Assembly: GCA_964586975.1 (NCBI GenBank)
Contig: CAZPJV010000002.1
Coordinates: 1-45,218 of the forward strand
Source of the DNA: an uncultured Candidatus Saccharibacteria bacterium
GTDB taxonomy: Bacteria > Patescibacteriota > Minisyncoccia > Phycocordibacterales > UBA9973
Reading direction: 5' to 3'
DNA: 45,218 nt
In this document: one piece after another, positions 1-45,218 of the stretch
How the letters are laid out: each line of letters opens with the position of its first letter
Position numbering within the stretch: position 1 is the first letter of the stretch
Notes under the pieces: model-generated
Databases searched by the model: none
What the model was told of the DNA's origin: nothing
Seen by the model: the letters and a program-made list of their open reading frames with translations, nothing else
Program-made: the position numbers and the translations under genes

Positions 1-49
1 CGGCTGGCGAGCCCGCGTAGCGGGCGAGCCAATCACTTCATTTCCTAAC

Positions 50-134
50 TGGCGGAGGGTAGAGGGCTCGAACCTCTAAGGGCTTGCGCCCGCTGGTTTT
101 CGAAACCAGTGCATTACCATTCTGCCAACCCTCC
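50..134 (-). tRNA. tRNA-Ser (anticodon CGA), long variable arm, CCA encoded
   Basis: The reverse complement folds as a cloverleaf. Acceptor GGAGGGT/ACCCTCC, anticodon stem CTGGT/ACCAG with loop TTCGAAA, long variable arm, T-loop TTCGAGC, discriminator G plus CCA. Confidence 0.9.
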
Positions 135-139
135 AGATA

Positions 140-1342
140 TTAATTTTGTAATGACATTTTAGACTCTAGTGAAATAAATGCAACCAGGGCCGCCGAGGCG
201 GCCAGAGCGGCGAAGGCGAAAGCGTAAACGGGATTGAGAACCCAAAGACCGCCGGCGATGATGGACGCCAGTAAATAAAGAAGGCCCACGGCAAAGTTAT
301 AAAAACCGATGGCGGTCGCCCGCCGGTCCGGCTCCAGGTCGGCGATAAAGGCCTTGCTCTGCGCTTCGTCAATGGTGTAAAAAATTCCGAATAAAATAAA
401 CAGGGCTATAATTTCCCATTTGGTTTGCGCGAAAATAAATCCGAGCGCCATGGCGAAGTAAAGCAGGTAGCCCGAAATTATTATCGCCTGCCGGCCAATT
501 TTATCTCCTAGCTTGCCTATCGGCACGGCGAAGAGCACGAAGGAAATATTAAAAAGGGCGTAAAGCAGGACCACGTCTTTCAGCGCGAAGCCGGTTTGAT
601 AAGCGCGCAACAGCAAAAATCCAAAGCTGAAATACGCCAGCGAAAAAATTCCGGCGGGAATAAGAAAAGTTTTAAAGCCCGCGGACAGCGTGCCCCAGGC
701 CTGGAAAATATTTTCCCGCCGATGCGGCGCGCCCGGTTGGTCGCGCATCAGTGCCAAAACCAAAACTGCCGCGGCGGCCGCAACCACGGCAAAAATAAAA
801 AGGAGACGGAAAGCGCCCATATTTTCGCCCAGCGCCCGCAGGACAAAATAGGCCACCAGAGGCCCCAGGATCGCCCCGGCCTTGTCCAGAGCCTTGTGCA
901 GGCCGAAGGCATATCCCCTATTCTCCCGCTCGGCCACCGACGACAGCCAGGCGTCCCGCGGCGGCCCGCGGAAACTTTTGCCCAAGCGTTCAATAATTCT
1001 GAAAGACGCCAGCGAGGCGACGGAGGCCGGCGCCAGAAGCATTAATTTTGCGAGAGTGGAAAAGCCATAGCCGGAGATGGCGAGCGGTTTTCTTTTACCG
1101 GATTTATCAGAAAGCCAGCCGGAAACATAGTCCATCGAGGAAGCGGAAAAATCGGAAATACCTTCCACGATTCCCAAAAGCGAAGCCGGCGCGCCGACGA
1201 TGACCGTAAAGAAAACGGAGAAAATAGAGAAAATTATCTCCGAGCTGATGTCGGTCAGAAAACTCACTGCGCCCAGTTTGAGCACATCCGGATGCACGTT
1301 GAGAAATCTTTTGTCGGAATTGTCCAGCATGTTATTTGACAT
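140..1342 (-). CDS. MFS family transporter
   Basis: 400-aa ORF, highly hydrophobic with about 12 helices. MFS motif A-like loops GWLSDKSGKRKPL (N half) and GKLGDKIGRQ (C half). Its start overlaps the stop of the upstream 503-aa ORF; a second ATG (M5) at 1330 is an alternative start. Confidence 0.85.
   Translation of the reverse strand: MSNNMLDNSDKRFLNVHPDVLKLGAVSFLTDISSEIIFSIFSVFFTVIVGAPASLLGIVEGISDFSASSMDYVSGWLSDKSGKRKPLAISGYGFSTLAKLMLLAPASVASLASFRIIERLGKSFRGPPRDAWLSSVAERENRGYAFGLHKALDKAGAILGPLVAYFVLRALGENMGAFRLLFIFAVVAAAAAVLVLALMRDQPGAPHRRENIFQAWGTLSAGFKTFLIPAGIFSLAYFSFGFLLLRAYQTGFALKDVVLLYALFNISFVLFAVPIGKLGDKIGRQAIIISGYLLYFAMALGFIFAQTKWEIIALFILFGIFYTIDEAQSKAFIADLEPDRRATAIGFYNFAVGLLYLLASIIAGGLWVLNPVYAFAFAALAASAALVAFISLESKMSLQN
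1267..1327. repeat. Direct repeat copy 1 (5' coding end of the MFS gene)
   Basis: CTGCGCCCAGTTTGAGCACATCCGGATGCACGTTGAGAAATCTTTT is identical over 46 bp to 2881-2926. The next 15 bp still match apart from 4 mismatches. Confidence 0.95.
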
Positions 1343-2843
1343 TCTGTTCCAATAATCCTTCTCTCTCTAGCATTGCAAAATACACGGCTTTCTGCATCCT
1401 TGTTACGGAATGCCCAGTACCCCATTGCAGGAAACCGACGCCTCGTCTTGATTCCCATTCTTTTACAAATTGCATTCGCCTTTCTAGTGTTTGCGCTATG
1501 TATTCCTCTGGTATTTTTGAGTAATATTCGAAGTCGAATCCCACGATTTCCAACTGAACCTTGCCATTATCGACATGAACCTTGAAAGCATACCCATCAA
1601 GATCACTGTTCTCGTAGCCCATTTTTATTACTGCTTCTTTCATGAGTCCGCATGCTTGCCTGCTCATTCGTAATCCTTTCACCAATGCAAAATCTTCAAA
1701 TGAAACCTGGTTTTTGATACCTAGCAATGCACTCGCTTTTTCTATGACTTGCTTTGACAACCTGGACTCAAAAGACAAAGTTACGGTTGGATGGTTTTGA
1801 TATTTTTTTGCCAAAAGAGCTACTCGCTCATACTCTTCTCTAAACTGGTCCCGGTTATTCAAAATCTCCTGGGTCAGCTTTGCATTTACATCATCGTATG
1901 CGATTAATCCTTCTTCGAATTCAAAGATGGCGAACTGAAAACCATCCGGATAAGTCGCAAAGCCTACCGGTTTTTCCCACCTGATTTTTATATCCCCTTT
2001 TTCTTCTTCTACCTTTTCTTGAAATTGTTTGGAGGTGGCAAATTCCTGGGCAGATGACTGCCCTTCCTGGTGACCTCCTTTTTTAGTGTCTGTGTGACGA
2101 GCCGTTTTCTTTTCCTTAAGTAAATATTTTTTACCATTTACGTATATTTCATATACTCGATCTTTTAGTTGCTTTCTTTTTTCCCATAAGTGAGGCTTCA
2201 GTAAATCCGCCTTAGCGTCATCCTGAGACTCATCTATCAAAATCTTTACTCTACTTGGCAAAACAATTTCTCCAGTATCAGTAGGTGTAATATTAGAACC
2301 CTGCTCAAGAATTTCCGCCCCTAGGGCTAACAATTTGACATCTCTCGAATAGGCGTACCGTCTGGCAACAAGCAGACGTTCTTGCCTAGTAATACCACGC
2401 AGAAACACACCTGCTTTGATAGCCAACTGTACTCCTTCGGAATACATAGGACTATCTTTACCGTAAAATCGCTCGAGCCACGCTAACTCTTCCTCGGGTA
2501 ACACGAGTGTTTCGGCATTTGACAGGTCAGGTGCGAGAAACTCATCTGGCACCGGAGGTAATGCCAAACAGACGCCTAGGTCTTTTTGGTAGCGAGCACA
2601 CAACTTTCCAATTCTTTCGTCAGCAACCGATAAGGATTTTATAAATTCATCCGCTAAGGTTTCGGAGACTGGTTTCGTAGTAAATTCCGATACAAGACTC
2701 CGGACTTTCGGGTCATCAATAATATCCCTTCTAACCACCTCCGTGACCAAACGCCAAGACCTCTCAACAGCCTGCATCTGGATACCACCTTCCCTGCCAA
2801 TAACCGGTTTTCTGTGCACTATGTCAAGTGGATTTCCTTCCAT
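1332..2843 (-). CDS. Hypothetical protein (orphan, 503 aa) on an inserted cassette
   Basis: Long uninterrupted ORF with balanced amino-acid composition. It is visibly more AT-rich than the flanking MFS and PRTase genes. TGgTATAAT lies 6 nt upstream of its ATG. I recognise no family motif. Confidence 0.7.
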   Translation of the reverse strand: MEGNPLDIVHRKPVIGREGGIQMQAVERSWRLVTEVVRRDIIDDPKVRSLVSEFTTKPVSETLADEFIKSLSVADERIGKLCARYQKDLGVCLALPPVPDEFLAPDLSNAETLVLPEEELAWLERFYGKDSPMYSEGVQLAIKAGVFLRGITRQERLLVARRYAYSRDVKLLALGAEILEQGSNITPTDTGEIVLPSRVKILIDESQDDAKADLLKPHLWEKRKQLKDRVYEIYVNGKKYLLKEKKTARHTDTKKGGHQEGQSSAQEFATSKQFQEKVEEEKGDIKIRWEKPVGFATYPDGFQFAIFEFEEGLIAYDDVNAKLTQEILNNRDQFREEYERVALLAKKYQNHPTVTLSFESRLSKQVIEKASALLGIKNQVSFEDFALVKGLRMSRQACGLMKEAVIKMGYENSDLDGYAFKVHVDNGKVQLEIVGFDFEYYSKIPEEYIAQTLERRMQFVKEWESRRGVGFLQWGTGHSVTRMQKAVYFAMLEREGLLEQNVK

Positions 2844-2849
2844 AATAAA

Positions 2850-2858
2850 ATTATACCA
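2850..2858 (-). promoter_or_regulatory. Extended -10 box TGgTATAAT, 6 nt upstream of ATG 2843
   Basis: The reverse complement of 2850-2858 reads TGGTATAAT. Its position implies a leaderless or near-leaderless mRNA for the 503-aa ORF. Confidence 0.4.
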
Positions 2859-2880
2859 GTTTTTCGTGTTTTCTTGTAGG

Positions 2881-2941
2881 CTGCGCCCAGTTTGAGCACA
2901 TCCGGATGCACGTTGAGAAATCTTTTCTCTGAATTTTCCAC
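2881..2941. repeat. Direct repeat copy 2 (relic 5' end of the MFS gene)
   Basis: Matches 1267-1327. On the minus strand it reads GTG-ENSEKRFLNVHPDVLKLGA, a paralogous MFS N-terminus. It then runs into cassette sequence and stops after about 38 codons. TGcTATAAT (2948-2956) lies 6 nt upstream of the GTG. Confidence 0.9.
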
Positions 2942-2948
2942 CGGTAGA

Positions 2949-3572
2949 TTATAGCATATTCAAGAATCCAACTACTTCTGCGTCCGAGACCTGCGGAAAA
3001 TTGTGATAATAGGCCCCGACCGCGCCGAGATAACTGCGCTCGTCTTGCAACACCACGGCCGCGTCCGCCTCGGCGTGCAGAATCCGCATAAATTCGTGCG
3101 GCGCCACCGGCACCGCCACGACCAGCTCTTGCGGTTTTTCTTTGCGCAGAGAACGAAGCGCCGCCAGCATAGTCAACCCGGTGGCGACTCCATCGTCCAC
3201 CACAATCGCGATTTTATTTTGGGCCGAACGATATTGCCGGCCCGGCAAATATGTCTCCCGGCGCCGCCGCGCTTCGGCCAATTCTTTCCGCGCCTCGGCT
3301 TTCAGCCATTTAGGGTCCAGCAATTCTTTTTCTTTTTCGCTGCAGAAAAGCTCTCCTTTTTCGGTAATGGCGGCAACCGCGTATTCCGGATTTTCCGGAT
3401 GCCCGATTTTTCTGGCAATCACCAGCTCCAGCGGCACGCGTAAAAATTTCGCTATCTCATAGCCCAAAACCACCCCGCCCCGCGGCAGAGCATACACCAC
3501 AGCGTCTTGGCCCGCGTATTGTGAGAGCTCTTCAGCCAGCAACCGCCCGGCTTCTTTTCGGTCTTGAAACAT
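2949..3572 (-). CDS. Phosphoribosyltransferase family protein (COG1926-like)
   Basis: PRPP-binding motif IAIVVDDGVATGLTM. The N-terminus MFQDRKEAGRLLAEEL is typical of this family. The ORF-track start at 3635 adds 21 residues that would abut the tRNA fragment, so I prefer ATG 3572. Confidence 0.8.
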   Translation of the reverse strand: MFQDRKEAGRLLAEELSQYAGQDAVVYALPRGGVVLGYEIAKFLRVPLELVIARKIGHPENPEYAVAAITEKGELFCSEKEKELLDPKWLKAEARKELAEARRRRETYLPGRQYRSAQNKIAIVVDDGVATGLTMLAALRSLRKEKPQELVVAVPVAPHEFMRILHAEADAAVVLQDERSYLGAVGAYYHNFPQVSDAEVVGFLNML

Positions 3573-3637
3573 ATTTAAAGTATACTCCTCTTTTTGCGAT
3601 TTTTTGGAAAATAAGATAAAATGGCGAAGCATCATTT

Positions 3638-3702
3638 GGCCCTATCGTCCCTCGGCCGTAGCCCAAGGCTACTAGGCCTATGGGCGAGGCTAACGGTTAG
3701 GA
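3638..3702 (+). other. Truncated tRNA-Glu 5' half with a 41-nt hairpin insertion in the D-loop
   Basis: GGCCCTATCGTC (3638-3649) plus TAACGGTTAGGA (3691-3702) equal nt 1-24 of the intact tRNA-Glu at 3940-3963. They are interrupted by CCTCGGCCGTAGCCCAAGGCTACTAGGCCTATGGGCGAGGC, which has an outer stem CCTCG/CGAGG and an inner hairpin GTAGCC-CAA-GGCTAC. Confidence 0.85.
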
Positions 3703-3706
3703 TTTT

Positions 3707-3961
3707 ATGCATATAGTTTATGTATTAAAAAGTTTGAAGGATAATAATTTATACATAGGTTGTACCTCCAATTTTGACAAAAGATTGGACTATCACAATA
3801 CCGGAAAAGTTGATTCAACAAAAAATCGCAGACCATTCATCCTGGTATATAAAGAAGAATATGATAGTATCTATGAAGCTTTCCGTGCTGAGAAATTTTA
3901 CAAAACAGCAATGGGGAAAAGAAAATTGAAAGAAAAATTGGCCCTATCGTCTAACGGTTAG
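3707..3961 (+). CDS. GIY-YIG nuclease family protein (84 aa, domain only)
   Basis: N-terminal VYVLKS...LYIGCTSNFDKRLDYHN pattern (GIY...YIG...R...H-N) plus a downstream conserved E/K region. The last 7 codons and the stop are encoded by the 5' end of tRNA-Glu. Confidence 0.85.
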   Translation: MHIVYVLKSLKDNNLYIGCTSNFDKRLDYHNTGKVDSTKNRRPFILVYKEEYDSIYEAFRAEKFYKTAMGKRKLKEKLALSSNG

Positions 3962-4011
3962 GACATCGGCTTTTCAAGCCGGTAATCCGGGTTCGATTCC
4001 CGGTAGGGTCA
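3940..4011 (+). tRNA. tRNA-Glu (anticodon TTC), no encoded CCA
   Basis: Acceptor GGCCCTA/TAGGGTC, anticodon loop TTTTCAA, T arm CCGGG-TTCGATT-CCCGG, discriminator A. Confidence 0.9.
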
Positions 4012-4138
4012 CACCTCATATTACACCACATTTATCACACCCTGACAAACTGGAGTTTGTAGGGGTGTTGGTTTGTAGAAAAAATTTTTGCAAAACAAAA
4101 CCCCGCAAAAGAGTTCAGGACCCTAAACTGCGGGGTCG

Positions 4139-4170
4139 CCAGGCACAATGCCTGTGATTTTTTAAAAAAG
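4139..4170 (+). terminator. Possible rho-independent terminator after tRNA-Glu
   Basis: Hairpin CAGGC-ACAA-GCCTG followed by TGATTTTTT. It is preceded by a second hairpin, CCCCGCA...TGCGGGG (4100-4136). Confidence 0.4.
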
Positions 4171-4230
4171 AACTCTTGGCTCTCCCCGCTCCGAACTCGC
4201 TTTGTCGGAGCGGGAGTCTCGCGCGCGACC

Positions 4231-4572
4231 TCACTCGCCGGATGACTGCCGGAAAGTCATGTGCGCCGGGTCGTTAGACTGCCACCGGCGACGCTCCTCG
4301 GCGAGGCCAGAGGTCGCAGGCTCCGCTGGGTCCAGCACAGCGGTCGGGATACCGCTCGGGGCCGCTTCGTACTCCGGAACTTCCACGAGCACGTCGTCCC
4401 CACCCAACTCCCAGTCCTCATGCCAGAGGAAGTATCCGACTCTGTACCCAACAGCCAATAGACACCACCCACGATCGGCCGTCGAAGACAGCCTGCCCTC
4501 GAGGATGCTCCCGTCCCGACGGTGGCATCTCACCACTTTCCCAAACAGCAGACTCCACTCTCGTGTGTGCAT
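4231..4572 (-). CDS. Hypothetical protein (113 aa), strongly GC-rich relative to neighbours
   Basis: Shine-Dalgarno GGAGGTG lies 6 nt before the ATG. Third codon positions are G/C-rich. A hairpin CTCCCGCTCCGA/TCGGAGCGGGAG (4182-4216) follows the stop. The overlapping plus-strand ORF 4202..4615 is S/R/P-rich and looks like frame noise. Confidence 0.6.
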   Translation of the reverse strand: MHTREWSLLFGKVVRCHRRDGSILEGRLSSTADRGWCLLAVGYRVGYFLWHEDWELGGDDVLVEVPEYEAAPSGIPTAVLDPAEPATSGLAEERRRWQSNDPAHMTFRQSSGE

Positions 4573-4604
4573 TCTACACCTCCAGAATTTTTATAACATT
4601 AAAC

Positions 4605-4634
4605 TGGACAATTAGCAATAATCCCCTGTATAAT
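4605..4634 (+). promoter_or_regulatory. Sigma70-like promoter (-35 TGGACA, 18-nt spacer, -10 TATAAT)
   Basis: TGGACA at 4605-4610 and TATAAT at 4629-4634. The ATG at 4643 is only 8 nt past the -10, so the mRNA is probably leaderless. Confidence 0.55.
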
Positions 4635-4642
4635 CAAAAAAC

Positions 4643-5416
4643 ATGCAAAGTTTTGCAAAAGTCAGAATAGTAATTCTCGCCGCGGGCAAGGGCACGCGGA
4701 TGAAAAGCGACCCCGCAAAAAACGGGGCAAGCTTGCCGAAAGCGTTGGTGCTCCTTAGGGGCAAGCCGATGATAAGGTATGTGCTGGAAACGGTGGGGAC
4801 TATATCTTCTCAAAAACCGATTGTGGTCATCGGCCACCAAGCGGATTTGGTCAAAACACAACTGGCTAATTCGTGCGAATATGTCCTGCAAGCCGAACAG
4901 CTCGGCACGGCACACGCGCTCGCCTGCGCGGAAATCAAAGCTCGAGGTGCGGAAGAAATAGTGGTATTGTCAAGCGACCAGCCATTGGTAAAAAAAGAAA
5001 CCATCCTGCATTGTTTGGCCGAACACAAAAAAACTGGTGCCAAAATAACTCTGGCGACGACTGAAGTTCAGGATTTTGAGAGTTGGCAAAAATATTTTTC
5101 GACCCACGGCAGAATTTTAAGAAAAAACAGCAAGATAACCGGTATTCGGGAATATAAAAATGCCGGTGAAGAAGAAAGAAAAATAAAAGAAGTCAATACC
5201 GGTTGCTGCTATGTTTTCGAGAGCGCCTGGCTTTGGGAAAACTTGAAAAAAATAAACAACGACAACGCGCAAAAAGAATACTTGCTGACGGATCTGATAG
5301 AAATTGCCCACAAACAAAATGCCGGGGTGCTCGCTCTCAAAATAAGCCCAGTGGAAGCGCTGGGTGCGAATTCTCAAGAGGAACTTGAAATTTTGGAGAA
5401 GTTAATGGTAGAATAG
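4643..5416 (+). CDS. Sugar-1-phosphate nucleotidyltransferase (GlmU N-terminal domain-like)
   Basis: N-terminal ILAAGKGTRMKS...LPKAL...GKPM signature of the NTP-transferase fold. At 257 aa it lacks the acetyltransferase LbH domain. Confidence 0.8.
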   Translation: MQSFAKVRIVILAAGKGTRMKSDPAKNGASLPKALVLLRGKPMIRYVLETVGTISSQKPIVVIGHQADLVKTQLANSCEYVLQAEQLGTAHALACAEIKARGAEEIVVLSSDQPLVKKETILHCLAEHKKTGAKITLATTEVQDFESWQKYFSTHGRILRKNSKITGIREYKNAGEEERKIKEVNTGCCYVFESAWLWENLKKINNDNAQKEYLLTDLIEIAHKQNAGVLALKISPVEALGANSQEELEILEKLMVE

Positions 5417-5422
5417 CTCACT

Positions 5423-6640
5423 ATGAAAAATCCTTATGAGAACGCCATGGCGCAGTTGGACAAGGCCGCGAAGATTGCCAGCTTCGGGGACGAATTTATT
5501 TCTAAATTGAGACAGCCGGATAGAGATATCCGGATTTCTATTCCGGTCCAGATGGACGACGGCTCCCTGAAAATTTTTGAAGGCTACCGGGTGGAATACA
5601 ACAACGCCCTGGGCCCCTATAAGGGCGGCATCCGCTATCACCAAGATACGGAGATAAACGAAGTCAAGGCGCTGGCCTTCTGGATGGCGATAAAGTGCGC
5701 CGTCGCCGGCATCCCTATGGGCGGCGGCAAGGGCGGGATTACGGTTGACCCAAAAAATTTATCTAAGGGCGAACTGGAACGCCTGTCGCGCGGCTGGGTA
5801 CGGCGACTCGCAGATATTTTAGGCCCGAAGAAAGACGTGCCGGCGCCGGATGTCAATACCACCCCCGAGATAATGGCTTGGATGGCGGACGAATACGGCA
5901 AAATTACCGGCGACCGAAGCGGCGCGGTTATCACCGGCAAGCCGATAGAGGCCGGCGGCTCGGAGGGCCGTGGCACCGCCACCGCCCAAGGCGGATTTTT
6001 CGTCTTTGAAGCTTTGAAAAACGAACTCGGCCTGCCGAAGAAATGCCGAGTGGTCATCCAAGGTTTCGGCAATGCCGGCAGCCACGCGGCCGGCATCTGG
6101 AGCCGGGCGGGACACACTATTATCGCGGTTTCAAATTCGGACGGCGGCGTTTACAACGCAAACGGCCTGGAGGTAGAAGCGTTAACAGAGCATAAAAAAA
6201 AGACCGGCCATCTCAAAGATTTCCCCGGCGCTAAAAATCTCACCAACGCGGAGCTCTTGGCTCTCAAGTGCGACCTCCTCATCCCCGCCGCTTTTGAAAA
6301 TCAAATCACTGCCGAGAACGTAGGCAGGATCAATACAAAAGCTATTCTGGAACTGGCCAACGGTCCGACTGCCCCCGAAGCGGACGAGATATTATTTAAA
6401 AAAAATGTGCCGGTCATACCGGACGTGCTGGCGAACGCCGGCGGCGTGACCGTTTCCTATTTTGAATGGGCGCAAAACTTGAAAGGCGAGCACTGGAGCG
6501 AAAAGGAAGTGTTCGACAAACTCGCGCCCTTGCTGGAAGACTCCGCAAAAAAAATCTCCCAAAAAGCAAAGGAGCTTAAGACCAATATGCGCGCCGCCGC
6601 CTTCGTTCTGGCGCTTGAAAGAATCCAGGCGAAGATGTAG
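5423..6640 (+). CDS. gdhA: Glutamate dehydrogenase (Glu/Leu/Phe/Val dehydrogenase family)
   Basis: Motifs KGGIRYH and GIPMGGGKGG (catalytic Lys region), and Rossmann GFGNAGS. Confidence 0.9.
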   Translation: MKNPYENAMAQLDKAAKIASFGDEFISKLRQPDRDIRISIPVQMDDGSLKIFEGYRVEYNNALGPYKGGIRYHQDTEINEVKALAFWMAIKCAVAGIPMGGGKGGITVDPKNLSKGELERLSRGWVRRLADILGPKKDVPAPDVNTTPEIMAWMADEYGKITGDRSGAVITGKPIEAGGSEGRGTATAQGGFFVFEALKNELGLPKKCRVVIQGFGNAGSHAAGIWSRAGHTIIAVSNSDGGVYNANGLEVEALTEHKKKTGHLKDFPGAKNLTNAELLALKCDLLIPAAFENQITAENVGRINTKAILELANGPTAPEADEILFKKNVPVIPDVLANAGGVTVSYFEWAQNLKGEHWSEKEVFDKLAPLLEDSAKKISQKAKELKTNMRAAAFVLALERIQAKM

Positions 6641-6653
6641 CATTTCTTTATGT

Positions 6654-6703
6654 GCGCGTAGCTCAGCTTGCCCCGCCTGAACTAGGCGGGGTGAAGTAGA
6701 GCG
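6654..6703 (+). other. tRNA D-arm-like fragment A with hairpin inserted in the D-loop
   Basis: GCGCGTAGCTCAGCTTG[CCCCGCCTGAACTAGGCGGGG]TGAAGTAGAGCG. The flanks resemble tRNA positions about 1-25 and no anticodon arm follows. Confidence 0.7.
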
Positions 6704-6734
6704 TAAAAATATGTTATCATTTTGGTTCACAAGG

Positions 6735-6808
6735 GGGCGGTTAGCTCATTTGGCTAGAGCGCGTCGTTGACGTCGACGAGGTAACAAGTTCGAGTCTTGT
6801 ACCGCCCA
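6735..6808 (+). tRNA. tRNA-Val (anticodon GAC), no encoded CCA
   Basis: Acceptor GGGCGGT/ACCGCCC, anticodon stem CGTCG/CGACG with loop TTGACGT, T arm ACAAG-TTCGAGT-CTTGT, discriminator A. Confidence 0.9.
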
Positions 6809-6809
6809 C

Positions 6810-7079
6810 ATGAGTTGTTATGTATATTTGATTCAAAGCAGTTTAGATAAGAGTTTCTATGTTGGCATATCTGAAGATCCATTTAAACGTCTTCATGAGC
6901 ATAATAGCGGTAAATTAAAAAGTACTTCAAGAAAGAAACCATATGCCATGATTTATACAAAAGAATATCCAGATTATAAATCTGCAAGGAAACACGAAAT
7001 TTGGTTGAAAAAGAAAAATTTAAATTATAAATTAAGGTTAGCTCAGCTTGCCCCGCCTAGTTCAGGTGGGGTAAACTAG
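6810..7079 (+). CDS. GIY-YIG nuclease family protein (89 aa, domain only)
   Basis: CYVYLIQS...FYVGISEDPFKRLHEHN pattern. The ATG begins 2 nt after the tRNA-Val discriminator base. The C-terminal 14 codons read through tRNA-like fragment B. Confidence 0.85.
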   Translation: MSCYVYLIQSSLDKSFYVGISEDPFKRLHEHNSGKLKSTSRKKPYAMIYTKEYPDYKSARKHEIWLKKKNLNYKLRLAQLAPPSSGGVN

Positions 7080-7100
7080 AGCGACCTCTTGACGTGTGTC
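7035..7100 (+). other. Degenerate tRNA-Val-like 5' fragment B with hairpin in the D-loop
   Basis: GGTTAGCTCAGCTTG[CCCCGCCTAGTTCAGGTGGGG]TAAACTAGAGCGACCTCTTGACGTG. The D-arm flanks match fragment A and tRNA-Val. TTGAC recalls the Val anticodon loop, but no stem or 3' half follows. Confidence 0.65.
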
Positions 7101-7103
7101 TTT

Positions 7104-8255
7104 ATGAGAATTTTAAGCATTGAAACGAGTTGCGACGAAACCAGTATCGCAGTTATGAAAGCCACGGGCGGTATAACCGATGCTTCGTTCAGAGTGCTGG
7201 CGCATGAAATTTCTTCGCAGGCGGCAATGCACTCTCCTTTCGGCGGGGTTTACCCCTCGCTGGCCAAACGCGAGCATATAAAAAATCTTCCTCTACTTCT
7301 TAATAAAATCCTGAAAAAATTAAAAACTAAAAAAATTGACTTGATTGCGGTCACTTCCGGCCCGGGACTGGAACCGGCATTATGGACCGGCATAGTTTTT
7401 GCGCAGGAACTCGCCAGAAAATGGAAGGTGCCCTTGATACCGGTAAATCATATGGAAGGGCATATCTTTTCTACTTTTGCTAAGGCGGAAAAAAAATTCC
7501 AAATTCCCAATGCCAAATTCCCAATGCTTGCCCTGCTAGTTTCCGGCGGACACACCCAACTCGTGCTTTCAAACCGGTGGCTCAACTATAAAATAATCGG
7601 CGAGACGCTGGATGACGCGGTCGGCGAGGCCTATGACAAGGTTGCGCGGATGCTCGGCTTGCCCTACCCCGGCGGGCCGGAAATTTCAAAGTTAGCGGAG
7701 CAGCTAAGGGCAGAGGGAAAACAATTTTTACGGGGTGTCTCGCAGGCCGACGGGCCGAGAGGCAGCGCTCCGCGAGCACGCGGAGACAGCGACCCCGCAA
7801 AGATTGGTTTTCCCATAGCCCTCCCCCGCCCGATGCTCAAGAGCAAAAATTTTAATTTTTCATATTCTGGGCTAAAAACCGCAGTGCTTTATTTAATAAA
7901 AAAAATTAGCAAATTGGATAAAAAAACCAAAGCGCAAATCGCTCTGGAGTTTGAAAATGCGGCGATTGAATGCCTGACCTATAAAACCGCCCGGGCGATA
8001 GAAAAATATAAAATTAAAACTCTGGTAGTCGGCGGCGGAGTTTCCGCCAACACGCATTTAAAAAGAGAAATCACCCGCCTTCGCCAAGGCTTCGGACGGG
8101 CAAGAAAAAATCTCAAAATTTTCTTTCCGCCGAAAGAACTAACGGGCGACAACGCGCTGATGATAGGCATCGCCGGTTATCTAAATTATTTGAAAAATAA
8201 GAAAAAAGTTCCAAAACCGGAAAGCATAAAAGCGGATGGAAATTTGAGCTTATAG
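7104..8255 (+). CDS. tsaD: tRNA N6-adenosine threonylcarbamoyltransferase TsaD
   Basis: MRILSIETSCDETS start, and the HMEGH, GGHT and GGGVSAN motifs. The ORF-track start at 7089 (TTG) lies in the tRNA-like fragment, so I prefer ATG 7104. It contains an in-frame insertion of about 25 aa before the PRPM motif. Confidence 0.9.
   Translation: MRILSIETSCDETSIAVMKATGGITDASFRVLAHEISSQAAMHSPFGGVYPSLAKREHIKNLPLLLNKILKKLKTKKIDLIAVTSGPGLEPALWTGIVFAQELARKWKVPLIPVNHMEGHIFSTFAKAEKKFQIPNAKFPMLALLVSGGHTQLVLSNRWLNYKIIGETLDDAVGEAYDKVARMLGLPYPGGPEISKLAEQLRAEGKQFLRGVSQADGPRGSAPRARGDSDPAKIGFPIALPRPMLKSKNFNFSYSGLKTAVLYLIKKISKLDKKTKAQIALEFENAAIECLTYKTARAIEKYKIKTLVVGGGVSANTHLKREITRLRQGFGRARKNLKIFFPPKELTGDNALMIGIAGYLNYLKNKKKVPKPESIKADGNLSL
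7728..7801. repeat. GC-rich imperfect palindrome inserted in frame in tsaD
   Basis: Arms TTACGGGGTGTCTCGC and GCGGAGACAGCGACCCCGCAA. It encodes LRGVSQADGPRGSAPRARGDSDPAK, which is absent from E. coli TsaD between GGP..L and FPRPM. Confidence 0.6.
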
Positions 8256-8272
8256 TATGGTATTATTAGGGT

Positions 8273-10525
8273 ATGCTGGACAAACTCAAGAAGCCCTACG
8301 AGCCCCAAAATACCGAAGACAGAATTTACAAGCTCTGGGAAGAGAGCGGTTTTTTCCAGCCCGAGGCTGGTACGCCTTGGGTGCATGCGCCCGAAACTAA
8401 TCTGAATCATGGGAAAACTTTTTCTATCGTTCTGCCCCCGCCTAATGCAACCGGCGTGCTTCACCTCGGCCACACCCTTGAAGTTTCTATGCAGGACACG
8501 ATGATTCGCTACGCGCGCATGCGAGGCAAAAAAACGCTGTGGCTTCCCGGCACCGACCACGCCGCCATCGCCACCGACACCAAAGTGACGAAAATGCTGG
8601 AGAAAGAAGGTCTCCAGAAAAAAGACATCGGGCGGGAAAAATTCTTGGAGCGCGTGGACGCTTTTGTGACTGAAAGCAGAAAAACTATCGTCAGTCAGCT
8701 CCGTAAAATGGGCGCATCTTTGGACTGGTCGCGGGAAGCCTTCACCCTAGACGAACAACGAAATCTGGCCGTCCGCACCGCGTTTAAAAAAATGTATGAG
8801 GACGGGCTAATCTATCGCGGAAATAGAATCGTGAACTGGGACCCCAAGGGCCAAACGGTAATCTCGGATGATGAAATAGTGTATGAAGAAAGAAAAAGCA
8901 AGTTTTATACTTTTAAATACGGTCCGTTTGAAATCGGCACCGCCCGGCCGGAAACGAAATTCGGTGATAAATATGTGGTGATGCATCCGGACGACCCGCG
9001 GTATAAAAAATGGAAGCAGGGAGACAAATTGACGGTGGAGTGGATTAACGGCCCGATTGTAGCGACCATCATTAAGGATGAAATGATTGATATGGAATTC
9101 GGCACCGGGGTCATGACCATTACCCCTTGGCATTCGCATGAAGATTTTGCTCTGGCGGAAAAATATAAACTGAATAAAGAACAAATCATAGACCACCATG
9201 GCAAGCTCCTGCCTATAGCGCAGGAATTCGCCAGCATGAAAATCGCGGAGGCGCGCGAAAAAATTGTTGAAAAATTGAAAGACAAAGGCCTGCTGGTTTC
9301 GGTGGACGAAAATTATATGAACCGAGTGGCTACCGCGGAGCGCACCGGCGGCATGGTGGAACCGCAGATAATGTTGCAATGGTTCGTGGACGTGAATAAA
9401 AAAATCCCTGCGCGGAGCAACCAGTCTCTGAAAGAATTGATGCTGGAGCCGGTGCGGGAAGGTCGGATAAAAATTATGCCGGAGCATTTTGAAAAAGTTT
9501 ATTTTAATTGGATAGAAAATCTGCGGGACTGGTGCATTTCCCGCCAAATCTGGTACGGCCACCGGATTCCGGTGTGGTATCACGAACCTAAATGCGTTCC
9601 CATCCCGGGACGGGAAAAGGAAATAGAAAAATGCGAGGAAATAGTTGTGGGCGAAGGAACCGAAAAATGCCCGCATTGCGACGCCAAATATTTTCAAGAT
9701 GAAGATACGCTGGACACTTGGTTTTCTGCCGGGCTGTGGACTTTTTCCACTCTGGGCTGGCCCGCCTCCGTCAAGACTACGGCGGGTAAACCCAAAAAAA
9801 CTGGGGACTTAGCCCAATTTCATCCAACTAATGTAATTAACCCCGGCTATGAAATTCTTTTTTTCTGGGTGGCGCGAATGATTTTAATGTCGCAGTATTT
9901 GCTCGGAGAAATTCCCTTTGAGACAGTGTATCTCCACGGCATACTCCGCGATTCTAAAGGGCGCAAGTTTTCCAAATCGCTGGACAACGGCGTGGACCCG
10001 CTGGAAATCATCAGGCAATACGGCGCGGATGCCCTGCGCATGTCCATGATAGTGGGCATCGGCCCCGGCGCGGACAGTAAGTTTGATATTCAGAAAGTAA
10101 AAGCTTACAGCAAGTTCGCCAACAAAATTTGGAACGCGGCGCGATTTGTACTGGAAAATACCAAGAATTTTGCGCCTCCGGAAAAACCAATCTATGATGC
10201 AGAAGATAAAAAATCAGACGAGGAATTAAGGGCGCTGATGGGAGAGATTACCGAAGAAATGGACGGGTATAAATTTTACATCGTGGCGGAGAAACTGTAT
10301 CATTATTTCTGGCATACTTTCGCCGATATTATCATTGAGCGTTCCAAAAAGAAAATACAGGAAAATAAAAACGCGGACTCGGCGCGAGTGCTTCTTTTGT
10401 CCCAGCTCACCACTCTGCTGAAAGCTTTGCATCCCTTTATGCCTTTCATTACCGAAGAAATCTGGTCGATGCAAAATAAAAGTTTGTTAATGACAGAACC
10501 ATGGCCTTACCCGGCGGAGATTTAA
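8273..10525 (+). CDS. valS: Valine--tRNA ligase
   Basis: PPPNATGVLHLGH (HIGH region), KFSKSLDN (KMSKS), and the CP1 editing segment TARPET...GTGVMTITPWH. At 750 aa it lacks the C-terminal coiled coil. Confidence 0.92.
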   Translation: MLDKLKKPYEPQNTEDRIYKLWEESGFFQPEAGTPWVHAPETNLNHGKTFSIVLPPPNATGVLHLGHTLEVSMQDTMIRYARMRGKKTLWLPGTDHAAIATDTKVTKMLEKEGLQKKDIGREKFLERVDAFVTESRKTIVSQLRKMGASLDWSREAFTLDEQRNLAVRTAFKKMYEDGLIYRGNRIVNWDPKGQTVISDDEIVYEERKSKFYTFKYGPFEIGTARPETKFGDKYVVMHPDDPRYKKWKQGDKLTVEWINGPIVATIIKDEMIDMEFGTGVMTITPWHSHEDFALAEKYKLNKEQIIDHHGKLLPIAQEFASMKIAEAREKIVEKLKDKGLLVSVDENYMNRVATAERTGGMVEPQIMLQWFVDVNKKIPARSNQSLKELMLEPVREGRIKIMPEHFEKVYFNWIENLRDWCISRQIWYGHRIPVWYHEPKCVPIPGREKEIEKCEEIVVGEGTEKCPHCDAKYFQDEDTLDTWFSAGLWTFSTLGWPASVKTTAGKPKKTGDLAQFHPTNVINPGYEILFFWVARMILMSQYLLGEIPFETVYLHGILRDSKGRKFSKSLDNGVDPLEIIRQYGADALRMSMIVGIGPGADSKFDIQKVKAYSKFANKIWNAARFVLENTKNFAPPEKPIYDAEDKKSDEELRALMGEITEEMDGYKFYIVAEKLYHYFWHTFADIIIERSKKKIQENKNADSARVLLLSQLTTLLKALHPFMPFITEEIWSMQNKSLLMTEPWPYPAEI
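9761..9786. repeat. CCCGCC...GGCGGG hairpin, in frame in valS
   Basis: CCCGCC-TCCGTCAAGACTAC-GGCGGG. It encodes part of ASVKTTAGKPKKTG, which is extra relative to the E. coli ValS GWPE...FHPT segment. Confidence 0.55.
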
Positions 10526-11199
10526 AAATTTTTACTCTGGCTTTTCTCTTCGGCGGACTCTTGCCCTCTCTCCTGTGGCTCTGGTTTTGGTTGAAAGAAG
10601 ACGAGGAGCATCCGGAGCCGAAAACGATATTGGCGCTGGTCTTTTTGATGGGCATCGCGGTTGTGATTCTAGTTTTGCCAATCCAGAAGTTCATTGACAC
10701 TCATATTCTGTCCACCACCGGCAAGCTGGTTCTCTGGGCGGTAGCCGAAGAGGCGCTGAAATATCTTGCCGTTGTTCTCCTGCTTTGGGGCACCCGCGCG
10801 GTCAATGAGCCGGTAGATTGGCCAATCTACCTTATCACCGCGGCTTTGGGCTTCGCCACTCTGGAGAATACGCTCTTTATAATCAAGCCGCTGGCCGTCA
10901 GCGGGGCGACAGTCAGCCTCTTGACCGGACAGTTGCGCTTCCTGGGGTCTACCCTGCTGCATACTGTTTCCAGCGGGCTAATCGGCATTGCCATGGGGAT
11001 TTCTTTTCATCTAAACGGTTTCAAGAGGGCCAGCCTGGTCTTCGGCTGGTTTCTGGTAGCTGTCGCCTTGCATAGCGCCTTTAATTTCTTTATAATTAGG
11101 AATGGCGGCGATGATTTTTTGAAAGTCTTTGCGTTTCTGTGGGTCGCCACGATAATTCTTCTGCTCCTCTTTGAGAAAGTGAGAAGAATCAGTAAGTAA
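10501..11199 (+). CDS. PrsW family intramembrane metalloprotease
   Basis: Multi-pass membrane ORF with EEALKY and HSAFNF motifs typical of PrsW/CPBP-like proteases. Its start overlaps the valS end by 25 nt. Confidence 0.7.
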   Translation: MALPGGDLKIFTLAFLFGGLLPSLLWLWFWLKEDEEHPEPKTILALVFLMGIAVVILVLPIQKFIDTHILSTTGKLVLWAVAEEALKYLAVVLLLWGTRAVNEPVDWPIYLITAALGFATLENTLFIIKPLAVSGATVSLLTGQLRFLGSTLLHTVSSGLIGIAMGISFHLNGFKRASLVFGWFLVAVALHSAFNFFIIRNGGDDFLKVFAFLWVATIILLLLFEKVRRISK

Positions 11200-11279
11200 T
11201 TAATAGTAAATCAGGCCCTAGGCCGCTAGGCACTAGCAAAAGCTAAAGCCCAGAGCCTAATGCCTAAAGCCTAAAATAT

Positions 11280-11744
11280 ATGGAAAAGAAAAAGAGAAGT
11301 TTTTTTGAAAGATTAACCGGCAGTCTATCGCTGGAAGAGGAAAGCCCGGAGTTAAAAAACAGCATGGAGAGGTCCGACAAGAAAAACGGCAATTGGATTG
11401 AAGAAGAAAATGACGAAGCGGAGCTCACGGTGGATGTTTATCAGACGCCGACCGAAATGGTGATTCAGACAATGGTGGCGGGCGTCAAGCCGGAAGATTT
11501 GGAAATTTCCGTAGCCCGTGACACTATCTCTATCCGCGGCCAGCGCGAAGAAGCCCGCACTATAGACGAAGAAAATTATTTCTCCAAAGAATTGTACTGG
11601 GGCAAATTCTCCCGCACTATTTCCCTGCCGGCCGAGGTGGAACCGGAGGAAGTGGAAGCGACCGAGCGCCACGGCCTGCTGACCATTAAAATCAAAAAGG
11701 TGGATAAGGAGAAAAAATCAAGCATCAAGGTCCGCTCAATCTAA
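11280..11744 (+). CDS. Hsp20/alpha-crystallin family small heat-shock protein
   Basis: Alpha-crystallin domain pattern: DVYQT...V...PGV.PEDLEISV....L.I.G.R......Y...E...G.F.R...LP..V.......A....G.L.I...K. Confidence 0.85.
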   Translation: MEKKKRSFFERLTGSLSLEEESPELKNSMERSDKKNGNWIEEENDEAELTVDVYQTPTEMVIQTMVAGVKPEDLEISVARDTISIRGQREEARTIDEENYFSKELYWGKFSRTISLPAEVEPEEVEATERHGLLTIKIKKVDKEKKSSIKVRSI

Positions 11745-11753
11745 AAAATATTT

Positions 11754-11829
11754 TGGTGCCTAGGGGCAGGATTGCACTGCCGACCCTTCGCTCTTCAGGC
11801 GAATGCTCTACTAACTGAGCTACCTAGGC
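11754..11829 (-). tRNA. tRNA-Phe (anticodon GAA), CCA encoded, atypical T-loop
   Basis: Acceptor GCCTAGG/CCTAGGC, anticodon loop CTGAAGA, discriminator A plus CCA. The T arm is GGCAG-TGCAATC-CTGCC, with G where U55 is normally invariant. Confidence 0.85.
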
Positions 11830-11842
11830 ATAATGATATCGT

Positions 11843-12100
11843 TTAATTTTGAAAGTTCTCAAACAGCGAATTGACGCCGTCTAAGCCGCTCTTGGTTCCG
11901 CCATAAATGCCAATGACTTGGTCAATGTAAGGCTGGATGAAATAATACGCGCCGACAGCCGAACCGATAATCAGCGCCCAGTAAACAGCGTGCACTACCC
12001 GCGCCCAAACCATCGAGCGCTTCAGACTGCGAAGAATCTTGTTATTCTCTGCCGCCAGCGCCAAGGTGTCCGCCAGCAATTTCTTGGACTCCGGATCCAT
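11843..12100 (-). CDS. Small membrane protein, unknown function (85 aa)
   Basis: ORF with one central hydrophobic helix (VVHAVYWALIIGSAVGAYYFI). No competing ORF is convincing. Confidence 0.5.
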   Translation of the reverse strand: MDPESKKLLADTLALAAENNKILRSLKRSMVWARVVHAVYWALIIGSAVGAYYFIQPYIDQVIGIYGGTKSGLDGVNSLFENFQN

Positions 12101-12153
12101 AGACCCAATTTAGCATAAAGTTTGGGAAAATAAAAGCGGTTTTTAAAAAATTC

Positions 12154-12885
12154 TCAAGTGGGTATGTTTGTGCCACCAGGCGCTTTGTGTTTGTCTTCGT
12201 ACATTTTTTTATCTGAAATTTTAAGTAAATCAGCTAGAGTTGTATCGTCTCCTTTATTCATTATCGCAGACCCCATAGAAACACGCAAGGGAACTTTTAA
12301 ACCTTCAACGTCAATAAATAGATTCTCATTAATATCCTCTCTGATTCTATTGAGGGTGGTCGTCGTAGCTTTTGAATCTTCGTTGTAAATGGGCAAAAGT
12401 GCCACGAACTCATCTCCCCCAACTCGAAATATCGAATCATTGCTTCTTCGATCCCTTTTTAAACGTTTCGCCACCGTTATTATTGCTTCCGTTCCTGCCA
12501 AATGACCATATGTATCATTTATTTTTTTCAAATGATCAATATCAACGAAGATGACTATGATTGACTGTAGTTGAGCTTTGCGGTGACTCTCTTCGGTACG
12601 GTTTAGTTCTACTTTTAACTTATTAAATTGAGGTTCCAGAAATCCGGGATTAAGGACTCCGGTTCTAGATTCAATTGTGGCCATTTCACGAGATTTTTCC
12701 GCAAAATCATAGATAAGAGAATCGTATTGTTCTCTGGTGAGCAACCTTTGCTGATAAGAACTGCGCAAATCTTCAGGATTAACTCTGTAATACCTGTTCT
12801 TTATCATGTCCAGGTAGGCAAAATAAATAGCTTCCTCTTTGCTTTCAGATTTTTTCTTGGAGCCTGCTGGAGCTTTTTCCGTCAT
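12154..12885 (-). CDS. GGDEF domain diguanylate cyclase (no recognisable sensor domain)
   Basis: The RVGGDEF active-site motif, an upstream DIDHLKKINDTYGH metal/substrate motif, and an RxxD-like KRDRRSND I-site region. I prefer the start at MTEKAP (12885); the ORF extends to 12924. Confidence 0.8.
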   Translation of the reverse strand: MTEKAPAGSKKKSESKEEAIYFAYLDMIKNRYYRVNPEDLRSSYQQRLLTREQYDSLIYDFAEKSREMATIESRTGVLNPGFLEPQFNKLKVELNRTEESHRKAQLQSIIVIFVDIDHLKKINDTYGHLAGTEAIITVAKRLKRDRRSNDSIFRVGGDEFVALLPIYNEDSKATTTTLNRIREDINENLFIDVEGLKVPLRVSMGSAIMNKGDDTTLADLLKISDKKMYEDKHKAPGGTNIPT

Positions 12886-12926
12886 AACAACACGAATATA
12901 CCACAAATTTCCACTAAATTCCAATC

Positions 12927-13001
12927 TGGTGTCCCCGCCGGGAGTCGAACCTGGATCAGCTCGTTAGGAGTGAGCCGTTCTATCCATTGAACTACGGGGA
13001 C
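12927..13001 (-). tRNA. tRNA-Arg (anticodon CCT), CCA encoded
   Basis: Acceptor GTCCCCG/CGGGGAC, anticodon loop CTCCTAA, T-loop TTCGACT. There is one A-C mismatch in each of the anticodon and T stems. Confidence 0.8.
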
Positions 13002-13017
13002 GGACTATAAAAGTCTA

Positions 13018-13251
13018 TTATAGTCCTAGAAGTTTAGCAATTTTAGGCTTATCAAAACCCACAGTGAGCTCATCGCCGATGATAATAACCGGCACGCCCA
13101 GCTGGCCGCTCTTCTGCATCATTTCCTGCCTTTTTTCCAAATCACCGGCCACATCGTGCTCCGTATAAGCTATATTATTCGCCTTAAAAAACTCTTTCGC
13201 CATGTGGCAAAAATGGCAAGTCGGGGTTGAATAAATGGTTACATTAGGCAT
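13018..13251 (-). CDS. Glutaredoxin/NrdH-like thioredoxin-fold protein
   Basis: 77 aa with the CHFC active site in VTIYSTPTCHFCHMAKEF and GVPVIIIG near the C-terminus. Confidence 0.85.
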   Translation of the reverse strand: MPNVTIYSTPTCHFCHMAKEFFKANNIAYTEHDVAGDLEKRQEMMQKSGQLGVPVIIIGDELTVGFDKPKIAKLLGL

Positions 13252-13353
13252 AATTTTTTCTATTTATCTGTTAATTTTTTAATTATATCATACTTGTCAA
13301 GTATGGTATGGCCAGACCGATAGAAAAGATAGATAATTATTTTCTACGCTGTT

Positions 13354-14322
13354 TTATTGAATTAATTTTTTAAATTCTTCAACCATTGGAACTTGCTCCG
13401 GCTCTACGCCATAGGATTTTGCGGTATAGTACGCAGTCCAATCGGCCAGAATAAGGGAAGAAAAAATCTTGTAGAAGATATTGTTGTCATTGGTTAGCTT
13501 TATAAACTCTACTTTTAGATTACGGTCACGATAAAGTTTCGCGAGCGCTTGCATACGTTTTTTTATTTTTGGAGCATCACCATCGTCTTCAAGTAATAGA
13601 AAATAAAAATTCTTTGCAAGTATATCGGTGGTACCCCTTGCGTCAAAGCCGGTCATCTCATTATGATTAAGCTCTGAAAAAACATTATAAAACGCCGGGA
13701 TTTTGCCTGTCTCATTAAATTTAATTTTCCAATTATATGCTATAGGAAAATTTCGTAGCGAAGAATAAATTACTGGTACGAAGTTATTTAATCTTTTGGC
13801 GAGTTCACGTCCCTGCTCCTCAAGTTCAAGCGGTTTGAGCATTGAAGAAAGTTGGCGCGTTTCCGCAATCGCGCGCCGTTGATTCATAAGTTTTAAAAGA
13901 GCTATGAGGCTAAAGCCGAGAGCAGAGCGGGGCTGAATGCCAATATTGGGCATTTGAATATATGGAAGATTGTGTTTTTGAGCGAGCTCAAGCAGTTTTC
14001 CGCCAATGGACACAATTGCTCGCGGCAGATTCTTCGCGCCGGCTTCTTCGAAGGCAGAGAGCACCTCCTCGGTATTTCCTGAATATGAACTCAAAATTAT
14101 TAGGCGATCCTTCAATGTATTTTCAGAGAGTACGGGCAGCTCGTAATCTTGACTGACAATGATATCTAAGCCGGGACTCCATACCTTCAGAAGATCAGCT
14201 GCTAAATGCGAGCCACCCATGCCAATAACAAGAAACTTAGTTGTTGGTTTTAATGCGTCAGCATTCTCAATTTTTGGTTCGTATGCGAATTGGCTTGCGA
14301 AATTTTTTATTGCTTCAAACAT
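13354..14322 (-). CDS. Bifunctional phosphoglucose/phosphomannose isomerase (SIS domain)
   Basis: SIS pattern GMGGSHLAADL...ILSSYSGNTEE. The C-terminal HNEMTG...Y segment is typical of the archaeal/bacterial PGI/PMI family. Confidence 0.75.
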   Translation of the reverse strand: MFEAIKNFASQFAYEPKIENADALKPTTKFLVIGMGGSHLAADLLKVWSPGLDIIVSQDYELPVLSENTLKDRLIILSSYSGNTEEVLSAFEEAGAKNLPRAIVSIGGKLLELAQKHNLPYIQMPNIGIQPRSALGFSLIALLKLMNQRRAIAETRQLSSMLKPLELEEQGRELAKRLNNFVPVIYSSLRNFPIAYNWKIKFNETGKIPAFYNVFSELNHNEMTGFDARGTTDILAKNFYFLLLEDDGDAPKIKKRMQALAKLYRDRNLKVEFIKLTNDNNIFYKIFSSLILADWTAYYTAKSYGVEPEQVPMVEEFKKLIQ

Positions 14323-14359
14323 GATTTCTAATTATAGCATGCTTGTCGAGTCCTGTATT

Positions 14360-14433
14360 TGGTGCGGCCGGCGAGAATCGGACTCGCGCTCGATGCTTGG
14401 GAAGCACCAGTTCTGCCACTAAACTACGACCGC
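14360..14433 (-). tRNA. tRNA-Gly (anticodon CCC), CCA encoded, atypical T-loop
   Basis: Acceptor GCGGTCG/CGGCCGC, anticodon loop TTCCCAA. The T arm is GCGAG-TCCGATT-CTCGC, with C at position 55. Confidence 0.85.
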
Positions 14434-14447
14434 AAAACGGTGTTATT

Positions 14448-16826
14448 TTAACCGTTTTCTCGCTTTTTTCCAAGTGTCATAATGATTTTGAAAACCGTGT
14501 CGGGATTTAAAGACATGCTGTCAATTCCCTGCTCCACTAAAAACTGCGCGAAGTCCGGGTAGTCGGACGGCGCCTGGCCGCAGATGCCGATGTATTTATT
14601 TTTTGCTTTGCATTTTTTTATGACCTCGGCAATTAATTTTTTTACTGAAGCGTCGTTTTCGTTGGCGATATGGGTCACGATGCCGGAATCGCGGTCCAGG
14701 CCGAGGGTCAGCTGGGTCAAGTCGTTGGAGCCGATAGACATACCATCAAAAATTTCTAAAAATTCATCGGCTAGCAAAATATTTGAGGGGATTTCGCACA
14801 TCACGTAGACTTTTAAGCTCGCGTCTCGCGCGCGGTCCAGATTATTTTCTTTCATCACTGCAATAACTTTTCTCCCCTCCTCCGGCGTGCGGCAAAACGG
14901 AATCATCGGCACCACGTTCGTAAAGCCCATCTCCTCGCGGACTTTTTTCATGGCCCTACATTCCAGACCGAAAGCTTGTTTGAATTTCGGGTCGTAATAA
15001 CGCGAAGCGCCCCGCCAGCCGAGCATCGGGTTTTCTTCTTGGGGCTCATATAGTTCTCCGCCGAGTAAAGTGCGATATTCGTTGGTTTTGAAATCGGAAA
15101 ATCTTATAATCACCTCATGCGACGCGAAAGTGGCGGCAATTTTGGCTATACCCATGGCCAGTTGGTCCACGTAAAAATCCGACTTATTTTTATATCCCAA
15201 AGTCAGCGCGTCAACTTTCTTCTTGAGTCCAGGCGGAAGCTTGGCGTAGTCAATCAGGGCATTCGGGTGAACACGCACGTAAGACGCAATAATAAACTCC
15301 AGTCGCCCCAAACCCACGCCTTCCGCCGGCAAAGGATGATTGGCGAAAGCATCGTTTGGCGAACCGATGTTGACCATTATTTTGGTGGGCGGTTTCGTAA
15401 TTTTATCCAAACGGTGTTCGGTTATCTTAAACGGCAAAAGCCCTTCGTAAACCGCGCCTGCAGACGCGTCCACCGTCACTGCCTGGCCGTTCTTAAGCGC
15501 CTTAGTGGTGTTGCCCACCCCCACGATGCAGGGAATGCCGAGCTCGCGAGACACAATGGCCGCGTGCGATGTGCGCCCGCCCTTGTCGGTCACGATGGCG
15601 CTGGCGATTTTCATAATCGGCTCCCAATCCGGGTCGGTAATTTCGGTGACCAGCACTTCTCCCTTTTGGAATTGGGAAATATTTTTAGCGCTTTTCAAAA
15701 TACGAACCTTGCCCGCGCCGATTTTCGCGCCTACCGAGATGCCGCTAACCAAAACTTTGCTTTTTTTCTCCAAACTGTATTCTTTGAGAACATTTTTGTC
15801 TTCGGTGGAACGGACGGTCTCCGGACGCGCCTGCACGATGAAGAGTTCGCCGGTCTGACCGTCTTTGGCCCACTCAATATCCATCGGCTGGTAGTGGCCG
15901 TGTTTCTGGCTGAAATATTTTTCCACTTGGAGACACCAGCTTGCGAGTTTTTTTGCCTCCGCGTCTGCCAGGCAAAATTCTTGCTGGTCCCGGATTGAGA
16001 CTTTTTCCTGCTTGGTGCCGTCTTGGGCGTAAACCAGCTTGATATTTTTTTTACCGAGGGCTTTGCCGATAATGGGATTCTTGCCGTTTTCCAGCGAGGG
16101 TTTAAAGATTATAAACTCGTCCGGAATAACTTTCCCCTGCACGACAAATTCTCCCAAGCCGTAGCTCCCGTCAATTATAATAACTTTGTCAAAACCCGTT
16201 TCCGTATCAATAGTAAAGGCCACGCCCGAAGAAGCCAGGTCGGAGCGCACCATTATCTGCACGCCCACCGAAAGCGCCGCCTCCAAATGAGAAAAGCCTT
16301 TGTCGGCCCGGTAGGAAATTGCGCGGTCGGTAAAAAGCGAAGCGATGCATTTTTTCGTGGCCAGCAAAACATTTTCTATGCCGCGCACGTTTAAATATGT
16401 TTCCTGTTGTCCGGCAAAAGACGCGCCCGGCAGGTCTTCCGCGGTGGCCGAGGAGCGCACTGCCGTATCGCAATTCTTTCGGTATTTTTTTTCCAGCTCC
16501 GCGTAGGCCCGGGCCATAGCCTCCTTCAAATCTTGCGGCAGGCTCGCCAGCAAAATTTCTGCGCGGACTTTTTTCCCGCGGACTTGAAGATTCTTGATAT
16601 TGTGTGTATCCAAATCGGCCAGAATCCCTTTAATCTTTTCGTCCAGCCCAGTTTTTTTGAAAAAATACCGATAGGCATCGGCGGTCAGGGCGAATCCGTC
16701 CGGCACATTCACCCCCAGCGGCACCAGCTTGGAATACATTTCCCCCAGGGCGGCATTTTTGCCGCCCACCAACGGCACATCCGCAATCCCCACCTCGCTA
16801 TACCATCTGATAAAATTATTTTCCAT
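14448..16826 (-). CDS. ppsA: Phosphoenolpyruvate synthase (pyruvate, water dikinase)
   Basis: N-terminus VGGKNAALGEM, phosphohistidine motif GGRTSHAAIVSRELGIPC, and a C-terminal PEP-utilising TIM barrel (GSNDLTQ). Confidence 0.92.
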   Translation of the reverse strand: MENNFIRWYSEVGIADVPLVGGKNAALGEMYSKLVPLGVNVPDGFALTADAYRYFFKKTGLDEKIKGILADLDTHNIKNLQVRGKKVRAEILLASLPQDLKEAMARAYAELEKKYRKNCDTAVRSSATAEDLPGASFAGQQETYLNVRGIENVLLATKKCIASLFTDRAISYRADKGFSHLEAALSVGVQIMVRSDLASSGVAFTIDTETGFDKVIIIDGSYGLGEFVVQGKVIPDEFIIFKPSLENGKNPIIGKALGKKNIKLVYAQDGTKQEKVSIRDQQEFCLADAEAKKLASWCLQVEKYFSQKHGHYQPMDIEWAKDGQTGELFIVQARPETVRSTEDKNVLKEYSLEKKSKVLVSGISVGAKIGAGKVRILKSAKNISQFQKGEVLVTEITDPDWEPIMKIASAIVTDKGGRTSHAAIVSRELGIPCIVGVGNTTKALKNGQAVTVDASAGAVYEGLLPFKITEHRLDKITKPPTKIMVNIGSPNDAFANHPLPAEGVGLGRLEFIIASYVRVHPNALIDYAKLPPGLKKKVDALTLGYKNKSDFYVDQLAMGIAKIAATFASHEVIIRFSDFKTNEYRTLLGGELYEPQEENPMLGWRGASRYYDPKFKQAFGLECRAMKKVREEMGFTNVVPMIPFCRTPEEGRKVIAVMKENNLDRARDASLKVYVMCEIPSNILLADEFLEIFDGMSIGSNDLTQLTLGLDRDSGIVTHIANENDASVKKLIAEVIKKCKAKNKYIGICGQAPSDYPDFAQFLVEQGIDSMSLNPDTVFKIIMTLGKKRENG

Positions 16827-18018
16827 ATATTTTTTCCAACCTTTTATATTTTACCATTCTTTCGGGTTTGGACGGCGCGCCGGCCTTGAGCCCGAAACAG
16901 CCGAAAGCGCAGGCTAGGTCGGCAATAAAGTCGTCCTCGGTTTCCCCGCTGCGGTGGCTGACAATCAGCTCAATGTCGTTTTCTCTGGCGAGTTTCATCG
17001 CCTCCAGTGTCTCGGACAGGGTGCCAATCTGATTTGGCTTGACTATCATCGCGTTAATACTGCTTCGCTCTGCCGCCTGCCGAAGCAATTTAACATTGGT
17101 TACCGTCAAGTCATCGCCCACGACCAAAGTGTTCTTAAATTCTGCAAGTTTTTGGAAGCTTTCAAAATCGGTTTCCTCAAACGGATCTTCAATGGAAAGA
17201 AGGTTAAATTCTTTTACCAACGATTGATATATATCCAACAACTCCTGCCGGGAAACTTTTTTTCCCGCAATTTCGTAAGCCCCGTTGTCGTAAAAAGAAG
17301 TGGCGGCGACATCCAGCGCTAGCCGCACTTGCCCTGCCAGCCCATTTTGTTTTATGGCTTCGCGCAGAAGATAAAGCGGTTCTTCTATGTCGCTTGTCTG
17401 TGGCGCAAAACCGCCCTCGTCGCCGAAACGGACGCCGTCTGGACCGAATTTTTTGATTAGAATCTCCTTAAGCGTGTTTTGAATGCTGGTGCCCATTTCC
17501 ACCGCCTCTTCGGCATTTAGAGTCTCCGGGACAATCATATATTCTTGGAACGCCAAGCTGTTTTTCGCATGCTTGCCGCCGTTAATCAGATTCATATAAA
17601 GGTACGGCGTTTTGCGAGACGTTTTTATTTCGGAAAGCGTCCGCAGGTATTTGTAAGTTTCCTGGCCACTGACTTTGGCCCCGGCTTTGGCGCAGGCCAC
17701 ACTAACGCCAATCACAGCGTTGCCGCCCAAATTGCTTTTATTTTCCGTGCCATCCAGTTTTAGCATCAACTCGTCAATTTCTTTTTGTTCAAAAATATTT
17801 TTGCCGACTAAAGCCGGCGCAATTACCTTATTCACTTTTTCAATCGCTGCTTGGGCCGGAATCGTTCCCGCTTCATTCGCACCGGTAGATGCGCCGGAGG
17901 GCACGCTGAAACTACCAGATTTATCTCCGGTCCATATCGTTACCTTTAATGTGGGATTGCCCCGCGAATCGCTTATCTCTTCGGCGACGATTTTTGTTAT
18001 CGGATAATCATTGGCCAC
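16816..18018 (-). CDS. eno: Enolase (short form, GTG start)
   Basis: SRGNPTLKV...VPSGASTG.EA, DDLTVTN, IKPNQIGTLSET and SHRSGETED motifs. It overlaps the ppsA start by 11 nt. Confidence 0.9.
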   Translation of the reverse strand: MANDYPITKIVAEEISDSRGNPTLKVTIWTGDKSGSFSVPSGASTGANEAGTIPAQAAIEKVNKVIAPALVGKNIFEQKEIDELMLKLDGTENKSNLGGNAVIGVSVACAKAGAKVSGQETYKYLRTLSEIKTSRKTPYLYMNLINGGKHAKNSLAFQEYMIVPETLNAEEAVEMGTSIQNTLKEILIKKFGPDGVRFGDEGGFAPQTSDIEEPLYLLREAIKQNGLAGQVRLALDVAATSFYDNGAYEIAGKKVSRQELLDIYQSLVKEFNLLSIEDPFEETDFESFQKLAEFKNTLVVGDDLTVTNVKLLRQAAERSSINAMIVKPNQIGTLSETLEAMKLARENDIELIVSHRSGETEDDFIADLACAFGCFGLKAGAPSKPERMVKYKRLEKIYGK

Positions 18019-18058
18019 GCTTCTTATTTTACCATATTTTTGCTAGGATTAATACGCC

Positions 18059-19156
18059 ATGAACGGAATTGTCCGAGCCCGAAATTTCATAATGCAAAAA
18101 AAATACCGGTGGATTTTGAAGCCAATTTTTTTCAGGATTGACCCGGAAACTATCCACGACCGCATGTCTGCCTTCCTGCATTTTTTGGGAAAATTCGCCC
18201 TGACCCGCAAAATAGCTTATGTTTGCTGGGGTTTCAGGGATACGGCCCTGGAACAAAATATTCTAGGCATAAAATTCAAAAACCCGGTGGGCCTTTCGGC
18301 GGGATTTGACAAAAACGCGGAAATGATAAACATAATGCCCTCGCTCGGTTTCGGATTTACGGAAGTCGGTTCCATCACCGAGAAATCTTATGATGGAAAT
18401 AAAAAACCGCGCTTGTATCGCTTGCCCTTGTATAAAACTTTACGTGTGAATTACGGCCTTAAAAATTTGGGCGCCGAAACAGTACACCGGCAGTTGCAAG
18501 ATAAGACTTGGGCTATACCCGTAGGTATAAGCATTGCCAAAACCAATGTTCCGAAAACTTCGGAAGTCAATACAGGAATTAAGGATTACTTTTTCACTTA
18601 TAAAATTTTTCAGGACACAAGTAATTACTTCACTATAAACATTAGCTGTCCAAATACCTGTGAAGAGAAACCCATTTTTGCCGAACCGGAAAATCTTGAT
18701 TTATTATTAATAAAAATTTTCTCTATTCCGAAAACTAAACCGGTTTTTATAAAACTTTCGCCAGATCTGCCGGAAACGCAGTTAAATAAGATTTTAGAAA
18801 TCTGCGGAAAATATCCGGTGGACGGTTTTATTTGCACAAATTTGACAAAAGTAAATTTATTCAATCACGCCGGTTATGGCGGATTTTCTGGCAAGGCGGT
18901 AGCGGAACTATCAAATAACACCATAAGAAAAGTTTATAAATTCTTTGGTGGTCAAAAAATTATTATCGGTTCCGGCGGAATTTTCAGCGCCGCAGATGCC
19001 TACCGGAAAATAAAAGCCGGCGCCTCGCTGGTCCAGCTGATAACCGGCATGATTTACGAGGGGCCTCAATTAATCAGCGACATTAATCTGGAGCTCGTTA
19101 AACTCCTCAAGCAAGACGGCTATAACAATATCTCCGAGGCCGTGGGTCGGGAATAA
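18059..19156 (+). CDS. pyrD: Dihydroorotate dehydrogenase (quinone), class 2
   Basis: FRIDPETIHD N-terminal helix, NPVGLSAGFDKN, and a GGFSG...GSGGI FMN-binding end. The probable true start is MQKKYRW at 18092. Confidence 0.85.
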   Translation: MNGIVRARNFIMQKKYRWILKPIFFRIDPETIHDRMSAFLHFLGKFALTRKIAYVCWGFRDTALEQNILGIKFKNPVGLSAGFDKNAEMINIMPSLGFGFTEVGSITEKSYDGNKKPRLYRLPLYKTLRVNYGLKNLGAETVHRQLQDKTWAIPVGISIAKTNVPKTSEVNTGIKDYFFTYKIFQDTSNYFTINISCPNTCEEKPIFAEPENLDLLLIKIFSIPKTKPVFIKLSPDLPETQLNKILEICGKYPVDGFICTNLTKVNLFNHAGYGGFSGKAVAELSNNTIRKVYKFFGGQKIIIGSGGIFSAADAYRKIKAGASLVQLITGMIYEGPQLISDINLELVKLLKQDGYNNISEAVGRE

Positions 19157-19163
19157 AATTTCC

Positions 19164-20438
19164 CTAGAGATTCTTGGTGAGCAAGAGAAAAAGATCGGCA
19201 ACGTTGGCGCCGGTGGGGCCGGTCATAATTATGTCGCCCGTTTTTTGGAAAAAATCGTAAGAGTTAAAACCATTTTGATAAACTTCGCCGTCCAGTTCCA
19301 AGCTCCGCATTTTTTGCACAGTGTTTTCGTCCACGATAGCGCCAGCCGCATCGCTGTTATCCAGACCGTCGGAAGCCAGAGTAACGAAAACAGAATCCGG
19401 GGCGAGCTTGTTCATAGTCAGCGCCATGAGCGCTAGGTGGAGATTCCGGCCGCCCCGGCCGTGGCGCTCAGGAATTTTGAGTTTGAGTTCGCCCGCCGTG
19501 ATTACCGCAGTATTGTCCTTTTTCGCAGAGAAAATTTTTTCAATCGCCACACTCATTTCATCATAAAGCTCGGTAGAAATAATCTCGGCGTTCAGACCCA
19601 GTTCCCGCGCCTTGGCGGCCATGGCACTAGACGCAGTTTTGTTGGAAATTAGCACAAAATTCTTGACCTTCTCAAAATACTTGGCGTCCTTGGGAGTTTC
19701 CATAAGCTCAAAACCAGGCAATTGATTTTCTTTAATAATTTTTTCCGCGTCGCCTATGGTCGTCTCATCTCTGTAAGTAGGTCCGGACGCCACGTCCCAG
19801 AATTTATCCCCGGGCACGTCCGAAAAAATGAGCCCGACGAGGGTGGCCGGATAGGCAATTTTCGCCAGCCCGCCGCCTTTCAAGATAGACAGGTGCTTCC
19901 TGACGGTGTTGAGTTCGCTAATAGTTCTGCCGGTTTTTAAGAACGATTCGTAGAGCTTTATCCCTTGCTCGCGTTCCTTTTCCGAACTGCAAAGCAGGGC
20001 CGACCCGCCACCGGAAACAACCGCGATAACCAGGTCCGTCTCCTCGGAATTTTTGGCGATAGCGTATATTTTCTCCCCCGCCTGAATGTTCACCCGGCTT
20101 GGTTTCGGATGCGTACCGGCAAAAGTTTCAATAAATTCACACTGCACTTTATCTAACCCGACCACCGCGCCTTCCTTTATTTTAGGGCCCAAAATTTTTT
20201 CCAGGGCCGCCGCCGCGGGGCAGGAAGCTTTGCCAAAGCCGACAACTTTTATATTTTTAAACTTAGATAAATCAAAGCTCGCGTCTTGCACCCTTAAAAT
20301 ATCTTTGTCCAGCGACACGGAGCGCCGGATGACTCTTGCGGTATCTAGAGCATCCAGACCTGCCGCCGCCACCAGCAAGGCCAGCCTGCGATTGTCCGTC
20401 GTTGCCAACTGCTCGAAATTTTTTATTCTGTTTTCCAT
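19164..20438 (-). CDS. Glycerate 2-kinase (DUF4147/MOFRL family, TtuD-like)
   Basis: SGGGSALL, LASDGLDNSDAAGA and TGPTGANVADL motifs characteristic of MOFRL glycerate kinases. Confidence 0.75.
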   Translation of the reverse strand: MENRIKNFEQLATTDNRRLALLVAAAGLDALDTARVIRRSVSLDKDILRVQDASFDLSKFKNIKVVGFGKASCPAAAALEKILGPKIKEGAVVGLDKVQCEFIETFAGTHPKPSRVNIQAGEKIYAIAKNSEETDLVIAVVSGGGSALLCSSEKEREQGIKLYESFLKTGRTISELNTVRKHLSILKGGGLAKIAYPATLVGLIFSDVPGDKFWDVASGPTYRDETTIGDAEKIIKENQLPGFELMETPKDAKYFEKVKNFVLISNKTASSAMAAKARELGLNAEIISTELYDEMSVAIEKIFSAKKDNTAVITAGELKLKIPERHGRGGRNLHLALMALTMNKLAPDSVFVTLASDGLDNSDAAGAIVDENTVQKMRSLELDGEVYQNGFNSYDFFQKTGDIIMTGPTGANVADLFLLLTKNL

Positions 20439-20444
20439 ATCGGG

Positions 20445-21416
20445 CTAAACCAAATTCACAGGACGACCTTCCATAAAACCCTTTATGTTCCCGACGGTAA
20501 TTTTGGCTATTTCCGCCACCGCTTCGCGGGAATAAAAGGCGCTGTGCGGCGTGATAATAACATTCGGCATACGCATCAACTCCCGATTAAGCTCGCAGAT
20601 TTTTGTCGTCCCCCCCTTTTTTAATTCGCTTTCTTCTTCCAGCACATCCAGGCCGGCACCCGCTATTCTTTCCTCTTTCAGCGCCCCAACCAACGCCTCG
20701 GTATCCACCAATTCTCCGCGCGCGGTATTTATGAGATAAGCTCCTTTTTTCATCAGAGCTATATTATCCTTATGGAGCAGGTGGTGGTTTTCTTTGTTGT
20801 AAGGAATATGCAGAGTGACAATATCCGATGCCGCCAATATAACATCCAGGGGCACGTAAGAAAAATCGTGCGCTTGGGCAAATTCATCATTGGGATATAG
20901 GTCGCAGGCGATAACCTTCATGCCGAATCCTTTGGCGGCCTTGACTACATTCTTCCCAATTCGGCCGGTGCCTATCACGCCCAAAGTTTTACCGTGCAAG
21001 TCAAACCCTTCCATAGAATCGTTGTAATGGAAATCAAGTGAATTTTTGACATAACCGCTCGCCAGGGCAATTTTTCGGGAAAGGTTAAGCAAAAGTCCGA
21101 AAGTAAATTCTGCCACGGTGAAAGCACCGTAAGCGGGAACAGTTGCAACCGAGATGCCTTTGCTTTTCGCATATTCAATATCTACGTGGTTATAGCCGGT
21201 GGAACGCGTAGCAATAAATTTTAATTTCGGCATGGTGTCGATGGCTTTTTGATTTACGGTTGAGTCCACGAAAAGGCAGACAATGTCCGCTTCTCTGCCC
21301 TTATCCGCTGTATCTTCGTTCAATATTTCATCTACAAACATAACCTCCGAACCCTCAAAGGCAGTCCGGAACGGCGCCCGCTTGTCCGGATCCACGCCAA
21401 AAAATACTATTTTCAT
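20445..21416 (-). CDS. D-isomer-specific 2-hydroxyacid dehydrogenase (hydroxypyruvate/glycerate or lactate dehydrogenase-like)
   Basis: NAD motif GVIGTGRIGKNV, then the catalytic R (NTARG), E and H (PHSAF) pattern. Confidence 0.85.
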   Translation of the reverse strand: MKIVFFGVDPDKRAPFRTAFEGSEVMFVDEILNEDTADKGREADIVCLFVDSTVNQKAIDTMPKLKFIATRSTGYNHVDIEYAKSKGISVATVPAYGAFTVAEFTFGLLLNLSRKIALASGYVKNSLDFHYNDSMEGFDLHGKTLGVIGTGRIGKNVVKAAKGFGMKVIACDLYPNDEFAQAHDFSYVPLDVILAASDIVTLHIPYNKENHHLLHKDNIALMKKGAYLINTARGELVDTEALVGALKEERIAGAGLDVLEEESELKKGGTTKICELNRELMRMPNVIITPHSAFYSREAVAEIAKITVGNIKGFMEGRPVNLV

Positions 21417-21430
21417 TAGTATAGTATAAC

Positions 21431-21808
21431 TTATTTAAACCAATTCTCAAAGAAAGATAGAAACCCCCGGAGAGCGCCCGGTCGCGGTTCCGGGGTTGGG
21501 GATTTGTCGGCAACGATAATGATGACCTCCTCGCCTTCCTTGGCCAGGCCGAAGTTCTCCCGCACGAATTCTTCCTTGCCGCGGTCGGTTGCAAGTTCTT
21601 CTAGGTCAGCCAGTAAAGTCTCCTGCTGTTCCTTGAGGGCCAGAACTTTGTCGGCCACTATCTCTTTATTCCTGCTGGTTTCCGCCATTTTATTCCAAAA
21701 GCGCAACACGCTCCCGGTAAAGATAAGGATGACAATGCCGAGGAGCGCGAGCACCGGTTTTGACTCCATTAAGCTACCCCTTGTTCGGTTAGGATTATAG
21801 TTTTTCAC
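21431..21808 (-). CDS. Septum formation initiator (FtsB/DivIC-like)
   Basis: Single N-terminal TM helix, then a coiled coil (LALKEQQETLLADLEELATD) and the family tail EEFVRENFGLAKEGEEVI. Confidence 0.7.
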   Translation of the reverse strand: MKNYNPNRTRGSLMESKPVLALLGIVILIFTGSVLRFWNKMAETSRNKEIVADKVLALKEQQETLLADLEELATDRGKEEFVRENFGLAKEGEEVIIIVADKSPTPEPRPGALRGFLSFFENWFK

Positions 21809-21834
21809 AGCACCTTATGTTATAATACCATTGT

Positions 21835-21942
21835 ATGCTTTTCAATAAAAAACATCAAAAGAAAATTCAGGTTGTCTGGGCAGTGCTGTCCGTCCTGATT
21901 ATAGTCTCAATGATTCTGCTCTACGCGCCCATCTTCCGCTAA
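21835..21942 (+). CDS. Possible 35-aa membrane micro-protein (not in ORF track)
   Basis: MLFNKKHQKKIQVVWAVLSVLIIVSMILLYAPIFR has a basic N-terminus followed by one TM helix. An extended -10 TGtTATAAT (21818-21826) lies 8 nt upstream of the ATG. Confidence 0.35.
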   Translation: MLFNKKHQKKIQVVWAVLSVLIIVSMILLYAPIFR

Positions 21943-23789
21943 CGATTCTGGGAACGCATCATTTTGAGAAATACGTCTTGGGGAATATTTATTTTGCCCT
22001 TGGCTTTCATGCGAGCCTTGCCCCTCTTCTGCTTTTCCAAAAGTTTTTTCTTGCGGCTGACATCGCCGCCGCCGACTACTTTGGAACCATGCATCAGCAC
22101 ATCTTTGCGGAAGGCGGCAACAGTTTCCGAGGCGATTATCCGGCCCAAGGCTTTGCCCTGAACTTTGAAGGCGAATTGTTGTCTCGGAATCACTTTTTGC
22201 AGCCGTTCCACCTGGGCTCGGGCTTCTTCTTCCACTCTGCGCCGCGAAATTATCCGGCAGAATGCCGGCATGGGTTCGTCTGCTACCAGAATGTCCAGCC
22301 GCGCCACATCCGCTTCTTTATACTCAGCCAGTTCGTACGCAATGGAAGCATAACCGGAAGTTATGCTTTTTAAGTCATCAAAAAAATTGCGCATCAGCTC
22401 CCGGAGCGGCATTTCCAGGCTGATGGACGAGCGGTTATCGCCGAAGTTCTCGGCGGTGTGAACTATCGCCTCGTGGTCAAACAGAAAAGGCATCAGCAGG
22501 CTGGCGTAGGTTTGCGGAGTAATTATTTTTACTTTGACCCACGGCTCGTAGACCCTGCCAATCTGTCCGTCTTCGGGGAAAAAGTGCGGGGAATAAATTA
22601 TTTCCTCCTTCCCGTTTTTTAATATCACTTTATAATTTATGGAAGGTGTAGTTATCACCAAACGCATATTAAATTCTCTCTTCAGGCGCTCGGTAATTAT
22701 TTCCAGATGGAGCATTCCTAAAAATCCGCAACGAAAACCTTTGCCTAAGGCTCCGGAAGATTCTTCTTCATAAGAAAACGCCGAGTCCGACAGCCGCAGT
22801 TTGCCCAAAGCCAATTTGAGAGACGGAAAATCGTCGGCGTCTTCGGGATATACGGACGCCCAGACTACGGGCTTGGGATTCAGGTAGCCGGGCAGAGCGG
22901 GAGCAGGTTTTTTATTTAAAGTTATGGTATCGCCCACCGAAGCGATACCGGGCTTCCTGATGCCGGTAACGATATAGCCTATCTCGCCGGCGGTTATGGA
23001 ATTTTTGGGAGATTCAACCGGCGCAAACACACCCACTTCCAGGGCAATGAATTTTTCTCCCGAAACGGCGAAGACCAGCGCGTCGCCCTTTTTTATTTCC
23101 CCGCCGAAGACCCGCACATAGACAATCACTCCGCGATGATTGTCATATTTGAAATCAAAAACGAGCGCTTGTACCCCTTCCTGTCCTCCCCCTACGTAGG
23201 GGGAGGTGCCCTGAGTTTGTCGAAGGGCGGAGGGGGTAGGCGGCGGCACTTTTTCAATAATTTTCCCGAGCAGATTTTCCACACCTTCGCCTGTCTTGCC
23301 GGAAACTTCCAGAACCGCGTCCGGGTCTAGGTTGAGAAGCACCGCCGCTTCCATTTTAACTTCCTCAATTCTTGCGAGCGGCGAATCAATTTTAGACACC
23401 ACCGGTATTATTTTCAGTCCATTGTCCTGCGCCATTTGGAGCGTAGTCAGTGTCTGCGCCTGCACGCCTTGAGTAGAATCCACCAGTAGAATGGAACCCT
23501 CCACCGCCTTGAGCGCGCGGGAAACCTCGTAAGAGAAATCTATGTGGCCGGGAGTGTCTATCAGGTTAAGCACGTATGCTTCACCGCCTATTTCATACTC
23601 CATGCGAACGGGTTGCATTTTTATGGTAATGCCCCGCTCCCGTTCCAGCTCCATGGAGTCCAGCACCTGCTCGCGCATTTTGCGGGCTTCAATGGTATGC
23701 GTAATTTCCAGCAGGCGGTCCGCTAGGGTGGATTTCCCGTGGTCAATATGCGCGATGATACTAAAGTTGCGTATGTTTTCTAATTTCAT
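21939..23789 (-). CDS. lepA: Elongation factor 4 (LepA), with an in-frame insertion of about 20 aa
   Basis: G motifs AHIDHGKST, DTPGH and SKID, plus the LepA C-terminal domain. It has extra residues SALRQTQGTSPYVGGGQEG between PPP and the LQAL(V/I)FD segment. Confidence 0.92.
   Translation of the reverse strand: MKLENIRNFSIIAHIDHGKSTLADRLLEITHTIEARKMREQVLDSMELERERGITIKMQPVRMEYEIGGEAYVLNLIDTPGHIDFSYEVSRALKAVEGSILLVDSTQGVQAQTLTTLQMAQDNGLKIIPVVSKIDSPLARIEEVKMEAAVLLNLDPDAVLEVSGKTGEGVENLLGKIIEKVPPPTPSALRQTQGTSPYVGGGQEGVQALVFDFKYDNHRGVIVYVRVFGGEIKKGDALVFAVSGEKFIALEVGVFAPVESPKNSITAGEIGYIVTGIRKPGIASVGDTITLNKKPAPALPGYLNPKPVVWASVYPEDADDFPSLKLALGKLRLSDSAFSYEEESSGALGKGFRCGFLGMLHLEIITERLKREFNMRLVITTPSINYKVILKNGKEEIIYSPHFFPEDGQIGRVYEPWVKVKIITPQTYASLLMPFLFDHEAIVHTAENFGDNRSSISLEMPLRELMRNFFDDLKSITSGYASIAYELAEYKEADVARLDILVADEPMPAFCRIISRRRVEEEARAQVERLQKVIPRQQFAFKVQGKALGRIIASETVAAFRKDVLMHGSKVVGGGDVSRKKKLLEKQKRGKARMKAKGKINIPQDVFLKMMRSQNR
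23173..23240. repeat. TIR-family palindromic element, in frame in lepA
   Basis: The left arm ACCCCTTCCTGTCCTCCCC closely matches the leuS copy (ACCCCTCCCTGTCCCTCCCC at 29817). The right arm is GGAGGGGGTAGG. The core contains the perfect 22-nt palindrome CCTCCCCCTACGTAGGGGGAGG (23185-23206). Confidence 0.7.
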
Positions 23790-23795
23790 AAATTT

Positions 23796-23846
23796 ACCTC
23801 ACCCCTTCGCCCCTCTCCTTAATAAGGAGAGGGGTTGGGGAGAGGT
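23796..23846. repeat. TIR-family palindromic element, intergenic single-hairpin copy
   Basis: ACCTCACCCCTTCG-CCCCTCTCCTT-AAT-AAGGAGAGGGG-TTGGGGAGAGGT. It fills the gap between the ABC gene stop and the lepA start. Confidence 0.8.
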
Positions 23847-25602
23847 CATTCCAAAAAGCCGCCGGTCTGGTGCTCCCAGAGCTCGGCATAAAAACCACTT
23901 TTTGCCAAAAGTTCCTTGTGGGTTCCCTCTTCCACTATCTTGCCCTGGTCCAGCACGATAATCCGGTCCATTTTTTGAATGGTGGATAGGCGGTGCGCGA
24001 TGACGATAGTAGTTTTGCCCTTCATTAGTTCGTTAAAGGCATCTTGGATATAATGTTCGCTAATGCTATCCAGGGAGCTGGTGGCTTCGTCCAACACCAG
24101 AATCGGCGCGTTCTTCAGCATCGCCCGGGCGATAGCCACCCTCTGTCTTTCCCCGCCGGATAGTTTTATGCCCCGCTCCCCGACCAGCGTATCGTAACCC
24201 TTCGGCAATTTTCTGATAAACTCATCGGCGTGGGCTTTTTGCGCGGCGGCAATTATCTCCGTTTCGGTGGCGTTATTTTTCGCGTAGCCGATATTTTCCT
24301 TAATGGACCGATGAAATAAAATAGATTCCTGCGGCACGTAAGAAATCTTTAACCGCAGTTCGTCTTGTTTCAGTTTAGTAATATCCTGGTCATCAATCAA
24401 AATTTTGCCCTCTTTTATGTCCGAAAAACGCAGGAGCAGTCTGGTAATCGTAGATTTGCCGGAGCCGGATGCCCGACCAATCCAACTTTTTCTCCGGATT
24501 TGATTTCAAGATTAAAATTTTTAAAAACCTTCAGCCCCTCCACATACTCAAAAGAAACACTGCTGAAGTTTATTCTGCCGGCTGAAATCCGGCATGGTTC
24601 TGGATTTGAAACATCCAAAATCTCCGGTTTTAAATCCAGCATATCGGTAATTTCTTTCATATCCGAAAACGCCTCCGCCATTCGGCTTAAAGAGCGGCCT
24701 AGGTTCCACAAAATATCAAAGAGGCCCATCATATATGTTTGGATTAAAACAAAAGTGCCCACCGACATTTTGCCCGCAGACCAAAAATAAATATTCACGA
24801 AAAGAACCACAATCTGTAAAACCGCCATCAGCAACGCTTGAAAAACATTTTGCAGATTGCCGAAATACCAGGCTCGGCGGCGCTTGGTTTCTTCATCTGC
24901 CGTAACAAGTCTGAACTTCTCTTGTTCTTTCCGCCGACCGGAGAAAATTTTTATATTCAAAATATTAGTCAGCGTATCGGCTAATTTGCCGGTCACTACA
25001 GAGTCGGCTGCCGCTTTGCGAGTATCAAAAACTACCTTTCTCCTGGTGAAAAGAATGGTTATGAGAACATAGACCACGGACCAAGCCAAAAAGATAAACC
25101 CCAGGGGTGGAATTTTTATGAACAGGACAAATAAAATGCCGGCAATATTCACCAAGGAAAACCAGATTTGGAAGCTAAGAGTATCTTGGAAAATCTCAAA
25201 TGACCGGGTGAAGCGTTTGGTTTTGGCGACAATACTGCCGGAAAAATTATTGGAGAAAAAAGAATAGGAATGCATTAGGAGTTTATCAAAGGTGTAATCA
25301 TACAAACCCTTCATGGTTCGGCTTTCAAAATAGGCATTGGCATAATCACCGACGCGGTAAAAAACCTGATGCGTTAAAATAATTAGCGCGGACCAAAGCG
25401 CCAAATTAATAATGCGGGTCAAAATTAAGTTAACCTCGGCGCCGCTGGCGATAGAATCAATGATTTCTTTATAGATATAGGGTTTAAGAATATTGTCCAG
25501 TAAAGTGGCCACGCCATAGGCAAAAAACACGAGAAAAAAAGAAAGCCAATACTTCCTCATTTGCGGCCAAACGTGTCTAAAAATTTTGCGAAACGAAATC
25601 AT
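23846..25602 (-). pseudogene. ABC exporter (fused TMD-NBD, MsbA/ABCB-like) split by a -1 frameshift at the Walker A motif
   Basis: The ORF 24415..25602 is a 6-TM ABC membrane domain ending GEKVGLVG and then going out of frame. Shifting one base at the C-run 24472-24474 restores [40 protein letters not shown], continuous with ORF 23846..24400, which carries the LSGGERQR signature, Walker [10 protein letters not shown] and the H-loop AHRL. Confidence 0.85.
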
Positions 25603-25641
25603 GCCGCCATTCTAGCAGAAAAAACCTTTATTTCAAAGCTT

Positions 25642-27345
25642 TTAAAGCTCCTCGGTGGAGGGCGCGATGACTTTTGCTTTCCAGAACTTGGAAGTTAAGG
25701 TCTGCATTAATCCCCTTAATTCTTCGCTGCCCAAGAGATACAAAACCGCGGCGCCGGCCAGAATGCCCAAAATTCCCGAAATCAGACCCTGCAGAAAGAT
25801 GCCCCAGAAGGTGGTCGTGCCGAAAACCGGCGACAGCGCGTTCAGAGAAAGATAAGTCGTCAGCCCGAGGAAAAACGAAGCGCCCAAGCTCTGAAAAAAT
25901 GTCTTGCTGACAAAATGCTCCGCGGGCAGAAAATCTCTTTTGACGAAAACCGCCTGCAGGACAAAGTTGAGGATGGTGCCGGCGGAATACGCCAAGGGCA
26001 ACATTAAAATTTCCGTGCCGACCACCTCGTTCACTTTCAAGAGCGACTCTATGAAATATCGGAACAAAGGAATATTTTTAAAGAAGTATAAAAAGGCGTA
26101 GGCAAAAATTATGATGAGCACCGAGCAGAAAAAATTAATCAGGAGCGGGCGGCGGGTGTTGCCGGTGGCGTAATAAGCCCGAGACAGGAGCGTAATCATT
26201 CCCTGCGCCAGAATAGAGACGGAAAAAATCGCCAGGCCGGCCGCCACCAGCCGGGTGTTGTCCCAAGAAAAAACTCCGGAGCCCAGAATCACCCGGACAA
26301 TCTGCGCGCGCAGAACGATAAACAGGAAAATGACCGGCAGGGACCAGAAGACGATGGCCCGCGCGGCTTCTTTCAAATGTTGCTTGAATTCTTCCTGCTT
26401 GCCCGCCCCGAATGACTTGGCCAGTGTCGGGAAAGCCGCCACGGCGTAAGAGATGCCGATGATATTCAGCGGCACCGACTGGAGGTTGAAGGAAAAATTA
26501 AACACCGAAATGGAGCCGTCCGGCAGAAAAGATGCCAAGGCGATGATGACAATCAGAGCCAGGTTGTTGAAAGCCAGTCCCAGAGTCCGCGGCAAGGAAG
26601 TCAGCGCGGCTTTTTTAATGTCCGCGAAATTCACCGCCAAAGAAAATCTCGGCGAAAAGCCGGAGTTATGCGCGGCAAATACCTGGATGGCAAAATGCAG
26701 CAGCGCGCCCAGCGCCACTCCCAAGCCCAAGCCATAAATGCCAAAGATGGGATAAAGAAAAAGCACGCCGGCGATGATGCCGAGGTTATAAAAAACCGGG
26801 CTGAGGGAGTAAATAAAAAACTTGCGGAAAAGCTGGGTAATCGTGCCGAACAGGTTGGACAGGCCGATCAAAATCGGCGACAACAGCATAATGCGCGAGA
26901 GCATTACTACTTCCGCCTGCTGCGCCGGCGCAAAGCCCGGGGCGATTAAGAACACCAAATTGGGCATCAGCAGATACGCAAACACCGAAACCAGAATTAT
27001 TAGACTGAAGAAAACGGTAAAAACATCATTCAGAAATTTGCGGGCTTCGTTGGTTATCTTTTCCCCATCCCCGCCTGCCAATTGGCGGGCAGGCATTTTG
27101 GAAACCAAAAACGGAATCAGCACCGTAATGGACGCGAGAGAGGCAATGCCGATAAATATCAAGTCCGGCACGCGAAAGGCCGCGTAGTAAGCATCCAATT
27201 CCGGCGAAGGTCCAATGTAGTGCGCGATAGCGCGGTCGCGGAAAAGCGCCAGTATCTGCGACAGCAAAGTGAAAGAGCCTAAAAGAAGCGCCGCCTGGTT
27301 GATGCTACCCGATTCCTTGGTAAAAATTCGCAGTATTTTCTCCAT
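25642..27345 (-). CDS. murJ: Lipid II flippase MurJ (MviN family)
   Basis: 14-TM ORF. The N-terminus SINQAALLLGSFTLLSQILALFRDRAIAHYIG and AYYAAFRVPD are typical of MurJ. Confidence 0.85.
   Translation of the reverse strand: MEKILRIFTKESGSINQAALLLGSFTLLSQILALFRDRAIAHYIGPSPELDAYYAAFRVPDLIFIGIASLASITVLIPFLVSKMPARQLAGGDGEKITNEARKFLNDVFTVFFSLIILVSVFAYLLMPNLVFLIAPGFAPAQQAEVVMLSRIMLLSPILIGLSNLFGTITQLFRKFFIYSLSPVFYNLGIIAGVLFLYPIFGIYGLGLGVALGALLHFAIQVFAAHNSGFSPRFSLAVNFADIKKAALTSLPRTLGLAFNNLALIVIIALASFLPDGSISVFNFSFNLQSVPLNIIGISYAVAAFPTLAKSFGAGKQEEFKQHLKEAARAIVFWSLPVIFLFIVLRAQIVRVILGSGVFSWDNTRLVAAGLAIFSVSILAQGMITLLSRAYYATGNTRRPLLINFFCSVLIIIFAYAFLYFFKNIPLFRYFIESLLKVNEVVGTEILMLPLAYSAGTILNFVLQAVFVKRDFLPAEHFVSKTFFQSLGASFFLGLTTYLSLNALSPVFGTTTFWGIFLQGLISGILGILAGAAVLYLLGSEELRGLMQTLTSKFWKAKVIAPSTEEL
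27069..27094. repeat. CTGCCCGCC hairpin element, in frame in murJ
   Basis: On the minus strand it reads GCCTGCCCGCC-AATT-GGCAGGCGGGG and encodes MPARQLAGGDGEK in a loop of MurJ. Confidence 0.6.
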
Positions 27346-27357
27346 CCCGTAAGTTTA

Positions 27358-29325
27358 TCAGTTGGCGCCGGCCGGAGTCGGCTCGGGCAGTCTGTTCTTG
27401 ATAGCGTTGACCGCCGCCACAACGTTCTGGTCATTGGGAGCCAGGCTGAGTGCCGCTTCAGCCAGCGCAAGAGCGTCTTCTTGGTTGCCCATCGCCAGAG
27501 CCGACCGAGCCGAACCAAGCTTGAGTGCGGGATTCAGCGGGTTAAGCTCCGAAGCGCTTTGATAAGCTAGGAGGGCCTGGCTGTAAGCATTTTGGTCGCC
27601 CAGCGTTCCCGCTGTCTCATAAACCGCGCCAAGCTGCCGAAAATTCTGGTAGTTAACGGGGTTGTAGTCTGCGGCCAGTTGGGCGCTGCGCACTGCCTGG
27701 CCGAAAACTTTTTCAACCTCCGTTTTCTCGGTCTCGGACAACGCGTCGCCCGAACCCAGCATAGAGTTAAGCTTCGCCAGATACACTTGCGAATAGGTGC
27801 GCAGATATAAATCGTTGTAGTTCATGGCGAGAGCCCGATTGATTGAGGCTTCCGCCTGGGCTATTTCGGTGGTCTTCAGCGCCTGCCGGAAATAAAGCAC
27901 CGAGGCGAAACGCTCCACATACTGGAAAGTAAGCGCGACGGAAAAGATAACCAACAACAACAGCGTTAAGATGGAAAAGAAACTTTTGCGGTGGTCGTTT
28001 AAAAACGACCAAGCTATCTCCTGCTCCTGTTCCTTTTTAGCGGCGGTCAGTCCCGCCAACACTCCGGTCAAAGCCAGAGCCAGCAGGAAAATTACCGAGC
28101 CGGCCGAGTAAAACAGCAGAGCGGCAAAAAGATACAGGGCCAGCACGAAGACGACCATAATTTCCCGATTGATGCCGTCGCGGAGACGGAGAAACACCGA
28201 TTGAACGCCGTTGCCCAGGAATAAAAACAAAAACAGCAACCAGGACAAAATGCCCAGAATGCCTGTCGTTGCCACCAGGGTCGGCAATGTCCCGGACCCA
28301 GAATTGAACGGAACATCCCAAAACAGAGTGTTATTGATGGCCGCTGGTTTGTATCGCGCCCACGCTTCGCCGAAACGATTCGGGCCGGTGCCGAAGAAGG
28401 GATTTTCTGCCACAACTCCTCGACCCACCTCCAGCGTCGCCCGCAGCGAGGGGCCAACCTCCGTGCTGGCTACACCTAAAAAATCTGGCAGGAAATTGCC
28501 GAGCAGTTGACCGGAGGTTAGAAATAACAGCGAAACCACTACCACCGCGAAGGAACTGATTGGAAAATGCCTTTTTTCAACTACCCCCCCGTTCTGATAA
28601 AGAGATAAAGACGCCTTGTAGACAAAAATAATCAAGCTCAAAATCCCGAGTAACAACCAAGCTAAGGGGAAATTCACCGCCGCCAGCAGAAGAACGGCCA
28701 AGAAAATAAAAATCTGCAACAGGAGCTTGCCGATGGCGGCAATGGGGAAAAACTCAACCACTAAAAGAAACAAAAGCGCGGCAAAACCGGCAAAAAGACC
28801 GAAAGCGTTCCAGGTGCCGAAAATATTAGTGGTCTTATCTACCCCCAAGACACCCAGAGATAAGAGCTCCGGCATAAACAAACGAACACTTTGAAAGACT
28901 AGGAGCAATAGAGCAACCAAGCCTATCCCGAATATAAGCAGACGAACTTGCCTTTCCGTCCGGAACAGAATAGCCGACATCAGCAACAGCATAAAGCCGG
29001 CAAAGATGAACCAAAAACTGCCCAAGTCAAACATCACGCCGAAGAGAGAAACATTTATCTGCTTAGCAAGGACGGCTGACAGGAAAAACACCAGAACGAT
29101 TCCGCCAGCGGCGACCAGCAGGGGGGATTTCGGCGCTGATATTTTACCGTCAAAAAATCTGCCGATGGACCAAAAAACCACGCTCAGCGCCAAACCTAAA
29201 ATTAAAACAAGCCCTTTGGAAGTCTCCACCGGAATGTCGGTAAAAGGCAGGAAAAAAATCGGCAATAAAACGATGACCAAAACCAGTGACAAAAAAGAGA
29301 GCCGGTCAAAAGTGTTGGAATTCAT
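27358..29325 (-). CDS. O-antigen ligase/Wzy-like membrane protein with C-terminal TPR repeats
   Basis: About 12 TM helices with the periplasmic loop NPFFGTGPNRFGEAW. The C-terminal 200 aa or so show TPR-like A/L/Y/N periodicity. Confidence 0.6.
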   Translation of the reverse strand: MNSNTFDRLSFLSLVLVIVLLPIFFLPFTDIPVETSKGLVLILGLALSVVFWSIGRFFDGKISAPKSPLLVAAGGIVLVFFLSAVLAKQINVSLFGVMFDLGSFWFIFAGFMLLLMSAILFRTERQVRLLIFGIGLVALLLLVFQSVRLFMPELLSLGVLGVDKTTNIFGTWNAFGLFAGFAALLFLLVVEFFPIAAIGKLLLQIFIFLAVLLLAAVNFPLAWLLLGILSLIIFVYKASLSLYQNGGVVEKRHFPISSFAVVVVSLLFLTSGQLLGNFLPDFLGVASTEVGPSLRATLEVGRGVVAENPFFGTGPNRFGEAWARYKPAAINNTLFWDVPFNSGSGTLPTLVATTGILGILSWLLFLFLFLGNGVQSVFLRLRDGINREIMVVFVLALYLFAALLFYSAGSVIFLLALALTGVLAGLTAAKKEQEQEIAWSFLNDHRKSFFSILTLLLLVIFSVALTFQYVERFASVLYFRQALKTTEIAQAEASINRALAMNYNDLYLRTYSQVYLAKLNSMLGSGDALSETEKTEVEKVFGQAVRSAQLAADYNPVNYQNFRQLGAVYETAGTLGDQNAYSQALLAYQSASELNPLNPALKLGSARSALAMGNQEDALALAEAALSLAPNDQNVVAAVNAIKNRLPEPTPAGAN

Positions 29326-29350
29326 ACTTTTAATTATACTACATTAATAA

Positions 29351-32300
29351 TTATAAAACTATATTGATAAGCCTGCCCGGCACATAAATAACTTTCTTGA
29401 TATTTTTGCCGGCGATATGCTTGATGGCTGTTTCGTTGGCCAGAGCTTGTATTTTAACCTTTTCTGCCGGGGCTTCCGCGCTTATCACAATTTCCGCCCG
29501 AACTTTGCCGTTAACCTGCACCGCGATTTTTATTTCCTCATCTTTTATTAAATTTCTGTCCCATTTGGGCCATATTGAAAGACTGATAGATTTTTTCTCG
29601 CCGAGCCCTTGCCAAAGTTCTTCGGCGATGTGGGGAGCAAAGGGCGAAAGAATTTGCAAGAACATTTTAAAATCTTTAATTGAAATCCACTGCGCCCGTT
29701 CCATCTCCGTTGCTAAAATCATCATGGCTGAAATTGCGGTATTGAAACGCATATTTTCTATATCTTCCGTAACTTTTTTAATGGTTTTGTGAAGAATTTT
29801 TTTTAAGGTCAAATCCACCCCTCCCTGTCCCTCCCCAAAGGAGAGGGTTATTCCCCCTCTTTTGGAGGGGGTTAGGGGGAGGTGAAGAATTTTCTGCCCT
29901 ATTTTCCACACTCGTTCCAAAAACCTTCGCGGGCCGACTATCGCCTCTTCGCTCCAGGCAATCGCCTGGTCAAAAGGGCCCATGAACATTTCATAAAGCC
30001 GCAGGGTGTCGGCGCCGTATCTTTTCACGATATCGTCGGGATTAATCACATTGCCGCGTGACTTGGACATTTTTTCACCGCCTTCAGCCAAAATCAGCCC
30101 GTGCGAGGTGCGCTTTTTATATGGCTCACTCGTGGGCACCAATTTCAAATCATACAAAAACTTGTGCCAAAAGCGCGAATAAAGCAGGTGGAGCGTAGTG
30201 TGTTCGTTGCCGCCGTTGTACCAGTCAACCCCTCCCTGGCCCTCCCCCAAGGAGAGGGAATTTTTGTTCCCCTTCCTTGGGAAGGGGTTAGGGGTAGGTC
30301 CAAGCCAGTATTTCAAATTTTTCTTTGAGGCAAACTCTTTACTATTTTGGGGGTTAGCATATCGTAAATAATACCAAGAACTCCCCGCCCAGTTAGGCAT
30401 GGTATCCGTTTCGCGTCTGGCAGGACCTTTGCATTTCGGACATTTGGTATTTACCCATTTGGAAATATTTGCCAAAGGTGACTCGCCTGTTTCTGTCGGC
30501 TGATAATTTTTAATTTTCGGCAAAAGAACCGGCAAATCTTTTTCCGGTACCGGCACCCAAGTATTTGAGCAAGGACTACCCTTGCTCACGCAGAAAACTA
30601 CCGGTATCGGCTCCCCCCAATATCTCTGCCGGGAAAAGACCCAGTCCCGCAGTTTGAAAGTTGTCTTTTCCCTGCCGCCGACAAATCTTACGATTTCCCT
30701 TTTCACTTTTTCAGAATCCATGCCGTCGAATTTGCCGGAATTGGCGAGAATTCCTTCGCCGGTATAAACCTGTTCCTGCCCCTGCAAAATATGCCAGTCG
30801 CGCAGAGAACCTTCAATGTTCATAATTCTTTCTAACTCCGGTTTGGTAACCCAGATTAATTCATGTTTTTCTTTTTCGTCCGGAGTAAGTTCTTTCTGTT
30901 CCCCATTTTTTAATTCAAAATAAAAATTGGAGAAATGCGCGAAACGATTTTCTTTCTTGGGCACGTGGTAAAACTTGCTGTGTGAGCGCGGCAGTTCTTT
31001 CAGTAACTTAAAATTCTGATAGCCGGTTTCTTCCCTGATTTCGCGTTCAACTGCTTGGAGCGGTGTTTCTCCTTCATCTACACCACCCGTTATAAATGTT
31101 ACCCAATCAACTTTTTTCCATTTCAAAACCAAATATTTGTCCTCCGAACAATGCTTTAATATCGCATGTACTGCTTCCCGTTCCACGAACGGCAAATCTT
31201 CTCTAGGATTATCAAAAAAGGTCGGCTCAATTACATTTTTAATCGGCAAACTGTATTTTTTCGCAAATTCAAAATCGCGTTCGTCATGCGCCGGCACAGC
31301 CATAATCGCGCTGGTGCCATAGTCATAAGACACATAGTTCACAACCCATACAGGAATCTCTTCGCCATTCGCAGGATTGATGGCTCGGAGGCCAGTATCT
31401 TTTCCTATTTTTTCCCCGCCTGCCATCGCCTGCGGCTTCAGGCCGTGGCGGGCAGGCTTATTTTCCTCTGATTTTACACCAAAGTCACTGCCCGCTAGTT
31501 TCTTCGCGACCTCCGGAGCAATCGCCAAATAAGTCGCTCCGAAAATCGTGTCCGGGCGAGTGGTGAAAACTTTAATGCCCAATTCAACCTCTCCCTGGCC
31601 CTCTCCCAAGGAGAGGGGGTAATCCGGAAGAGTTTCCAATTTTTTATTTATCCTCCTTATTACATCTGCTAAGTTTTCTAAAACTTCCTCATTTGAAAAT
31701 CGGAGAATGGTATAACCAAGTGTTTCCAGCCGATTGATCCTTTCGGCATCTCTTTCTCTCTGATAATTATGAACACCCCCCTCAATTTCTATAACCAAGT
31801 TTTTCGGAAGACAAAGAAAGTCCACAATAAAATGATCAATTATATGCTGTCTTCTGAAATGATATCTCTGTTTGTTCGCTTTTAGCGCTTCCCATAATTT
31901 CCTTTCAGCTTGAGTGGGGTTCTTTCTCATTTCTAATGCTTTCTCAAAAAGTTCCTTATATACTTCAGCATCAGTGGTGACATAACCCGGCAATGCCCCC
32001 CTTCCTTGGGAAGGGGCTGGGGGTAGGTCTGGGGTTAGGTTCTTTATTTTAAATTCTATCTCTGCCCCCTCGGACTTCCCTATCCAATTTCTTTGCGCAA
32101 GTTTTATGTGCGGCAAGTAGTCCACGGTATCTAAATCTTTATCTAACCTTTCCGCATATTTAGTAATCCCCAGCATCCACTGCTCTTTTTCTTTTTTTTC
32201 CACCGGCGTGCCGCAACGTTCGCAAGCGCCACCCACAACCTCTTCATTGGCCAAACCGATTTTACAGGACGGGCACCAATTAATCGGAATTTTTGCTTTG

Positions 32301-32749
32301 TAAGCCAAACCTTTTTTCAAAAATTGCAAAAATATCCACTGCGTCCACTTGTAGTATTTCGGATCAGTGGTATTTATTTCCCGCGACCAGTCAAAAGAAA
32401 TTCCCAGGGATTTTATCTGCTGGCGGAAAGTATCGCTATTTTTTTTAGTAACCACCCGAGGGTCTTGACCGGTCTTGATGGCGTAGTTTTCCGTCGGCAA
32501 ACCAAACGCGTCCCAACCGATGGGGTAAAGCACATTAAAACCTTCCATCCTTTTTTTTCTGGAAATCACATCCATCCCGATATACGGCCGCGGATGTCCC
32601 ACATGCAACCCGTCGCCGGAAGGATAAGGAAACTCAATCAAGCTGTAATATTTAGGTTGTTTTGATAGATCTTTGGCTTGAAAAACCTTCTTTTCCTCCC
32701 AAATTTTCTGCCACTTTCGTTCCAACCCCAAATGCTCATATTCTTTCAT
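29351..32749 (-). CDS. leuS: Leucine--tRNA ligase carrying five in-frame insertions (three TIR elements, one with a DUF559 domain; one hairpin element; one Nudix domain)
   Basis: HIGH (GDGLHVGHP), KMSKS (KMSKSRGN), CP1 editing motifs (TTRPDTIFGATY, GTSAIMAVPAHDERDFEFA), RDWVFSRQRYWGEPIP, and GGNEHTTLHLLYSRFW. At 1132 aa it is much longer than the roughly 860 aa of E. coli LeuRS. Confidence 0.95.
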   Translation of the reverse strand: MKEYEHLGLERKWQKIWEEKKVFQAKDLSKQPKYYSLIEFPYPSGDGLHVGHPRPYIGMDVISRKKRMEGFNVLYPIGWDAFGLPTENYAIKTGQDPRVVTKKNSDTFRQQIKSLGISFDWSREINTTDPKYYKWTQWIFLQFLKKGLAYKAKIPINWCPSCKIGLANEEVVGGACERCGTPVEKKEKEQWMLGITKYAERLDKDLDTVDYLPHIKLAQRNWIGKSEGAEIEFKIKNLTPDLPPAPSQGRGALPGYVTTDAEVYKELFEKALEMRKNPTQAERKLWEALKANKQRYHFRRQHIIDHFIVDFLCLPKNLVIEIEGGVHNYQRERDAERINRLETLGYTILRFSNEEVLENLADVIRRINKKLETLPDYPLSLGEGQGEVELGIKVFTTRPDTIFGATYLAIAPEVAKKLAGSDFGVKSEENKPARHGLKPQAMAGGEKIGKDTGLRAINPANGEEIPVWVVNYVSYDYGTSAIMAVPAHDERDFEFAKKYSLPIKNVIEPTFFDNPREDLPFVEREAVHAILKHCSEDKYLVLKWKKVDWVTFITGGVDEGETPLQAVEREIREETGYQNFKLLKELPRSHSKFYHVPKKENRFAHFSNFYFELKNGEQKELTPDEKEKHELIWVTKPELERIMNIEGSLRDWHILQGQEQVYTGEGILANSGKFDGMDSEKVKREIVRFVGGREKTTFKLRDWVFSRQRYWGEPIPVVFCVSKGSPCSNTWVPVPEKDLPVLLPKIKNYQPTETGESPLANISKWVNTKCPKCKGPARRETDTMPNWAGSSWYYLRYANPQNSKEFASKKNLKYWLGPTPNPFPRKGNKNSLSLGEGQGGVDWYNGGNEHTTLHLLYSRFWHKFLYDLKLVPTSEPYKKRTSHGLILAEGGEKMSKSRGNVINPDDIVKRYGADTLRLYEMFMGPFDQAIAWSEEAIVGPRRFLERVWKIGQKILHLPLTPSKRGGITLSFGEGQGGVDLTLKKILHKTIKKVTEDIENMRFNTAISAMMILATEMERAQWISIKDFKMFLQILSPFAPHIAEELWQGLGEKKSISLSIWPKWDRNLIKDEEIKIAVQVNGKVRAEIVISAEAPAEKVKIQALANETAIKHIAGKNIKKVIYVPGRLINIVL
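29816..29884. repeat. TIR-family palindromic element (cargo-less, 69 bp), in frame in leuS
   Basis: CACCCCTCCCTGTCCCTCCCCAAAGGAGAGGG-TTATT-CCCCCTCTTTTGGAGGGGGTTAGGGGGAGGTG. It encodes LTPSKRGGITLSFGEGQGGV. Confidence 0.85.
30227..30299. repeat. TIR-family palindromic element (cargo-less), in frame in leuS
   Basis: AACCCCTCCCTGGCCCTCCCCCAAGGAGAGGG-AATTTTTGTT-CCCCTTCCTTGGGAAGGGGTTAGGGGTAGGT. It encodes PTPNPFPRKGNKNSLSLGEGQGG immediately before VDWYNGGNEH. Confidence 0.85.
30800..31190 (-). other. Nudix hydrolase domain embedded in LeuRS
   Basis: GGVDEGETPLQAVEREIREETGY (31019-31087) fits the Nudix box GX5EX7REUXEEXGU at every position. Flanking beta-strand-like segments (AVHAILKH..YLVLKW; FYFEL; LIWVT) complete a domain of about 130 aa that E. 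coli LeuRS lacks at this point. Confidence 0.85.
31414..31457. repeat. CTGCCCGCC hairpin element, in frame in leuS CP1
   Basis: On the minus strand it reads GCCTGCCCGCC-ACGGCCTGAAGCCGCAGGCGAT-GGCAGGCGGGG and encodes KPARHGLKPQAMAGGEK. The murJ copy encodes a similar MPARQLAGGDGEK. Confidence 0.6.
31586..32040. mobile_element. TIR-bounded element carrying a DUF559 (Vsr-like) endonuclease domain, in frame in leuS
   Basis: The arm 31586-31620 and the reverse complement of 31996-32028 match at 25 of 33 positions. The interior encodes PTQAERKLWEALK...FRRQHIIDHFIVDFLCLPKNLVIEIEGGVH...RDAERINRLETLGYTILRFSNEEV, which is the DUF559 hallmark pattern. Boundaries are approximate. Confidence 0.8.
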
Positions 32750-32792
32750 ATGCTTCTAATAATACCTAAAATATAAGCTTTTGCAAAACTAA

Positions 32793-33821
32793 TTATCGTG
32801 TTTTGAGAAACGGAGGATACAAGTCTTTGTCGATAGTGCGAGTGAAGCAAGTGCGCCCCTCTTGGTGATCCCAAGATTCGTTGGCTCCACCTCCAGGATA
32901 AGGGTAAGATTCCATAGACACGCTTTTATCATACCCAGCGTAAGGCATGGGCGATATGTCGCCGCTACTGTATTCGCGCCAGCCTTTGGGTATGGGCATG
33001 GAGAAGGTCGCGCACAGTTCAAATTCCAATTTGCCTTTTGCTGCGTATTCATAAACGCTACCCTTTTCAAATTCAGGGTCTACCGGCAGGGACCATCCGG
33101 AAATCGGGTCCACCAAGTCGCTCAGCTTCGCCGGCAATTTTTCTTTCTGTTGCCAATAATTTATTACCTGCCATTGGATGGTTTGCAAATCGCTTACTCG
33201 CCGATCATCCATACGAAGCGATCTCTGCTTCATCGGGCTGCCGATAATAACAAAACTATACGAGATCGCCGCTATGGCTAACACTATACTCACTCCTCCC
33301 ACTATTGTGCCTGTGTTATATTTAGATCCTTCTTCATTTTTGATTAGAGACATGTAGTAAAAGCCTACTAATCCTGCCACTATCAATACTGTTATGATCT
33401 TATATATAAACCTTGTAGTAATTTCTCCAGAGATAAAATAACGCACTAGAGTGATAAGATCCGCAGCCACTACTACCGAAGAAAGAAGCAAAATGATGTA
33501 AATTATCCATTTTCTAAACCCTCGTTCGATACGTCCTCCTTCTATTTTAGAAAATTTGTTCCAAAAATATGACAAGGCTAAGAAAATCGGAAAAACTATT
33601 ATGAGTGTGGCGAGTGCCATGCGCATACCTTCGTATTCGTAAGTTGAGTAACCATATTGATAGGTAGCGTTTAAAACATCCGGAAAACGTTTGTTCAACG
33701 TTTCAAAAACAAGATTGAGAAAAGACACCACTGAAGCTATTAGTGTGATTAGTACCGACACTCCGGTAGAAATTAGGCCGGGGTTAATAGCACCTTTTGA
33801 AATATTTGCTTGTGTTTCCAT
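32793..33821 (-). CDS. DUF5671-like membrane protein
   Basis: The N-terminal half has several TM helices and the YEYEGMRMALATLIIVFPIF pattern seen in DUF5671 proteins. The C-terminal domain is extracytoplasmic. Confidence 0.6.
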   Translation of the reverse strand: METQANISKGAINPGLISTGVSVLITLIASVVSFLNLVFETLNKRFPDVLNATYQYGYSTYEYEGMRMALATLIIVFPIFLALSYFWNKFSKIEGGRIERGFRKWIIYIILLLSSVVVAADLITLVRYFISGEITTRFIYKIITVLIVAGLVGFYYMSLIKNEEGSKYNTGTIVGGVSIVLAIAAISYSFVIIGSPMKQRSLRMDDRRVSDLQTIQWQVINYWQQKEKLPAKLSDLVDPISGWSLPVDPEFEKGSVYEYAAKGKLEFELCATFSMPIPKGWREYSSGDISPMPYAGYDKSVSMESYPYPGGGANESWDHQEGRTCFTRTIDKDLYPPFLKTR

Positions 33822-33870
33822 AACCTATATTGTATCATAGAGGCATTAGACAAGACAACGGCATATTTTC

Positions 33871-34209
33871 ATGCGGAAGAAGTTTGAAAATTTTTCAAGA
33901 AAATTGACTCGCTGGATTGGTTCGCCCTCGTCCATAATCGCGCATACGATTTTCTTTTTAATCATGCTGGGCCTGCGATTTTTCGGTGTTTCTTCCGAGG
34001 ATGTGCTCTTAATCCTCACCACCGTGGTGTCGCTGGAAGCTATTTATCTCTCCATTTTCATCCAAATGACCGTCAACCAGCACGCGGCGGAGCTGGAGGA
34101 AGTTTCGGAAGATATTGGCGAGATTCAGGAGAATGTGGGCGAGATTCAAAAAGACGTGGAAGATATTCAGGAAGAAATCGGAGAGGATGAAGAAATAACC
34201 ACTATTTAG
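33871..34209 (+). CDS. Small two-TM membrane protein (DUF1003/low-affinity iron permease-like) with an acidic repeat tail
   Basis: GSPSSIIAHTIFFLIM...LLILTTVVSLEAIYLSIFIQMTVNQ, followed by the tail EDIGEIQENVGEIQKDVEDIQEEIGE with 7-residue periodicity. Confidence 0.5.
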   Translation: MRKKFENFSRKLTRWIGSPSSIIAHTIFFLIMLGLRFFGVSSEDVLLILTTVVSLEAIYLSIFIQMTVNQHAAELEEVSEDIGEIQENVGEIQKDVEDIQEEIGEDEEITTI

Positions 34210-35093
34210 ATCAAGAACTCTATCACGTCGCCGTCTTGGACGATATAGTCCTTGCCTTCCGTGCGGAGCCAGCCCTTTTCGCGCGCGCGGGCTTTGGAAC
34301 CCGCTTCCATAAGTTTGTCATAGGTAATGACCTCGGCGCGGATGAATTTGTCGCGGAAATCGGTGTGGATGGATTTGCCGGCTTCCGGCGCCGTGGCACC
34401 CCGCTTGGTAGTCCAAGCTCGGGTTTCATCTTCACCGGTGGTTAAAAAAGTAATCAAACCCAGCAAATCGTAGCCAGCCTGAATCAGCTTGTCCAAACCG
34501 GTGCCGAAAACCGGGTCAACTATCAGATACGGCGTGGGGATTTTTGATAAAAAATCCCCACGCCTTCGAACAATCTCCCCCTGTGAAGCCTGCCCGCCTT
34601 CAGCGTTCGGGCGGGGGGGAGTGCCGAAGGCAAGGGGGTCTTCAATCACGGAATTATTTAGTACATACAAGGTCGGTTTTTTTATTCCCGCTAATTCCAA
34701 TTCCATATTAATTACTTCAATATCAAACAGCGGGTCAATTTTTTCGTGCACGTGAATGGTGTTGGGGTCCTCAAAAATTCTTACCACTTCAATAATCGCG
34801 TCCACTTCGCGGATATGCGAAAGGAATTTATTGCCGAGTCCCGCGCCTTCGCTGGCACCCTTGACTAAACCCGCAATATCCACAAATTCCACCACTGCAG
34901 GGATTTTTTTCTTGGATTTGGAGAGTTCGGCGAGCCGATCCACCCGTTCATCCGGCACGGGCACAATGCCCACCGACGGGTCAATGGTGCAAAAGGGATA
35001 ATTCTCCGCCGGTACCCCTTTTTTCGTGAGTGCGTTAAAAAGCGTGGACTTGCCGACATTCGGCAGACCGACAATGCCAATGGATAAAGACAT
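34206..35093 (-). CDS. ychF: Ribosome-binding ATPase YchF (short form) with an in-frame palindromic insertion
   Basis: P-loop GIVGLPNVGKSTLFNALT, DIAGLVKGAS, and the C-terminal TGS-like end YIVQDGDVIEF. Confidence 0.88.
   Translation of the reverse strand: MSLSIGIVGLPNVGKSTLFNALTKKGVPAENYPFCTIDPSVGIVPVPDERVDRLAELSKSKKKIPAVVEFVDIAGLVKGASEGAGLGNKFLSHIREVDAIIEVVRIFEDPNTIHVHEKIDPLFDIEVINMELELAGIKKPTLYVLNNSVIEDPLAFGTPPRPNAEGGQASQGEIVRRRGDFLSKIPTPYLIVDPVFGTGLDKLIQAGYDLLGLITFLTTGEDETRAWTTKRGATAPEAGKSIHTDFRDKFIRAEVITYDKLMEAGSKARAREKGWLRTEGKDYIVQDGDVIEFLI
34531..34564. repeat. Perfect 34-nt palindrome in frame in ychF
   Basis: GGCGTGGGGATTTTT-GAT-AAAAATCCCCACGCC, encoding RRGDFLSKIPTP. Confidence 0.8.
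34588..34618. repeat. CTGCCCGCC hairpin element in frame in ychF (opposite orientation to the host gene)
   Basis: GCCTGCCCGCC-TTCAGCGTTC-GGGCGGGGGG nested within CCTTCG...CGAAGG. It encodes PPRPNAEGGQASQ. Confidence 0.6.
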
Positions 35094-35125
35094 AGATTTT
35101 CACTATAACAAAAAAAGTTAAAAAA

Positions 35126-35650
35126 CTAAATCGGCGCTTTTTCGGGCGCGCGGTCGTTATTGGTTTCAATAAATTGCGCTATTTGCGCTTCATCAATAGT
35201 CTCCTGCTTCAAGAGATAACCCCAAGACGCGAGCGCCACGGGCACATCCAGACTCGCGCGCGGCGACATTATTTTCTTGCCGGAGGCGCTCTGAAACGCC
35301 GACTTTATTTTTTCAATATCGCTGGCCGGCAAATCGGCGCGATACCACACCACCGCCGCGCCATGTTCCATACTGTGAAGCATCAATTCGTCCGGCACCT
35401 GCTCAGCTTTTATGCCGGGACCGGCCACGCCCGCCCAATGCTGACCCGAAGTCGGTGGATTGGAATTGTAAGCTATGTGCTCCGCCCCGCGGGCGACATG
35501 CGTGGAATCCATTAGCGGCATTTTTTCTCCCAGCGGTAATTGTTCCAATCTGACGCTCTCCCCCGCTTCTTGTTTAGAAAACCACCAGGTGCCACCGAAG
35601 ATTACTCCCAGAGTCGCTAACACTATGCTCGTAATTATTATTTTATTCAT
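35126..35650 (-). CDS. DUF3105 domain protein (signal-anchored)
   Basis: N-terminal TM helix, then Y.S.PPTSG.HW and MEHGAAVVWY motifs typical of DUF3105. Confidence 0.7.
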   Translation of the reverse strand: MNKIIITSIVLATLGVIFGGTWWFSKQEAGESVRLEQLPLGEKMPLMDSTHVARGAEHIAYNSNPPTSGQHWAGVAGPGIKAEQVPDELMLHSMEHGAAVVWYRADLPASDIEKIKSAFQSASGKKIMSPRASLDVPVALASWGYLLKQETIDEAQIAQFIETNNDRAPEKAPI

Positions 35651-35678
35651 ATTAACAATTCTATAATTTTATGACATT

Positions 35679-36311
35679 TTAATCAACACTACACCTTCCG
35701 CCATTACCCGGAAACCAGAAAGAGTTGAGTCTAAGTGCCGCTTCATACATTTCTTCTTCCGTCGCGCCCTGGCTCGCCATTAGTTCCAGAAACCCGAGCA
35801 TAGCCATGCCATGATTGCAATCCGGGAAATGCGCGCTGTTGCTACAGCAGGGCCGGTAGATATTTCGGGAGACTTGGTCCACCAAGGCCTGCTGTGCTGG
35901 CTAGAGGCTAATAAACTCGTGCAGGTTGTAGTGCGTCATCGCATCGCCCCGCGCAAGAGTCCAACCGCCGGTGGAAGCAAAGCCGCCCGCCTTCGCCAAG
36001 GCTTCGGCGGGCGAGCCTGCTTGTTTACCGTCATAATTTACCATTTCTTCCAGAAGTATTTCGTTTTTATTCCCCAACCCGAGCGCCCACAGCGTATTCA
36101 AGATAACTTTGGAATTTTCCGCACTAATTTCCAAATATTTACTGTTGTAATAATTTGGAAATTTGCTTTCATCAATCACTCCCGCTTCCACCAGCCTTGC
36201 TCCTAAGTCCCCCCAATATATGCGGAAGTCTTTTGTTTTTTTGCTCACTGGCACCAGCCCGAGACCAATCACGGCGACGGCAAGCAATACGATCGCAATT
36301 ATTCTAATCAC
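35679..36311 (-). pseudogene. Cys-rich secreted/anchored protein interrupted by one in-frame TAG (pseudogene, error or readthrough)
   Basis: ORFs 35901..36311 and 35679..35885 are in the same frame and separated only by TAG (35901-35903) plus 5 sense codons. The joined product of about 209 aa has an N-terminal TM helix and the motif CCSNSAHFPDCNHGMAMLG. Confidence 0.65.
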
Positions 36312-36465
36312 AGCAATGTTTCAACTTTTTAATGGTTGCGCGTATTCCGACCTCTTCTATCTCGTTTAGGATAACACGCCGTTTTTCACATTTAGCACAG
36401 TGAGGGATATGCAGAAATTTCGTTATTTTGGCGATGAGATCGCCAAGTTTTAATTTTAGTTTCAT
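36304..36465 (-). CDS. Possible 53-aa Cys-rich micro-protein (not in ORF track)
   Basis: MKLKLKLGDLIAKITKFLHIPHCAKCEKRRVILNEIEEVGIRATIKKLKHCCD. Its ATG is 1 nt after the ccdA stop, and its stop overlaps the GTG start of the next gene by 8 nt, which suggests translational coupling. Confidence 0.45.
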   Translation of the reverse strand: MKLKLKLGDLIAKITKFLHIPHCAKCEKRRVILNEIEEVGIRATIKKLKHCCD

Positions 36466-36466
36466 T

Positions 36467-37249
36467 TTAGAGTAGGAAGATCAAGATTCCCAATACGACC
36501 ATGGCGACCCCGCCCCAAAGGCGCATATTCTTGTTCTCGGATTTTTTCCAAGCTTTTACTTTTTCCAGGAGCGCGCCGTCGCTGGCAATCGCGAGAATGA
36601 CGACCAACGGCAGAATGAATATCAGATTGTAGAACAGGAGATAGCCTACGCCCGCAAAGTAAGTGCCTTGGTCGTGCAAAAGCCCGAGCACCATGAGGTA
36701 GGGCCCGCCGGTGCAGGGAAATTCGCACAAGCCCACCAGCCCGCCCAAGAGAAACGCGGTCGGGAGGGAGGCCTTGTTCATCAGCACCGCCATTTTTTCG
36801 TGCGCCGCCGCGGGAATACGAAGCTTGAGCGGAAACGCCGGAAAAAATTCGTTAATCAGATTGATACTGCCGAGCGCGATTAGGAGCGCCGCACCCACTT
36901 TAGCCATGAAGTGGGGCGTGTTGAAGAGGTGGAGCGCTTGGAGAATTCCCAGACCAATCAGGAGATAGACCGTGAACAATCCCAGAATGTAGACTCCGCC
37001 AATTTTAAGGATACTGCCGCGGCTTTTTTGCAACGACAGAAGAAAAGCAATCGTCAGGAGGAGTATCCCGAAGGCGCAGGGGTTGATGCTGTCAATTAGC
37101 GCGGCCACGCCCACTAAAGGCAAAAGCCATTTGCCTTCGCTTGAGAGATTCCAGAGCGCGTTGGCGCCGATGTTGCCGGTTTTGAGAAGGATGACCGTGC
37201 CAAACAAAAGCACCGCAATCGTAATAAGTATTTTCAACTTTTTGCTCAT
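36467..37249 (-). CDS. ccdA: Cytochrome c biogenesis protein CcdA / DsbD-like thiol-disulfide transmembrane transporter
   Basis: Six to eight TM helices with the two conserved Cys motifs INPCAFGILL and CEFPCTGGPYL. Confidence 0.8.
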   Translation of the reverse strand: MSKKLKILITIAVLLFGTVILLKTGNIGANALWNLSSEGKWLLPLVGVAALIDSINPCAFGILLLTIAFLLSLQKSRGSILKIGGVYILGLFTVYLLIGLGILQALHLFNTPHFMAKVGAALLIALGSINLINEFFPAFPLKLRIPAAAHEKMAVLMNKASLPTAFLLGGLVGLCEFPCTGGPYLMVLGLLHDQGTYFAGVGYLLFYNLIFILPLVVILAIASDGALLEKVKAWKKSENKNMRLWGGVAMVVLGILIFLL

Positions 37250-37253
37250 GGCT

Positions 37254-37754
37254 TTACGGGGTTACGAGCGCTGAAAATCCAAATCGCAACGGTTCTCCTC
37301 CGCTACTTTCAATAATTATTTCCCGTTCAATGCGTCCAACGCCGGCCGGCCCGTGCGCCGCCGGGTCAAAAGCTACTTCAACCGTAGCTTCTTCGTCCGG
37401 ATTAATTTCCTGGTCTATGGGCGGCACACCACCGTGCCCAGGCATGCCTACGGGACCCCACTGTGCGCCGCGCAGCATGAGAGTGGCGGTGGTGCACATG
37501 CAGGAGGTATACATTTTGGAGAGGTTGATGGGCTCTGCGCCGTCATTTTTAATAGTGAACGTGTTTTTAACAATTCCATTCTTCATAGAGATGGAACCGA
37601 AGTCATATTTGCTCTCGCCCATAACTGCCAGTATTCCGCTGCCGGTTCCTGAAGTCTCCGGGACCGGTACGGCAAGCTTCGCGTCCGGGCGGCCGATCCA
37701 GATGAGCCCGCCCAGCGCAATGATTGCGACAATAACAATAAGAATATTTTTCAT
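37254..37754 (-). CDS. DUF1573 domain protein (signal-anchored)
   Basis: YDFGSISMKNGIVKNTFTIKNDGAEPINL matches the DUF1573 core, followed by SCMCTTA. It lies 4 nt upstream of ccdA. Confidence 0.7.
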   Translation of the reverse strand: MKNILIVIVAIIALGGLIWIGRPDAKLAVPVPETSGTGSGILAVMGESKYDFGSISMKNGIVKNTFTIKNDGAEPINLSKMYTSCMCTTATLMLRGAQWGPVGMPGHGGVPPIDQEINPDEEATVEVAFDPAAHGPAGVGRIEREIIIESSGGEPLRFGFSALVTP

Positions 37755-37787
37755 TTATTTTTGTTTTAAGTTAAGAATTATAAACAC

Positions 37788-37822
37788 ACAAAAAACGCAT
37801 AAACCCTTGCGTCAGGCTTATG
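37788..37822 (-). terminator. Rho-independent terminator
   Basis: On the minus strand, GCATAAGCC-TGACGCAAG-GGTTTATGC followed by GTTTTTTGTGTG. TATAAT follows for the DUF1573-ccdA unit. Confidence 0.6.
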
Positions 37823-37830
37823 CAGATAGA

Positions 37831-38193
37831 TTAAAAAGTGGGGCTATTTTCGTGAAGCGCCAGCCACTTGGTTATGTTTTGGGAATAGGCAAACTTGGGC
37901 CTAAAATCAAATTTGTATCTGTAAAAATATTTCGGCGGATTAAAATCCGGAGTGAAGTAAATTACCGCGACTGCCAGTGCCAGCACTAGTATCGTCGGGA
38001 AAATAACATTCAAAAATTGCTGCCAGTTATTGATATGCCCCAAACTATTGTCGCAGAGCGCAAACCCGCCTTCCGCATAAGGGCAGTTGACCATAGGCGC
38101 GTCATCCGCATGCCCAAACTGGAGCAGACCGAAAATCGCCATGCCTATAAACCCCACCAGCAAAATTGCGCCCAAATATTTCATTGCCTCCAT
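37831..38193 (-). CDS. Membrane protein, unknown function (about 120 aa)
   Basis: Two TM helices flank a Cys/His loop (HADDAPMVNCPYAEGGFALCDNSLGH). A strong SD, GGAGGGG, lies 6 nt before the ATG at 38193; the ORF-track start is 38220. Confidence 0.6.
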   Translation of the reverse strand: MEAMKYLGAILLVGFIGMAIFGLLQFGHADDAPMVNCPYAEGGFALCDNSLGHINNWQQFLNVIFPTILVLALAVAVIYFTPDFNPPKYFYRYKFDFRPKFAYSQNITKWLALHENSPTF

Positions 38194-38229
38194 TATACCC
38201 CTCCGGGGTATCCAGCGCAAGCGCCAATA

Positions 38230-38349
38230 TTATTTATTGATTTGTTTGTAGAGCCAGATGCCGAGCAGAACCAGATCCACTACTACCACCCAGAAAACAA
38301 GTAGCCCCCAGCCCCCGCCCATCATGCCCCCATAGCCTAATCCCATCAT
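38230..38349 (-). CDS. Possible 39-aa Gly/Met-rich membrane micro-protein (not in ORF track)
   Basis: MMGLGYGGMMGGGWGLLVFWVVVVDLVLLGIWLYKQINK. It lies between the copper ATPase and the next membrane gene on the same strand. Confidence 0.4.
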   Translation of the reverse strand: MMGLGYGGMMGGGWGLLVFWVVVVDLVLLGIWLYKQINK

Positions 38350-38389
38350 ATATTTATTTTATTCTTAAATTTATAATCAATCGACTACT

Positions 38390-40486
38390 TTATTTTAACA
38401 CCGTCCGTTTTAGCAGTAAAGCGTTAAAGGCGACGATGACCGTGCTGGCGGACATCAGCACTGCCGCGAAAGCCGGCTCCAGGATTATATTTTTCCAAGC
38501 GAGCGCGCCGGCCGCCAAGGGCAGGGCGAAAATATTGTAGCCCGCCGCCCACCAGAGATTTTGAATCATTTTGGAGTAAGTCATTTTGGACAGCCGGATT
38601 ATTTTCACGATGTCCCGCGGGTCGTTGCGCACTAAAATTATGCCCGCCGACTCAATAGCGACATTGGTGCCCGCACCGATAGCGATACCGAGGTCCGCCT
38701 GTGTTAGCGCTGGCGCGTCATTAATGCCGTCGCCCACCATCGCGACTTTGAGCCCGCGACTTTGTAGCTCTCTTACTTTTTCGGATTTCTCGTGCGGCAA
38801 TACGCGGGCGAAGAATTCTTCAATGCCAAGCTCCCGGCTCACAACCCTGGCCACTTCGGCGGAATCGCCGGTAATCATCACCGGCTTGATGCCGAGAGCT
38901 TTGAGTTTCGCCACGGCTTCCGCCGCTTCCGGCCGTGCCGTATCCGCAACTTCTATCTCGCCTATTTTTACGCCGTCCGCTTCCACTATAATTTGCGCGC
39001 CGCCGCGGTGGCCGACGAAAACTTTTTTGCTTGCCCCTAGCGCAGTCGTGGAGCCTTCAATTTCCGCTTCGCCGCCCACGCCGGGAATGCGTTTAAAGTT
39101 TTTAGATGGAAGTATAGACAATTTTAACTCCCCCGCTTTCTCAACTATGCTTTTCGCAATCGGATGTTCAGAATGCGCATCCACCGCGGCGGCTAGACGC
39201 AGAGTTTCCTCCGAGGAATATGCCGTAACGCTAAATTGACCTCGGGTGAGTGTCCCAGTTTTATCAAAAAGTACCGCACCTACACTGCGCGCCGCTTCCA
39301 AAGCCAACCGTTGTTTAACCAGAAAGCCGTTGTGCGCCGCCTTGGTAGTGGAAATGGAAGCGACCAATGGCACCGCCAGCCCCAGCGCGTGCGGGCAAGC
39401 AATCACGAGCACTGCCACCAGACGCGAAACAGCGAAAGCGACTTCCGCGCCGGCCAAAAGCCAGGCGACAAAAGTGATGGCGCCGCCGGCCACTGCGACT
39501 ATAGTCAGAAGAAACGCCGCCTTGTCCGAGAGTATCTGCAAGCGCGACTTGGAAGCCTGCGCCTCCGCCACCAGACGCATGACGCCGGCGAGAAAAGTCT
39601 TTTCGCCTATGTTGGTAACTTTTATTTTGAGCGAACCGTCTCCCGTAATGGTGCCGGCAATCACGCTGTCATTTTCTTTTTTAAATACCGGCCGCGATTC
39701 GCCGGTCATCATGGATTCGTTGATATCGGATTGTCCTTCGGTTATCAAGCCGTCCGCCGGAATCTTGCCGCCCGGCCGCACCAAGACCACATCACCTTCT
39801 TTCAACTCCGAAATCTCTATGGTTTCTGTTTTGCTTGTCCCGAGTTTAGTCGAGGGATCATTCCTAATTACTTCCGCCGTATCCGGCAGAAGTTTGGATA
39901 GCTCCTTGAGCGCGCCCTGCGCGCCGGACACCGCCCGCATTTCCAGCCAGTGGCCCAAAAGCATAATGGTGATAAGCGTGGTCAGTTCCCAAAACAGCGC
40001 TTCTTCGCCCGCAAAAACAGCATAGACACTCCAGATGTACGCGGCAGAAATAGCGATAGCGATTAGCGTCATCATGCCCGGCAGTCTGCCTTTGATTTCT
40101 CTCCAGGCACTGGCTAAGAAAACCCAGCCGCCATAGAAAAACACCAGCGAGCCGAACACGAGCGGCATGTATGCTAAACCGGGAAATCCTGGCAATGACC
40201 ACTTGAAAATAGTTTTAAAAACATCCGCGTAAAGCACCACCGGAATTGTAAGAAGCAAGCTGACCCAGAATTTGCGCAAAAACATTTTCGTGCTATGTCC
40301 AGCGTGCTTGTCCGCCGAAGCCTTGGCGGAGGCGGATTTGCCGTGACTAGGTTTCATTTTCACCAGCGCCATGCCGCACTCCGGACACATGCCCGGCCGC
40401 TCCTGCCTGATTTCCGGATGCATTGGGCAGGTGTAAATTATTTTTCCGTCTTCTTGTGTTATGTGATGATTGTGTTCCATATCCAT
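38390..40486 (-). CDS. copB: Copper-translocating P1B-type ATPase (CPH motif, CopB-like) with an N-terminal Cys4 metal-binding motif
   Basis: TGES (MTGESRPV), CPH in TM6 ([11 protein letters not shown]), [16 protein letters not shown]-terminal [24 protein letters not shown]. Confidence 0.9.
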
Positions 40487-40500
40487 TATTTAACAGATTT

Positions 40501-41172
40501 TTAATTAGCGTTATTAATAATGTTTTGAGTAATGTTTGCTGGCAATTGATACGCTCCCTCCGGTTCACGATAGCTAATCAGCAATATGGCCGCTATTGTG
40601 AGAAGGAATACCCATACAAACGTGAGCCACCTTTGATTATTTTTCTTTATTACCTCGAGTGCTTTAAACACTCCGGCGAGAACTAGTGCGGTCCCTAAAT
40701 ATTTATGGATAGTAACCGCTCGCAAAATAGCCTCACTAGTGCCGTGTTGGAGATGGGTAATAAACATGATTCCGATGACTCCAATCACTAGGGGGAATAT
40801 AAATCGCAAGAGCTGGTTTTTTTTCTGCCCCCGCAAATATGCGACTTCAGCGACTCCAGCGATTGTAAACAAGGTTGCCATAATCATGTGCTGAAGTTGT
40901 TGTGGATCATAAATGGTTGCTTTCCATGCGAGGGCCAATTCATTTAGATGATGCAAGAATGAAAATAATGGCAAAAAGATTCCCGCAACAATAATGATTA
41001 CCGGCCAAAGATAATCCGTTCTTTGACTGCGCAAATAACCGAGCGCTTGGACAAAGACAATGCCGGCAATTATCAAAAACAGTCCGCCTTCTACCCAGTG
41101 AGCGATATTTGAGTAAAGTTGTAACTCCTCGGGGGTATGTAGTTTCAAGACAATGGCTAAAGATTCCATCAT
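40501..41172 (-). CDS. Six-TM His-containing membrane protein, unknown function
   Basis: 223 aa with a threefold internal repeat of the pattern H-x(7-9)-L-x(2,3)-AG-(V/I): HWVEGGLFLIIAGIV, QHMIMATLFTIAGVA, IHKYLGTALVLAGVF. It lies between csoR and the copper ATPase. Confidence 0.6.
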   Translation of the reverse strand: MMESLAIVLKLHTPEELQLYSNIAHWVEGGLFLIIAGIVFVQALGYLRSQRTDYLWPVIIIVAGIFLPLFSFLHHLNELALAWKATIYDPQQLQHMIMATLFTIAGVAEVAYLRGQKKNQLLRFIFPLVIGVIGIMFITHLQHGTSEAILRAVTIHKYLGTALVLAGVFKALEVIKKNNQRWLTFVWVFLLTIAAILLISYREPEGAYQLPANITQNIINNAN

Positions 41173-41196
41173 GATTATTTTGCCACAAAATTATTC

Positions 41197-41463
41197 CTAT
41201 TTACTTGATAATATATACAAGTCCACTAATTCTTTTATCGTCCGTTTTTCTTGGTGCGCGAGCTGGTGCTTCACATGCGTGCGCAGGTGGTTTTCCAGAA
41301 GGAGCGCATCCAAACTCTTGAGCGACCGCTGAATAGAGAGCGACTGTTCTAAAAGCTTGGGACAATAGACTTCCTGCTCGATGGCTTTAATCAAACCCTC
41401 CAACTGGCCCTTGAGAATTTTAGCCCGGTGCACCGCCCGCTTTTTTAATTTTTGGTCTAACAT
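41197..41463 (-). CDS. csoR: CsoR/RcnR family metal-sensing transcriptional repressor
   Basis: 88 aa. RAKILKGQLEGLIKAIEQEVYCPKLLEQSLSIQRSLKSLDALLLENHLRTHV matches the DUF156 fold, with the Cys and His ligand positions present. Confidence 0.85.
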   Translation of the reverse strand: MLDQKLKKRAVHRAKILKGQLEGLIKAIEQEVYCPKLLEQSLSIQRSLKSLDALLLENHLRTHVKHQLAHQEKRTIKELVDLYILSSK

Positions 41464-41550
41464 TAGAATATAAGGGTTATTTGGTAATGCCCACTCGACC
41501 TCTATATACTCTATACCCCTATATCCTATTTGTCAAGCCTGCCTGTGGAA

Positions 41551-41586
41551 AACTAAAAATCCAGCAGGGGTCTTCTTACTGGATTT
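41551..41586 (-). terminator. Rho-independent terminator after kbl
   Basis: On the minus strand, AAATCCAG-(14-nt loop)-CTGGATTT followed by TTAGTTTT. Confidence 0.5.
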
Positions 41587-41633
41587 AACTAGATTTATGC
41601 GCAAGGTTAAACCTTGCGCAAAACCTTGCGCAA

Positions 41634-42860
41634 TTAGATTATGCCCATCTCCTTCCCTGCTTCGGCAAGAATTGCAAGAGCGCGGTCAAGGTGCGCGCGG
41701 GTATGCGCGGCGGAGATCTGGAAACGGAGGCGCGCGGTGTTTTCCGGCACGACCGGGAACCAGAGCCCCACTACGAAAAGTCCTTTCGCCAAAAGAAGTT
41801 TGCTCATGGCTTGGGTCTTGGCCGCATCCACGAGCATCACCGGCACTATCGGGTGTTCACCTTCTAAGACATTGAAGCCTAGTTTCTTTGCGCCCGCGCG
41901 GAAATAATCCGCGTTTGCTTTTACTGTTTTCAAAAGCTCTGGTCTTTCTTTCAATAAATCCAGTGCTTTAATTGAAGCCATTACCACTGACGGCGGCACC
42001 GAATTGGAAAAAAGATAGGTGCGGGATTTCTGGCGCAGGAGTTCCACAATGTCCTTCGGTCCCGCAATATATCCGCCCACCGCTCCGCCCAGCGCCTTGC
42101 CAAAAGTTCCGGACAAAACATCTACTTTGCCTTTCATGCCATAGTGCTCCGCCGTGCCTGCGCCGGTTTTACCCAAAACTCCTACCGCATGCGCGTCGTC
42201 CACAAAAAGTAAAGCCCCATATTTATCTGCAATCTCGCGGAGCTTGGGTAAATCCGCCAGATATCCCTCCATTGAAAATACGCCGTCGGTCACGATTATT
42301 TTAAATCGGTAATTTTTGTTTTTATCTTCTTCTAAAAATTTTTCTAAGCTCGCGAGGTCGCCATGGGGATAAATCCTCTTTATCATATTGTCGCGCTTGC
42401 AGAGCTTGAAGGCATCAATTATGCTGGCGTGATTGAGCTCGTCGCTGTAAATCGCGTCCATATGCTTACCGTCGCCACCTAACGCTTCGTTGATAATCGT
42501 TGCGAAAAATCCCAAGTTGGACATATAGTTCGTGGAGTAAAGAATGCTGTCCGCCGTGCCCAAAAATTCTGCGAGTTTTTTCTCCAGCTGTTTATGAATC
42601 GTCTCCGTGCCGGAAATAAAACGCACGGACGATAAGCCATAACCGTAAGTATTGAGGGCTACCCTCGATACTTTTACAATTTCCGGATCGTTAGCAAGAC
42701 CTAAATAGTTGTTAGCGGCAAACATCAGCACTTGCTTCCCTTTAATTTCCACCTCCGCCCCCTGCGCGCCCTCCAATTCCCTTTCCACTTTGAATTTCCC
42801 CGCCACCTTAAGCGTTTCTAAATCTTTTTCTATGCTTTCTTTTAATTTTCGGGAGTACAT
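41634..42860 (-). CDS. kbl: Glycine C-acetyltransferase (2-amino-3-ketobutyrate CoA ligase)
   Basis: Alpha-oxoamine synthase pattern: NNYLGL, SVRFISGT, DDAHAVG, and PLP lysine SGTFGKALGG. It is adjacent to tdh. Confidence 0.8.
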   Translation of the reverse strand: MYSRKLKESIEKDLETLKVAGKFKVERELEGAQGAEVEIKGKQVLMFAANNYLGLANDPEIVKVSRVALNTYGYGLSSVRFISGTETIHKQLEKKLAEFLGTADSILYSTNYMSNLGFFATIINEALGGDGKHMDAIYSDELNHASIIDAFKLCKRDNMIKRIYPHGDLASLEKFLEEDKNKNYRFKIIVTDGVFSMEGYLADLPKLREIADKYGALLFVDDAHAVGVLGKTGAGTAEHYGMKGKVDVLSGTFGKALGGAVGGYIAGPKDIVELLRQKSRTYLFSNSVPPSVVMASIKALDLLKERPELLKTVKANADYFRAGAKKLGFNVLEGEHPIVPVMLVDAAKTQAMSKLLLAKGLFVVGLWFPVVPENTARLRFQISAAHTRAHLDRALAILAEAGKEMGII

Positions 42861-43822
42861 TACTTGCCTAACTTCACTTTTAAATTCTTAAGCATATCTT
42901 CCACCATTTTTGACAAATCGTATTCATGCTGCCAATTCCAGTCCTGGCGAGCTTCCGAGTCATCAATGCTTTTCGGCCAGCTGTCTGCGATGGCCTGGCG
43001 CTGGTCCGGCTGATAGCTAATCTCAAATCTAGGTATATGTTTCTTTATCTCTGCCGCGATTTCTTTCGGCGAAAAACTGACGGCGGACAAGTTATAGGAC
43101 ATGGTTTCCCTTAATTTTTCTCTCGGCGCGTCCATCAATTCCAGGGTGGCGCGAATGGCATCATCCATATACATCATTGGCAGATAAGTGGCCCCCGACA
43201 AGAAACATTCATATCTGCCTTCTTGGATGGCATCATAAAATATTTCCACCGCGTAGTCCGTCGTGCCGCCCCCGGGCGGAGACTTCCAGCTGATAAGTCC
43301 CGGGTAACGCACACTGCGCACATCCAGGCCAAAGCGTTTGTTGTAATACTGGCACAACAGCTCCCCGGTATATTTGGTAATGCCATACATCGTGGTCGGC
43401 TCAATGGTTGTTCTCTGCGGAGTGTTTTCTCTGGGCGTGGTCAAACCAAAGACAGCAATGGAACTGGGCCAAAACAGTTTAATTTTTTCATCCAGGCACA
43501 AGTCCAGAATCTGCCGCAGACTGCCCATATTAAGTTCCCAGGCGAACTTCGGATTTTTCTCGCCGGTCGCCGAAAGCAACGCCGCCAAAAGATAAATTGC
43601 GGTTATTTTTTCTTTATGAACCAGAGCCCGGGTCGCTTCCGAATCCATGGCATCCAGATTGGCAAAAGGCCCGGTATCTTTAAGGAGCGGGCTCTCTGCG
43701 CGAATATCGGAAGCCAAAACGCTCTGTGAGCCGTATTTTTTCCGCAAGGCGGAGACCAGCTCAACTCCGATTTGGCCACACGCACCGATGACTAAAATTT
43801 TTTCTTCTTTGTTCTCCGGCAT
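42860..43822 (-). CDS. tdh: L-threonine 3-dehydrogenase (extended SDR/epimerase-like type)
   Basis: ILVIGACGQIGVEL Rossmann motif, ASDI, and YGITK (YxxxK), as in SDR-type TDH. Its stop overlaps the kbl start. Confidence 0.75.
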   Translation of the reverse strand: MPENKEEKILVIGACGQIGVELVSALRKKYGSQSVLASDIRAESPLLKDTGPFANLDAMDSEATRALVHKEKITAIYLLAALLSATGEKNPKFAWELNMGSLRQILDLCLDEKIKLFWPSSIAVFGLTTPRENTPQRTTIEPTTMYGITKYTGELLCQYYNKRFGLDVRSVRYPGLISWKSPPGGGTTDYAVEIFYDAIQEGRYECFLSGATYLPMMYMDDAIRATLELMDAPREKLRETMSYNLSAVSFSPKEIAAEIKKHIPRFEISYQPDQRQAIADSWPKSIDDSEARQDWNWQHEYDLSKMVEDMLKNLKVKLGK

Positions 43823-43834
43823 AGTTTTATTTTA

Positions 43835-44446
43835 TCACACTTTGGTTATGATGAGCCAATGCGCGGGTAAGTCGGAATATTCTTCGTTGACCTTGAACCC
43901 CAAGCTGAGGAGCAGGCGCTGGCTGGCGTTGTTCCGATCATCCAAACCAGCCCAGAATTTGATGTGCGGAAAATGTTTCTTGTAGGTATCCATGGCAAAC
44001 TGGGTAAAATTTTTCATTATGCCCTTGCCGCGATATTTCGGGTAAGCGCGGAAAGATACGGTATGCCAGTCGCTGTCTCGTTTCTGCCCATCGCTCCCGC
44101 CAAACTTGGGAGATTTTTCCCCCAAGGGCTTCGGCCCAAACCACACTACTGCCGCCAAGTCATCGCTCTGCTTGTGCACCAGAGCCAAAATCGTCCGACT
44201 CTTTTGATACCAGTCTTCGTAGGTGCCTTCTACAAATCGTTGCCAATCGCCGGTAAAATCCTGAAGCGCCGTGTCGCTCTCGTCCGCGGAAAGGTGGCGC
44301 AATTGCGCCACCTGCTCCTTGTTCAAACCTATCAGCACGTCAAATTCTTTGCCCTCTCGGCAAATGGCGTCAGCTAAGTGGATGGATTTATAAATAGACA
44401 GCGGCAGAGTGTATTTTTCTGTTCTGTCCCTAGGAATGATTTTCAT
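43835..44446 (-). CDS. GNAT family N-acetyltransferase
   Basis: Acetyl-CoA motif-like YRGKGIMKNFTQFAM, and the C-terminal N..S..LL..LGF pattern. Confidence 0.55.
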   Translation of the reverse strand: MKIIPRDRTEKYTLPLSIYKSIHLADAICREGKEFDVLIGLNKEQVAQLRHLSADESDTALQDFTGDWQRFVEGTYEDWYQKSRTILALVHKQSDDLAAVVWFGPKPLGEKSPKFGGSDGQKRDSDWHTVSFRAYPKYRGKGIMKNFTQFAMDTYKKHFPHIKFWAGLDDRNNASQRLLLSLGFKVNEEYSDLPAHWLIITKV

Positions 44447-44462
44447 GTGATTTATTTTAAAA

Positions 44463-45218
44463 TTACTCTACCGTCACGCTTTTGGCTAAATTGCGGGGCC
44501 GATCCACGTCCCGACCGAGCGCCACCGCCATGTGATAAGCGAAAAGCTGAAGGGGTATGGTGTTGAGCAGGGGTTCCAGAAGCTCCATCGTTTTCGGCAC
44601 ATAGATTACGTCTTGCGACAATTCTCTGGCTTCGGTGTCGCCCTCATTCGCCACCAAGATAATCGGGCTTCGGCGCGCGCGAACTTCTTCTATATTGCTT
44701 TTCATTTTATCATATAATTGATTTTGGGTCATGAGCGCGATAACGGGAAAGTTTTCATGCAACAGCGCAATCGCCCCATGTTTCATTTCCCCGCCCGGAT
44801 AGGCTTCGCTGTGGATATAGCTTACTTCTTTGAGTTTCAGCGACCCCTCCAGAGCCACGGGGTAGTTAACTCCTCGGCCAATAAAGAAAAGGTTGGGGTA
44901 ATTTTTATATTTTTCGGCCAAGATTTTTATCTGGTCGGATTGCTTAAGAATTTGATTCATCTTCTCCGGTATCTCCAGCAGGCCCTGAATCAGCCTCTCG
45001 CCGGTAGCAAAAGTTGTGTGTCGCAGACGCCCGAATTCCAGGGCATAGAGCAGTAAAATCGCCACCATATTGGTGTAGGCCTTGGTGCTCGCCACCGCGA
45101 GTTCGGGACCCGCGTGAATGTATGTGCCGGCGCCACATTCTCGTGCAATGGTAGAGCCGATAACATTGACTATGCCCCGTGTGACACCGCCTTTTCTCTT
45201 GGCTTCGCGCAGGGCCAT
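44463..45218 (-). CDS. glmS: Glutamine--fructose-6-phosphate aminotransferase, C-terminal SIS domains (5' end outside the window)
   Basis: SIS motifs, the EGSLKLKEVSYIHSEAYPGGEMKHG segment, and the canonical C-terminus NLAKSVTVE. Confidence 0.9.
   Translation of the reverse strand: MALREAKRKGGVTRGIVNVIGSTIARECGAGTYIHAGPELAVASTKAYTNMVAILLLYALEFGRLRHTTFATGERLIQGLLEIPEKMNQILKQSDQIKILAEKYKNYPNLFFIGRGVNYPVALEGSLKLKEVSYIHSEAYPGGEMKHGAIALLHENFPVIALMTQNQLYDKMKSNIEEVRARRSPIILVANEGDTEARELSQDVIYVPKTMELLEPLLNTIPLQLFAYHMAVALGRDVDRPRNLAKSVTVE

Follow-up and report, generated by a model that had tools for sequence, protein, structure and literature searches.

In a Paceibacterota-like genome of the candidate phyla radiation (CPR), an MFS transporter gene has recently received a single-gene accessory cassette at its codon 21. 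The cargo is a gene for a 503-aa protein with a predicted kinase-like fold. The event is read here as a Campbell-type homologous insertion-duplication, and we give this reading as a whole a probability of about 0.55; in it, both the mechanism of recombination and the route of uptake are what we infer. The locus lies in a stretch of 45,218 nucleotides, called the window. Its features are given below.

140..1330, minus strand: MFS transporter gene, the insertion target (Pfam MFS_1, 4e-33; orthologues at no more than 90% amino acid identity).
1267..1326, minus strand: live (downstream) repeat copy, codons 2-21 of the functional MFS gene, contiguous with the remaining MFS ORF.
1327..2880, minus strand: cassette-specific DNA, 1554 nt, GC 0.34-0.49; the junctions were read from the sequence.
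1332..2843, minus strand: 503-aa ORF, taken from the ORF list, the sole ORF of the cassette.
2850-2858, minus strand: TGgTATAAT, an extended -10-like box, read from the sequence, 6 nt upstream of the ATG of the 503-aa ORF.
2881..2941, minus strand: relic (upstream) repeat copy, the original MFS start GTG (2941-2939) with 20 codons, truncated by the cassette after nt 61.
2948-2956, minus strand: TGcTATAAT, 6 nt upstream of the relic GTG and overlapping the phosphoribosyltransferase stop codon (2949-2951).
2949..3635, minus strand: phosphoribosyltransferase (PRTase) gene (Pfam Pribosyltran), orthologous to the PRTase genes of L026, L037 and L038; its real start is probably near 3572.

The cassette is bounded by a direct repeat of 60 nt with 95% identity (window 1267-1326 / 2881-2940). 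Within it, a block of 46 nt (1267-1312 / 2881-2926) is identical in both copies, three mismatches fall within the next 14 nt, and the 15th nt also differs. This is the 46-bp perfect repeat, followed by 15 bp with four mismatches, that had been described in the first-pass annotation, and the repeat search bears it out. By chance, about 2e-19 exact 46-mer repeats are expected in 45 kb. Both copies encode MFS N-termini on the minus strand, as that annotation had stated: the live one in the ORF 140..1342 and the relic as GTG-ENSEKRFLNVHPDVLKLGA from 2941. The order within the cassette is a 37-nt leader carrying TGgTATAAT, the 503-aa ORF, and then TAA-C-ATG-C of the replacement MFS start. The intact MFS gene now lies downstream of the 503-aa ORF. 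It had been claimed that the stop codon of this ORF overlaps the MFS start, which is true only if the MFS gene starts at ATG 1342. The start at ATG 1330 is preferred because it is indicated both by the source gene call (396 aa, P0082) and by the N-termini of the orthologues, and with this start the TAA (1334-1332) is separated from the ATG by a 1-nt spacer.

In the native order, the PRTase gene stands next to the MFS gene on its upstream side, and the empty site is seen in L037, where the PRTase 3' end runs directly into the MFS ATG. Its PRTase-MFS stretch is colinear with window 3161-2883, its MFS body is colinear with window 1326-51, and the relic GTG at 2941 aligns opposite the ATG of its MFS gene. 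The relic likewise follows the PRTase 3' end without a break. The MFS relatives compared are 74-85% identical at the DNA level. L026 is the closest of them (85%), but carries a 5.7-kb island and a tRNA-Glu between its PRTase and MFS genes; since it is not a simple empty site, L037 was chosen as the reference. The insertion site itself lies within a hypervariable interval adjoining tRNA-Glu. Cassette DNA is missing from L026, L030, L036, L037 and L038, and the 503-aa gene is absent from the MFS locus in all the relatives examined (L026-29, L030-32, L036, L037, L038-39). Thus, the empty site and the missing gene uphold the proposal that the MFS 5' end recently received an insert while the transporter stayed intact.

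Both promoter-like boxes noted earlier are present on the minus strand. The spacing of TGgTATAAT suits a putative leaderless transcript of the 503-aa ORF, while TGcTATAAT, judged from its position, is probably the native -10 box of the MFS gene. The same TATAAT-N6-start arrangement is found at the MFS genes of L037, L026 and L038. A simple sigma-70 promoter scan called neither box; TGgTATAAT was missed because a -35 element is absent. The GC content of the cassette is indeed below that of both neighbours (0.34-0.49 vs 0.49-0.63 in the MFS and PRTase genes), but low GC is not peculiar to it, as other ORFs of the window stand at 0.38-0.42. It had also been observed that the sequence shows no sign of a transposase, an integrase or an inverted repeat, and for the cassette this is correct: the repeat search found no bracketing inverted repeat, and searches of Pfam, NCBIfam and PHROGs, along with fold comparison, found no transposase, integrase or nuclease gene in the single-ORF cassette. 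Furthermore, there was no recombinase among ten other ORFs of the window that were scanned, six of them of low GC.

The 503-aa protein was earlier called an orphan. This description does not hold, as 81 homologues were found, with about 248 clusters at 50% identity. The family is closed, and those of its members that are named are CPR bacteria. Searches with the protein gave no match in Pfam (even at E <= 1), NCBIfam, PHROGs, PADLOC or PDB sequence profiles. Pfam likewise returned nothing for six unusually long family members, and no member was found in viral contigs. Some homologues adjoin GNAT, methyltransferase or transporter genes. The AlphaFold models (pLDDT 94 and 93) predict an N-terminal helical domain (residues 1-185) followed by a protein-kinase-like domain (about 190-503). 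The remote-homology check on a predicted structure that had been recommended was informative: all the top PDB matches and most of the BFVD matches in Foldseek are protein-kinase-like folds, the nearest being APH(3'), YtaA/CotI, WaaP (probability 0.98-0.99), NahK, AmiN and LicA, with scores that are marginal (E 5e-4 to 1e-2, probability up to 0.99, TM 0.2-0.39).

The predicted structure is thus a two-lobed protein-kinase-like fold, near the small-molecule and cell-envelope kinases of the APH / CotI / WaaP / choline-kinase branch. The likeness to this branch lies in the two lobes; it may extend to K243 on a beta-3-like strand with E267 on the next helix, and to the conserved GFDFE segment, which stands where the DFG / DxD metal-binding loop would be placed. 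In an alignment of 51 sequences, K243, E267 and E439 are invariant, and D414 and D437 are present in 50. K243, E267 and D437 fall on the expected secondary-structure elements of the model. The family differs from the branch in having no sequence-level match to Pfam APH, Pkinase or any other model, and in carrying an additional helical domain, conserved and ~185 residues long, in which a RYRxARDVK segment is invariant. The catalytic loop HxDxxxxN is also missing, its position reading N412-S-D414-x-D416-G (N-S-D-x-D-G in the family). The protein is probably an active kinase, and it does not look like a recombinase or a nuclease. A PD-(D/E)XK nuclease was considered on account of the invariant D228 ... 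E244-K-K246, but the model and Foldseek put these residues on N-lobe strands of the kinase-like fold. A tyrosine recombinase, HUH enzyme or ligase, suggested by conserved Arg, Lys and His, is unsupported by the fold and sequence searches. A lyase plus kinase of the class III/IV lanthipeptide synthetase type has no such match in Foldseek. A free-standing homing endonuclease gene was rejected as well, since no LAGLIDADG, GIY-YIG, HNH, PD-(D/E)XK or related nuclease domain or fold is present.

The two repeat copies point to different sources. All three mismatches within the 60-nt repeat fall at third-codon positions, and when the repeats of L042 and L068 are added the count is 10/15 (binomial p = 0.0085). 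The live start, ATGCTG-GACAATTCC (ATG CTG GAC AAT TCC GAC), resembles the start ATGCTGTCGGGAGAAAATTCC of L026/L038, while the relic start GTG-GAAAATTCA resembles the L037 start ATG-GAGAACTCC. Going by these sequences, the cassette most likely supplied its own MFS 5' end, from another lineage. It had been left undecided whether the first ~60 nt were duplicated or brought along; the latter is favoured over duplication in place because of the third-codon mismatches and the ML-type live start.

Under the Campbell-type reading, the incoming DNA would have consisted of the kinase-like gene and the first ~60 nt of an orthologous MFS gene from a different lineage. Recombination of this segment with the resident MFS 5' end would insert the DNA by a single crossover inside the conserved 46-nt block, which requires a circular or concatemeric substrate. 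What remains of the original start would then be a 61-nt relic following the PRTase gene, and the working MFS gene would start from the imported start and be transcribed with the kinase-like gene. The 46-nt block is unusually conserved at the DNA level: L030 differs from it at 2/46 positions, against 76% identity for the whole MFS gene. Lengths of 46-61 bp (~25-45 bp in L051) are near or below the range of efficient RecA recombination in model bacteria. Both repeat copies are donor/recipient hybrids in a Campbell event, and therefore the 46/46 identity needs parents that were identical there, or conversion. An exact search with a 32-mer from the repeat core gave no match among metagenome contigs, and hence no donor genome and no empty allele from the same species; no circular intermediate was found either. 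Natural competence for uptake, together with host Rec functions, would be the likely means. The com genes are conserved across CPR phyla, and Saccharibacteria are naturally transformable and integrate DNA via homology arms (PMC10633639).

The first-pass annotation had advised looking for homologues nested in duplicated gene ends elsewhere, and these were found. In L068, a 102-nt repeat (92% identity) comes from the 3' end of a response-regulator gene; in L042/43, an 86-nt repeat (95% identity) comes from the 5' end of a gene for a 260-aa membrane protein; and in L051/52, 25-45 nt of the 3' end of a 122-aa ORF are present in three copies, which in L051 separate two adjacent cassettes. Direct flank-flank similarity was detected at 13/52 homologue loci vs 2/43 mock positions (Fisher p = 0.006), and about 40 of some 50 homologue loci have no detectable flanking repeat. 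L016 and L058 were left out because their homologues break into fragments when read with genetic code 11 (alternative code or pseudogene). Flanking repeats of other kinds were set aside, namely two tRNA-Ser genes in L022, internal repeats of an 1866-aa protein containing the domain in L069, and paralogous genes farther off in L006 (a tandem array of four) and L012. The repeats of the window, L068, L042 and L051 derive from four unrelated genes with no common att core; no shared sequence or motif was found at the four sets of cassette ends, and no integrase in the three analogous cassettes. Neighbourhoods differ in all of the ~55 loci, with neither a conserved neighbourhood nor an MFS partner for the other homologues. 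GIY-YIG was considered as a systematic partner of the family and rejected, as it stands beside a homologue only in L005. Because family members recur in repeat-bounded cassettes in a few other genomes, recombinase-free movement of genes may be at work.

Among the alternatives, it is possible, if unlikely, that the cassette is a non-autonomous (cis-mobilisable-like) integrative element whose gene-end repeats are attL and attR, acted on by a site-specific recombinase supplied in trans by the genome, a phage or a plasmid. Gene-end direct repeats with a restored target are the classic outcome of an integrase, the repeat boundary is sharp on the cassette side, and the triple copies of L051 resemble tandem accretion at a single att site. 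Against this, no cassette holds an integrase, none was seen among the ten scanned ORFs of the window, and the viral contigs are without a family member. The repeat sequence, its length (about 25-102 nt) and the target gene differ in every case, with no shared core or end motif, and therefore many recombinase specificities would be needed. The analogy drawn earlier with elements that restore tRNA 3' ends thus describes the outcome well, but membership in that class is unestablished because an integrase and a common att site are lacking.

Homology-facilitated illegitimate recombination (HFIR) of a linear fragment is rather improbable. Here, a donor MFS segment would serve as the homology anchor, and the far end of the cassette would be joined illegitimately at MFS nt 61, duplicating resident sequence. 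One illegitimate and one homologous junction would agree with the sharp boundary at 2880/2881 and the fading other one (three mismatches, then dissimilar), and the 46/46 identity is expected if both copies are recipient-derived. Naturally competent bacteria are known to undergo HFIR, and it has been put forward to explain gene arrays in which relics persist (PMC3240628; PMC5361080). It is, however, reported to be orders of magnitude rarer than homologous recombination (PMC5361080), which counts against it, and it normally deletes or replaces recipient DNA, so that producing a duplication calls for additional replication or a second copy of the chromosome. At least four independent gene-end duplications are also unexpected from random illegitimate joints.

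A further idea, equally doubtful, is that the family marks integrase-less mobile cassettes of a kind not described before, each with a short 'portable homology arm' taken from the end of the adjoining gene. Such cassettes would loop out through their repeats and re-enter related genomes by natural transformation and host recombination, always repairing the target; in a stronger version, the kinase-like protein itself would promote excision or integration.

Duplication in place is very improbable. Staggered cuts ~60 nt apart, as in transposition, would leave a long target-site duplication from which the relic then drifted, and direct repeats do abut the insert. Yet the cassette has neither a transposase nor terminal inverted repeats, and the repeats of the different cases are anywhere from about 25 to 102 nt long. 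The mismatches gather towards one end and are third-position changes of a synonymous or conservative kind, and the ATGC beyond the live copy continues the ML-type MFS start of other lineages. An assembly artefact, either a two-strain chimera at a shared k-mer or a collapsed repeat, has just as little probability. The window is a metagenome-assembled contig, but a chimeric join at a k-mer of the MFS 5' end would yield the junction of GGGCGCAG with CCTACAAG only if real reads contained it. The ORFs on either side are intact, and the architecture recurs in assemblies made independently, from other samples and other phyla (L068, L042/43/44, L051/52). An ancestral conserved operon of the 503-aa and MFS genes with an incidental relic, named at the outset as what would overturn the insertion, is already refuted for this lineage, since the MFS relatives examined are without the 503-aa gene, an empty site exists and no other homologue adjoins an MFS gene across ~55 loci; the tight TAA-C-ATG packing in its favour speaks for genes adjacent, and probably co-transcribed, in the donor lineage.

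The genomes of CPR bacteria are tiny, with few mobile elements that can be recognised, and they show much variation between strains that is still unexplained. The MFS locus offers a worked example of gene gain, in which the filled site, the empty site, the relic and the apparently imported gene end are all visible. If short gene-end homology suffices, a substantial part of the accessory-gene turnover in CPR bacteria could be explained without dedicated mobility enzymes. This idea is directly testable because Saccharibacteria are transformable (PMC10633639). The newly defined protein family, compact and unannotated, with CPR bacteria as its named members, is also a target for biochemistry, having a confident model, a kinase-like fold and an extra conserved domain.

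Compared with known systems, the cassette differs from insertion sequences and transposons in lacking a transposase and terminal inverted repeats, and in its variable duplications of about 25-102 nt. It is unlike integron gene cassettes in that no inverted repeats (attC) are present at its ends and no integrase was found among the ten scanned ORFs. With islands and prophages that enter tRNA 3' ends or protein-gene ends, it shares the flanking direct repeats of the target end, the replacement end supplied, the relic opposite and a site in a hypervariable interval beside tRNA-Glu. It differs from them in having no integrase or excisionase, in its size (1.55 kb with one cargo gene), and in that related cassettes hit unrelated targets with variable repeats and no common core. 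HFIR, known from Acinetobacter, S. pneumoniae and P. stutzeri, likewise imports foreign DNA through one-sided homology, and relics of the old gene may persist; it has been proposed for the T6SS effector-immunity arrays of Vibrio cholerae (PMC5361080). Its usual result is replacement or deletion, in contrast to the clean, gene-restoring duplication at this locus.

Campbell insertion-duplication is used in the genetics of naturally competent bacteria; the copies it leaves are donor/recipient hybrids, and the gene survives only if the fragment includes the gene end. It is known mainly from the laboratory, where the homology runs to hundreds of bp, whereas here a natural event would have proceeded via 46-61 bp, from a circular substrate that was not found. 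The product is the same in both, namely flank, homology copy, insert, homology copy and gene remainder. In both, the insert carries a target-homologous segment, which is found here on both sides of the cassette, with one copy most likely from another lineage.

A repeat search of the window recovered a 60-nt direct repeat at 1267-1326 and 2881-2940. Its two copies are identical over the first 46 nt, carry 3 mismatches over the next 14 nt and differ at the 15th position too, which reproduces the identical 46-bp repeat, followed by 15 bp with four mismatches, reported in the first-pass annotation. The chance expectation for exact 46-mer repeats in 45 kb is about 2e-19. The same search, in line with the earlier observation, found no inverted repeats bracketing the cassette. 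The ORF calls at this locus are as follows.

140-1342, minus strand: MFS transporter gene, confirmed by Pfam (MFS)
1332-2843, minus strand: 503-aa ORF, the cargo of the cassette
GTG start at 2941, minus strand: relic short ORF, reading ENSEKRFLNVHPDVLKLGA and then unrelated sequence
2949-3635, minus strand: phosphoribosyltransferase (PRTase) gene, confirmed by Pfam (PRTase)

An MFS start at ATG 1330 is supported by the source's own 396-aa gene call (P0082) and by orthologous N-termini. With this start, a single base separates the stop codon of the 503-aa ORF from the ATG (TAA-C-ATG), so the overlap described earlier gives way to a spacer. The relic equals the live copy up to ...GGGCGCAG, which is nt 61 of the MFS gene. 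Past this point the two part: the relic passes into cassette DNA (CCTACAAG...), and the live copy goes on as MFS (TGAGTTTT...). The cassette has a GC content of 0.34-0.49, against 0.49-0.63 in the flanking MFS and PRTase genes. The lower GC noted earlier is thus real, but several other ORFs of the window lie at 0.38-0.42, and composition alone is therefore weak evidence.

The TGcTATAAT box (2948-2956) shares bases with the PRTase stop codon. The layout of TATAAT, six nucleotides and a start codon is found at the kinase-like cargo gene (2850-2843) and at the relic (2956-2939), as well as at the MFS genes of three relatives (L026, 5983-6003; L037, about 213-230; and L038). Such a layout suits leaderless transcription and suggests that leaderless transcripts are usual at the MFS locus. 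With the cassette in place, the kinase-like gene lies upstream of the live MFS gene, which is read after it.

The MFS gene occurs widely in Paceibacterota-like genomes, with high conservation, and its locus was taken from five sets of relatives and compared with the window by blastn. One of these, the ENA groundwater contig L037, whose MFS gene is 82% identical to that of the window in protein and 77.6% in DNA, is an empty site. Its positions 6-286 are colinear with window 3161-2883 (the PRTase 3' end and the relic), and 229-1503 align with window 1326-51 (the live MFS gene); the PRTase gene of L037 therefore runs straight into the MFS start. The alignment pairs the relic GTG with the ATG of L037, and the N-terminal residues of the relic, (M)ENSEKRFLNVH, match MENSGKRFLDVH. 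The 503-aa gene is absent from the MFS locus in all relatives of the five sets. Thus, the comparison with related genomes proposed earlier did yield an empty site, and both the original observation and the first inference of an insertion are sound.

The NTP-transferase/GDH genes and the MFS gene are separated by a hypervariable interval, with other cargo in every relative, which places the insertion in a recombination hot spot. In L030/32 (L030 3705-4928), it holds a tRNA-Glu and a 407-aa ORF, AT-rich and Lys-rich, for which Pfam gave no match. L026-29 (L026 271-5400) carry a 5.7-kb island with LexA/S24-like, Dcm methylase, AAA_18 and HTH genes, along with a tRNA-Glu, and L038/39 (L038 2947-4993) have small ORFs, a GIY-YIG gene and a tRNA-Glu. 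The position and orientation of the tRNA-Glu vary among these relatives.

The window itself contains a second insertion, at 3637-4012, bounded by a partial duplication. Next to a 5' fragment of tRNA-Glu (3637-3700), which has a 40-nt hairpin in its D-loop region, comes an 84-aa GIY-YIG ORF (3707-3961) whose sequence extends into the intact tRNA-Glu (3940-4012). L026 shares both the fragment and the tRNA (5425-5600), but there the GIY-YIG ORF is reduced to its first 3 and last few codons. Between the window's tRNA-Glu and the NTP-transferase gene lies a GC-rich stretch (4020-4640, up to 0.68) with overlapping 137- and 113-aa ORFs in opposite orientation; Rfam gave no match to it, and its similarity to L030 covers only 39 nt. 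At 6652-7083, another GIY-YIG ORF (6810-7079) starts directly after tRNA-Val (6735-6809), and the two are flanked by 45-nt tRNA D-arm-like copies, 82% identical (6659-6703 and 7039-7083), each with a GC-rich hairpin at the D-loop position. Further away, a DUF559/Vsr-like endonuclease domain (aa 268-371) sits in frame within a leucyl-tRNA synthetase ORF of 1132 aa (29351-32749, minus strand), which also has a NUDIX domain (aa 547-639). Four GC-rich palindromic repeats lie inside this ORF (29814-29884, 30225-30300, 31584-31617 and 31998-32029), two of which bracket the DUF559 insert.

Loci with homologues of the cargo were gathered, 25 from species genomes and 37 from metagenomes, with nine more obtained via exact look-ups. 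Their neighbourhoods are not conserved, and none of the other homologues has an MFS gene beside it. The two 2.5-kb flanks of each locus were compared by blastn, with mock positions in the same loci serving as control. Direct flank similarity was observed at 13 of 52 loci and at 2 of 43 mock positions (Fisher p = 0.006), both of the latter within one tandem paralogue array. Before clean analogues were counted, duplicate contigs were removed, as were the tRNA pairs of L022, the distant paralogues flanking L006 and L012, and the internal protein repeat of L069.

Three clean analogues were left. The first (L068) is a single-gene cassette of 1985 nt between 102-nt repeats, 92% identical, that correspond to the final 32 codons of a response-regulator gene; one copy is the live 3' end and the other a relic. 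The second (L042/43/44) is a 2.8-kb cassette with a homologue and a HicAB-like pair, its 86-nt repeats (95% identical) comprising the promoter and the opening 23 codons of the gene for a 260-aa membrane protein. In the third (L051/52), the 3' end of a 122-aa ORF, which we guess to be RmuC-like, contributes a segment of about 25-45 nt whose three copies part the homologue from a GNAT and ABC-exporter block. At another locus (L005), a homologue and a GIY-YIG gene lie between two copies of a whole 105-aa gene (77% DNA identity).

Targets, repeat lengths and cassette-end sequences all differ between the analogues, and as their homologues are only 31-44% identical to the window protein, they represent independent events. 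The gene-end cassette architecture recurs at unrelated gene ends. As to the suggestion to look for homologues nested in duplicated gene 5' ends, one analogue involves a 5' end (L042/43/44) and two involve 3' ends; most homologue loci have no repeat. The GC of the homologues follows that of the host in most genomes (mean difference -0.017); few loci show a larger difference than the window (-0.10), as would fit a recent arrival.

The first-pass annotation had left it undecided whether the first 60 nt or so of the target were duplicated or brought along, and the latter is favoured by the sequence of the two copies. The three repeat mismatches all fall at third-codon positions (GAA/GAC, TCA/TCC, GAG/GAC), and with the window and two analogous loci pooled, the count is 10 of 15 (binomial p = 0.0085). 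The live start, ATG CTG GAC AAT TCC GAC, resembles the ML-type start of L026/L038 (ATG CTG TCG GGA GAA AAT TCC GGA), so that likeness to MFS persists on the cassette side immediately beyond the repeat; the relic start resembles the L037 type. Together, the mismatches and start types indicate that the copies diverged as working gene ends in different lineages, and duplication in place is disfavoured on the same basis. No DNA in the MFS 5' region is more conserved than the identical 46-nt block: L030 differs from it at 2 of 46 positions, with an MFS gene only 76% identical overall. A donor identical to the recipient there is therefore plausible, and such identity is also what a homology-dependent event would select for.

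Searches of Pfam, PHROGs, PADLOC and NCBIfam gave no match to the cargo protein, and neither did PDB sequences, even with a profile. The protein is not the orphan that had been supposed, since 81 homologues of about 320-560 aa were found at 29-51% identity. An exhaustive profile search of 1.84 billion representatives gave 248 clusters, 195 of them below 1e-30 and with no remote tail; by this search the family is compact and closed. Its named sources all belong to the candidate phyla radiation (CPR), namely Uhrbacteria, Saccharimonadales, Levyibacteriota, Woesebacteria, Gottesmanbacteria, Paceibacterota and Peribacteria; a few bins are labelled otherwise, and no member was found on viral contigs. 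At L069 (68-5668; P0289, a relative), the kinase-like module occupies about aa 490-980 of a 1866-aa ORF with no Pfam domain, between Cys/Gly-rich internal repeats (...GGGCPSFFKSIVRSAAGFGGLGDLPLL...) on both sides. Two homologues (L016 519-1829 and L058 4968-6032) are split into several ORFs under genetic code 11; they could be pseudogenes or use an alternative genetic code (the label of L016 is Peribacteria).

The fold search proposed for this protein led to protein-kinase-like folds, with marginal scores (E 5e-4 to 1e-2, TM 0.2-0.39). The AlphaFold2 model, built with a 51-sequence alignment (pLDDT 94, pTM 0.90), has a helical domain (residues 1-185) and then a two-lobed alpha/beta domain. In Foldseek searches of the full model against PDB and BFVD, protein-kinase-like structures made up all top PDB and most BFVD matches, including YtaA/CotI, APH(3'), WaaP (probability 0.98), glucosamine kinase, PI3K/mTOR and giant-virus Ser/Thr kinases. 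When modelled by itself (pLDDT 93), the C-terminal domain matched the same branch, with APH(3')-Ia, YtaA, N-acetylhexosamine kinase, WaaP (0.99), amicoumacin kinase, APH(9) and the choline kinase LicA. The conserved positions are consistent with a kinase core: K243 closes a beta strand (YILKEKKT), E267 opens the helix after it, D414 lies within N-S-D-x-D-G, and D437/E439 within GFDFEY. The canonical HxDxxxxN loop is absent, and the N-terminal domain has an invariant RYRxARDVK segment. A PD-(D/E)XK motif at D228...E244-x-K246, the first guess, was discarded given the structure model, and nothing points to a recombinase or nuclease. The C-terminal domain thus probably belongs to the protein-kinase-like fold class, and the protein would be a new family inside it.

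The fold neighbours are small-molecule and envelope kinases, and in the donor the gene would have been packed against an MFS transporter gene. From a reading of translations, some homologues stand before a GNAT acetyltransferase and a SAM-methyltransferase-like ORF (L040 1288-4150, L001 117-2979), beside a GNAT and an ABC exporter (L051 1834-4123), and with a HicA/HicB-like pair inside the cassette (L042 2697-3266). The fold, the MFS packing and the GNAT, methyltransferase and exporter neighbours lead us to speculate, tentatively, that the cargo might phosphorylate a small molecule, e.g., an antibiotic or imported metabolite.

At the MFS locus, the insertion lies at nt 61 of the gene, the relic keeps its native upstream context and the replacement 5' end is of foreign type; neither a mobility gene nor terminal inverted repeats are present in the cassette. 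The simplest process that always gives flank, homology, insert, homology and gene appears to be Campbell-type insertion-duplication, in which the resident gene end undergoes a single crossover with a homologous fragment carried by an incoming molecule, circular or concatemeric. Gene ends would be what is seen because only fragments including a true gene end leave the gene intact. Recombination between the repeats would release a circle with the cassette and one repeat, which could enter a relative by the same route. In silico, the circle junction would read ...GAACAGAATGTCAAATAACATGCTGGACAATTCCGAC, the 46-nt block, CCTACAAGAAAACACG..., and the empty site the PRTase end, GTGGAAAATTCAGAG, the 46-nt block, TGAGTTTTCTG; the donor would join the kinase-like gene as TAA-C-ATGCTGGACAATTCCGAC, with no relic upstream. 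The com uptake genes are kept across CPR bacteria, and Saccharibacteria are naturally transformable, integrating DNA through homology arms (PMC10633639). The weak points of a single crossover are the short homology and the need for donor and recipient to be identical over 46 nt; no circle or donor was seen.

Homology-facilitated illegitimate recombination (HFIR) of a linear fragment (PMC3240628, PMC5361080) would explain the perfect 46-nt identity and why one repeat boundary is sharp and the other fading, although clean duplications are not its normal outcome. A recombinase acting in trans on the repeats, in the style of cis-mobilisable elements, would suit the tandem arrangement in L051, but the targets are diverse and none of the ten window ORFs scanned nearby is an integrase. 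Disfavoured are a transposase duplicating the MFS end in place, in view of the third-codon mismatches and ML-type start; an ancestral operon of the 503-aa and MFS genes, in view of the empty site; and an assembly chimera producing the repeat structure.

The part worth pursuing is the recurrence of gene-end cassettes across CPR lineages. The cassette in the MFS gene is not an IS element or transposon, a homing-endonuclease gene or an integron cassette. The likeness drawn earlier to integrative elements that restore tRNA 3' ends holds for the outcome, as the target gene is restored just as by integrase-mediated islands; an integrase and a common att core were looked for in the cassettes and not found, and the cassette is therefore not classed with these islands. 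The process it most resembles is laboratory insertion-duplication or HFIR.

Follow-up and report, generated by a model that had tools for sequence, protein, structure and literature searches.

The tRNA-Glu locus of an uncultured Candidatus Saccharibacteria bacterium raises the question of why the 5' part of a tRNA gene should occur twice, once intact and once split by a hairpin, with a small GIY-YIG open reading frame (ORF) between the two copies. The locus lies in what we call the window, the whole 45,218-nt stretch of DNA analyzed (contig CAZPJV010000002.1). Our analysis gives good support to the view that this locus, together with a second one at tRNA-Val, arose by insertion of a very small selfish cassette (about 300 bp at tRNA-Glu) into tRNA genes of Patescibacteria. 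It equally supports a cassette of two co-evolving parts, namely a promoterless gene for an 80-90 aa single-domain GIY-YIG protein and a clade-specific, GC-rich imperfect palindrome. All features given below for the two loci are on the forward (+) strand.

Organization of the tRNA-Glu locus

The intact tRNA-Glu(UUC) gene was placed at 3940..4012 by ARAGORN and at 3940-4011 by the Rfam tRNA model (65.5 bits). Its nucleotides 1-12 and 13-24 are both duplicated upstream, where a 41-nt insert (3650-3690) separates them. The original prediction had described these 24 nt as occurring twice, with the upstream copy (3638-3702) split by a structured 41-nt insertion, and the exact direct repeats bear this out: TTGGCCCTATCGTC is found at 3636-3649 and 3938-3951 and, in register with it, CTAACGGTTAGGA at 3690-3702 and 3951-3963. 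The left arm of the dead copy (GGCCCTATCGTC, tRNA-Glu nt 1-12) thus occupies 3638..3649 as an exact repeat of 3940-3951, and the right arm (TAACGGTTAGGA, nt 13-24) occupies 3691..3702 as an exact repeat of 3952-3963. Between them, at 3650..3690, fold and conserved arms define a type A palindrome, which consists of CCTCGGCCGTAG, a variable centre and CTATGGGCGAGG(C). Because nt 1-24 are present twice, the tRNA-Glu gene downstream of the ORF is again complete; it is well supported that the palindrome sits in the D-arm after nt 12 and that a hairpin-split, non-functional 5' fragment was left beside the original promoter.

Two collinear exact matches within 330 nt, in an arrangement that recurs in more than 40 independent assemblies, exclude chance. 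That the architecture is an assembly artefact or a chance repeat is a virtually untenable reading. The window does come from a metagenome assembly, which is the single point in its favour, but the identical sequence is present in a second, independent assembly (L001), and the same architecture is found in dozens of unrelated assemblies, so that this reading is already refuted.

A consensus scan found a promoter-like site (TTGCGA, 17-nt spacer, TAAAAT; 3594..3622, 9/12 matches) 16 nt 5' of the split copy. This is presumably the original tRNA-Glu promoter, which would now drive the fragment, the ORF and the tRNA together, and a terminator-like hairpin with a T-run (4140..4163, consensus scan) is the likely end of the transcription unit. 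The ORF (ORF1, 3707..3961) encodes an 84-aa single-domain GIY-YIG nuclease of the UPF0213/Slx1/Ssn type (Pfam PF01541, AlphaFold2) and, as first described, fills the space between the two copies. Its ATG follows 4 nt after an AGGA at 3699-3702, in the right arm of the dead copy, which may be used as its Shine-Dalgarno sequence. At the other end, the first 22 nt of the intact tRNA-Glu double as the last residues and stop codon of ORF1. The TAG stop (3959-3961) lies inside the tRNA as predicted, but the seven codons said to accompany it are actually six full ones, since codon 78 has G3940 (tRNA +1) as its third base. The predicted fold of the insert also needs adjustment. Its outer stem stands, and the inner GTAGCC-CAA-GGCTAC hairpin is present too but competes with the outer helix; the 41 nt fold with -23 kcal/mol (z = -3.0), and the fold shared by the family is CCTCG-G-CCGTAG / CTATGG-G-CGAGG.

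The cassette protein

ORF1 matches the Pfam GIY-YIG family (PF01541) over residues 1-73 (E = 7.7e-15), and its AlphaFold2 model (pLDDT 91) is one compact domain with a beta-beta-alpha-beta-alpha-alpha fold. The Pfam span and the compact model agree with the earlier description of a domain-only nuclease: there is no sequence past the catalytic domain of ORF1, and a C-terminal DNA-binding domain of the SegB/I-TevI type is absent. Both ORF1 (84 aa) and its counterpart at tRNA-Val, ORF2 (89 aa), are single-domain proteins that have no DNA-binding module. Foldseek ranked 1zg2 first and the Slx1 nuclease domain next (TM 0.62-0.67), the best PDB matches being BH0048 and Slx1, and the I-TevI catalytic domain was a weak structural match only (E = 0.24). 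The nearest solved relatives by phmmer are the UPF0213 proteins BH0048 and EF2693 (E = 1.4e-6 and 1.8e-6). In sequence and fold, the cassette nuclease therefore resembles the UPF0213/YhbQ/YazA group of Slx1-related URI proteins, as represented by BH0048, EF2693 and the Slx1 domain; UPF0213 is a family without established function. The score against TIGR01453 was below its cut-off, and the NCBIfam search gave no informative family.

Residues Y5, Y16, R26, H30 and E62 are invariant in an alignment of 20 diverse relatives. The ORFs are under purifying selection (dN/dS 0.06-0.28), and their synonymous sites are saturated (dS 0.6-2.3). A search of a phage database with ORF1 returned three weak matches only, and a phage link is thus not evident.

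A second cassette at tRNA-Val

The original prediction had pointed to a second locus of related architecture. The relationship holds, but the layout differs: here an intact tRNA-Val comes first and ORF2 second, and the pair is flanked by two tRNA-Val fragments with D-loop hairpins. Upstream, a 5' fragment of an older tRNA-Val allele (GCGCGTAGCTCAG ... TAGAGCG; 6654..6703) was recognized by repeats and fold and carries a type C palindrome in its D-loop (6667-6696); the fragment folds with -28.5 kcal/mol (z = -4.1). The intact tRNA-Val(GAC) follows at 6735..6809 (ARAGORN, Rfam) and is probably a replacement gene carried by the cassette. ORF2 (6810..7079, Pfam) encodes a GIY-YIG nuclease of 89 aa that belongs to a second clade and shares 34% identity with ORF1. 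It begins at the base right after the tRNA-Val, and its stop lies inside the old tRNA-Val fragment just beyond the palindrome. Its conserved C-terminal AQLAPP is translated D-arm plus hairpin. The downstream remnant of the older tRNA-Val (7036..7095, repeats and fold) runs from about nt 7 through the anticodon loop and includes a type C palindrome (7047-7076), the loop of which (TAGTTCA) is the reverse complement of the loop at 6667-6696. The 3' half of this remnant is deleted up to the tsaD start at 7104.

Here and in related loci, the intact tRNA stands as a gene of its own. One related locus (L087) holds the same 5' tRNA-Val piece, and there it pairs with the 3' end of the old copy downstream. 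The intact and split tRNAs of L087 and L090 belong to different alleles, and this suggests that the intact one arrived with the cassette. An insertion that placed a whole replacement tRNA and an ORF between two hairpin-bearing pieces of an older tRNA-Val is well supported.

The window holds just two GIY-YIG ORFs, both of which abut tRNAs, and palindromes of this kind occur in its 45 kb at the two cassettes only, with type A confined to tRNA-Glu; the other four tRNAs of the window have no GC-rich palindromes nearby. Small ORFs also lie just 5' of tRNA-Phe and tRNA-Arg in the window, but neither is a cassette; they are ordinary genes, one for a glutaredoxin and one for an 85-aa protein that has no annotation.

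Distribution and signs of mobility

Relatives were collected with a single protein as the query against genome contigs (5 loci) and with an alignment of the ORF1 clade against metagenomes; the set comprises 92 loci, with 87 ORFs that have full flanks and 91 non-redundant ORFs. The survey proposed at the outset, of the distance between small GIY-YIG ORFs and tRNA genes, revealed a very strong association across these 92 loci: a tRNA lies within 100 nt of 65 of the 87 ORFs with full flanks, always on the same strand (65/65). A hairpin-split partial copy of the same tRNA is found on the far side of the ORF in 41 of 91 non-redundant ORFs, another 16/91 have a degenerate or unsplit tRNA copy, and 10/91 show the order tRNA-hairpin-ORF. 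About 14% of the relatives have no tRNA within 200 nt. Where a tRNA follows the ORF, the stop codon usually falls within it (46/60); the remaining 14/60 indicate that overlap of ORF and tRNA is not obligatory. No description of a nuclease/hairpin cassette embedded in a tRNA gene was found in the searchable literature.

Several observations suggest that these units come and go. Searching for tRNA-Glu loci that lack the cassette, as had been suggested, we found empty sites in two related, not conspecific, genomes (L095 and L096). These were located through the neighbouring phosphoribosyltransferase gene, and with nearest relatives 71-73% identical this is not an allele-level comparison. The tRNA-Phe site is empty in the window and filled in L088. 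Stacked units, among them one with a decayed ORF, are seen on comparing L045 with L046 and also in L079, and one locus (L044) has a full-length old tRNA-Gln that bears the palindrome only. Within a single ORF clade the isoacceptors UUC/CUC and CUG/UUG are mixed, and the flanking genes show no synteny among the Glu loci. Split copies differ from their own tRNA allele by 0-1 mismatch and from other alleles by 3-4. That they remain nearly identical to the local tRNA, although the cassettes have diverged to saturation, argues for recent or repeated events. The same-strand association, the empty sites and the stacked units together uphold the central claim of the original prediction, that a nuclease cassette is tied to tRNA genes and leaves behind a duplicated, dead 5' half.

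The palindrome as a proposed cis element

The original prediction regarded the hairpin as a later insertion that inactivated an old target copy. Our comparisons show it instead to be a conserved cassette part tied to the nuclease clade. The 12+12-nt arms of type A are identical, with a conserved G.G mismatch, in 24 sequence variants from Glu and Gln loci, and their orientation is forward in 27 cases and reverse in 3. Palindrome type, protein clade and tRNA class shift together on the tree. In type D palindromes the flanks are kept and whole inner helices are swapped, with self-complementarity retained. The position of insertion is fixed per clade, at nt 12 for all Glu and Gln loci, in the D-loop for Val, Phe and Thr, and at the 3' end for Gly, Thr and Arg; type B palindromes are found at several positions. 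Palindromes of 19-69 nt lie near the ORFs, and their placement varies, being 5' or 3' of the ORF, around it as inverted repeats, or alone in a full-length tRNA copy. In clades that have no tRNA, similar arms flank the ORF as inverted repeats of 15-17 nt. Since the arms do not vary even though synonymous sites are saturated, and each clade has its own palindrome type and tRNA class, we propose that each palindrome is the cognate cis element of its nuclease clade.

Other accounts of the hairpin were considered and rejected. A P-nucleotide-like palindrome built from its flanks does not fit, since the same palindrome is found in different tRNAs. No T-run follows the hairpins, as an intrinsic terminator would have. 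The old copies in the window are truncated, which rejects a split or permuted functional tRNA, and a group I intron is rejected by the lack of an Rfam match and by a unit that is too short. At the Rfam gathering score only tRNAs were reported, and nothing covers 3638-3706 even at E <= 1.

Alternative explanations

Three other readings of the cassettes deserve weight. In the strongest of these, the protein would be a classical free-standing homing endonuclease, like SegB, which cuts the double-stranded DNA (dsDNA) of an uninterrupted tRNA gene at the D-arm; repair from a donor bearing the element would then spread it, and the palindrome would merely split the site and so give immunity. The fixed insertion position within each clade fits such a model, SegB itself recognizes a conserved tRNA motif, and synthesis-dependent strand annealing from such donors reproduces every architecture, palindrome-only copies included. 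We nevertheless judge it unlikely. The protein has no DNA-binding domain, and the characterized single-domain relatives do not cut dsDNA. With an intact tRNA the supposed target is there again, so that the palindrome would give it no protection; the stacked units show that repeat hits do occur. A mere spacer, moreover, needs neither conserved arms at saturating dS nor a conserved mismatch and orientation, nor a clade-specific sequence, and type B palindromes occupy several positions.

Less probable again is a domesticated, immobile host module, in which Ssn-like restriction of single-stranded DNA (ssDNA) would protect tRNA loci from recombining with DNA that enters the cell, the cassettes being inherited vertically and the duplicate pieces being old scars. 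Patescibacteria are widely thought to take up DNA, SsnA lowers the integration of transforming DNA that bears hairpins, and the ORF is under strong purifying selection, all of which would suit a host function. The signs of gain and loss speak against it, however: sites are empty in some genomes and filled in others, units are found stacked or decayed, isoacceptor and tRNA type are switched, and replacement alleles occur; split copies are near-identical to the local tRNA although the cassettes have diverged to synonymous saturation, and flanking genes are not syntenic between loci. We give still less credence to the reading in which the hairpin-split tRNA half works as RNA, whether as a 5' leader that stabilizes or processes the mRNA, by blocking misfolding with the real tRNA, or by recruiting or guiding the nuclease. 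The element is always on the transcribed strand, directly 3' of a promoter-like site; predicted folds stack the hairpin on the D-stem, the arms match the local tRNA, and at the two window loci such arm mismatches as exist are G.T on the sense strand. Over all variants, however, the mismatch types (G.T versus A.C) show no clear sense-strand bias, and this signal does not suffice to tell recognition of dsDNA from a hairpin in RNA or on the sense strand. The palindrome is sometimes downstream of the ORF or flanks it, so that its place is not that of a constant 5' leader; Rfam has no match for it, RNA is not bound by SsnA, and the arms are conserved in sequence beyond what pairing alone would explain.

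Proposed mechanism

The reading that we favour, and hold to be reasonably probable, is a mobile Ssn-like nuclease/hairpin cassette that targets tRNA genes, with a mobilization chemistry that we model on Ssn. The ORF would ride on the tRNA transcript, as its constant co-orientation and a ribosome-binding site taken from D-arm sequence suggest. Because the stop codon usually lies inside the tRNA, RNase P processing should shorten the mRNA and hold nuclease levels low. That tRNA maturation and translation of the ORF would rule each other out, as the original prediction had it, is a reasonable supposition. By analogy with Ssn, the palindrome would form a hairpin when the sense strand is single-stranded, and the protein would bind this hairpin and nick a few nt 5' of it, inside the tRNA-derived arm; replication, transcription, or uptake by natural transformation could supply the ssDNA. 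The break, with tRNA homology on either side of the hairpin, would then promote homologous recombination with an intact gene for the same tRNA. The outcome could be a cassette with a rebuilt tRNA, stacked units, palindrome-only insertions in full-length copies, or replacement of the resident tRNA, all of which are seen in relatives. Genes for tRNAs would be favoured owing to their conserved homology across genomes and their strong promoters.

Some points count against this mechanism. Hydrolysis by a nuclease does not by itself account for the entry of a clean 20-nt palindrome, with no target-site duplication, at varied positions of tRNA copies; a nick in the element-bearing chromosome alone would favour loss of the cassette over gain; and a rebuilt tRNA is still an insertion target. 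More tentatively, as a possibility that we regard as rather improbable, the cassettes could form an unrecognized class of autonomous element of about 300 bp that moves through ssDNA and needs only a GIY-YIG nuclease that is hydrolytic and single-domain. The protein would use the hairpin as its handle, and the two tRNA arms would act as a homology guide that steers break and recombination to the matching tRNA gene. Arms that act as a DNA guide would parallel the two-oligo, DNA-guided cleavage reported for Ssn. Some lineages, in this proposal, would carry their own tRNA and disable the resident copy by a hairpin-only insertion, whereby the host would come to depend on the element for that tRNA.

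Significance

Ssn nucleases were characterized in 2025 as the first site-specific ssDNA endonucleases, and their authors speculated that the hairpin-gene-hairpin unit was once mobile (PMC11893778). The tRNA cassettes bear on the natural role of Ssn proteins outside Neisseria and on the origin of hairpin repeats, as recent insertion, stacking, decay and switching of targets can be read directly from the genomes. They also supply a defined natural target, which makes the question of mobility testable with a few oligonucleotides. For a parasite, rebuilding or replacing the tRNA is a route into an essential single-copy tRNA gene of a tiny genome. In Patescibacteria and in the sampled Bacteroidota and gammaproteobacterial assemblies, the cassettes account for stray fragments of pseudo-tRNAs and for the many small proteins annotated beside tRNAs as "GIY-YIG nuclease family protein". 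The many natural nuclease-hairpin pairs could serve as ssDNA tools.

Comparison with known systems

Several known systems share single traits with the cassettes. In collaborative homing, an ORF-less insertion shields the target of a neighbouring free-standing endonuclease, as with F-CphI and the psbA intron. There, too, the nuclease gene lies outside the interrupting element, which sits at the target position, but the interruption is a self-splicing intron and the gene stays functional, whereas the palindrome of the cassette destroys the copy that it interrupts, whose function a second copy provides. IS200/IS605 and REP/RAYT elements resemble the cassettes in recognizing a hairpin on one strand, in the occurrence of ORF-less hairpins beside ORF-bearing units, and in the lack of target-site duplication. 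Their catalysis, however, is performed by HUH/Y1 transposases with covalent intermediates. The cassette unit contains no HUH/Y1 transposase gene, its sole ORF being the GIY-YIG protein, and as GIY-YIG enzymes are hydrolytic, strand joining would need host functions. Integrative elements at tRNA genes likewise carry a tRNA segment that compensates for the insertion and have a partial tRNA copy at the other end. They differ in being kilobases long, in using an integrase and in usually restoring the 3' part; the cassette measures about 300 bp and lacks a recombinase, it either repairs the 5' part or supplies an entire tRNA, and the copy left over contains a palindrome. Within the same bacterial group, the rRNA genes of the Candidate Phyla Radiation contain small GIY-YIG ORFs in insertions that are not group I or II introns and that are often located at stem-loop tips (PMC11270868). 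These are similar as small GIY-YIG ORFs in structural RNA genes, but the sites are in rRNA, and no tRNA link, duplication or cognate palindrome is described for them (PMC11270868).

SegB of phages T4 and T6 is also encoded by a free-standing GIY-YIG gene lodged in a tRNA cluster. It has a conserved tRNA motif as its target, spreads with neighbouring tRNAs and forms tandem tRNA + nuclease units; it recognizes a T-loop motif and drives recombination-dependent amplification of tRNA and segB (PMC2330249, PMC13096335). SegB, however, is a phage protein, measures about 220 aa including a DNA-binding region, and cleaves dsDNA within the T-loop motif; a cognate palindrome is absent, and no tRNA copy split by a hairpin is left behind.

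The Ssn proteins were described by Chenal et al. (Nat Commun 2025) from SsnA of Neisseria meningitidis and its NTS/SRM hairpin repeats (PMC11893778). They are single-domain GIY-YIG proteins of about 94 aa that bind their cognate hairpin only as ssDNA and in one orientation, and that cut just 5' of it (PMC11893778). SsnA, in which Y6, Y17 and E64 were mutated, does not bind RNA and reduces the integration of hairpin-bearing transforming DNA; Ssn genes are typically flanked by hairpins, an arrangement that the authors note is identical to that of insertion sequences (PMC11893778). The cassette proteins, too, are single-domain GIY-YIG proteins (about 85-95 aa) that have no DNA-binding domain, and the spacing of their catalytic Tyr/Tyr/Glu (Y5/Y16/E62) equals that of Y6/Y17/E64 in SsnA. 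Each nuclease lineage has its own asymmetric, oriented, hairpin-forming inverted repeat of 20-50 nt beside or around the gene, again like an insertion sequence. CGTC directly precedes the hairpin in types A and D, and a C follows it in type A, as in NTS. The likeness to Ssn (cd10448) is one of domain layout, catalytic residues and hairpins, the nearest solved relatives by sequence being UPF0213 proteins. As a point against the Ssn-like reading, the published SRM consensus (HGTCWYN(0-2)YYVSBRHN(0-5)WNVSBRGN(0-2)RNCYNB) of the Ssn-related motif has no match in the window or in the ORF neighbourhoods (0/108), and it fits none of the palindromes. The 45 kb covered here give no sign of hundreds of dispersed repeats, with palindromes confined to the two cassettes. 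The cassette hairpins differ in being embedded in tRNA copies, together with a duplication of part or all of the tRNA by which a functional tRNA is kept; tRNAs and Patescibacteria are not mentioned in the Ssn paper (PMC11893778), and neither that paper nor the SegB papers describe tRNA embedding with tRNA rebuilding (PMC11893778, PMC2330249, PMC13096335). Among the systems compared, the Ssn family is the closest characterized analogue of the cassette, and SegB is the closest tRNA-targeting GIY-YIG enzyme.

A nuclease cassette embedded in tRNA-Glu

The intact tRNA-Glu(UUC) gene of locus 1 lies at 3940-4012 (ARAGORN, Rfam), and a repeat finder returned two exact direct repeats here, TTGGCCCTATCGTC at 3636-3649 and 3938-3951 and, in register with it, CTAACGGTTAGGA at 3690-3702 and 3951-3963. 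Together, these repeats confirm the original prediction that the first 24 nt of tRNA-Glu occur twice, and they show that two bases upstream were duplicated as well. As was also predicted, the upstream copy is split by a structured 41-nt insertion, located after nucleotide 12 (3650-3690), which contains a type A palindrome and is predicted to fold into a stable hairpin (-23 kcal/mol, z = -3.0). The 84-aa ORF1 (3707-3961; Pfam E = 7.7e-15, residues 1-73) is a GIY-YIG domain over its entire length and begins 4 nt past the upstream copy, whose AGGA at 3699-3702 was correctly noted. Its TAG stop does fall within tRNA-Glu, but the mature tRNA contains six full codons and the stop rather than the seven codons first counted.

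The AlphaFold2 model of ORF1 (pLDDT 91) comprises the GIY-YIG beta-beta-alpha-beta-alpha-alpha core alone which, together with the Pfam span, upholds its description as a domain-only nuclease. The closest PDB structures are UPF0213 protein BH0048 and the Slx1 nuclease domain, and resemblance to the I-TevI catalytic domain is weak. Residues Y5, Y16, R26, H30, and E62 are invariant across diverse relatives.

Shortly 3' of tRNA-Glu is a solo palindrome (4100-4136, ACCCCGCA-N21-TGCGGGGT) similar to the 15-nt inverted repeats (ACCCCGCACATAAAA) around the GIY-YIG ORF of L073 and L076, two loci collected from other assemblies; it could be the remnant of a different kind of cassette, now lacking an ORF. 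The GC-rich stretch at 4160-4640, which separates the putative tRNA-Glu terminator from the following gene, has long ORFs on both strands and no match in Pfam or Rfam.

The tRNA-Val locus

A second locus of related architecture had been proposed, and its cassette is real, although the layout differs from that of locus 1. The locus opens with the 5' part of an old tRNA-Val whose D-loop bears a hairpin (6654-6703), followed by intact tRNA-Val(GAC) (6735-6809), the 89-aa GIY-YIG ORF2 (6810-7079), which starts at the base directly after the tRNA, and another piece of old tRNA-Val (7036-7095) bearing a similar hairpin. The 3' half of the old copy was later lost. In the two type C hairpins, the loop sequences at 6678-6684 (TGAACTA) and 7058-7064 (TAGTTCA) are mutual reverse complements, although the stems and outer flanks share one orientation; such loop inversion would be the flip-flop expected if the DNA extrudes as a hairpin or cruciform. 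The window contains no GIY-YIG ORFs other than ORF1 and ORF2, and no copies of either palindrome were found in it beyond the two loci.

Association with tRNA genes across related loci

Judging by the names given to homologues, the window belongs to the Patescibacteria. Ninety-two related loci (5 from genomes, 80 from metagenomes, and 7 via exact-protein look-ups) were examined with HMMER and ARAGORN. Small GIY-YIG ORFs proved to be tied to tRNA genes, as originally predicted: among mini-ORFs with at least 300 nt of flank on each side, 65/87 have a tRNA no more than 100 nt away, always on the same strand (65/65). The stop codon falls inside a downstream tRNA in 46 cases and just short of one in 14, and 20 ORFs follow a tRNA. 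The tRNAs concerned include Glu, Gln, Asn, Leu, Ser, Cys, His, Lys, Gly, Thr, Arg, Tyr, Val, Phe, Met, and Pro. A hairpin-split partial copy of the same tRNA lies on the opposite side of the ORF from that tRNA in 41 of the 91 non-redundant ORFs, with a degenerate or unsplit copy in 16/91, the order tRNA-hairpin-ORF in 10/91, and no tRNA but 15-17-nt inverted repeats tightly around the ORF in 5/91. Other phyla are represented by one gammaproteobacterial assembly (L004) and two Bacteroidota assemblies (L005 and L006).

Clades without a nearby tRNA (L048, L072, L081, L086 [ORF at about 1501-1750], L073, and L076) have conserved 15-17-nt inverted repeats bracketing the ORF, ACCCCGTTAGATGAAAA ... 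TTTCTATCTAACGGGGT. Four of these six loci have in common a conserved hairpin upstream of the ORF, and L086 has, 45 nt downstream, a further palindrome with similar arms and no ORF, an arrangement reminiscent of an autonomous element and its miniature derivative.

Each nuclease clade has its own palindrome

The palindromes fall into four main classes. Type A (CCTCGGCCGTAG + variable centre + CTACGGGCGAGG) sits at nucleotide 12 of Glu and Gln copies, including locus 1, while type B, the 20-nt CCTGCCTGCCGGCAGGCAGG, occupies several positions in Asn, Leu, Lys, and His copies, at times two per copy. Type C (CTTG-CCCCGCC-loop-GGCGGGG-TRAAG) is found in the D-loop of Val, Phe, and Thr copies, including locus 2, and type D (YCTCGTC + variable helix + GAGACGG) lies between the tRNA 3' end and the ORF. 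Palindrome type, tRNA class, and protein clade shift together in a neighbour-joining protein tree.

The original prediction treated the hairpin as a later inactivation of the old target copy. Glu-clade ORFs are under purifying selection (dN/dS 0.06-0.28) at a dS of 0.6-2.3, near synonymous saturation, and over the same loci both 12-nt type A arms, with the G.G mismatch between them, are identical in 24/24 sequence variants. Type A orientation is likewise conserved, with 27 forward and 3 reverse. The invariant arms, the pairing with clades, and the conserved orientation rule out a chance insertion that merely inactivated an old target and indicate that the hairpin is a selected, asymmetric element of a particular nuclease clade. 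Type D keeps its flanks while whole inner helices are swapped, and self-complementarity is always preserved. The palindromes show no target-site duplication, and at locus 1 a short stretch of tRNA is retained from the hairpin to the ATG.

Upstream of the ORF, type A also forms tandem arrays of at least 3 copies repeating every 40 nt (L016, 1356-1460; L018, 5-109), and L021 has a nested 69-nt version. The old tRNA-Thr copy of L090 and L091 (1465-1966) has two palindromes, in the D-loop and variable loop, and some 150 nt downstream the cassette is followed by a 23S_rRNA_IVP gene (PF05635).

Insertion, turnover, and replacement

Cassette-free tRNA-Glu loci do exist for comparison in related genomes (L095 and L096). 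The tRNA-Phe of the window (11754-11829, minus strand) has no cassette, and in L088 (1121-1522) a GIY-YIG ORF comes after tRNA-Phe, and then an almost complete tRNA-Phe copy whose D-loop contains a hairpin; L088 and the window have a neighbouring glutaredoxin gene and tRNA-Arg(CCT) in common. Cassettes also stack: L045 is L046 plus an extra unit whose ORF has decayed, and L079 has two units ahead of tRNA-Cys. One ORF clade occurs with alternating tRNA isoacceptors, and flanking genes show no synteny between loci.

Split-copy arms show 0-1 mismatch in 23 nt against their own tRNA allele versus 3-4 against other alleles of the same tRNA, and those of L025 match their own allele even with compensatory D-stem changes. 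In the ORF2 clade, the intact allele can differ from the split allele (L087 and L090), and the 5' and 3' pieces of the L087 split copy, which flank the tRNA-plus-ORF unit, still base-pair into a single acceptor stem. Here, therefore, the resident tRNA had been interrupted, and the cassette probably brought a replacement gene with it. In L044, a full-length old tRNA-Gln with a palindrome only adjoins a new tRNA-Gln and ORF.

The complete order in L044 (1400-1960) is a split tRNA-Gln with a reverse palindrome at nucleotide 7, the ORF, the new tRNA-Gln, a 14-nt spacer, and the full-length old allele, whose sole palindrome is at nucleotide 12. The reverse-oriented palindrome at nucleotide 7 recurs in L037 and L038, and in either orientation the palindrome adjoins a quasi-palindromic GATCGTC. 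The L087 contig carries a tsaD homologue and a tRNA-Val cassette homologous to that of the window, along with, at 486-803 (minus strand), a tRNA-Glu that has a GIY-YIG ORF of another clade in front and no detected type A palindrome; one tRNA is thus open to different cassette lineages.

A model for cassette mobility

A selfish cassette with a cognate palindrome is very probable, and the core of the original prediction, a nuclease cassette duplicating a tRNA half, is supported. Promoter-like (3594-3622) and terminator-like (4140-4163) sites at locus 1 suggest that ORF1 would be transcribed from the tRNA promoter. RNase P cutting at 3940 would leave its mRNA without a stop codon and may limit nuclease expression. 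By analogy with the Ssn nucleases, the enzyme may bind its own hairpin on single-stranded sense DNA and place a nick inside the arm derived from the tRNA. This break, together with the arms of tRNA homology, could then set off recombination with an intact copy of the gene. Every architecture seen could arise from such donors through synthesis-dependent strand annealing or double-strand-break repair, namely a cassette with a rebuilt tRNA, a hairpin-only insertion, stacked units, and a carried tRNA with a hairpin on both sides. We hold the explanation as a whole to be moderately likely, and the specific mobilisation route, which is drawn from analogy, is considerably more tentative.

Comparison with known systems

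Ssn proteins are single-domain GIY-YIG enzymes (SsnA, 94 aa) that bind a lineage-specific hairpin repeat (NTS/SRM) as ssDNA only and in one orientation only, with the cut falling a few nucleotides to its 5' side (Chenal et al. 2025, PMC11893778). Repeats typically lie on both flanks of ssn genes, which those authors describe as identical to an insertion sequence arrangement, suggesting a domesticated mobile element (PMC11893778). Types A and D share with the Ssn repeat a CGTC directly 5' of the hairpin, and type A additionally shares a C after it. That paper never mentions tRNAs or Patescibacteria, and tRNA embedding is a feature of the cassettes described here. The other close relative in behaviour is phage SegB. 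This GIY-YIG nuclease recognises a motif in the tRNA T-loop, is spread along with adjacent tRNA genes, and causes tRNA and segB to be amplified in tandem through recombination (PMC2330249, PMC13096335). SegB cleaves dsDNA and possesses a DNA-binding region, which the single-domain nucleases here lack. An earlier study noted GIY-YIG ORFs within non-intron insertions in CPR (Patescibacteria) rRNA genes (PMC11270868), and we found no description of the tRNA-embedded nuclease/hairpin design in the searchable literature. None of the palindromes matches the SRM consensus. We would class the element as a novel version of the Ssn-type nuclease/hairpin module that targets tRNA genes and behaves in ways reminiscent of SegB.

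Follow-up and report, generated by a model that had tools for sequence, protein, structure and literature searches.

A putative selfish nuclease cassette in a split tRNA-Val gene between gdh and tsaD

In the window (the whole 45,218-nt stretch of DNA that was analysed), the region between gdh and tsaD carries an intact tRNA-Val gene and a small open reading frame (ORF) for a GIY-YIG nuclease, bracketed by two tRNA-like fragments, A and B, each of which contains a GC-rich hairpin. The features of the region are given below.

6615-6643, + strand: promoter-like site TTGAAA-17-TAGCAT within the 3' end of gdh (consensus scan; putative function)
6652-6703, + strand: fragment A, 5' piece of the split resident tRNA-Val, ending at about tRNA position 26
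6671-6691, no strand assigned: hairpin A, CCCCGCCT-GAACT-AGGCGGGG, loop orientation 1, reading PPELGG in frame; identical to the hairpin of locus L020
6704-6734, + strand: 31-nt spacer from fragment A to the cargo tRNA
6735-6808, + strand: cargo tRNA-Val(GAC), intact, with no encoded CCA (ARAGORN, 6735-6809; Rfam, 6735-6808, 61 bits)
6810-7079, + strand: GIY-YIG nuclease ORF, 89 aa, minimal UPF0213/Slx1 type (Pfam PF01541, E=1.3e-14)
7039-7083, + strand: repeat copy B, D-arm and hairpin of the 3' piece of the resident tRNA-Val, beginning at about tRNA position 8
7051-7071, no strand assigned: hairpin B, CCCCGCCT-AGTTC-AGGTGGGG, loop orientation 2, reading PPSSGG; identical to hairpin A of locus L005
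7084-7096, + strand: anticodon-arm remnant of the resident tRNA-Val (ACCTCTTGACGTG, anticodon GAC; aligned with L007)
7104-8255, + strand: tsaD (Pfam TsaD, E=2.5e-77), which directly follows tRNA-Val in empty sites

The two direct repeats, A (6659-6703) and B (7039-7083), are 45 nt each, share 82% identity and lie 380 nt apart from start to start. A preliminary description had placed repeats of 46 nt at 6657-6703 and 7037-7083; its reading of each as a tRNA D-arm with a hairpin inside was retained, the hairpin being GC-rich, but the repeats start 2 nt further right and are 45 nt long. Their longest exact common run is 20 nt, and the 45-kb window contains exactly two copies of the initial 19 nt, against an expectation of 0 from 100 shuffles. 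Hairpins A (CCCCGCCTGAACTAGGCGGGG, 6671-6691) and B (CCCCGCCTAGTTCAGGTGGGG, 7051-7071) differ by a single C-to-T change in their stems, and over the inner 5-nt loop and its closing T-A pair each is the exact reverse complement of the other, as had been noted earlier for the loops. Their predicted folding energies were -28.5 (A) and -26.7 kcal/mol (B), with z-scores of -4.1 and -4.8 against shuffles. Ahead of its D-arm, fragment A also contains the acceptor 5' strand (about 6652-6658, GTGCGCG). A terminator scan found no T-run after the hairpins, and they were rejected as plain intrinsic terminators on this ground. A similar hairpin is present in valS (9761-9786), where it forms an in-frame insert of 10 aa. 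Neither ARAGORN nor Rfam called fragment A or B of the window as a tRNA, and an Rfam gathering search of the window returned six tRNAs only, with no group I intron ribozyme core in a tRNA; since no such core was found and the insert lies in the D-arm rather than the anticodon loop, a tRNA group I intron was also rejected. Contigs assembled independently from runs SRR12113422, SRR12113424 and SRR12113430 were base-for-base identical across the whole region, which excludes misassembly, a concern raised in the preliminary description.

The cargo tRNA-Val ends in its discriminator A6808, followed by C6809 and by the nuclease ATG at 6810. ARAGORN, Rfam and Pfam agree with the earlier claim of an intact tRNA-Val(GAC) and an 89-aa GIY-YIG ORF between the repeats. 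This tRNA shares 97% identity with the resident tRNA-Val of L056/L049 and belongs to a sequence type unlike that of fragments A and B; tRNAs being so conserved, the match to the tRNA of another lineage may be taken as weak evidence of transfer. The insert (6704-7038) contains this tRNA and the nuclease ORF and nothing else; no tyrosine or serine recombinase is encoded in it, and there is no HUH (Y1) transposase next to the hairpins, the GIY-YIG ORF being the sole adjacent one. The gene caller had annotated a 43-aa fragment in place of the 89-aa ORF, an NCBIfam search gave no family for it, and exact-match protein look-ups of the ORF and of TsaD returned no match. The ORF (6810-7079) scored 54.6 bits against PF01541 (curated cut-off 22.6), and a PDB profile search matched it to the solved structures 1YWL (1.3e-9), 1ZG2 (3.6e-9) and SLX1 (about 3e-4). 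Residues Y6, Y17, G19, R27, H31, N32 and E63 were invariant in 36 sequences with 55-81% identity to the window protein; since the GIY-YIG catalytic residues are all invariant, the nuclease looks active. The 89-aa protein is without a DNA-binding domain, unlike the proven GIY-YIG homing enzymes, which makes sequence-specific cutting by it doubtful.

Repeat copy B doubles as the end of the nuclease ORF, contributing the last 13 codons (codons 77-89) and the stop, a feature that the preliminary description had missed. Most of the 76 nuclease homologues are 89 aa long and carry the tail LAQLAPPxxGGVK, which together with the stop is kept across the family at the nucleotide level. Third-codon-position identity across loci was 0.85 in the D-arm/hairpin tail versus 0.44 in the body of the ORF, with the loop varying. 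This pattern of substitution indicates that the D-arm/hairpin tail is under constraint as nucleic acid.

Comparisons of the region covered 32 related loci and about 25 empty sites. The empty sites are related contigs with gdh, the promoter, a single tRNA-Val and tsaD and no ORF, and fragments A and B occupy the exact place of this single tRNA-Val between gdh and tsaD. The promoter-like site of the window coincides with the position of the resident tRNA-Val promoter, TTGAAA-N17-TAATAT being found equally far upstream in empty sites such as L040, L042 and L044. In the same synteny the window, L007 and L008 have the filled form, which amounts to a presence/absence polymorphism at gdh/tRNA-Val/tsaD; no two near-identical strains that differed in the presence of the cassette were found, the closest TsaD reaching 72% identity.

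Both fragments of the window belong to the GCGCGG..ACCCC class of resident tRNA-Val. The orthologous piece B of L007 continues (GACCCCTTGACGTGGGGTAGGCCACAGGTTCAAATCCTGTATCGCCCAC) as far as the acceptor 3' end, with the tsaD ATG immediately after it; about 45 nt of piece B, from the 3' anticodon stem through the acceptor 3' end, are deleted in the window. Together, ACCTCTTGACGTG and the L007 copy bear out the earlier reading that copy B runs on into a decayed tRNA-Val anticodon region and then into tsaD. When the acceptor strand of A was joined to B and the hairpin and TGAA were removed, a perfect tRNA-Val (L005) or tRNA-Thr (L020) was obtained, with 7 of 7 acceptor pairs; with the hairpin retained, nothing was detected in either reconstruction. 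The cargo acceptor and other stems of these two loci differ from those of the resident tRNA. In L008 the 'intact' tRNA is a chimera of two sequence types with a C2-C71 mismatch, and the cargo of L012 and of L030 is of the same tRNA type as piece B and identical to it from the D-stem onward, so that local duplication or gene conversion fits as well as import there. Spacers of 20-80 nt lie at the place equivalent to the 31-nt spacer in L005, L007, L010, L020 and L028. By these alignments, A and B were shown to represent two overlapping pieces of one resident tRNA-Val, split in the D-arm, and the inserted cargo to represent a second, intact tRNA-Val of another sequence type with a minimal GIY-YIG gene directly after it. 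This agrees with the earlier proposal that a cassette of tRNA-Val and nuclease had disrupted a resident tRNA-Val, A and B being its 5' and 3' pieces at a place where relatives have a single tRNA-Val. The hairpin-bearing pieces are unlikely to be functional tRNAs with removable inserts, because an intact copy with the same anticodon is always present and B is without the acceptor 5' strand.

Across many CPR lineages, 32 loci showed the same architecture, the tRNA genes concerned being those for Val, Thr, Phe, Lys, Ile and Met. Of the 19 loci in which a tRNA lies upstream, 15 have the nuclease ATG at most 9 nt past the end of that tRNA, and this tight junction is kept in homologous cassettes. 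The native tRNA-Val/tsaD junction of empty sites is equally tight, the tsaD ATG lying 1-8 nt past the tRNA-Val discriminator in at least 20 related contigs; hence such a junction is no peculiarity of the nuclease. Between genomes that share 50-62% identity in TsaD, the nuclease core is 74-80% identical, and the closest nuclease relative among the 32 genome loci (80.5% identity) is located at a tRNA-Ile gene. Both observations can be read as signs of mobility. A viral collection contained no match to the D-arm/hairpin 19-mer and no relatives of the nuclease, and the cassette thus has no known vector.

The hairpin units of the family follow the consensus cTTG/TTTA-CCCCGCC-loop-GGCGGGG-TGAA/TAAA and are found at several pseudo-tRNA positions, namely the anticodon loop or variable region and the T-loop. 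A confinement of the extra hairpins to tRNA loops was rejected, since L011 and L015 have some of them at the 3' edge of the anticodon stem. Hairpin density was 1.86/kb within 400 nt of the nuclease ORFs and 0.069/kb elsewhere in those loci, a 27-fold difference, and 0.03/kb in 382 kb of tsaD loci. The preliminary description had allowed for a generic dispersed repeat; the hairpins were instead concentrated at cassettes, and these comparisons indicate that the cassette includes the D-arm and its hairpin throughout the family. In L027, L031 and L035 the nuclease ORF sits between two hairpin arms.

Among the proteins, the loop is in orientation 1 in 17 and in orientation 2 in 12, and the nearest neighbour falls in the same orientation class in 18 of 29 cases, with 14.4 expected at random. 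P0001 and P0076 have an identical stretch of 12 N-terminal residues and an identical C-terminal stretch with opposite loops. Since both orientations are common and scattered among near relatives, flipping recurs. The flanks CTTG...TGAAG are asymmetric and never flipped; only the segment between perfect arms flips, and in the window this changes two codons of the protein tail (EL to SS). Within each of L005, L007, L020 and L028, the loops of A and B are identical or almost so and are oriented alike. The flipped loop had earlier been ascribed either to inversion through the hairpin or to independent insertions; the recurrence and the abundance of both orientations are clear, and inversion and re-insertion are both compatible with them.

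Classical GIY-YIG homing endonucleases of the I-TevI/Seg type have a catalytic and a C-terminal DNA-binding domain in about 200 aa or more; the protein described here, at 89 aa, does not have this two-domain organisation. It resembles UPF0213/YhbQ (COG2827) and Slx1 in its single-domain size, in its catalytic residues and in its best solved-structure matches. Slx1 acts with Slx4 on branched DNA in eukaryotes. We know of no tRNA-gene or hairpin association for UPF0213/Slx1 proteins, and a literature search gave none described for UPF0213/YhbQ or Slx1. The phage T4 enzyme SegB is a GIY-YIG homing enzyme whose site contains the conserved tRNA T-psi-C motif, and it drives the co-conversion of its own gene and neighbouring tRNA genes (PMC2330249). 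As with SegB and the other free-standing T-even GIY-YIG homing enzymes, the nuclease gene of the window lies among tRNA genes and is not intron-borne, the nuclease seems to target a conserved motif of tRNA genes (the D-arm), and a tRNA gene moves along with it. SegB, however, is of a type with a separate DNA-binding domain, which the 89-aa protein does not have, it splits no tRNA gene and makes no hairpin-marked tRNA fragments, and its host is a phage, whereas the cassette resides in a bacterial chromosome and has no family member in the viral collection.

Disruption of archaeal tRNA genes by integrase-borne elements has also been described (Sugahara et al. 2012, PMC3293823). Such elements likewise leave one intact and one displaced partial tRNA copy flanking the insert, and partial duplicates of this kind are present here as fragments A and B. 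The cassette of the window, in contrast, has no integrase or recombinase, its only protein-coding gene being the 89-aa nuclease; it brings a whole tRNA as cargo rather than a short att overlap; and the split lies in the D-arm, not in the 3' half, with hairpins in the fragments. Short GC-rich palindromes are known as yeast mitochondrial GC clusters, sponge mitochondrial hairpins, REP/REPIN and Rickettsia palindromic elements (PMC4478555, PMC2800124, PMC3733652). The hairpins described here share with them a GC-rich composition in an AT-rich genome, an occurrence at several sites and a tolerance within genes (in the window, in frame in valS), but they concentrate at tRNA-derived sequence beside one nuclease family and are not accompanied by a HUH/RAYT transposase. 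In plastid minute inversions, the short loop enclosed by perfect inverted arms flips again and again in independent events, with no loss of co-linearity in the flanks (e.g. PMC6824564), and the scattered loop orientations of the cassette family show the same behaviour. The plastid cases lie in non-coding spacers, whereas the flip in the window alters a protein tail inside the boundary of a mobile element.

The most likely explanation, and in our judgement a probable one, is a selfish cassette of the homing type, which invades tRNA genes and rescues the tRNA it destroys. The nuclease would cut naive tRNA genes sharing the TAGCTCAG..TAGAGC D-arm, and repair would copy the cassette in, with the D-arm/hairpin repeats serving as short portable homology and the cargo tRNA maintaining host viability. 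The hairpins may be cis elements of the cassette, acting either as a site for a structure-specific Slx1-like nuclease or as a break in homology that blocks deletion of the ORF by recombination between the repeats. The opposite loops of A and B could have arisen by a minute inversion within the hairpin, frequent in this family of nuclease cassettes. Expression of the ORF would depend on the tRNA transcript, and 3' processing of the tRNA may yield a leaderless mRNA, as had been proposed earlier for cleavage by RNase Z. Hairpin insertion as a simple immunity to the nuclease was considered and is not the whole explanation: the D-arm of the cargo tRNA is intact, so that hairpin insertion alone cannot account for the immunity of the filled allele. 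Classical homing makes no 45-nt direct repeats, and this counts against a homing process. Tentatively, the nuclease and the palindromes might also form a new class of structure-guided mobile element, a possibility to which we attach limited weight; here the nuclease would recognise a hairpin or cruciform rather than a long sequence, and its cutting would drive the spread of hairpins into tRNA-gene loops, the insertion of nuclease plus rescue tRNA, and loop flipping. Such an element would be a nuclease analogue of the hairpin-guided REP/RAYT or IS200/IS605 systems, specialised on CPR tRNA genes.

It is unlikely that the D-arm/hairpin pieces are mainly RNA signals, either as 5' and 3' structures that protect the nuclease mRNA or through an A-B pairing that rebuilds the acceptor/T-arm helix so that RNase P and RNase Z release the tsaD message, in which case their conservation would reflect expression and not DNA mobility. 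The predicted structures are indeed very stable, the stem is conserved and the loop free, the 5' strand of A is still complementary to the 3' strand of B in L005 and L020, and the ORFs and tsaD start right at tRNA 3' ends with no space for a ribosome-binding site. Against this, the ORF and tsaD of the window are intact although piece B there is without its T-arm and acceptor strand, and no terminator-like T-run follows the hairpins. A role in RNA complements a mobile cassette rather than excluding it. We consider it improbable that the hairpins are autonomous miniature palindromic mobile elements unrelated to the nuclease, with the opposite loops of A and B reflecting two independent insertions at a D-loop hotspot. 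Consensus units at several pseudo-tRNA positions, the comparable in-frame hairpin of valS, the identity of the window hairpins A and B with those of L020 and L005 respectively, and comparable elements in organelles (PMC4478555, PMC2800124) would all fit such insertions. The 27-fold higher density near nuclease ORFs, with near-absence from 382 kb of related cassette-free DNA, speaks against them; the like-oriented loops of A and B in L005, L007, L020 and L028 are as predicted by duplication, the flanks that never flip fit inversion within the stem, and the ORFs placed between hairpin arms tie the hairpin to the nuclease.

Less probable still is a local rearrangement, in which tRNA-Val was duplicated in place, a host GIY-YIG gene riding on tRNA transcription settled between the copies, and the spare copy decayed and gained hairpins by chance. 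The match from the D-stem onward between piece B and the intact tRNA of L012 and of L030, the duplication of even 26 nt of upstream flank in L028, a tandem duplicate of the ORF+B unit in L019, and the tRNA-ATG junction being the native expression layout of tsaD are in its favour. However, the intact tRNA of the window, L005, L007 and L020 differs in sequence type from the split one, A pairing with B and not with the cargo; one ORF family, bounded in the same way by D-arm and hairpin, is found at six tRNA isoacceptor families; and the site is empty in about 25 relatives. Conserved synonymous sites in the D-arm/hairpin would not be expected of a decaying pseudogene, and the nuclease is more conserved than TsaD and ValS when the same genomes are compared. 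An assembly artefact or chance similarity has nothing in its favour and a negligible probability in our view, given the three identical assemblies, the 20-nt exact run shared by the repeats, the 0 occurrences of the pattern expected from shuffles, and the recurrence of the layout in dozens of unrelated assemblies.

A search spanning open-access papers and bioRxiv preprints found no published description of the cassette, and its design is apparently undescribed. If the selfish-cassette explanation is true, tRNA genes of CPR/Patescibacteria are targets of a widespread selfish nuclease cassette family, and an essential single-copy gene is invaded by an element that brings along a replacement copy. 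In thousands of metagenomic genomes it would account for tRNA fragments and for the odd small 'GIY-YIG nuclease family protein' genes beside tRNAs; it would also point to one cause of missed or false tRNA calls and give a function to part of the large uncharacterised UPF0213 family. With an 89-aa enzyme, a 21-nt hairpin and a 19-nt D-arm, the cassette offers a small, tractable system for target finding without a DNA-binding domain, and the tRNA-ATG junctions, that of tsaD included, make tRNA-processing-dependent leaderless translation directly testable in CPR organisms.

Two further ORFs of the window beside tRNA-Phe/tRNA-Arg (11843-12100 and 13018-13251) were considered as additional cassettes and rejected, one being without a Pfam match and the other a glutaredoxin. 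The tRNA-Glu site at 3638-4012 is a sister form of the cassette, with the following features.

3638-3702, + strand: fragment A1, tRNA-Glu 5' piece (GGCCCTATCGTC...CTAACGGTTAGGA) with a 41-nt GC-rich D-loop hairpin (3650-3690)
3707-3961, + strand: GIY-YIG ORF, 84 aa (Pfam PF01541, E=7.7e-15, 55.4 bits)
3940-4012, + strand: intact tRNA-Glu(TTC) (ARAGORN, Rfam)

No piece B was found downstream of the tRNA-Glu. The sister ORF scored 19.8 bits against TIGR01453 (NCBIfam), under the 56-bit cut-off, and its product is 35% identical to that of the 89-aa ORF. Its last 7 codons and stop lie inside the intact tRNA-Glu, and the layout of this sister cassette is the same in locus L098.

Two D-arm repeats bearing hairpins, copies A and B, were observed to flank an intact tRNA-Val and a small nuclease gene in the window:

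6615-6643, promoter-like site, preceding copy A at the native distance
6659-6703, repeat copy A, 45 nt, tRNA D-arm with hairpin
6735-6808, intact tRNA-Val(GAC), between copies A and B
6810-7079, 89-aa ORF with a Pfam GIY-YIG match (1.3e-14)
7039-7083, repeat copy B, 45 nt, tRNA D-arm with hairpin, forming the 3' end of the nuclease ORF

The layout agrees with the preliminary description, but the repeats start 2 nt further right than it had placed them and are 45 nt long. The copies are 82% identical over the 45 nt and have in common the 19-mer TAGCTCAGCTTGCCCCGCC, found at two places in the window but in none of 100 shuffled sequences. In each copy a canonical tRNA D-arm (TAGCTCAGCTTG...TAGAGCG) is split by an 8-bp GC stem, and the 5-nt loops, GAACT in A and AGTTC in B, are exact reverse complements. 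Predicted folding energies are -28.5 kcal/mol (z -4.1) for A and -26.7 kcal/mol (z -4.8) for B. The sequence after copy B had been read as a decayed anticodon region, correctly, as piece B has lost about 45 nt and ACCTCTTGACGTG remains ahead of tsaD. Misassembly across the repeats is refuted, since three contigs built from other sequencing runs carry exactly the same sequence over 3984-7780.

Searching species-representative genomes with the nuclease alignment turned up 32 loci, whose record titles include Nomurabacteria, Minisyncoccia, Berkelbacteria, Kerfeldbacteria, Roizmanbacteria and Falkowbacteria, among others. In 19 of the 32 the nuclease ATG is preceded by an intact tRNA at a distance of up to about 40 nt (gaps of -1 to 39 nt), and in 15 of these the gap is at most 9 nt. 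The ORF tail is followed by the remainder of a second tRNA with the same anticodon, without the acceptor 5' strand. The tRNA genes involved are Val-GAC, Thr-CGT/TGT/GGT, Phe, Lys, Ile and Met, and all cassette-associated tRNAs have a GCTCAG..GAGC-type D-arm. A copy-A-like fragment, consisting of the acceptor 5' strand and the D-arm with its hairpin, precedes the intact tRNA in the window and in six other loci (L005, L007, L009, L010, L020 and L028). All seven acceptor-strand positions of A can pair with the 3' strand ending B in L005 and L020 (7/7), and joining the A acceptor to B minus the hairpin and TGAA gave ARAGORN a perfect tRNA-Val (L005) and tRNA-Thr (L020); with the hairpin retained, it detected no tRNA in either joined sequence. 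This pairing and reconstruction show that A and B derive from a single resident tRNA that was split in its D-arm, the two pieces overlapping, and, with the empty sites described below, bear out the earlier suggestion that a cassette had disrupted a resident tRNA.

The intact tRNA is cargo and not a fresh duplicate, since its stems are different; in L005 it has GGGCGGT/ACCGCCC where the split tRNA has GCGCGAT/ATCGCGC. The window cargo and the L056/L049 resident tRNA-Val are 97% identical, whereas A and B of the window are of the GCGCGG..ACCCC tRNA-Val type. In some loci (L012, L030) cargo and B are of the same tRNA type. L008 has one intact tRNA, which mixes the cargo type and the A/B type of the window and has a C2-C71 mismatch, the product expected from recombination of A with the cargo. 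In L019 (942-1720) the nuclease ORF and a tRNA-Phe copy with three hairpins are tandemly duplicated, and a tRNA 3' end directly precedes each ORF start.

Empty sites, with a single tRNA-Val and no nuclease ORF, were found by scanning metagenomes with TsaD, which gave 80 related loci. A single tRNA-Val(GAC) lies upstream of tsaD in about 25 of the 80, and at least 20 of them have the tsaD ATG 1-8 nt past the discriminator (...CCCAC then ATGAAAATT). The end of gdh lies directly upstream of the tRNA in a subset (e.g. L040, L042, L044, L062, L065, L096), and L040, L042 and L044 carry a promoter-like TTGAAA-N17-TAATAT site. Among the 80 loci only L098, with a tRNA-Glu cassette, contained a nuclease gene. 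L007 and L008 have the filled site in the same gene neighbourhood: both have tsaD and valS downstream, and L007 also has gdh upstream. Piece B of L007 is complete to its acceptor 3' terminus and adjoins tsaD exactly like the lone tRNA of empty sites. The tRNA/ATG junction of the nuclease copies one native to tsaD. There is no space for a ribosome-binding site between tRNA and tsaD start in these CPR loci, and the recurrence of the 1-8 nt spacing in at least 20 contigs suggests that tRNA-abutting start codons are a normal expression layout in the clade. In L098 and L109 tsaD starts directly after a tRNA-Glu. In L037 (~2394-2500) and L107 (~150-268) the tsaD 5' end is partly duplicated just ahead of the real start, with hairpin-like sequence after the duplicate; this may be another kind of insertion at this junction. 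L053 (~2383-2420) has a hairpin-free decayed duplicate of the tRNA-Val 5' part (GCGCGGTTAGCTGTTTTGGTAGGTCATTGACCTAG) directly upstream of the intact resident tRNA-Val, which may be a relic of an earlier event.

Translation of the ORF runs through copy B (...LAQLAPPSSGGVN, then stop). A database search retrieved 76 CPR homologues, most of exactly 89 aa, with the C-terminus LAQLAPP-xx-GGVK, where LAQLAPP is encoded by the D-arm 5' half and left stem, xx by the loop, and GGVK with the stop codon by the right stem and TGAAG-TAG(AGC). In six loci third codon positions are 85% identical in the tail vs 44% in the ORF body, and the two loop codons vary freely; this difference argues that the tail is constrained as a nucleic-acid element. 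Copy A in the same frame reads VAQLAPPELGGVK and a stop, the family consensus, yet no ORF lies ahead of it.

Hairpin units were counted in the form cTTG/TTTA-CCCCGCC-loop-GGCGGGG-TGAA/TAAA. Sequence lying no more than 400 nt from a nuclease ORF (33.8 kb in total) contained 63 of them (1.86 per kb), against 15 in 218 kb elsewhere in the nuclease loci (0.069 per kb), so across these loci the hairpins do not look like a generic dispersed repeat, the reading that would have undone the preliminary description. Cassette-free tsaD loci gave 11 loose matches in 382 kb, none with typical flanks. Extra units outside the D-loop are found in piece B, both in its T-loop and in its anticodon loop or variable region; L016 and L019 have three units each. 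The arms can also bracket cargo, as the nuclease ORF of L027, L031 and L035 is flanked by CCCCGCCAAT and ATTGGCGGGG, like terminal inverted repeats, and in L029 (2213-2330) a D-arm fragment contains a hairpin whose two arms enclose an intact tRNA-Thr. In the window, valS (8273-10525, plus strand) contains the palindrome CCCGCC-TCCGTCAAGACTAC-GGCGGG followed by TAAA (9761-9786), an in-frame 10-aa insert (ASVKTTAGKP) missing from T. thermophilus ValRS (1GAX), apparently a hairpin element that the coding sequence tolerates. Three repeated palindromes, CCCC(T/C)TCC...GGA(A/G)GGGG (29853-29871, 30269-30287, 31998-32016), sit inside a 1132-aa ORF (29351-32749, minus strand).

The flipped loop had been ascribed to inversion or independent insertion. 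Both orientations recur in the family, the protein tails falling into 17 of E/D-L/I type and 12 of x-S type, which are mutual reverse complements (e.g. EL, GAACTA; SS, AGTTCA). The nearest relative is of the same class in 18/29 cases vs 14.4 expected at random. Homologues P0001 (NS) and P0076 (EL) agree exactly in their first 12 residues and in the C-terminal stretch as far as the loop. The asymmetric hairpin flanks never flip, and the A and B loops are co-oriented in L005, L007, L020 and L028, the window being the exception. By analogy with plastid hairpins, recurrent minute inversion within the stem is the simplest account, though re-insertion may also have produced flipped loops.

The GIY-YIG catalytic residues are all invariant among the homologues, and among solved structures the closest are 1YWL and 1ZG2, both UPF0213 proteins, with SLX1 next. 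The 89-aa protein has no DNA-binding domain and matched no NCBIfam homing-endonuclease model. An exhaustive profile search gave 11,672 clusters at E<=1e-3 and 810 at E<=1e-10. Many cluster representatives end in peptides encoded by tRNA 5' ends (ALSSNG, SSAG, GAIV) and others start with translated tRNA 3' halves, 84/221 having tRNA-derived ends in a rough pattern count; the tRNA association thus reaches well beyond the 89-aa subfamily. Between the same genomes the nuclease core is 74-80% identical, TsaD 50-62% and ValS 53-71%, and the closest relative of the core among the 32 loci sits at a tRNA-Ile gene.

The loci demonstrate a split resident tRNA, a cargo tRNA, conserved D-arm/hairpin boundaries, empty sites and recurrence at many tRNA genes. 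We hypothesise that the nuclease breaks naive tRNA genes bearing the cassette-type D-arm, and that repair copies the cassette in while the cargo tRNA rescues the host. The observed structure could arise by synthesis-dependent repair with priming by the D-arm halves (12 nt and 7 nt); a circular form integrating at a hairpin-bearing D-arm would give the same product. The hairpins might be where the nuclease acts, in keeping with an Slx1-like structure-specific enzyme, or might break up homology and so slow ORF deletion. The cassette would be transcribed from the resident tRNA promoter, and the leaderless nuclease mRNA generated by RNase Z that was proposed earlier is a plausible hypothesis. Among known systems the nearest is T4 SegB, a GIY-YIG homing enzyme recognising the tRNA T-psi-C motif (PMC2330249). 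Integrase-borne tRNA-targeting elements, small hairpin elements of organelles and bacteria, and plastid loop inversions were also compared, but in none of the four do a minimal nuclease, a rescue tRNA and tRNA pieces marked by hairpins occur together. We found no published description of the arrangement among open-access papers and bioRxiv preprints, and rate the cassette as a variant of the free-standing homing-type nuclease cassettes.

A second layout, in the order A, ORF, intact tRNA, with B present or absent, was observed in L032-L034, L098 and the tRNA-Glu cassette of the window (3638-4012):

3638-3702, tRNA-Glu 5' fragment with a 41-nt D-loop hairpin of unrelated sequence
3707-3961, sister 84-aa GIY-YIG ORF, ending ...ALSSNG and stop inside the tRNA
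3940-4012, intact tRNA-Glu

No piece B was found downstream of this window cassette; L098 has the same design placed ahead of tsaD. A GC-rich island (4180-4580) adjoins the tRNA-Glu cassette, with two long hairpins (4091-4140 and 4184-4215) and a 113-aa ORF (4231-4572, minus strand) that has no Pfam match and is also called as a gene in the independent contigs L002-L004.

Follow-up and report, generated by a model that had tools for sequence, protein, structure and literature searches.

REPtrons (REPIN-RAYT) and TIRtrons consist of a small enzyme gene between two inverted palindromic repeats (PMC3733652, PMC3116915). Many copies of the repeats stand apart from the gene, commonly paired as inverted doublets, and no target-site duplication accompanies them; some REPs are located inside genes (PMC3733652, PMC3116915). 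The enzyme is a HUH/Y1 transposase, and the REPs carry GTAG or CGTC tags. Rickettsia palindromic elements (RPE) reportedly lie in frame in essential genes, including translation genes, where they are tolerated as surface peptides (Ogata et al. 2000); to our knowledge, no enzyme cargo or autonomous partner exists for them. Inteins with homing endonuclease domains are nuclease-coding selfish insertions that lie in frame in essential genes, rely on host-gene expression, and are patchily distributed among orthologues. Vsr-like (EDxHD) homing endonucleases, which include I-Bth0305I and the "fractured gene" endonucleases (PMC2677866; PDB 3R3P), are likewise selfish and reside within conserved housekeeping genes. 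Their ORFs stand free within group I introns or lie between the halves of split inteins, with splicing restoring the host protein; they possess extra DNA-binding domains and lack inverted terminal repeats. Stand-alone DUF559 proteins are annotated merely as "endonuclease-like", and their substrate and role are unknown.

The window considered here, meaning the whole stretch of 45,218 nucleotides that was analysed, comes from a bacterium of the candidate phyla radiation (CPR) and contains a leucyl-tRNA synthetase gene (leuS) that harbors a unit resembling each of these systems in part. Like a REPtron, the unit has a small enzyme gene between inverted palindromic repeats, the repeats are abundant without the gene and often form inverted doublets, and target-site duplications are absent. 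It differs in its enzyme, a Vsr-like PD-(D/E)xK nuclease; in its ends, which are C-box/G-box arms of the form ACC...GGT; and in that the enzyme gene lies in frame within host proteins and is translated with them. The leuS elements share with RPE the insertion of short palindromic repeats in frame in essential protein-coding genes, but come from other taxa, presumably belong to another sequence family, and also carry whole folded domains. The cargo is predicted to share its fold with I-Bth0305I and its relatives; in contrast to Vsr-like homing endonucleases, however, there is no intron or intein, and the nuclease is retained in the host polypeptide. The unit resembles inteins in the respects listed above, but has no Hint domain, occupies variable loops rather than catalytic motifs, and is bounded by inverted repeats at the DNA level. 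The closest solved relative of the cargo is the stand-alone DUF559 protein NGO0050 (PDB 3HRL), with which it has all family motifs in common except for a D-to-E replacement. No link between DUF559 and repeats was found in the literature searched, nor was a description of this element found in the open-access papers and preprints searched; as far as that open-access literature goes, the element is probably undescribed. One such protein bears the label "leucyl-tRNA synthetase/very-short-patch-repair endonuclease" in the automatic annotation of JGI.

The DUF559-bearing element and its cargo

The leuS gene (29351-32749) and the features described within it are all on the minus strand. Its 1132-aa product, defined through the ORF list and Pfam, is most closely related to LeuRS of Paceibacterota/Nomurabacteria. 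The gene is intact: the HIGH and KMSKS motifs are kept, and Pfam recognizes tRNA-synt_1, the editing domain, and Anticodon_1, plus a NUDIX domain. Three palindromic-element insertions are present, one with a DUF559 domain and two without cargo. The reading frame stays open across the DUF559 insert, which lies in frame immediately ahead of FTTRPDT, the start of the editing domain; ...GAEIEFKIKN precedes it and ELGIKVFTTRPDT follows. Among LeuRS orthologues this insertion point is a loop variable in length and sequence, and the motifs on either side, GAEIEF and FTTRPDT, are very conserved. Other folded domains found at the same LeuRS site are an alpha/beta hydrolase, a PF10706 nucleotidyltransferase, a Ham1-like domain, and NUDIX; LeuRS of the clade to which the window belongs accommodates further inserted domains (NUDIX, hydrolase, and Ham1). 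An Rfam search of the window at gathering thresholds returned only six tRNAs away from the region, and no structured RNA, tRNA, or riboswitch within it.

The whole element spans 31587-32040 (454 nt, ACC...GGT), with boundaries good to a few nt. In coding sense, the 5' arm (31996-32028; profile E-value 4e-4) is composed of the C-box ACCTACCCCCAG and the hairpin CCCCTTCC-CAAG-GGAAGGGG, and encodes ..LPPAPSQGRGA... The 3' arm (31587-31619; profile E-value 3e-7) is composed of the hairpin CCCTCTCC-TTGG-GAGAGGG and the G-box CCAGGGAGAGGT, and encodes ..PLSLGEGQGEV. The arms, of 33 nt each, are complementary at 25/33 positions (76%), confirming the imperfect inverted repeats that the initial annotation had described from sequence alone. 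An extra tandem terminal 12-mer outside the 5' arm (32029-32040; ACCTAACCCCAG in coding orientation) corrects the extent of the element. The claim that the arms recur beyond chance also held: the hairpin pattern has three matches on the plus strand of the window where 0.01 are expected, and a profile built from 52 arms of other genomes only found all six leuS arms at E-values from 3e-7 to 4e-4. A fourth match, on the minus strand, is the palindromic site at 31599-31617 read on the opposite strand. The GC content of the cargo is about 0.35-0.41, versus about 0.47-0.54 in the flanking leuS sequence. Neither a target-site duplication nor a conserved target motif was detected at any junction examined, in the window or in related loci, and the immediate flanks differ among loci. 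The window contains no second DUF559 copy.

The cargo (31628-31993) is a 122-aa DUF559/Vsr-like PD-(D/E)xK nuclease domain. At aa 268-371 (31637-31948) it is matched by Pfam DUF559 (PF04480) at an E-value of 1.3e-30 and 105.9 bits against a cutoff of 20.6, covering profile positions 4-108 of 109; the in-frame DUF559 domain proposed for leuS was thus confirmed. The only other Pfam match in the cargo is the related MTES_1575, and no HUH/Y1 (IS200-like) transposase was detected. In a sequence comparison the cargo matched PDB 3HRL with an E-value of 2e-19. An AF2 model (pLDDT 89.6, pTM 0.83) predicts a Vsr-like alpha/beta fold; in Foldseek this model matched 3HRL (1.6e-6), 3R3P (I-Bth0305I, 2e-4), and 1VSR (0.03), with TM-scores of 0.67-0.86 to 3HRL and 0.65-0.79 to 3R3P. 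A reading of the insert as an intein was rejected: there was no Pfam hit to the Hint family (E<=0.01), and the junctions, ..KIKN/LTPD.. and ..GEV/ELG.. (N/L and V/E), lack splice-junction residues.

D58, E69, H75, and R85 are invariant across the in-frame copies. The window cargo keeps D58, E69, and H75, whereas the near-invariant Asp of the ExDG motif (D71) is replaced by Glu323 (codon GAG, 31781-31783; EIEGGVHN versus E[IV]DGDIHD), and the earlier statement that the acidic residues are present therefore holds only in part. Among the in-frame copies at the 80 genome loci, 79/80 have Asp here, as do all 26 copies borne by LeuRS of clades other than that of the window (P0001-P0003); Glu occurs only within the window clade, one of whose sister sequences has an internal deletion. 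The cargo domain remains under purifying selection (dN/dS 0.12). The window copy is likely old and vertically inherited within its small clade. Because its arms have diverged (76% alike) and a near-invariant catalytic Asp is replaced, it may no longer be autonomous and is possibly crippled, an inference from sequence that extends to the nuclease activity of the E323 form. The initial annotation had taken an internal Met (..EMRKNPT..) for the usual start of free-standing DUF559 proteins. This claim failed: the Met is a conserved core residue, and the closest free-standing homologues have their start 20-30 aa further upstream and contain the first helix as well. Separate expression from it is without support.

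Related elements, orthologues, and other host genes

Two cargo-less double-hairpin elements in leuS, both proposed at the outset, were confirmed. Element 2 (30228-30299; 72 nt, 24 codons, ..PTPNPFPRKGNKNSLSLGEGQGG..) lies between LKYWLG and VDWYNGG; element 3 (29816-29884; 69 nt, 23 codons, ..LPLTPSKRGGITLSFGEGQGGV..) lies ahead of the anticodon-binding domain, in a variable linker. The DUF559 element has two unlike arms, and those of element 2 are collinear with them, agreeing side for side at 29/33 and 29/33 positions versus 23/33 and 21/33 crosswise. The site of element 2 is empty in 66/120 LeuRS orthologues; about 20 have an element of the same kind there. The spacers of the leuS cargo-less elements contain no leftover cargo sequence, and deletion derivatives therefore cannot be distinguished from empty targets. 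Both elements have an unremarkable folding z of -1.6, which is uninformative since any mixture of C-boxes and G-boxes folds well.

Two further copies had been suggested outside leuS. One (23796-23846, no strand assigned) lies in intergenic DNA, flanked by the stop codon of ORF 23846-24400 and by the lepA start, and is confirmed as a related single-hairpin element (arm-profile E-value 0.017; DNA folding z -5.2). Support for the other is weak: the in-frame 23-aa palindromic insert in lepA (23173-23240, minus strand; PTPSALRQTQGTSPYVGGGQEGV) is of similar design with a folding z of -3.7, but its arm-profile E-value of 6.6 is not significant. It is possibly a distant relative, and its membership is uncertain.

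Among the 120 closest LeuRS orthologues, 29 carry DUF559 at the leuS site. The carriers are dispersed across the LeuRS tree next to empty sister sequences, and their DUF559 domains fall into at least 11 lineages (clusters); empty and solo-palindrome alleles exist at the same site. The identity of the DUF559 domains correlates poorly with the identity of the LeuRS sequences that contain them (r = 0.24). The window cargo is 47-50% identical to other LeuRS-borne cargos in hosts that are 78-82% identical. In cluster 6 the hosts are distant and the DUF559 identity exceeds the host identity. Compared with the nearest orthologue that carries DUF559, the window shows a synonymous difference of 0.50 for the cargo, 0.27-0.30 for the arms, and 0.73 (saturated) for the host; in further pairs, cargo and host disagree in synonymous divergence, and either of the two can be the higher. 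AT-rich codon usage may partly explain why the cargo is less diverged at synonymous sites. The presence of the domain at this one homologous site is patchy, with a phylogeny discordant from that of the host, and the element is mobile on an evolutionary time scale. The initial annotation would have been refuted by the absence of a DUF559 HMM match, by arms not recurring beyond chance, or by an insertion uniformly conserved across distant orthologues. None of the three applies: the HMM match is strong, the arms recur, and the insertion is present in only 29/120 orthologues.

Small elements are nested within DUF559 itself in five LeuRS orthologues. Unrelated in-frame repeat families without DUF559 also occur in the same LeuRS loops; recurrence at the site may therefore reflect tolerance rather than targeting.

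A profile from 10 LeuRS-borne sequences identified 80 genome loci in CPR bacteria and Bacteroidota. In 49 of them DUF559 is in frame in LeuRS, at one site in CPR bacteria and Bacteroidota alike, a share that is inflated because the search profile was LeuRS-derived. The other in-frame hosts include Acs, Tgt, RecJ, an IcmF-like mutase, MetH, RsmA, GpmI, RecG, a CoA-transferase, and a PP2C sensor. The arm-plus-DUF559 unit is found in at least 12 genes besides leuS and as free-standing copies, which likewise have arms. Across CPR bacteria and Bacteroidota the arrangement is widespread, in LeuRS as well as in other genes, and is no peculiarity of this leuS. Inverted arms of common design surround DUF559 in about 60/80 loci at a score of >=12 and in 44 at a score of >=14; in related loci, arm-to-arm identity reaches 30/31 and 33/35. 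Loci L029, L051, and L077 are examples that combine intact nuclease motifs with near-perfect arms, and carriers available in culture include Leeuwenhoekiella aequorea LMG 22550 (locus L067) and Dokdonia. The sister DUF559s in a LeuRS (L036) and a Tgt (L017) have 3' arms identical at 31/32 positions. Transfer from one host gene to another involves the arms and the nuclease together.

In an alignment of arm hairpins, 98.3% of the cells are paired and 6/8 pairs have changes on both sides; the 63 double-change cells compare with 17.5 in shuffles, a value matched in 0/500 shuffles. The arms counted had been pre-filtered for a 6-bp stem; within this set, the hairpin is under selection and kept by compensatory changes. 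Across the 80 loci, 109/156 arm hits flank DUF559, and cargo-less doublets are also present. In a metagenome sample, which was seeded with arms, arms lay beside DUF559 in 13/184 cases, cargo-less ones outnumbered the others about 10:1, and 62% lay outside long open frames. Arms were also found in non-coding DNA. Phage carriage as a vector received little support, as viral contigs yielded only three weak relatives (32-34% identity).

Proposed mechanism and rival readings

The reading we favor, at a probability of roughly 0.68, is that the leuS unit is one copy of a REPtron-like selfish DNA family in which a Vsr-like (DUF559) nuclease, situated between inverted GC-rich arms, is translated within the host protein. 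Each arm comprises a terminal C-box starting with ACC; a spacer of 3 nt separates this box from an 8-bp hairpin, which repeats the C-box in its 5' half. Insertion or survival of the unit would be limited to places where it is read through, that is, in frame, in sense orientation, and in a surface loop of the host protein. Its arms would be translated as Pro/Gly-rich linkers (..PSPALPEGEG.. / ..LPFGEGLGGV..), and the nuclease would be produced, without splicing, as a domain inside the host enzyme. The nuclease may bind the palindromic arms of its own element in duplex DNA, acting as a symmetric dimer, or may recognize them on extruded hairpins, and cleave there; repair or re-insertion would then copy the unit to new sites or into resident cargo-less palindromes. 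One weakness of this reading is that a lone PD-(D/E)xK nuclease is incapable of strand transfer, which leaves copying to host repair, in a manner left unspecified. The cargo-less double- and single-hairpin forms would be non-autonomous relatives supplied with nuclease in trans, comparable to the dependence of REPINs on RAYT.

A pairing of nuclease plus terminal inverted repeats with MITE-like derivatives had been inferred at the start. It is supported by the collinearity of element 2, by the 109/156 arm hits beside DUF559, and by the roughly tenfold excess of cargo-less arms. The role of DUF559 as the mobilising enzyme is inferred from association and conservation, without a biochemical link to the arms. 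Also counting against the favored reading are the lack of target-site duplications and of a conserved target motif, and the Glu that the window copy has in place of the near-invariant Asp.

The rival that survives best, though we consider it unlikely, is that these are REP-like palindromes moved by another enzyme or by host processes, with DUF559 as a passenger or as a homing-type gene targeting resident palindromes. In its favor, cargo-less arms are far commoner than DUF559-flanking arms, 62% of the metagenomic arms lie outside long open frames, and the same LeuRS loops also harbor several in-frame repeat families that lack a nuclease. Moreover, no PD-(D/E)xK nuclease is known to act as a sole transposase, and CGTC-type REPs have been reported without a dedicated transposase (PMC3733652). 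Against it, DUF559 adjoins 109/156 arm hits in the 80 loci, both arms accompany DUF559 from host gene to host gene, and the catalytic residues are kept in in-frame copies, for which a mere passenger would have no need. The version involving homing into palindromes keeps the nuclease acting on the arms, and so overlaps with the REPtron-like reading.

Less probable still is a homing endonuclease gene that lies in frame without an intein and is specific for a single site in LeuRS; its product would cut empty leuS alleles, the insert would be copied through gene conversion, and the arms would be incidental linkers. This would fit the single site in 49/80 loci, which many DUF559 lineages use and which is common to CPR bacteria and Bacteroidota. 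The closest folds are 3HRL and then the homing endonuclease I-Bth0305I; Vsr-like homing endonucleases are known (PMC2677866), and the conserved coding motifs GAEIEF and FTTRPDT around the site could provide homology. However, the DNA next to the element is not conserved and the loop is variable in length, leaving no conserved recognition sequence that spans the insertion point of empty alleles. The unit also resides in at least 12 other genes and as free-standing copies, the arms are inverted, conserved at the DNA level, present in non-coding DNA, and travel with the nuclease, and the LeuRS share of the 80 loci is inflated by the LeuRS-derived profile.

An old domain fusion serving LeuRS, in which an exapted nucleic-acid-binding or nuclease module was inherited vertically with repeated loss and is no longer mobile, would account for the purifying selection (dN/dS 0.12), for retention at one site in many lineages, for the diverged arms and replaced catalytic Asp of the window clade (which fit domestication or immobilisation), and for the acceptance of NUDIX, hydrolase, and Ham1 inserts by its LeuRS, but it is very unlikely given the unrelated DUF559 lineages at the same site in closely related hosts (cargos 47-50% and hosts 78-82% identical), the discordant synonymous divergence of cargo and host, the inverted arms with compensatory changes, and the same arm-plus-DUF559 unit in unrelated genes. 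Immobilisation of the window copy alone is compatible with the REPtron-like reading.

Implications for DUF559 and for host proteins

A bolder reading, which remains no more than a possibility, is that the unit represents an unrecognised class of mobile element whose sole enzyme is DUF559, acting on its own arms and expressed solely within essential host proteins, with the arms serving as in-frame junctions at which further folded domains are stacked. If true, the elements would form a natural system for inserting domains into proteins, and the large DUF559 family would gain its first function.

DUF559 is a very large orphan family, as 20,591 clusters (at 50% identity) match the cargo domain. 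A tie to palindromic repeats would give it a testable function, the cleavage of cognate arms. The compact nuclease of ~120 aa, with a programmable-looking 8-bp half-site that co-varies with the arms, may also be of use as a tool. For the host genes, read-through as an extra surface domain would constitute a third route of selfish DNA into essential genes, besides introns and inteins. The finding would be relevant to how domain insertions originate, to how "fused" enzymes of CPR bacteria and Bacteroidota are annotated, and to the long, odd housekeeping proteins of CPR bacteria, which it would help to explain.

Anatomy of the leuS insertion and its nuclease

The leuS gene (29351-32749, minus strand) is an ORF of 1132 aa. 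In its product, Pfam recognises the core of a class I synthetase, the editing domain of LeuRS, and an anticodon-binding domain; two further domains, DUF559 (aa 268-371, E 1.3e-30) and NUDIX (aa 547-639), are foreign. The initial annotation had described the DUF559 insert as lying between inverted arms, and this held; the arms are 33 nt each and complementary at 25/33 positions. In the coding sense (minus strand), the element starts with an extra terminal copy (32029-32040, ACCTAACCCCAG), followed by the 5' arm (31996-32028, ACCTACCCCCAG plus the hairpin CCCCTTCC-CAAG-GGAAGGGG), the nuclease cargo of 122 codons, and the 3' arm (31587-31619, the hairpin CCCTCTCC-TTGG-GAGAGGG plus CCAGGGAGAGGT). 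Its neighbours in LeuRS are ...GAEIEFKIKN on one side and ELGIKVFTTRPDT on the other. The cargo is AT-richer than the flanking leuS sequence (GC of 0.35-0.41 versus 0.47-0.54). Low GC is also found at the NUDIX stretch (30833-31111, minus strand), an insertion inside the editing domain that is present in nearly all of the 120 closest LeuRS orthologues and has no flanking arms in the window.

Among solved structures, 3HRL, an 'endonuclease-like protein' of Neisseria, is closest to the cargo (E 2e-19). AlphaFold modelled the 122 residues with confidence (pLDDT 89.6), and the top structural matches of the model were 3HRL, the homing endonuclease I-Bth0305I (catalytic domain), and Vsr. Residues T27, E30, W34, R47, Q49, D58, E69, G72, H75, R85, and N101 are conserved in 80/80 related genome loci, and D71 and D82 in 79/80. 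The window cargo has Glu at the D71 position (EIEGGVHN), a change common to its two nearest relatives, one of which has an internal deletion as well. The internal Met (MRKNPT) that had been likened to the usual start of free-standing DUF559 proteins proved to be a conserved core residue of the domain; the nearest free-standing homologues begin 20-30 residues before it, first helix included. Between the window and L001, the locus of the nearest DUF559-bearing LeuRS orthologue, the cargo dN/dS is 0.12. The best-scoring representative in an exhaustive cluster search with the domain (P0241, 377 aa) has three DUF559 stretches, i.e., tandem nuclease domains in one ORF.

Distribution among LeuRS orthologues and other host genes

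The 120 best LeuRS matches came from Paceibacterota/Nomurabacteria. The loop before FTTRPDT, the start of the editing domain, is empty in about 70 of these; 29 carry DUF559 with arm peptides on both sides, and several, such as P0077, carry a short palindromic-type peptide, which in the P0077 DNA is a 44-nt single-hairpin element exactly at the DUF559 site. Other orthologues have composite arrays (arm, alpha/beta hydrolase or PF10706 nucleotidyltransferase, arm, DUF559, arm), some have NUDIX, Ham1-like, or hydrolase domains in this loop, and in five, small elements are nested within the DUF559 ORF. NUDIX occupies the site in P0073, P0089, P0090, P0098, P0104, and P0109; other folded domains (alpha/beta hydrolase, PF10706 nucleotidyltransferase, Ham1-like) occur in P0005, P0007, P0014, P0036, P0057, P0062, P0082, P0107, and locus L086 (1501-5559). 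These extra domains are often stacked with DUF559, with extra arms between them; within the excerpted site region, the L086 arms lie at + 53, + 652, - 707, - 1142, and - 1166. Such stacks resemble an in-frame cassette array. In the closest empty allele (L087, the leuS of P0017), the coding sequence of the linker is a short tandem CCAATT(T) repeat, CCAATTTCCAATTCCCAATTTCCAATT, which reads PISNSQFPI.

In a tree calculated from 719 core columns, the DUF559-bearing LeuRS are scattered, often beside empty sisters. The LeuRS-borne domains form at least 11 clusters, one of which covers distant hosts with DUF559 identity exceeding host identity, and the two identities correlate poorly (r 0.24). The window cargo shares only 47-50% identity with the cargos in other LeuRS, whereas the hosts are 78-82% identical. 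Synonymous differences between the window and L001 are 0.73 (saturated) for the host gene, 0.50 for the cargo, and 0.27-0.30 for the arms.

A profile of LeuRS-borne DUF559 domains retrieved 474 relatives from contigs representing one genome per species; of these, the 80 best were retained. The domain lies within a long open frame in about 74/80 loci, and a few copies are free-standing. LeuRS is the host in 49/80, across CPR lineages and many Bacteroidota (cultured Leeuwenhoekiella and a Dokdonia assembly among them), invariably at the same site and with arm-type peptides. The other Pfam-confirmed hosts are acetyl-CoA synthetase, Tgt, RecJ, an IcmF-like mutase, MetH, RsmA, GpmI, RecG, CoA-transferase, and a PP2C sensor, in which DUF559 often splits the host domain in two. 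An exhaustive search returned 20,591 clusters related to the DUF559 domain; among the 148 best whose sequences were read, 56 were proteins of ≥300 aa. One Flavobacteriales MAG (L077, L078, L079) holds three copies of the unit (LeuRS, IcmF-like mutase, and free-standing), and its mutase gene also has a cargo-less doublet. In L018, a contig labelled Candidatus Saccharibacteria, both the LeuRS flanks and DUF559 group with the Bacteroidota loci L007 and L010; this contig is probably mis-binned.

At a fine scale, the copies in the DUF559 tree group by host gene. LeuRS-borne copies are interleaved with those in Tgt, RsmA, CoA-transferase, and mutase, and the 3' arms of a LeuRS copy and its Tgt sister are identical at 31/32 positions; the arms and nuclease therefore move between genes as one unit. 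Pairwise synonymous divergences of cargo and host are discordant in both directions.

The arms as a repeat family

Inverted arms of one design, (A)CCYNYCCC-NNN-CCCYYYCC-loop-GGRRRGGG, were found in about 60/80 loci; within an element, arm-to-arm identity reaches 30/31 and 33/35, and from one element to another the arms vary. Compensatory changes preserve the hairpin: 98.3% of cells are paired, 6/8 pairs have changes on both sides, and 63 double-change cells were observed compared to 17.5 in shuffles (0/500), with the caveat that the arms had been pre-filtered for a 6-bp stem. In the 80 loci and the window, 109/156 arm matches flank DUF559; many of those away from it are inverted doublets in the same host gene. 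In 120 metagenome stretches seeded by the arm pattern alone, 13/184 arms flank DUF559, 32 are in doublets, and the remainder are solo or undetermined. Of these arms, 38% lie inside long open frames, compared to 61% for randomly chosen positions of those loci; genes are thus depleted of the repeat family, in line with what insertions should show. Despite this depletion, in-frame survivors are common in the sample.

Four cargo-less arm copies had been claimed for the window. Both leuS copies held: element 2 (30228-30299, 72 nt) and element 3 (29816-29884, 69 nt), each a whole number of codons. The copy at 23796-23846, in the gap separating the stop codon of the upstream ORF from the start of lepA, is a single-hairpin relative, and the in-frame 23-aa insert in lepA (23173-23240) is similar in design without a statistical link. 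A profile built solely from the arms of other genomes recovered all six arms in leuS with E between 3e-7 and 4e-4; the recurrence is thus real and the test non-circular. Compared to the two unlike arms of the DUF559 element, element 2 matches side for side at 29/33 and 29/33 positions, versus 23/33 and 21/33 crosswise; 66/120 orthologues have nothing at its site, and about 20 carry an element of this kind there. The cargo-less copies could have arisen by deletion or could be targets for homing of the nuclease gene; the spacers of the leuS copies contain no residual cargo sequence, so that the two cannot be distinguished.

Two other repeats were observed in the window. A 45-nt repeat (6659-6703 and 7039-7083, 82% identity) lies on both sides of a tRNA gene (6735-6808), each copy with a GC hairpin whose loop is inverted between copies (CCCCGCCTGAACTAGGCGGGG versus CCCCGCCTAGTTCAGGTGGGG). 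A 60-nt direct repeat (1267-1326 and 2881-2940, 95% identity) is located close to the 5' ends of two adjacent minus-strand ORFs, one at 140-1342 and the other, judged by its position, at about 2949-3635 or 1332-2843; it may reflect recent conversion between paralogous genes.

Relation to known mobile elements

In the full-text literature searched, DUF559 was not described as repeat-associated or as mobile DNA that inserts in frame. The nearest described systems are REPtrons/TIRtrons and REPs inside genes (PMC3733652), and Vsr-like homing endonucleases in introns and fractured genes (PMC2677866). Rickettsia palindromic elements and inteins also belong among them. One such protein is already called a LeuRS/Vsr endonuclease fusion in automatic JGI annotation; pipelines have thus already met the fusion, apparently without interpreting it.

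The recurrent use of the LeuRS loop might reflect tolerance more than targeting, because the DNA directly beside the insertions lacks conservation and unrelated repeat peptides fill the same loop. Unrelated peptides (..SPDAFAQSLGPSLRSATPSQKHAGS.., ..PDVGRQ/GVGHP.., ..NFSALRPS..) recur in frame, in one LeuRS loop or another depending on the genome, at the loops aligned to window aa 215-402 and 950-982, and suggest several further families of in-frame repeats in Paceibacterota. The window copy is probably an old member, given its diverged arms, the Glu in place of a near-invariant Asp, and the history it shares with P0002 and P0003, its nearest relatives; it may be immobilised, and with a dN/dS of 0.12 it seems still to be kept foldable.

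A REPtron-like selfish element, with an enzyme gene between inverted palindromic units and many enzyme-less units, likely accounts for these data. The nuclease would cut its own arms, and the cut would lead to a new copy; both the cleavage and the copying route are inferred. Unlike REPtrons, this element encodes a Vsr-like nuclease and has C-box/G-box arms as its ends; in addition, the whole unit is tolerated in frame, so that the host protein includes the nuclease as one of its domains.

Follow-up and report, generated by a model that had tools for sequence, protein, structure and literature searches.

The leucyl-tRNA synthetase (LeuRS) encoded in the DNA studied here contains a complete Nudix domain nested within its CP1 editing domain, and the metal-binding glutamates of the Nudix domain are under purifying selection. 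The window, by which we mean the whole stretch analysed, is a single metagenomic contig, CAZPJV010000002.1, of 45218 bp, and its LeuRS is protein P0047. We lean modestly toward the reading that the insert is an independently folding, competent Nudix enzyme of the Patescibacteria (CPR), lodged in a CP1 loop and engaged in general nucleotide clean-up, with LeuRS as its carrier and leucine proofreading outside its remit. Few enzymes are as conserved as the aminoacyl-tRNA synthetases, and in bacteria these seldom gain additional catalytic domains. In the present case an essential synthetase is joined to an apparently active Nudix in much of the Patescibacteria, organisms with minimal genomes that are largely uncultured.

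Is the host a normal leuS gene? The 1132-residue product of the ORF at 29351..32749 (minus strand) scores 910.6 bits against TIGR00396, the bacterial LeuRS equivalog HMM (cut-off 548.4), and Thermus thermophilus (Tt) LeuRS (1H3N) matches it with 658 bits. The class I motifs HVGH (aa 49-52) and KMSKS (aa 893-897) are present, and the CP1 editing domain is matched by PF13603 with E=1.4e-51. The N-terminal part of CP1 (aa 389-508; 31226..31585, minus strand), delimited by PF13603 and by alignment to Tt LeuRS 240-364, holds the Thr-rich TTRPDT motif (aa 396-401) and the AVPAHDERD Asp; GTSAIMAVPAHDERD spans aa 478-492, and the universally conserved CP1 Asp, D489, aligns with Tt D344. The C-terminal part (aa 658-700; 30650..30778, minus strand) restarts at ...QVYTGEGILANSGKFDG, which corresponds to Tt LeuRS from residue 373, and ends at the KLRDW linker. 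By motif search and alignment all of the synthetic and editing motifs are intact, as the initial annotation had said of the surrounding CP1 motifs, and in a full-length AF2 model CP1 is confidently modelled on either side of the insert, with pLDDT of at least 90 in the junction blocks. When the LeuRS enzymes of T. thermophilus (1H3N/2BYT) and E. coli (4AQ7) are compared with the window protein, the alignment runs through the core, CP1, the Zn module and the anticodon-binding and C-terminal domains, and the editing motifs are conserved; what the window protein has in addition is the Nudix module, a DUF559 domain and two loops made by palindromic elements. In the 1H3N alignment nothing corresponds to the leucine-specific domain (Tt 580-637), which is also missing from Mycoplasma mobile LeuRS (PMC3643597). 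The gene order DUF5671-leuS, with YchF close by, is conserved.

The Nudix module occupies aa 509-657 (30779..31225, minus strand), its limits being set by alignment to 1H3N and to Nudix-less relatives. Query residues 389-509 correspond to Tt 240-364 and residues 658-889 to Tt 373-580, and the insert of about 149 aa stands in place of Tt residues 365-372, an 8-residue loop within CP1. The initial annotation located the domain correctly but underestimated its size, giving it about 130 aa at 30800-31190; the module includes the family's N-terminal 'EPxF...PFVERE' extension. An HMM search, suggested earlier as a check, returns PF00293 (NUDIX) as the sole Pfam match within aa 509-657, at aa 547-639 (30833..31111, minus strand; E=1.2e-14, 54.9 bits against a cut-off of 21.1). 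The Nudix box, GGVDEGETPLQAVEREIREETGY (aa 555-577; 31019..31087, minus strand), agrees with GX5EX7REUXEEXGU at each constrained position, so that the perfect box first reported there is exact. Its metal-binding glutamates are E570, E573 and E574, which together with G576 are conserved at 90% or more in a 104-sequence LeuRS alignment. Of the 218 embedded copies at site B, 211 (97%) retain E16, E19 and E20 of the box, as do all 46 free-standing copies. Modelled alone by AF2, the module reaches a pLDDT of 92.9 and a pTM of 0.87 (pLDDT 90-97 inside the full-length model), and it adopts an alpha/beta/alpha sandwich with the box as loop-helix-loop. The box helix, on whose formation the original claim was staked, is helix 55-67 of the module and bears the box glutamates. 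The Pfam match, the AF2 model and the 1H3N alignment agree that the domain proposed in the LeuRS editing region is real and complete. Its conserved catalytic residues imply Nudix activity, and on this sequence evidence the embedded domain is apparently an active pyrophosphatase.

The architecture is far from private to the window. PF00293 is present in 108 of the 120 top LeuRS relatives, and a query made of the Nudix with both flanks matches 194 clusters (50% identity) at E<=1e-30. Hundreds of independent assemblies (NCBI, JGI, ENA, Logan) show the fusion in frame at this very site, and GenBank entries since 2015, for example KKQ21214.1, carry it annotated merely as LeuRS. P0047 is itself known from one contig of 45218 bp, and one might think of an assembly chimera or a mis-join in metagenomic data; the independent assemblies, and the many related genomes found when orthologues were surveyed as had been recommended, refute this, and with the conserved DUF5671-leuS synteny and nearby YchF they leave it next to no likelihood. 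A chance match or artefact is likewise ruled out: the E-value with Pfam is low, the fold is modelled confidently and the assemblies are independent. Literature searches found no paper describing a LeuRS-Nudix fusion, in keeping with the earlier remark that no characterised example was known.

A Nudix-only scan of GTDB species genomes (tblastn) gave at least 478 matching stretches. The best 80 of these comprise 72 that are part of a LeuRS and 8 that are separate genes of about 160 aa, with no other host protein among them; whenever the family is fused, within these best 80 stretches, the host is LeuRS. The subfamily has been found in the Patescibacteria alone. The free-standing homologues (about 155-165 aa; P0004, P0010 and P0013 are examples) are 50-57% identical to the insert from end to end, N-terminal EPxF...VERE extension included, and carry the JGI label '8-oxo-dGTP pyrophosphatase MutT (NUDIX family)'. 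They belong to the same subfamily as the insert but are stand-alone genes, none of them characterised, and their box positions 7 and 15 are mostly Q/Ala, whereas the window copy has the canonical E/R. Their neighbourhoods are varied and of housekeeping character, with no linkage to leuS. In an NJ tree of 296 domains the main free-standing clade falls within the diversity of embedded copies, which, as the tree has no support values, is a hint only. The viral contigs of IMG/VR yielded no match to the family; a search for a defence link with PADLOC gave only a weak generic Nudix match of 23 bits, and PHROGs gave generic Nudix matches only.

Is the insert a settled domain fusion, as was initially supposed? 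Some LeuRS proteins have two or three Nudix copies, spread over three or more sites, and the up to three divergent copies within one protein are 28-45% identical to one another. Two relatives, P0090 and P0072, show clean secondary loss; because such loss is possible and observed, retention of the Nudix elsewhere implies selection. Sister LeuRS proteins hold other inserts, namely alpha/beta-hydrolase, Ham1, HAD and nucleotidyltransferase-like domains, and the unrelated hydrolase domains of relatives sit at the same LeuRS sites as the Nudix. Mean identity to the window sequence is 49% for the Nudix versus 76% for the core. The solid evidence of exchange is a DNA-level pair, L087 and L088, contigs from different samples that are about 100% identical over more than 3 kb save for a tract of about 550 bp containing the Nudix, the left breakpoint of which is razor-sharp. 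This tract has been replaced via recombination with another leuS allele. The family-invariant Nudix residues are identical in both alleles, so that the substrate class is probably unchanged. Three LeuRS pairs have cores that are 95-98% identical and Nudix domains only 34-38% identical, though the database was clustered at 90% identity and is biased toward pairs of just this kind. Nudix identity and core identity are uncorrelated (r=0.01); since the sequence set is star-like, with core versus CP1 identity giving only r=0.16, and given the clustering bias, we have downgraded this correlation as proof of shuffling. Through homologous recombination in the conserved LeuRS flanks, leuS alleles trade Nudix versions with one another. 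With several sites, one to three copies, secondary loss and recombinational replacement between otherwise identical leuS genes, "settled" is the wrong word.

What might the embedded enzyme hydrolyze? A Foldseek search of the module against the PDB gave 403 matches at E<=0.001, of which the best 50 are all Nudix enzymes with probability 1.0. NudI, the Aquifex Ap4A hydrolase, Rv2985, RppH and CT771 match with that probability, ApnA hydrolases take ranks 2 and 5, and Ndx1 is matched as well. By sequence the top PDB match is lupin Ap4A hydrolase (E=1.3e-4 with the single sequence, 1.5e-5 with a profile), the profile-to-PDB alignments spanning only box positions 60-94, and sequence similarity to characterised members of the Ap4A hydrolase / RppH (NudH) subfamily does not extend beyond the box. 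The insert falls under all NCBIfam equivalog cut-offs; the best match is RppH, and the RNA pyrophosphohydrolase equivalogs NF001936 and NF001938 score 32.4 bits (cut-off 118) and 29.4 bits (cut-off 116). The PDB sequence and profile, Foldseek and NCBIfam searches gave only generic or box-limited similarity and support no assignment to a substrate, be it Ap4A, an adenylate or an RNA end. Lupin 1F3Y, Aquifex aq_158 (3I7U), Klebsiella pneumoniae NudI (6DT3), Rv2985 (9CXX) and E. coli RppH (4S2X) share with the insert a canonical box and a fold of the alpha/beta/alpha type that spans about 150 aa. The structural matches to this group of ApnA hydrolases, RppH (NudH) and NTP pyrophosphatases have Foldseek TM values of 0.6-0.7 at 18-23% identity. 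The insert family differs in having invariant residues of its own (R16, W36, W41, F85, K90, N93, R94, H121 and W125), and whereas the enzymes of the group are free, the window Nudix is nested in another enzyme.

In the scenario we favour, a whole Nudix pyrophosphohydrolase would have been inserted in frame into a CP1 surface loop, giving a bifunctional LeuRS. The task of the Nudix would be general nucleotide clean-up or turnover, with dinucleoside polyphosphates such as Ap4A, non-canonical NTPs or RNA 5' ends as likely substrates, and it would take no part in leucine proofreading. LeuRS may be a suitable carrier: the CP1 hinge and loop sites appear to tolerate insertions, and the gene is presumably essential and constitutively expressed, so that carriage in LeuRS would guarantee the expression of small house-cleaning enzymes in a minimal genome. 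Ham1/ITPase, HAD and alpha/beta-hydrolase domains seem to be carried likewise by sister LeuRS proteins, and such inserts speak against a task confined to leucine proofreading. If the Nudix is merely carried, streamlined genomes would have a new route for expressing house-cleaning enzymes, nested in the permissive loops of an essential protein. Some of the observations sit uneasily with a passive carrier. The exclusive association with LeuRS, the repeated insertion at different sites and the two or three divergent copies exceed what it predicts, and hint at a specific functional link. Cassette replacement in otherwise identical genes could reflect diversifying selection, which would be unexpected for a housekeeping enzyme.

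One such link would be to the chemistry of LeuRS itself, the Nudix clearing Ap4A or other ApnA formed by attack of ATP on enzyme-bound Leu-AMP, or clearing non-cognate adenylates, as clean-up in cis or as pre-transfer editing. We consider this rather unlikely. It would explain why, among the best 80 stretches, the family is fused to LeuRS alone, and this more than once and at several sites; the model shows rigid junctions (pLDDT at least 90), Ap4A and ApnA hydrolases, together with CT771 and Ndx1, figure among the sequence and structural matches, and a Tyr, a marker of ApnA hydrolases, is located 17 residues past the box. The similarity to Ap4A hydrolases is however limited to the box, at 18-23% identity, free-standing orthologues exist that are unlinked to leuS, and in relatives the same LeuRS sites hold hydrolase domains unrelated to the Nudix. 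Moreover the aminoacyl-adenylate bond is an acyl-phosphate; adenylates have no diphosphate bond, the target of Nudix enzymes, and their hydrolysis would be chemically atypical for the family. LeuRS is not known to be among the strongest producers of Ap4A. The logic of the proposal is the same as for eukaryotic LysRS and NUDT2, where a synthetase side-product is paired with a Nudix hydrolase; the Ap4A made by LysRS is degraded by NUDT2 (reviews: PMC7705103, PMC10148737). LysRS and NUDT2 are separate proteins whose pairing is experimentally established, whereas in LeuRS-Nudix the two partners are physically fused. If the Nudix does act on an Ap4A-like by-product of the synthetase, the fusion would be a natural physical coupling of synthetase side-chemistry to its disposal.

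The exchange of Nudix versions invites another thought: that the domain is a conflict or diversification module, a cassette under balancing or diversifying selection in an arms race, with alleles swapped between strains. It might free tRNALeu or LeuRS of a nucleotide-derived modification, for example ADP-ribose or a nucleotidyl group, or else evade or neutralise an inhibitor. The three pairs, the L087/L088 tract, the lack of correlation between Nudix and core identity and the stacking of divergent copies in one protein are consistent with such a role, and Nudix domains are known parts of NAD/ADP-ribose conflict systems (PMC7159879). Still, we regard it as unlikely: both alleles keep the same invariant residues, the pairs and the correlation carry the clustering and star-like sampling effects noted above, the family has no match in viral contigs, the PADLOC match is weak and generic, and a fast-evolving domain between conserved recombination anchors could give the same pattern neutrally. 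A fuller version, to which we give a still smaller chance, would see a polymorphic exchanged cassette under balancing or diversifying selection acting as a conflict or repair module in the tRNALeu proofreading domain; it might, for one, remove the ADP-ribose, nucleotidyl groups or NpnN caps with which toxins of phages or competitors modify tRNALeu or LeuRS, and strains would swap alleles or stack two or three paralogous copies to keep pace. The finding of Nudix versions about 35% identical in near-identical strains makes selection on the module a testable question. Finally, the Nudix might be selfish or neutral inserted DNA, or an appendage that binds RNA or has a structural role but does not catalyse, persisting only because an essential gene is unlikely to lose it by exact excision. 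The same gene has a parasitic-looking DUF559 insert and two MITE-like in-frame palindromes, several insertion sites are in use, and the Nudix evolves faster than the core. This reading we find very improbable, as the catalytic glutamates persist in 97% of embedded copies despite very deep divergence, the fold is confidently predicted, the Nudix has neither terminal repeats nor an endonuclease, and the clean losses in P0090 and P0072 imply that retention is selected.

Other housekeeping enzymes share a polypeptide with a second catalytic domain. The bifunctional NMNAT-Nudix protein slr0787 of Synechocystis is one, and it resembles LeuRS-Nudix in that the second catalytic domain is fused to a housekeeping enzyme; another is a bacterial IleRS that gained a GNAT N-acetyltransferase domain (NCBIfam NF040702). 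LeuRS-Nudix differs from both in that its Nudix is nested in CP1, a domain that already interrupts the Rossmann fold, and in its one to three copies, several sites and strain polymorphism.

The Nudix flanks have no meaningful repeats, only A/T-rich chance matches of 14-15 nt, which bears out the initial view that its borders, unlike those of the DUF559 insert, lack inverted repeats. A mobile element with terminal repeats was rejected on this ground, as was an intein or homing element, there being no Hint domain, endonuclease or terminal repeats with aa 509-657. The DUF559 (Vsr-like endonuclease) insert, 140 aa upstream, is separate from and unrelated to the Nudix module. It lies at 31586..32041 (minus strand; PF04480 at aa 268-371, E=1.3e-30) between the halves of a GC-rich palindromic element, and its inverted arms, as earlier described, were found: 33 nt each, at 31587-31619 and 31996-32028. 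Its junctions have pLDDT below 50 in the full-length AF2 model. The palindromic element was not found in 101 related loci; it occurs three times in the window, always within leuS and never adjoining the Nudix. Both solo copies are translated in frame on the minus strand, one at 30212..30299 as …SLSLGEGQGGV…, missing from the relatives' consensus (pLDDT below 50 at aa 818-837), and the other at 29801..29883 as …TLSFGEGQGGV… (pLDDT below 50 at aa 959-976).

The leuS ORF (29351-32749, minus strand, 1132 aa) encodes a bacterial LeuRS (TIGR00396 in NCBIfam, 910.6 bits, cut-off 548.4), and a Pfam scan finds in it the LeuRS editing domain PF13603, the class I core, the anticodon-binding domain and DUF559. 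The same scan places a NUDIX domain, PF00293, at aa 547-639 (E=1.2e-14), scoring 54.9 bits where the gathering cut-off is 21.1. The initial annotation had put a perfect Nudix box at 31019-31087, and it lies exactly there: on the minus strand, GGVDEGETPLQAVEREIREETGY (aa 555-577) satisfies every constrained position of the motif. When aligned to the T. thermophilus (Tt) structure 1H3N, residues 389-509 match Tt 240-364 and residues 658-889 match Tt 373-580, so that some 149 residues stand in place of an 8-residue loop of CP1, the editing domain. The insert is thus present as proposed, though its limits, aa 509-657 (30779-31225, minus strand), are slightly wider than those first drawn. HVGH and KMSKS are intact, as are the CP1 motifs already recognized in the initial annotation, TTRPDT and AVPAHDERD, with D489 corresponding to Tt D344; likewise, a repeat search of the window DNA found no significant repeats at the insert borders. 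The leucine-specific domain, Tt 580-637, is replaced by a short EGGE just before KMSKS (aa 889-897, 30059-30085), much as the LeuRS of Mycoplasma mobile is described (PMC3643597) with a GKDG tetrapeptide where that domain would be.

What sort of Nudix protein is the insert? Modelled by AlphaFold2 with 44 homologues (pLDDT 92.9, pTM 0.87), it is predicted to be a complete, well-folded Nudix domain, a beta-sheet and helix arrangement in which the box lies on a helix, residues 55-67 of the model. In the full-length LeuRS model the mean pLDDT is 81.6, and the insert and both its junctions reach 90-97. Among the matches listed by Foldseek against the PDB there are only Nudix enzymes, including NudI, Aquifex Ap4A hydrolase, YfaO, Rv2985, MutT1, RppH, CT771 and Ndx1 (probability 1.0, TM about 0.6-0.7). 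The insert shares the fold of these enzymes, yet identity is just 18-23%, and in PDB sequence and profile searches, where the top match is lupin Ap4A hydrolase, similarity is restricted to the box. The best NCBIfam Nudix match, RppH, scores 32 bits, below its cut-off of 118. On these comparisons the insert is a putative Nudix hydrolase outside every characterised subfamily, and homology gives no substrate.

The fusion is widespread. With the whole protein as query, PF00293 is present in 108 of the 120 best LeuRS relatives (Paceibacterota, Nomurabacteria and the Parcubacteria group), a ranking biased to Nudix-bearing LeuRS because the query itself includes the domain. A query of Nudix plus both flanks retrieved 194 proteins at E<=1e-30 (50%-identity clusters), and most of the best 150 span it in one stretch. 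A Nudix-only pattern scan of GTDB species genomes gave at least 478 matching stretches, from taxa that include Nomura-, Moran-, Kaiser-, Colwell-, Taylor-, Sung-, Azam-, Adler-, Berkel- and Staskawicz-bacteria. Of its 80 top-ranking loci, 72 fall within LeuRS ORFs and the other 8 are free-standing; no other protein serves as host. Used alone as query, the insert retrieves chiefly free-standing Nudix proteins 155-165 aa long, plus a few LeuRS fragments. These free-standing proteins are 50-57% identical to the whole insert, N-terminal "EPxF...PFVERE" extension included, and lie in varied housekeeping contexts that bear no relation to leuS. Most of them (P0002-P0042) carry Gln, not Glu, at box position 7; at position 15 they have Ala, the Arg lying instead at 14. 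Most LeuRS copies at site B, the CP1-loop position of the window's insert, keep the canonical E7 and R15. A 295-aa "CP1+Nudix protein", P0001, is probably no stand-alone editing-Nudix protein but a fragment from an assembly rich in frameshifts, since AlaRS and LeuRS are each split into several short called genes on that contig (L001, ENA ERZ1286166 contig_4223).

Conservation was scored over 305 extracted Nudix domains. E16, E19 and E20 of the box are all kept in 211 of 218 site-B copies, 46 of 46 free-standing copies and 13 of 17 copies at site A, the second LeuRS insertion site, and G1, G22 and Y/F23 are nearly invariant. A 104-sequence LeuRS alignment shows conservation of 90% or more at E570, E573 and E574. 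Family-specific invariant residues of the insert (R16, W36, W41, F85, K90, N93, R94, H121, W125) also persist. Identity to the window averages 49% in Nudix, 66% in CP1 and 76% in the core, so the Nudix domain evolves faster than its host. That the catalytic residues are selectively kept in so fast-evolving a domain argues for an active enzyme.

The initial annotation took the fusion to be settled, and here we disagree: it is dynamic. Some LeuRS carry two or three Nudix domains, at site B, singly or in tandem at a second site that precedes the CP1 entry strand, or rarely within CP1, and identity between the copies of a single protein is just 28-45%. A 1461-aa LeuRS ORF on L067 (JBDHUK010000002.1, labelled Saccharimonadales) appears to have three, along with a partial CP1 duplication, seen as a second "...AVPAHNNQDYEFARRHKLP..." segment. 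The close relatives P0090 and P0072 are without Nudix; in P0090 the Nudix N-terminal linker "IEPVFVEGPKEGMP" is joined straight onto "YSGEGII", and its retention points to a secondary, clean loss of the domain. At the same CP1 site P0133 carries an unrelated insert. Alleles are also replaced. In three LeuRS pairs the cores are 95-98% identical and the Nudix domains 34-38%, a pair count that is no measure of frequency, as the database was clustered at 90% and so enriched for such pairs. The contigs of one pair, P0091 and P0122, come from different samples, and their DNA matches at about 100% over more than 2 kb on the upstream side, the neighboring DUF5671 gene included, and over more than 1.2 kb downstream. 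Between these flanks, identity drops to 42-72% over about 550 bp, with a razor-sharp left breakpoint directly past the AKKYNL codons and a SNP-rich, mosaic right side in conserved leuS sequence. Both alleles have the family invariant residues. The tract is a gene conversion from another leuS allele with a different Nudix type. Core and Nudix identities are uncorrelated (r about 0.01), a result weakened by the star-like sequence set, in which core and CP1 identities give only r=0.16.

What does LeuRS gain? We lean slightly to the view that an active Nudix domain makes LeuRS bifunctional, the reaction being a general clean-up of nucleotide derivatives, of the ApnA, NTP or RNA-5'-end class. LeuRS would be a permissive, constitutively expressed carrier, and the module would be exchanged through conserved flanks by homologous recombination. 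Coupling to LeuRS chemistry, the initial annotation's proposal that the tethered domain clears Ap4A or adenylates in cis, would fit the LeuRS-exclusive association of the fused domain and its multiple independent insertions. We consider it unlikely however, given the free-standing orthologues, the unrelated hydrolases inserted in sister LeuRS, and the targets themselves: aminoacyl-adenylate hydrolysis is atypical Nudix chemistry. The sister inserts, at the CP1 hinge or Zn/CP2 region, include alpha/beta (serine) hydrolases, a Ham1/ITPase (P0153), a HAD phosphatase (L057), an aminoglycoside-nucleotidyltransferase-like segment (P0053) and two or more unassigned 140-aa domains, in proteins of up to about 1550 aa (also P0060, P0082, P0108, P0144, P0187, P0200; L043, L042, L036, L022).

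Might the module serve conflict or diversification? Allelic replacement and the stacking of divergent copies could be so read, but searches for a phage or defence link found none, and we regard such a role as quite improbable. A neutral or selfish, non-catalytic insert is hard to square with conserved catalytic residues and clean losses, and seems very improbable. An assembly artefact is excluded. The Nudix and LeuRS families, and aminoacyl-tRNA synthetases with extra domains, are already known. The LeuRS-Nudix proteins have been in GenBank since 2015, annotated as LeuRS only (e.g. KKQ21214.1); the literature searched held no description of the fusion, in keeping with the initial annotation. 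A Nudix domain nested in the LeuRS editing domain thus appears to be undescribed so far, and the same holds for its presence across hundreds of species, its multiple copies and the replacement of the cassette at strain level.

The window leuS also harbors a GC-rich palindromic element of about 85 nt, two small hairpins within outer inverted repeats. All three copies in the window are in leuS and in frame (peptides ...L/FGEGQGG/EV...). The two solo copies (29801-29883 and 30212-30299) are translated and modelled as disordered loops, pLDDT below 50 in the full-length model; the third is split (arms 31571-31619 and 31993-32028), with the DUF559 endonuclease ORF exactly between its halves. The split copy resembles an autonomous element and the solo copies MITE-like derivatives, an arrangement that recalls the palindromic elements of Rickettsia; none of the 101 related loci contains the core motif. 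The neighbors of leuS are housekeeping genes (LepA, MurJ, an ABC exporter, DUF5671, YchF), and the DUF5671-leuS order with YchF nearby is syntenic in relatives. The exporter, on the minus strand, appears split into a 395-aa ABC_membrane ORF (24415-25602) and, downstream, a 184-aa ORF (23846-24400) that matches only ABC_tran profile positions 44-137, without the Walker A end; a frameshift, a pseudogene or a wrongly placed start could account for this.
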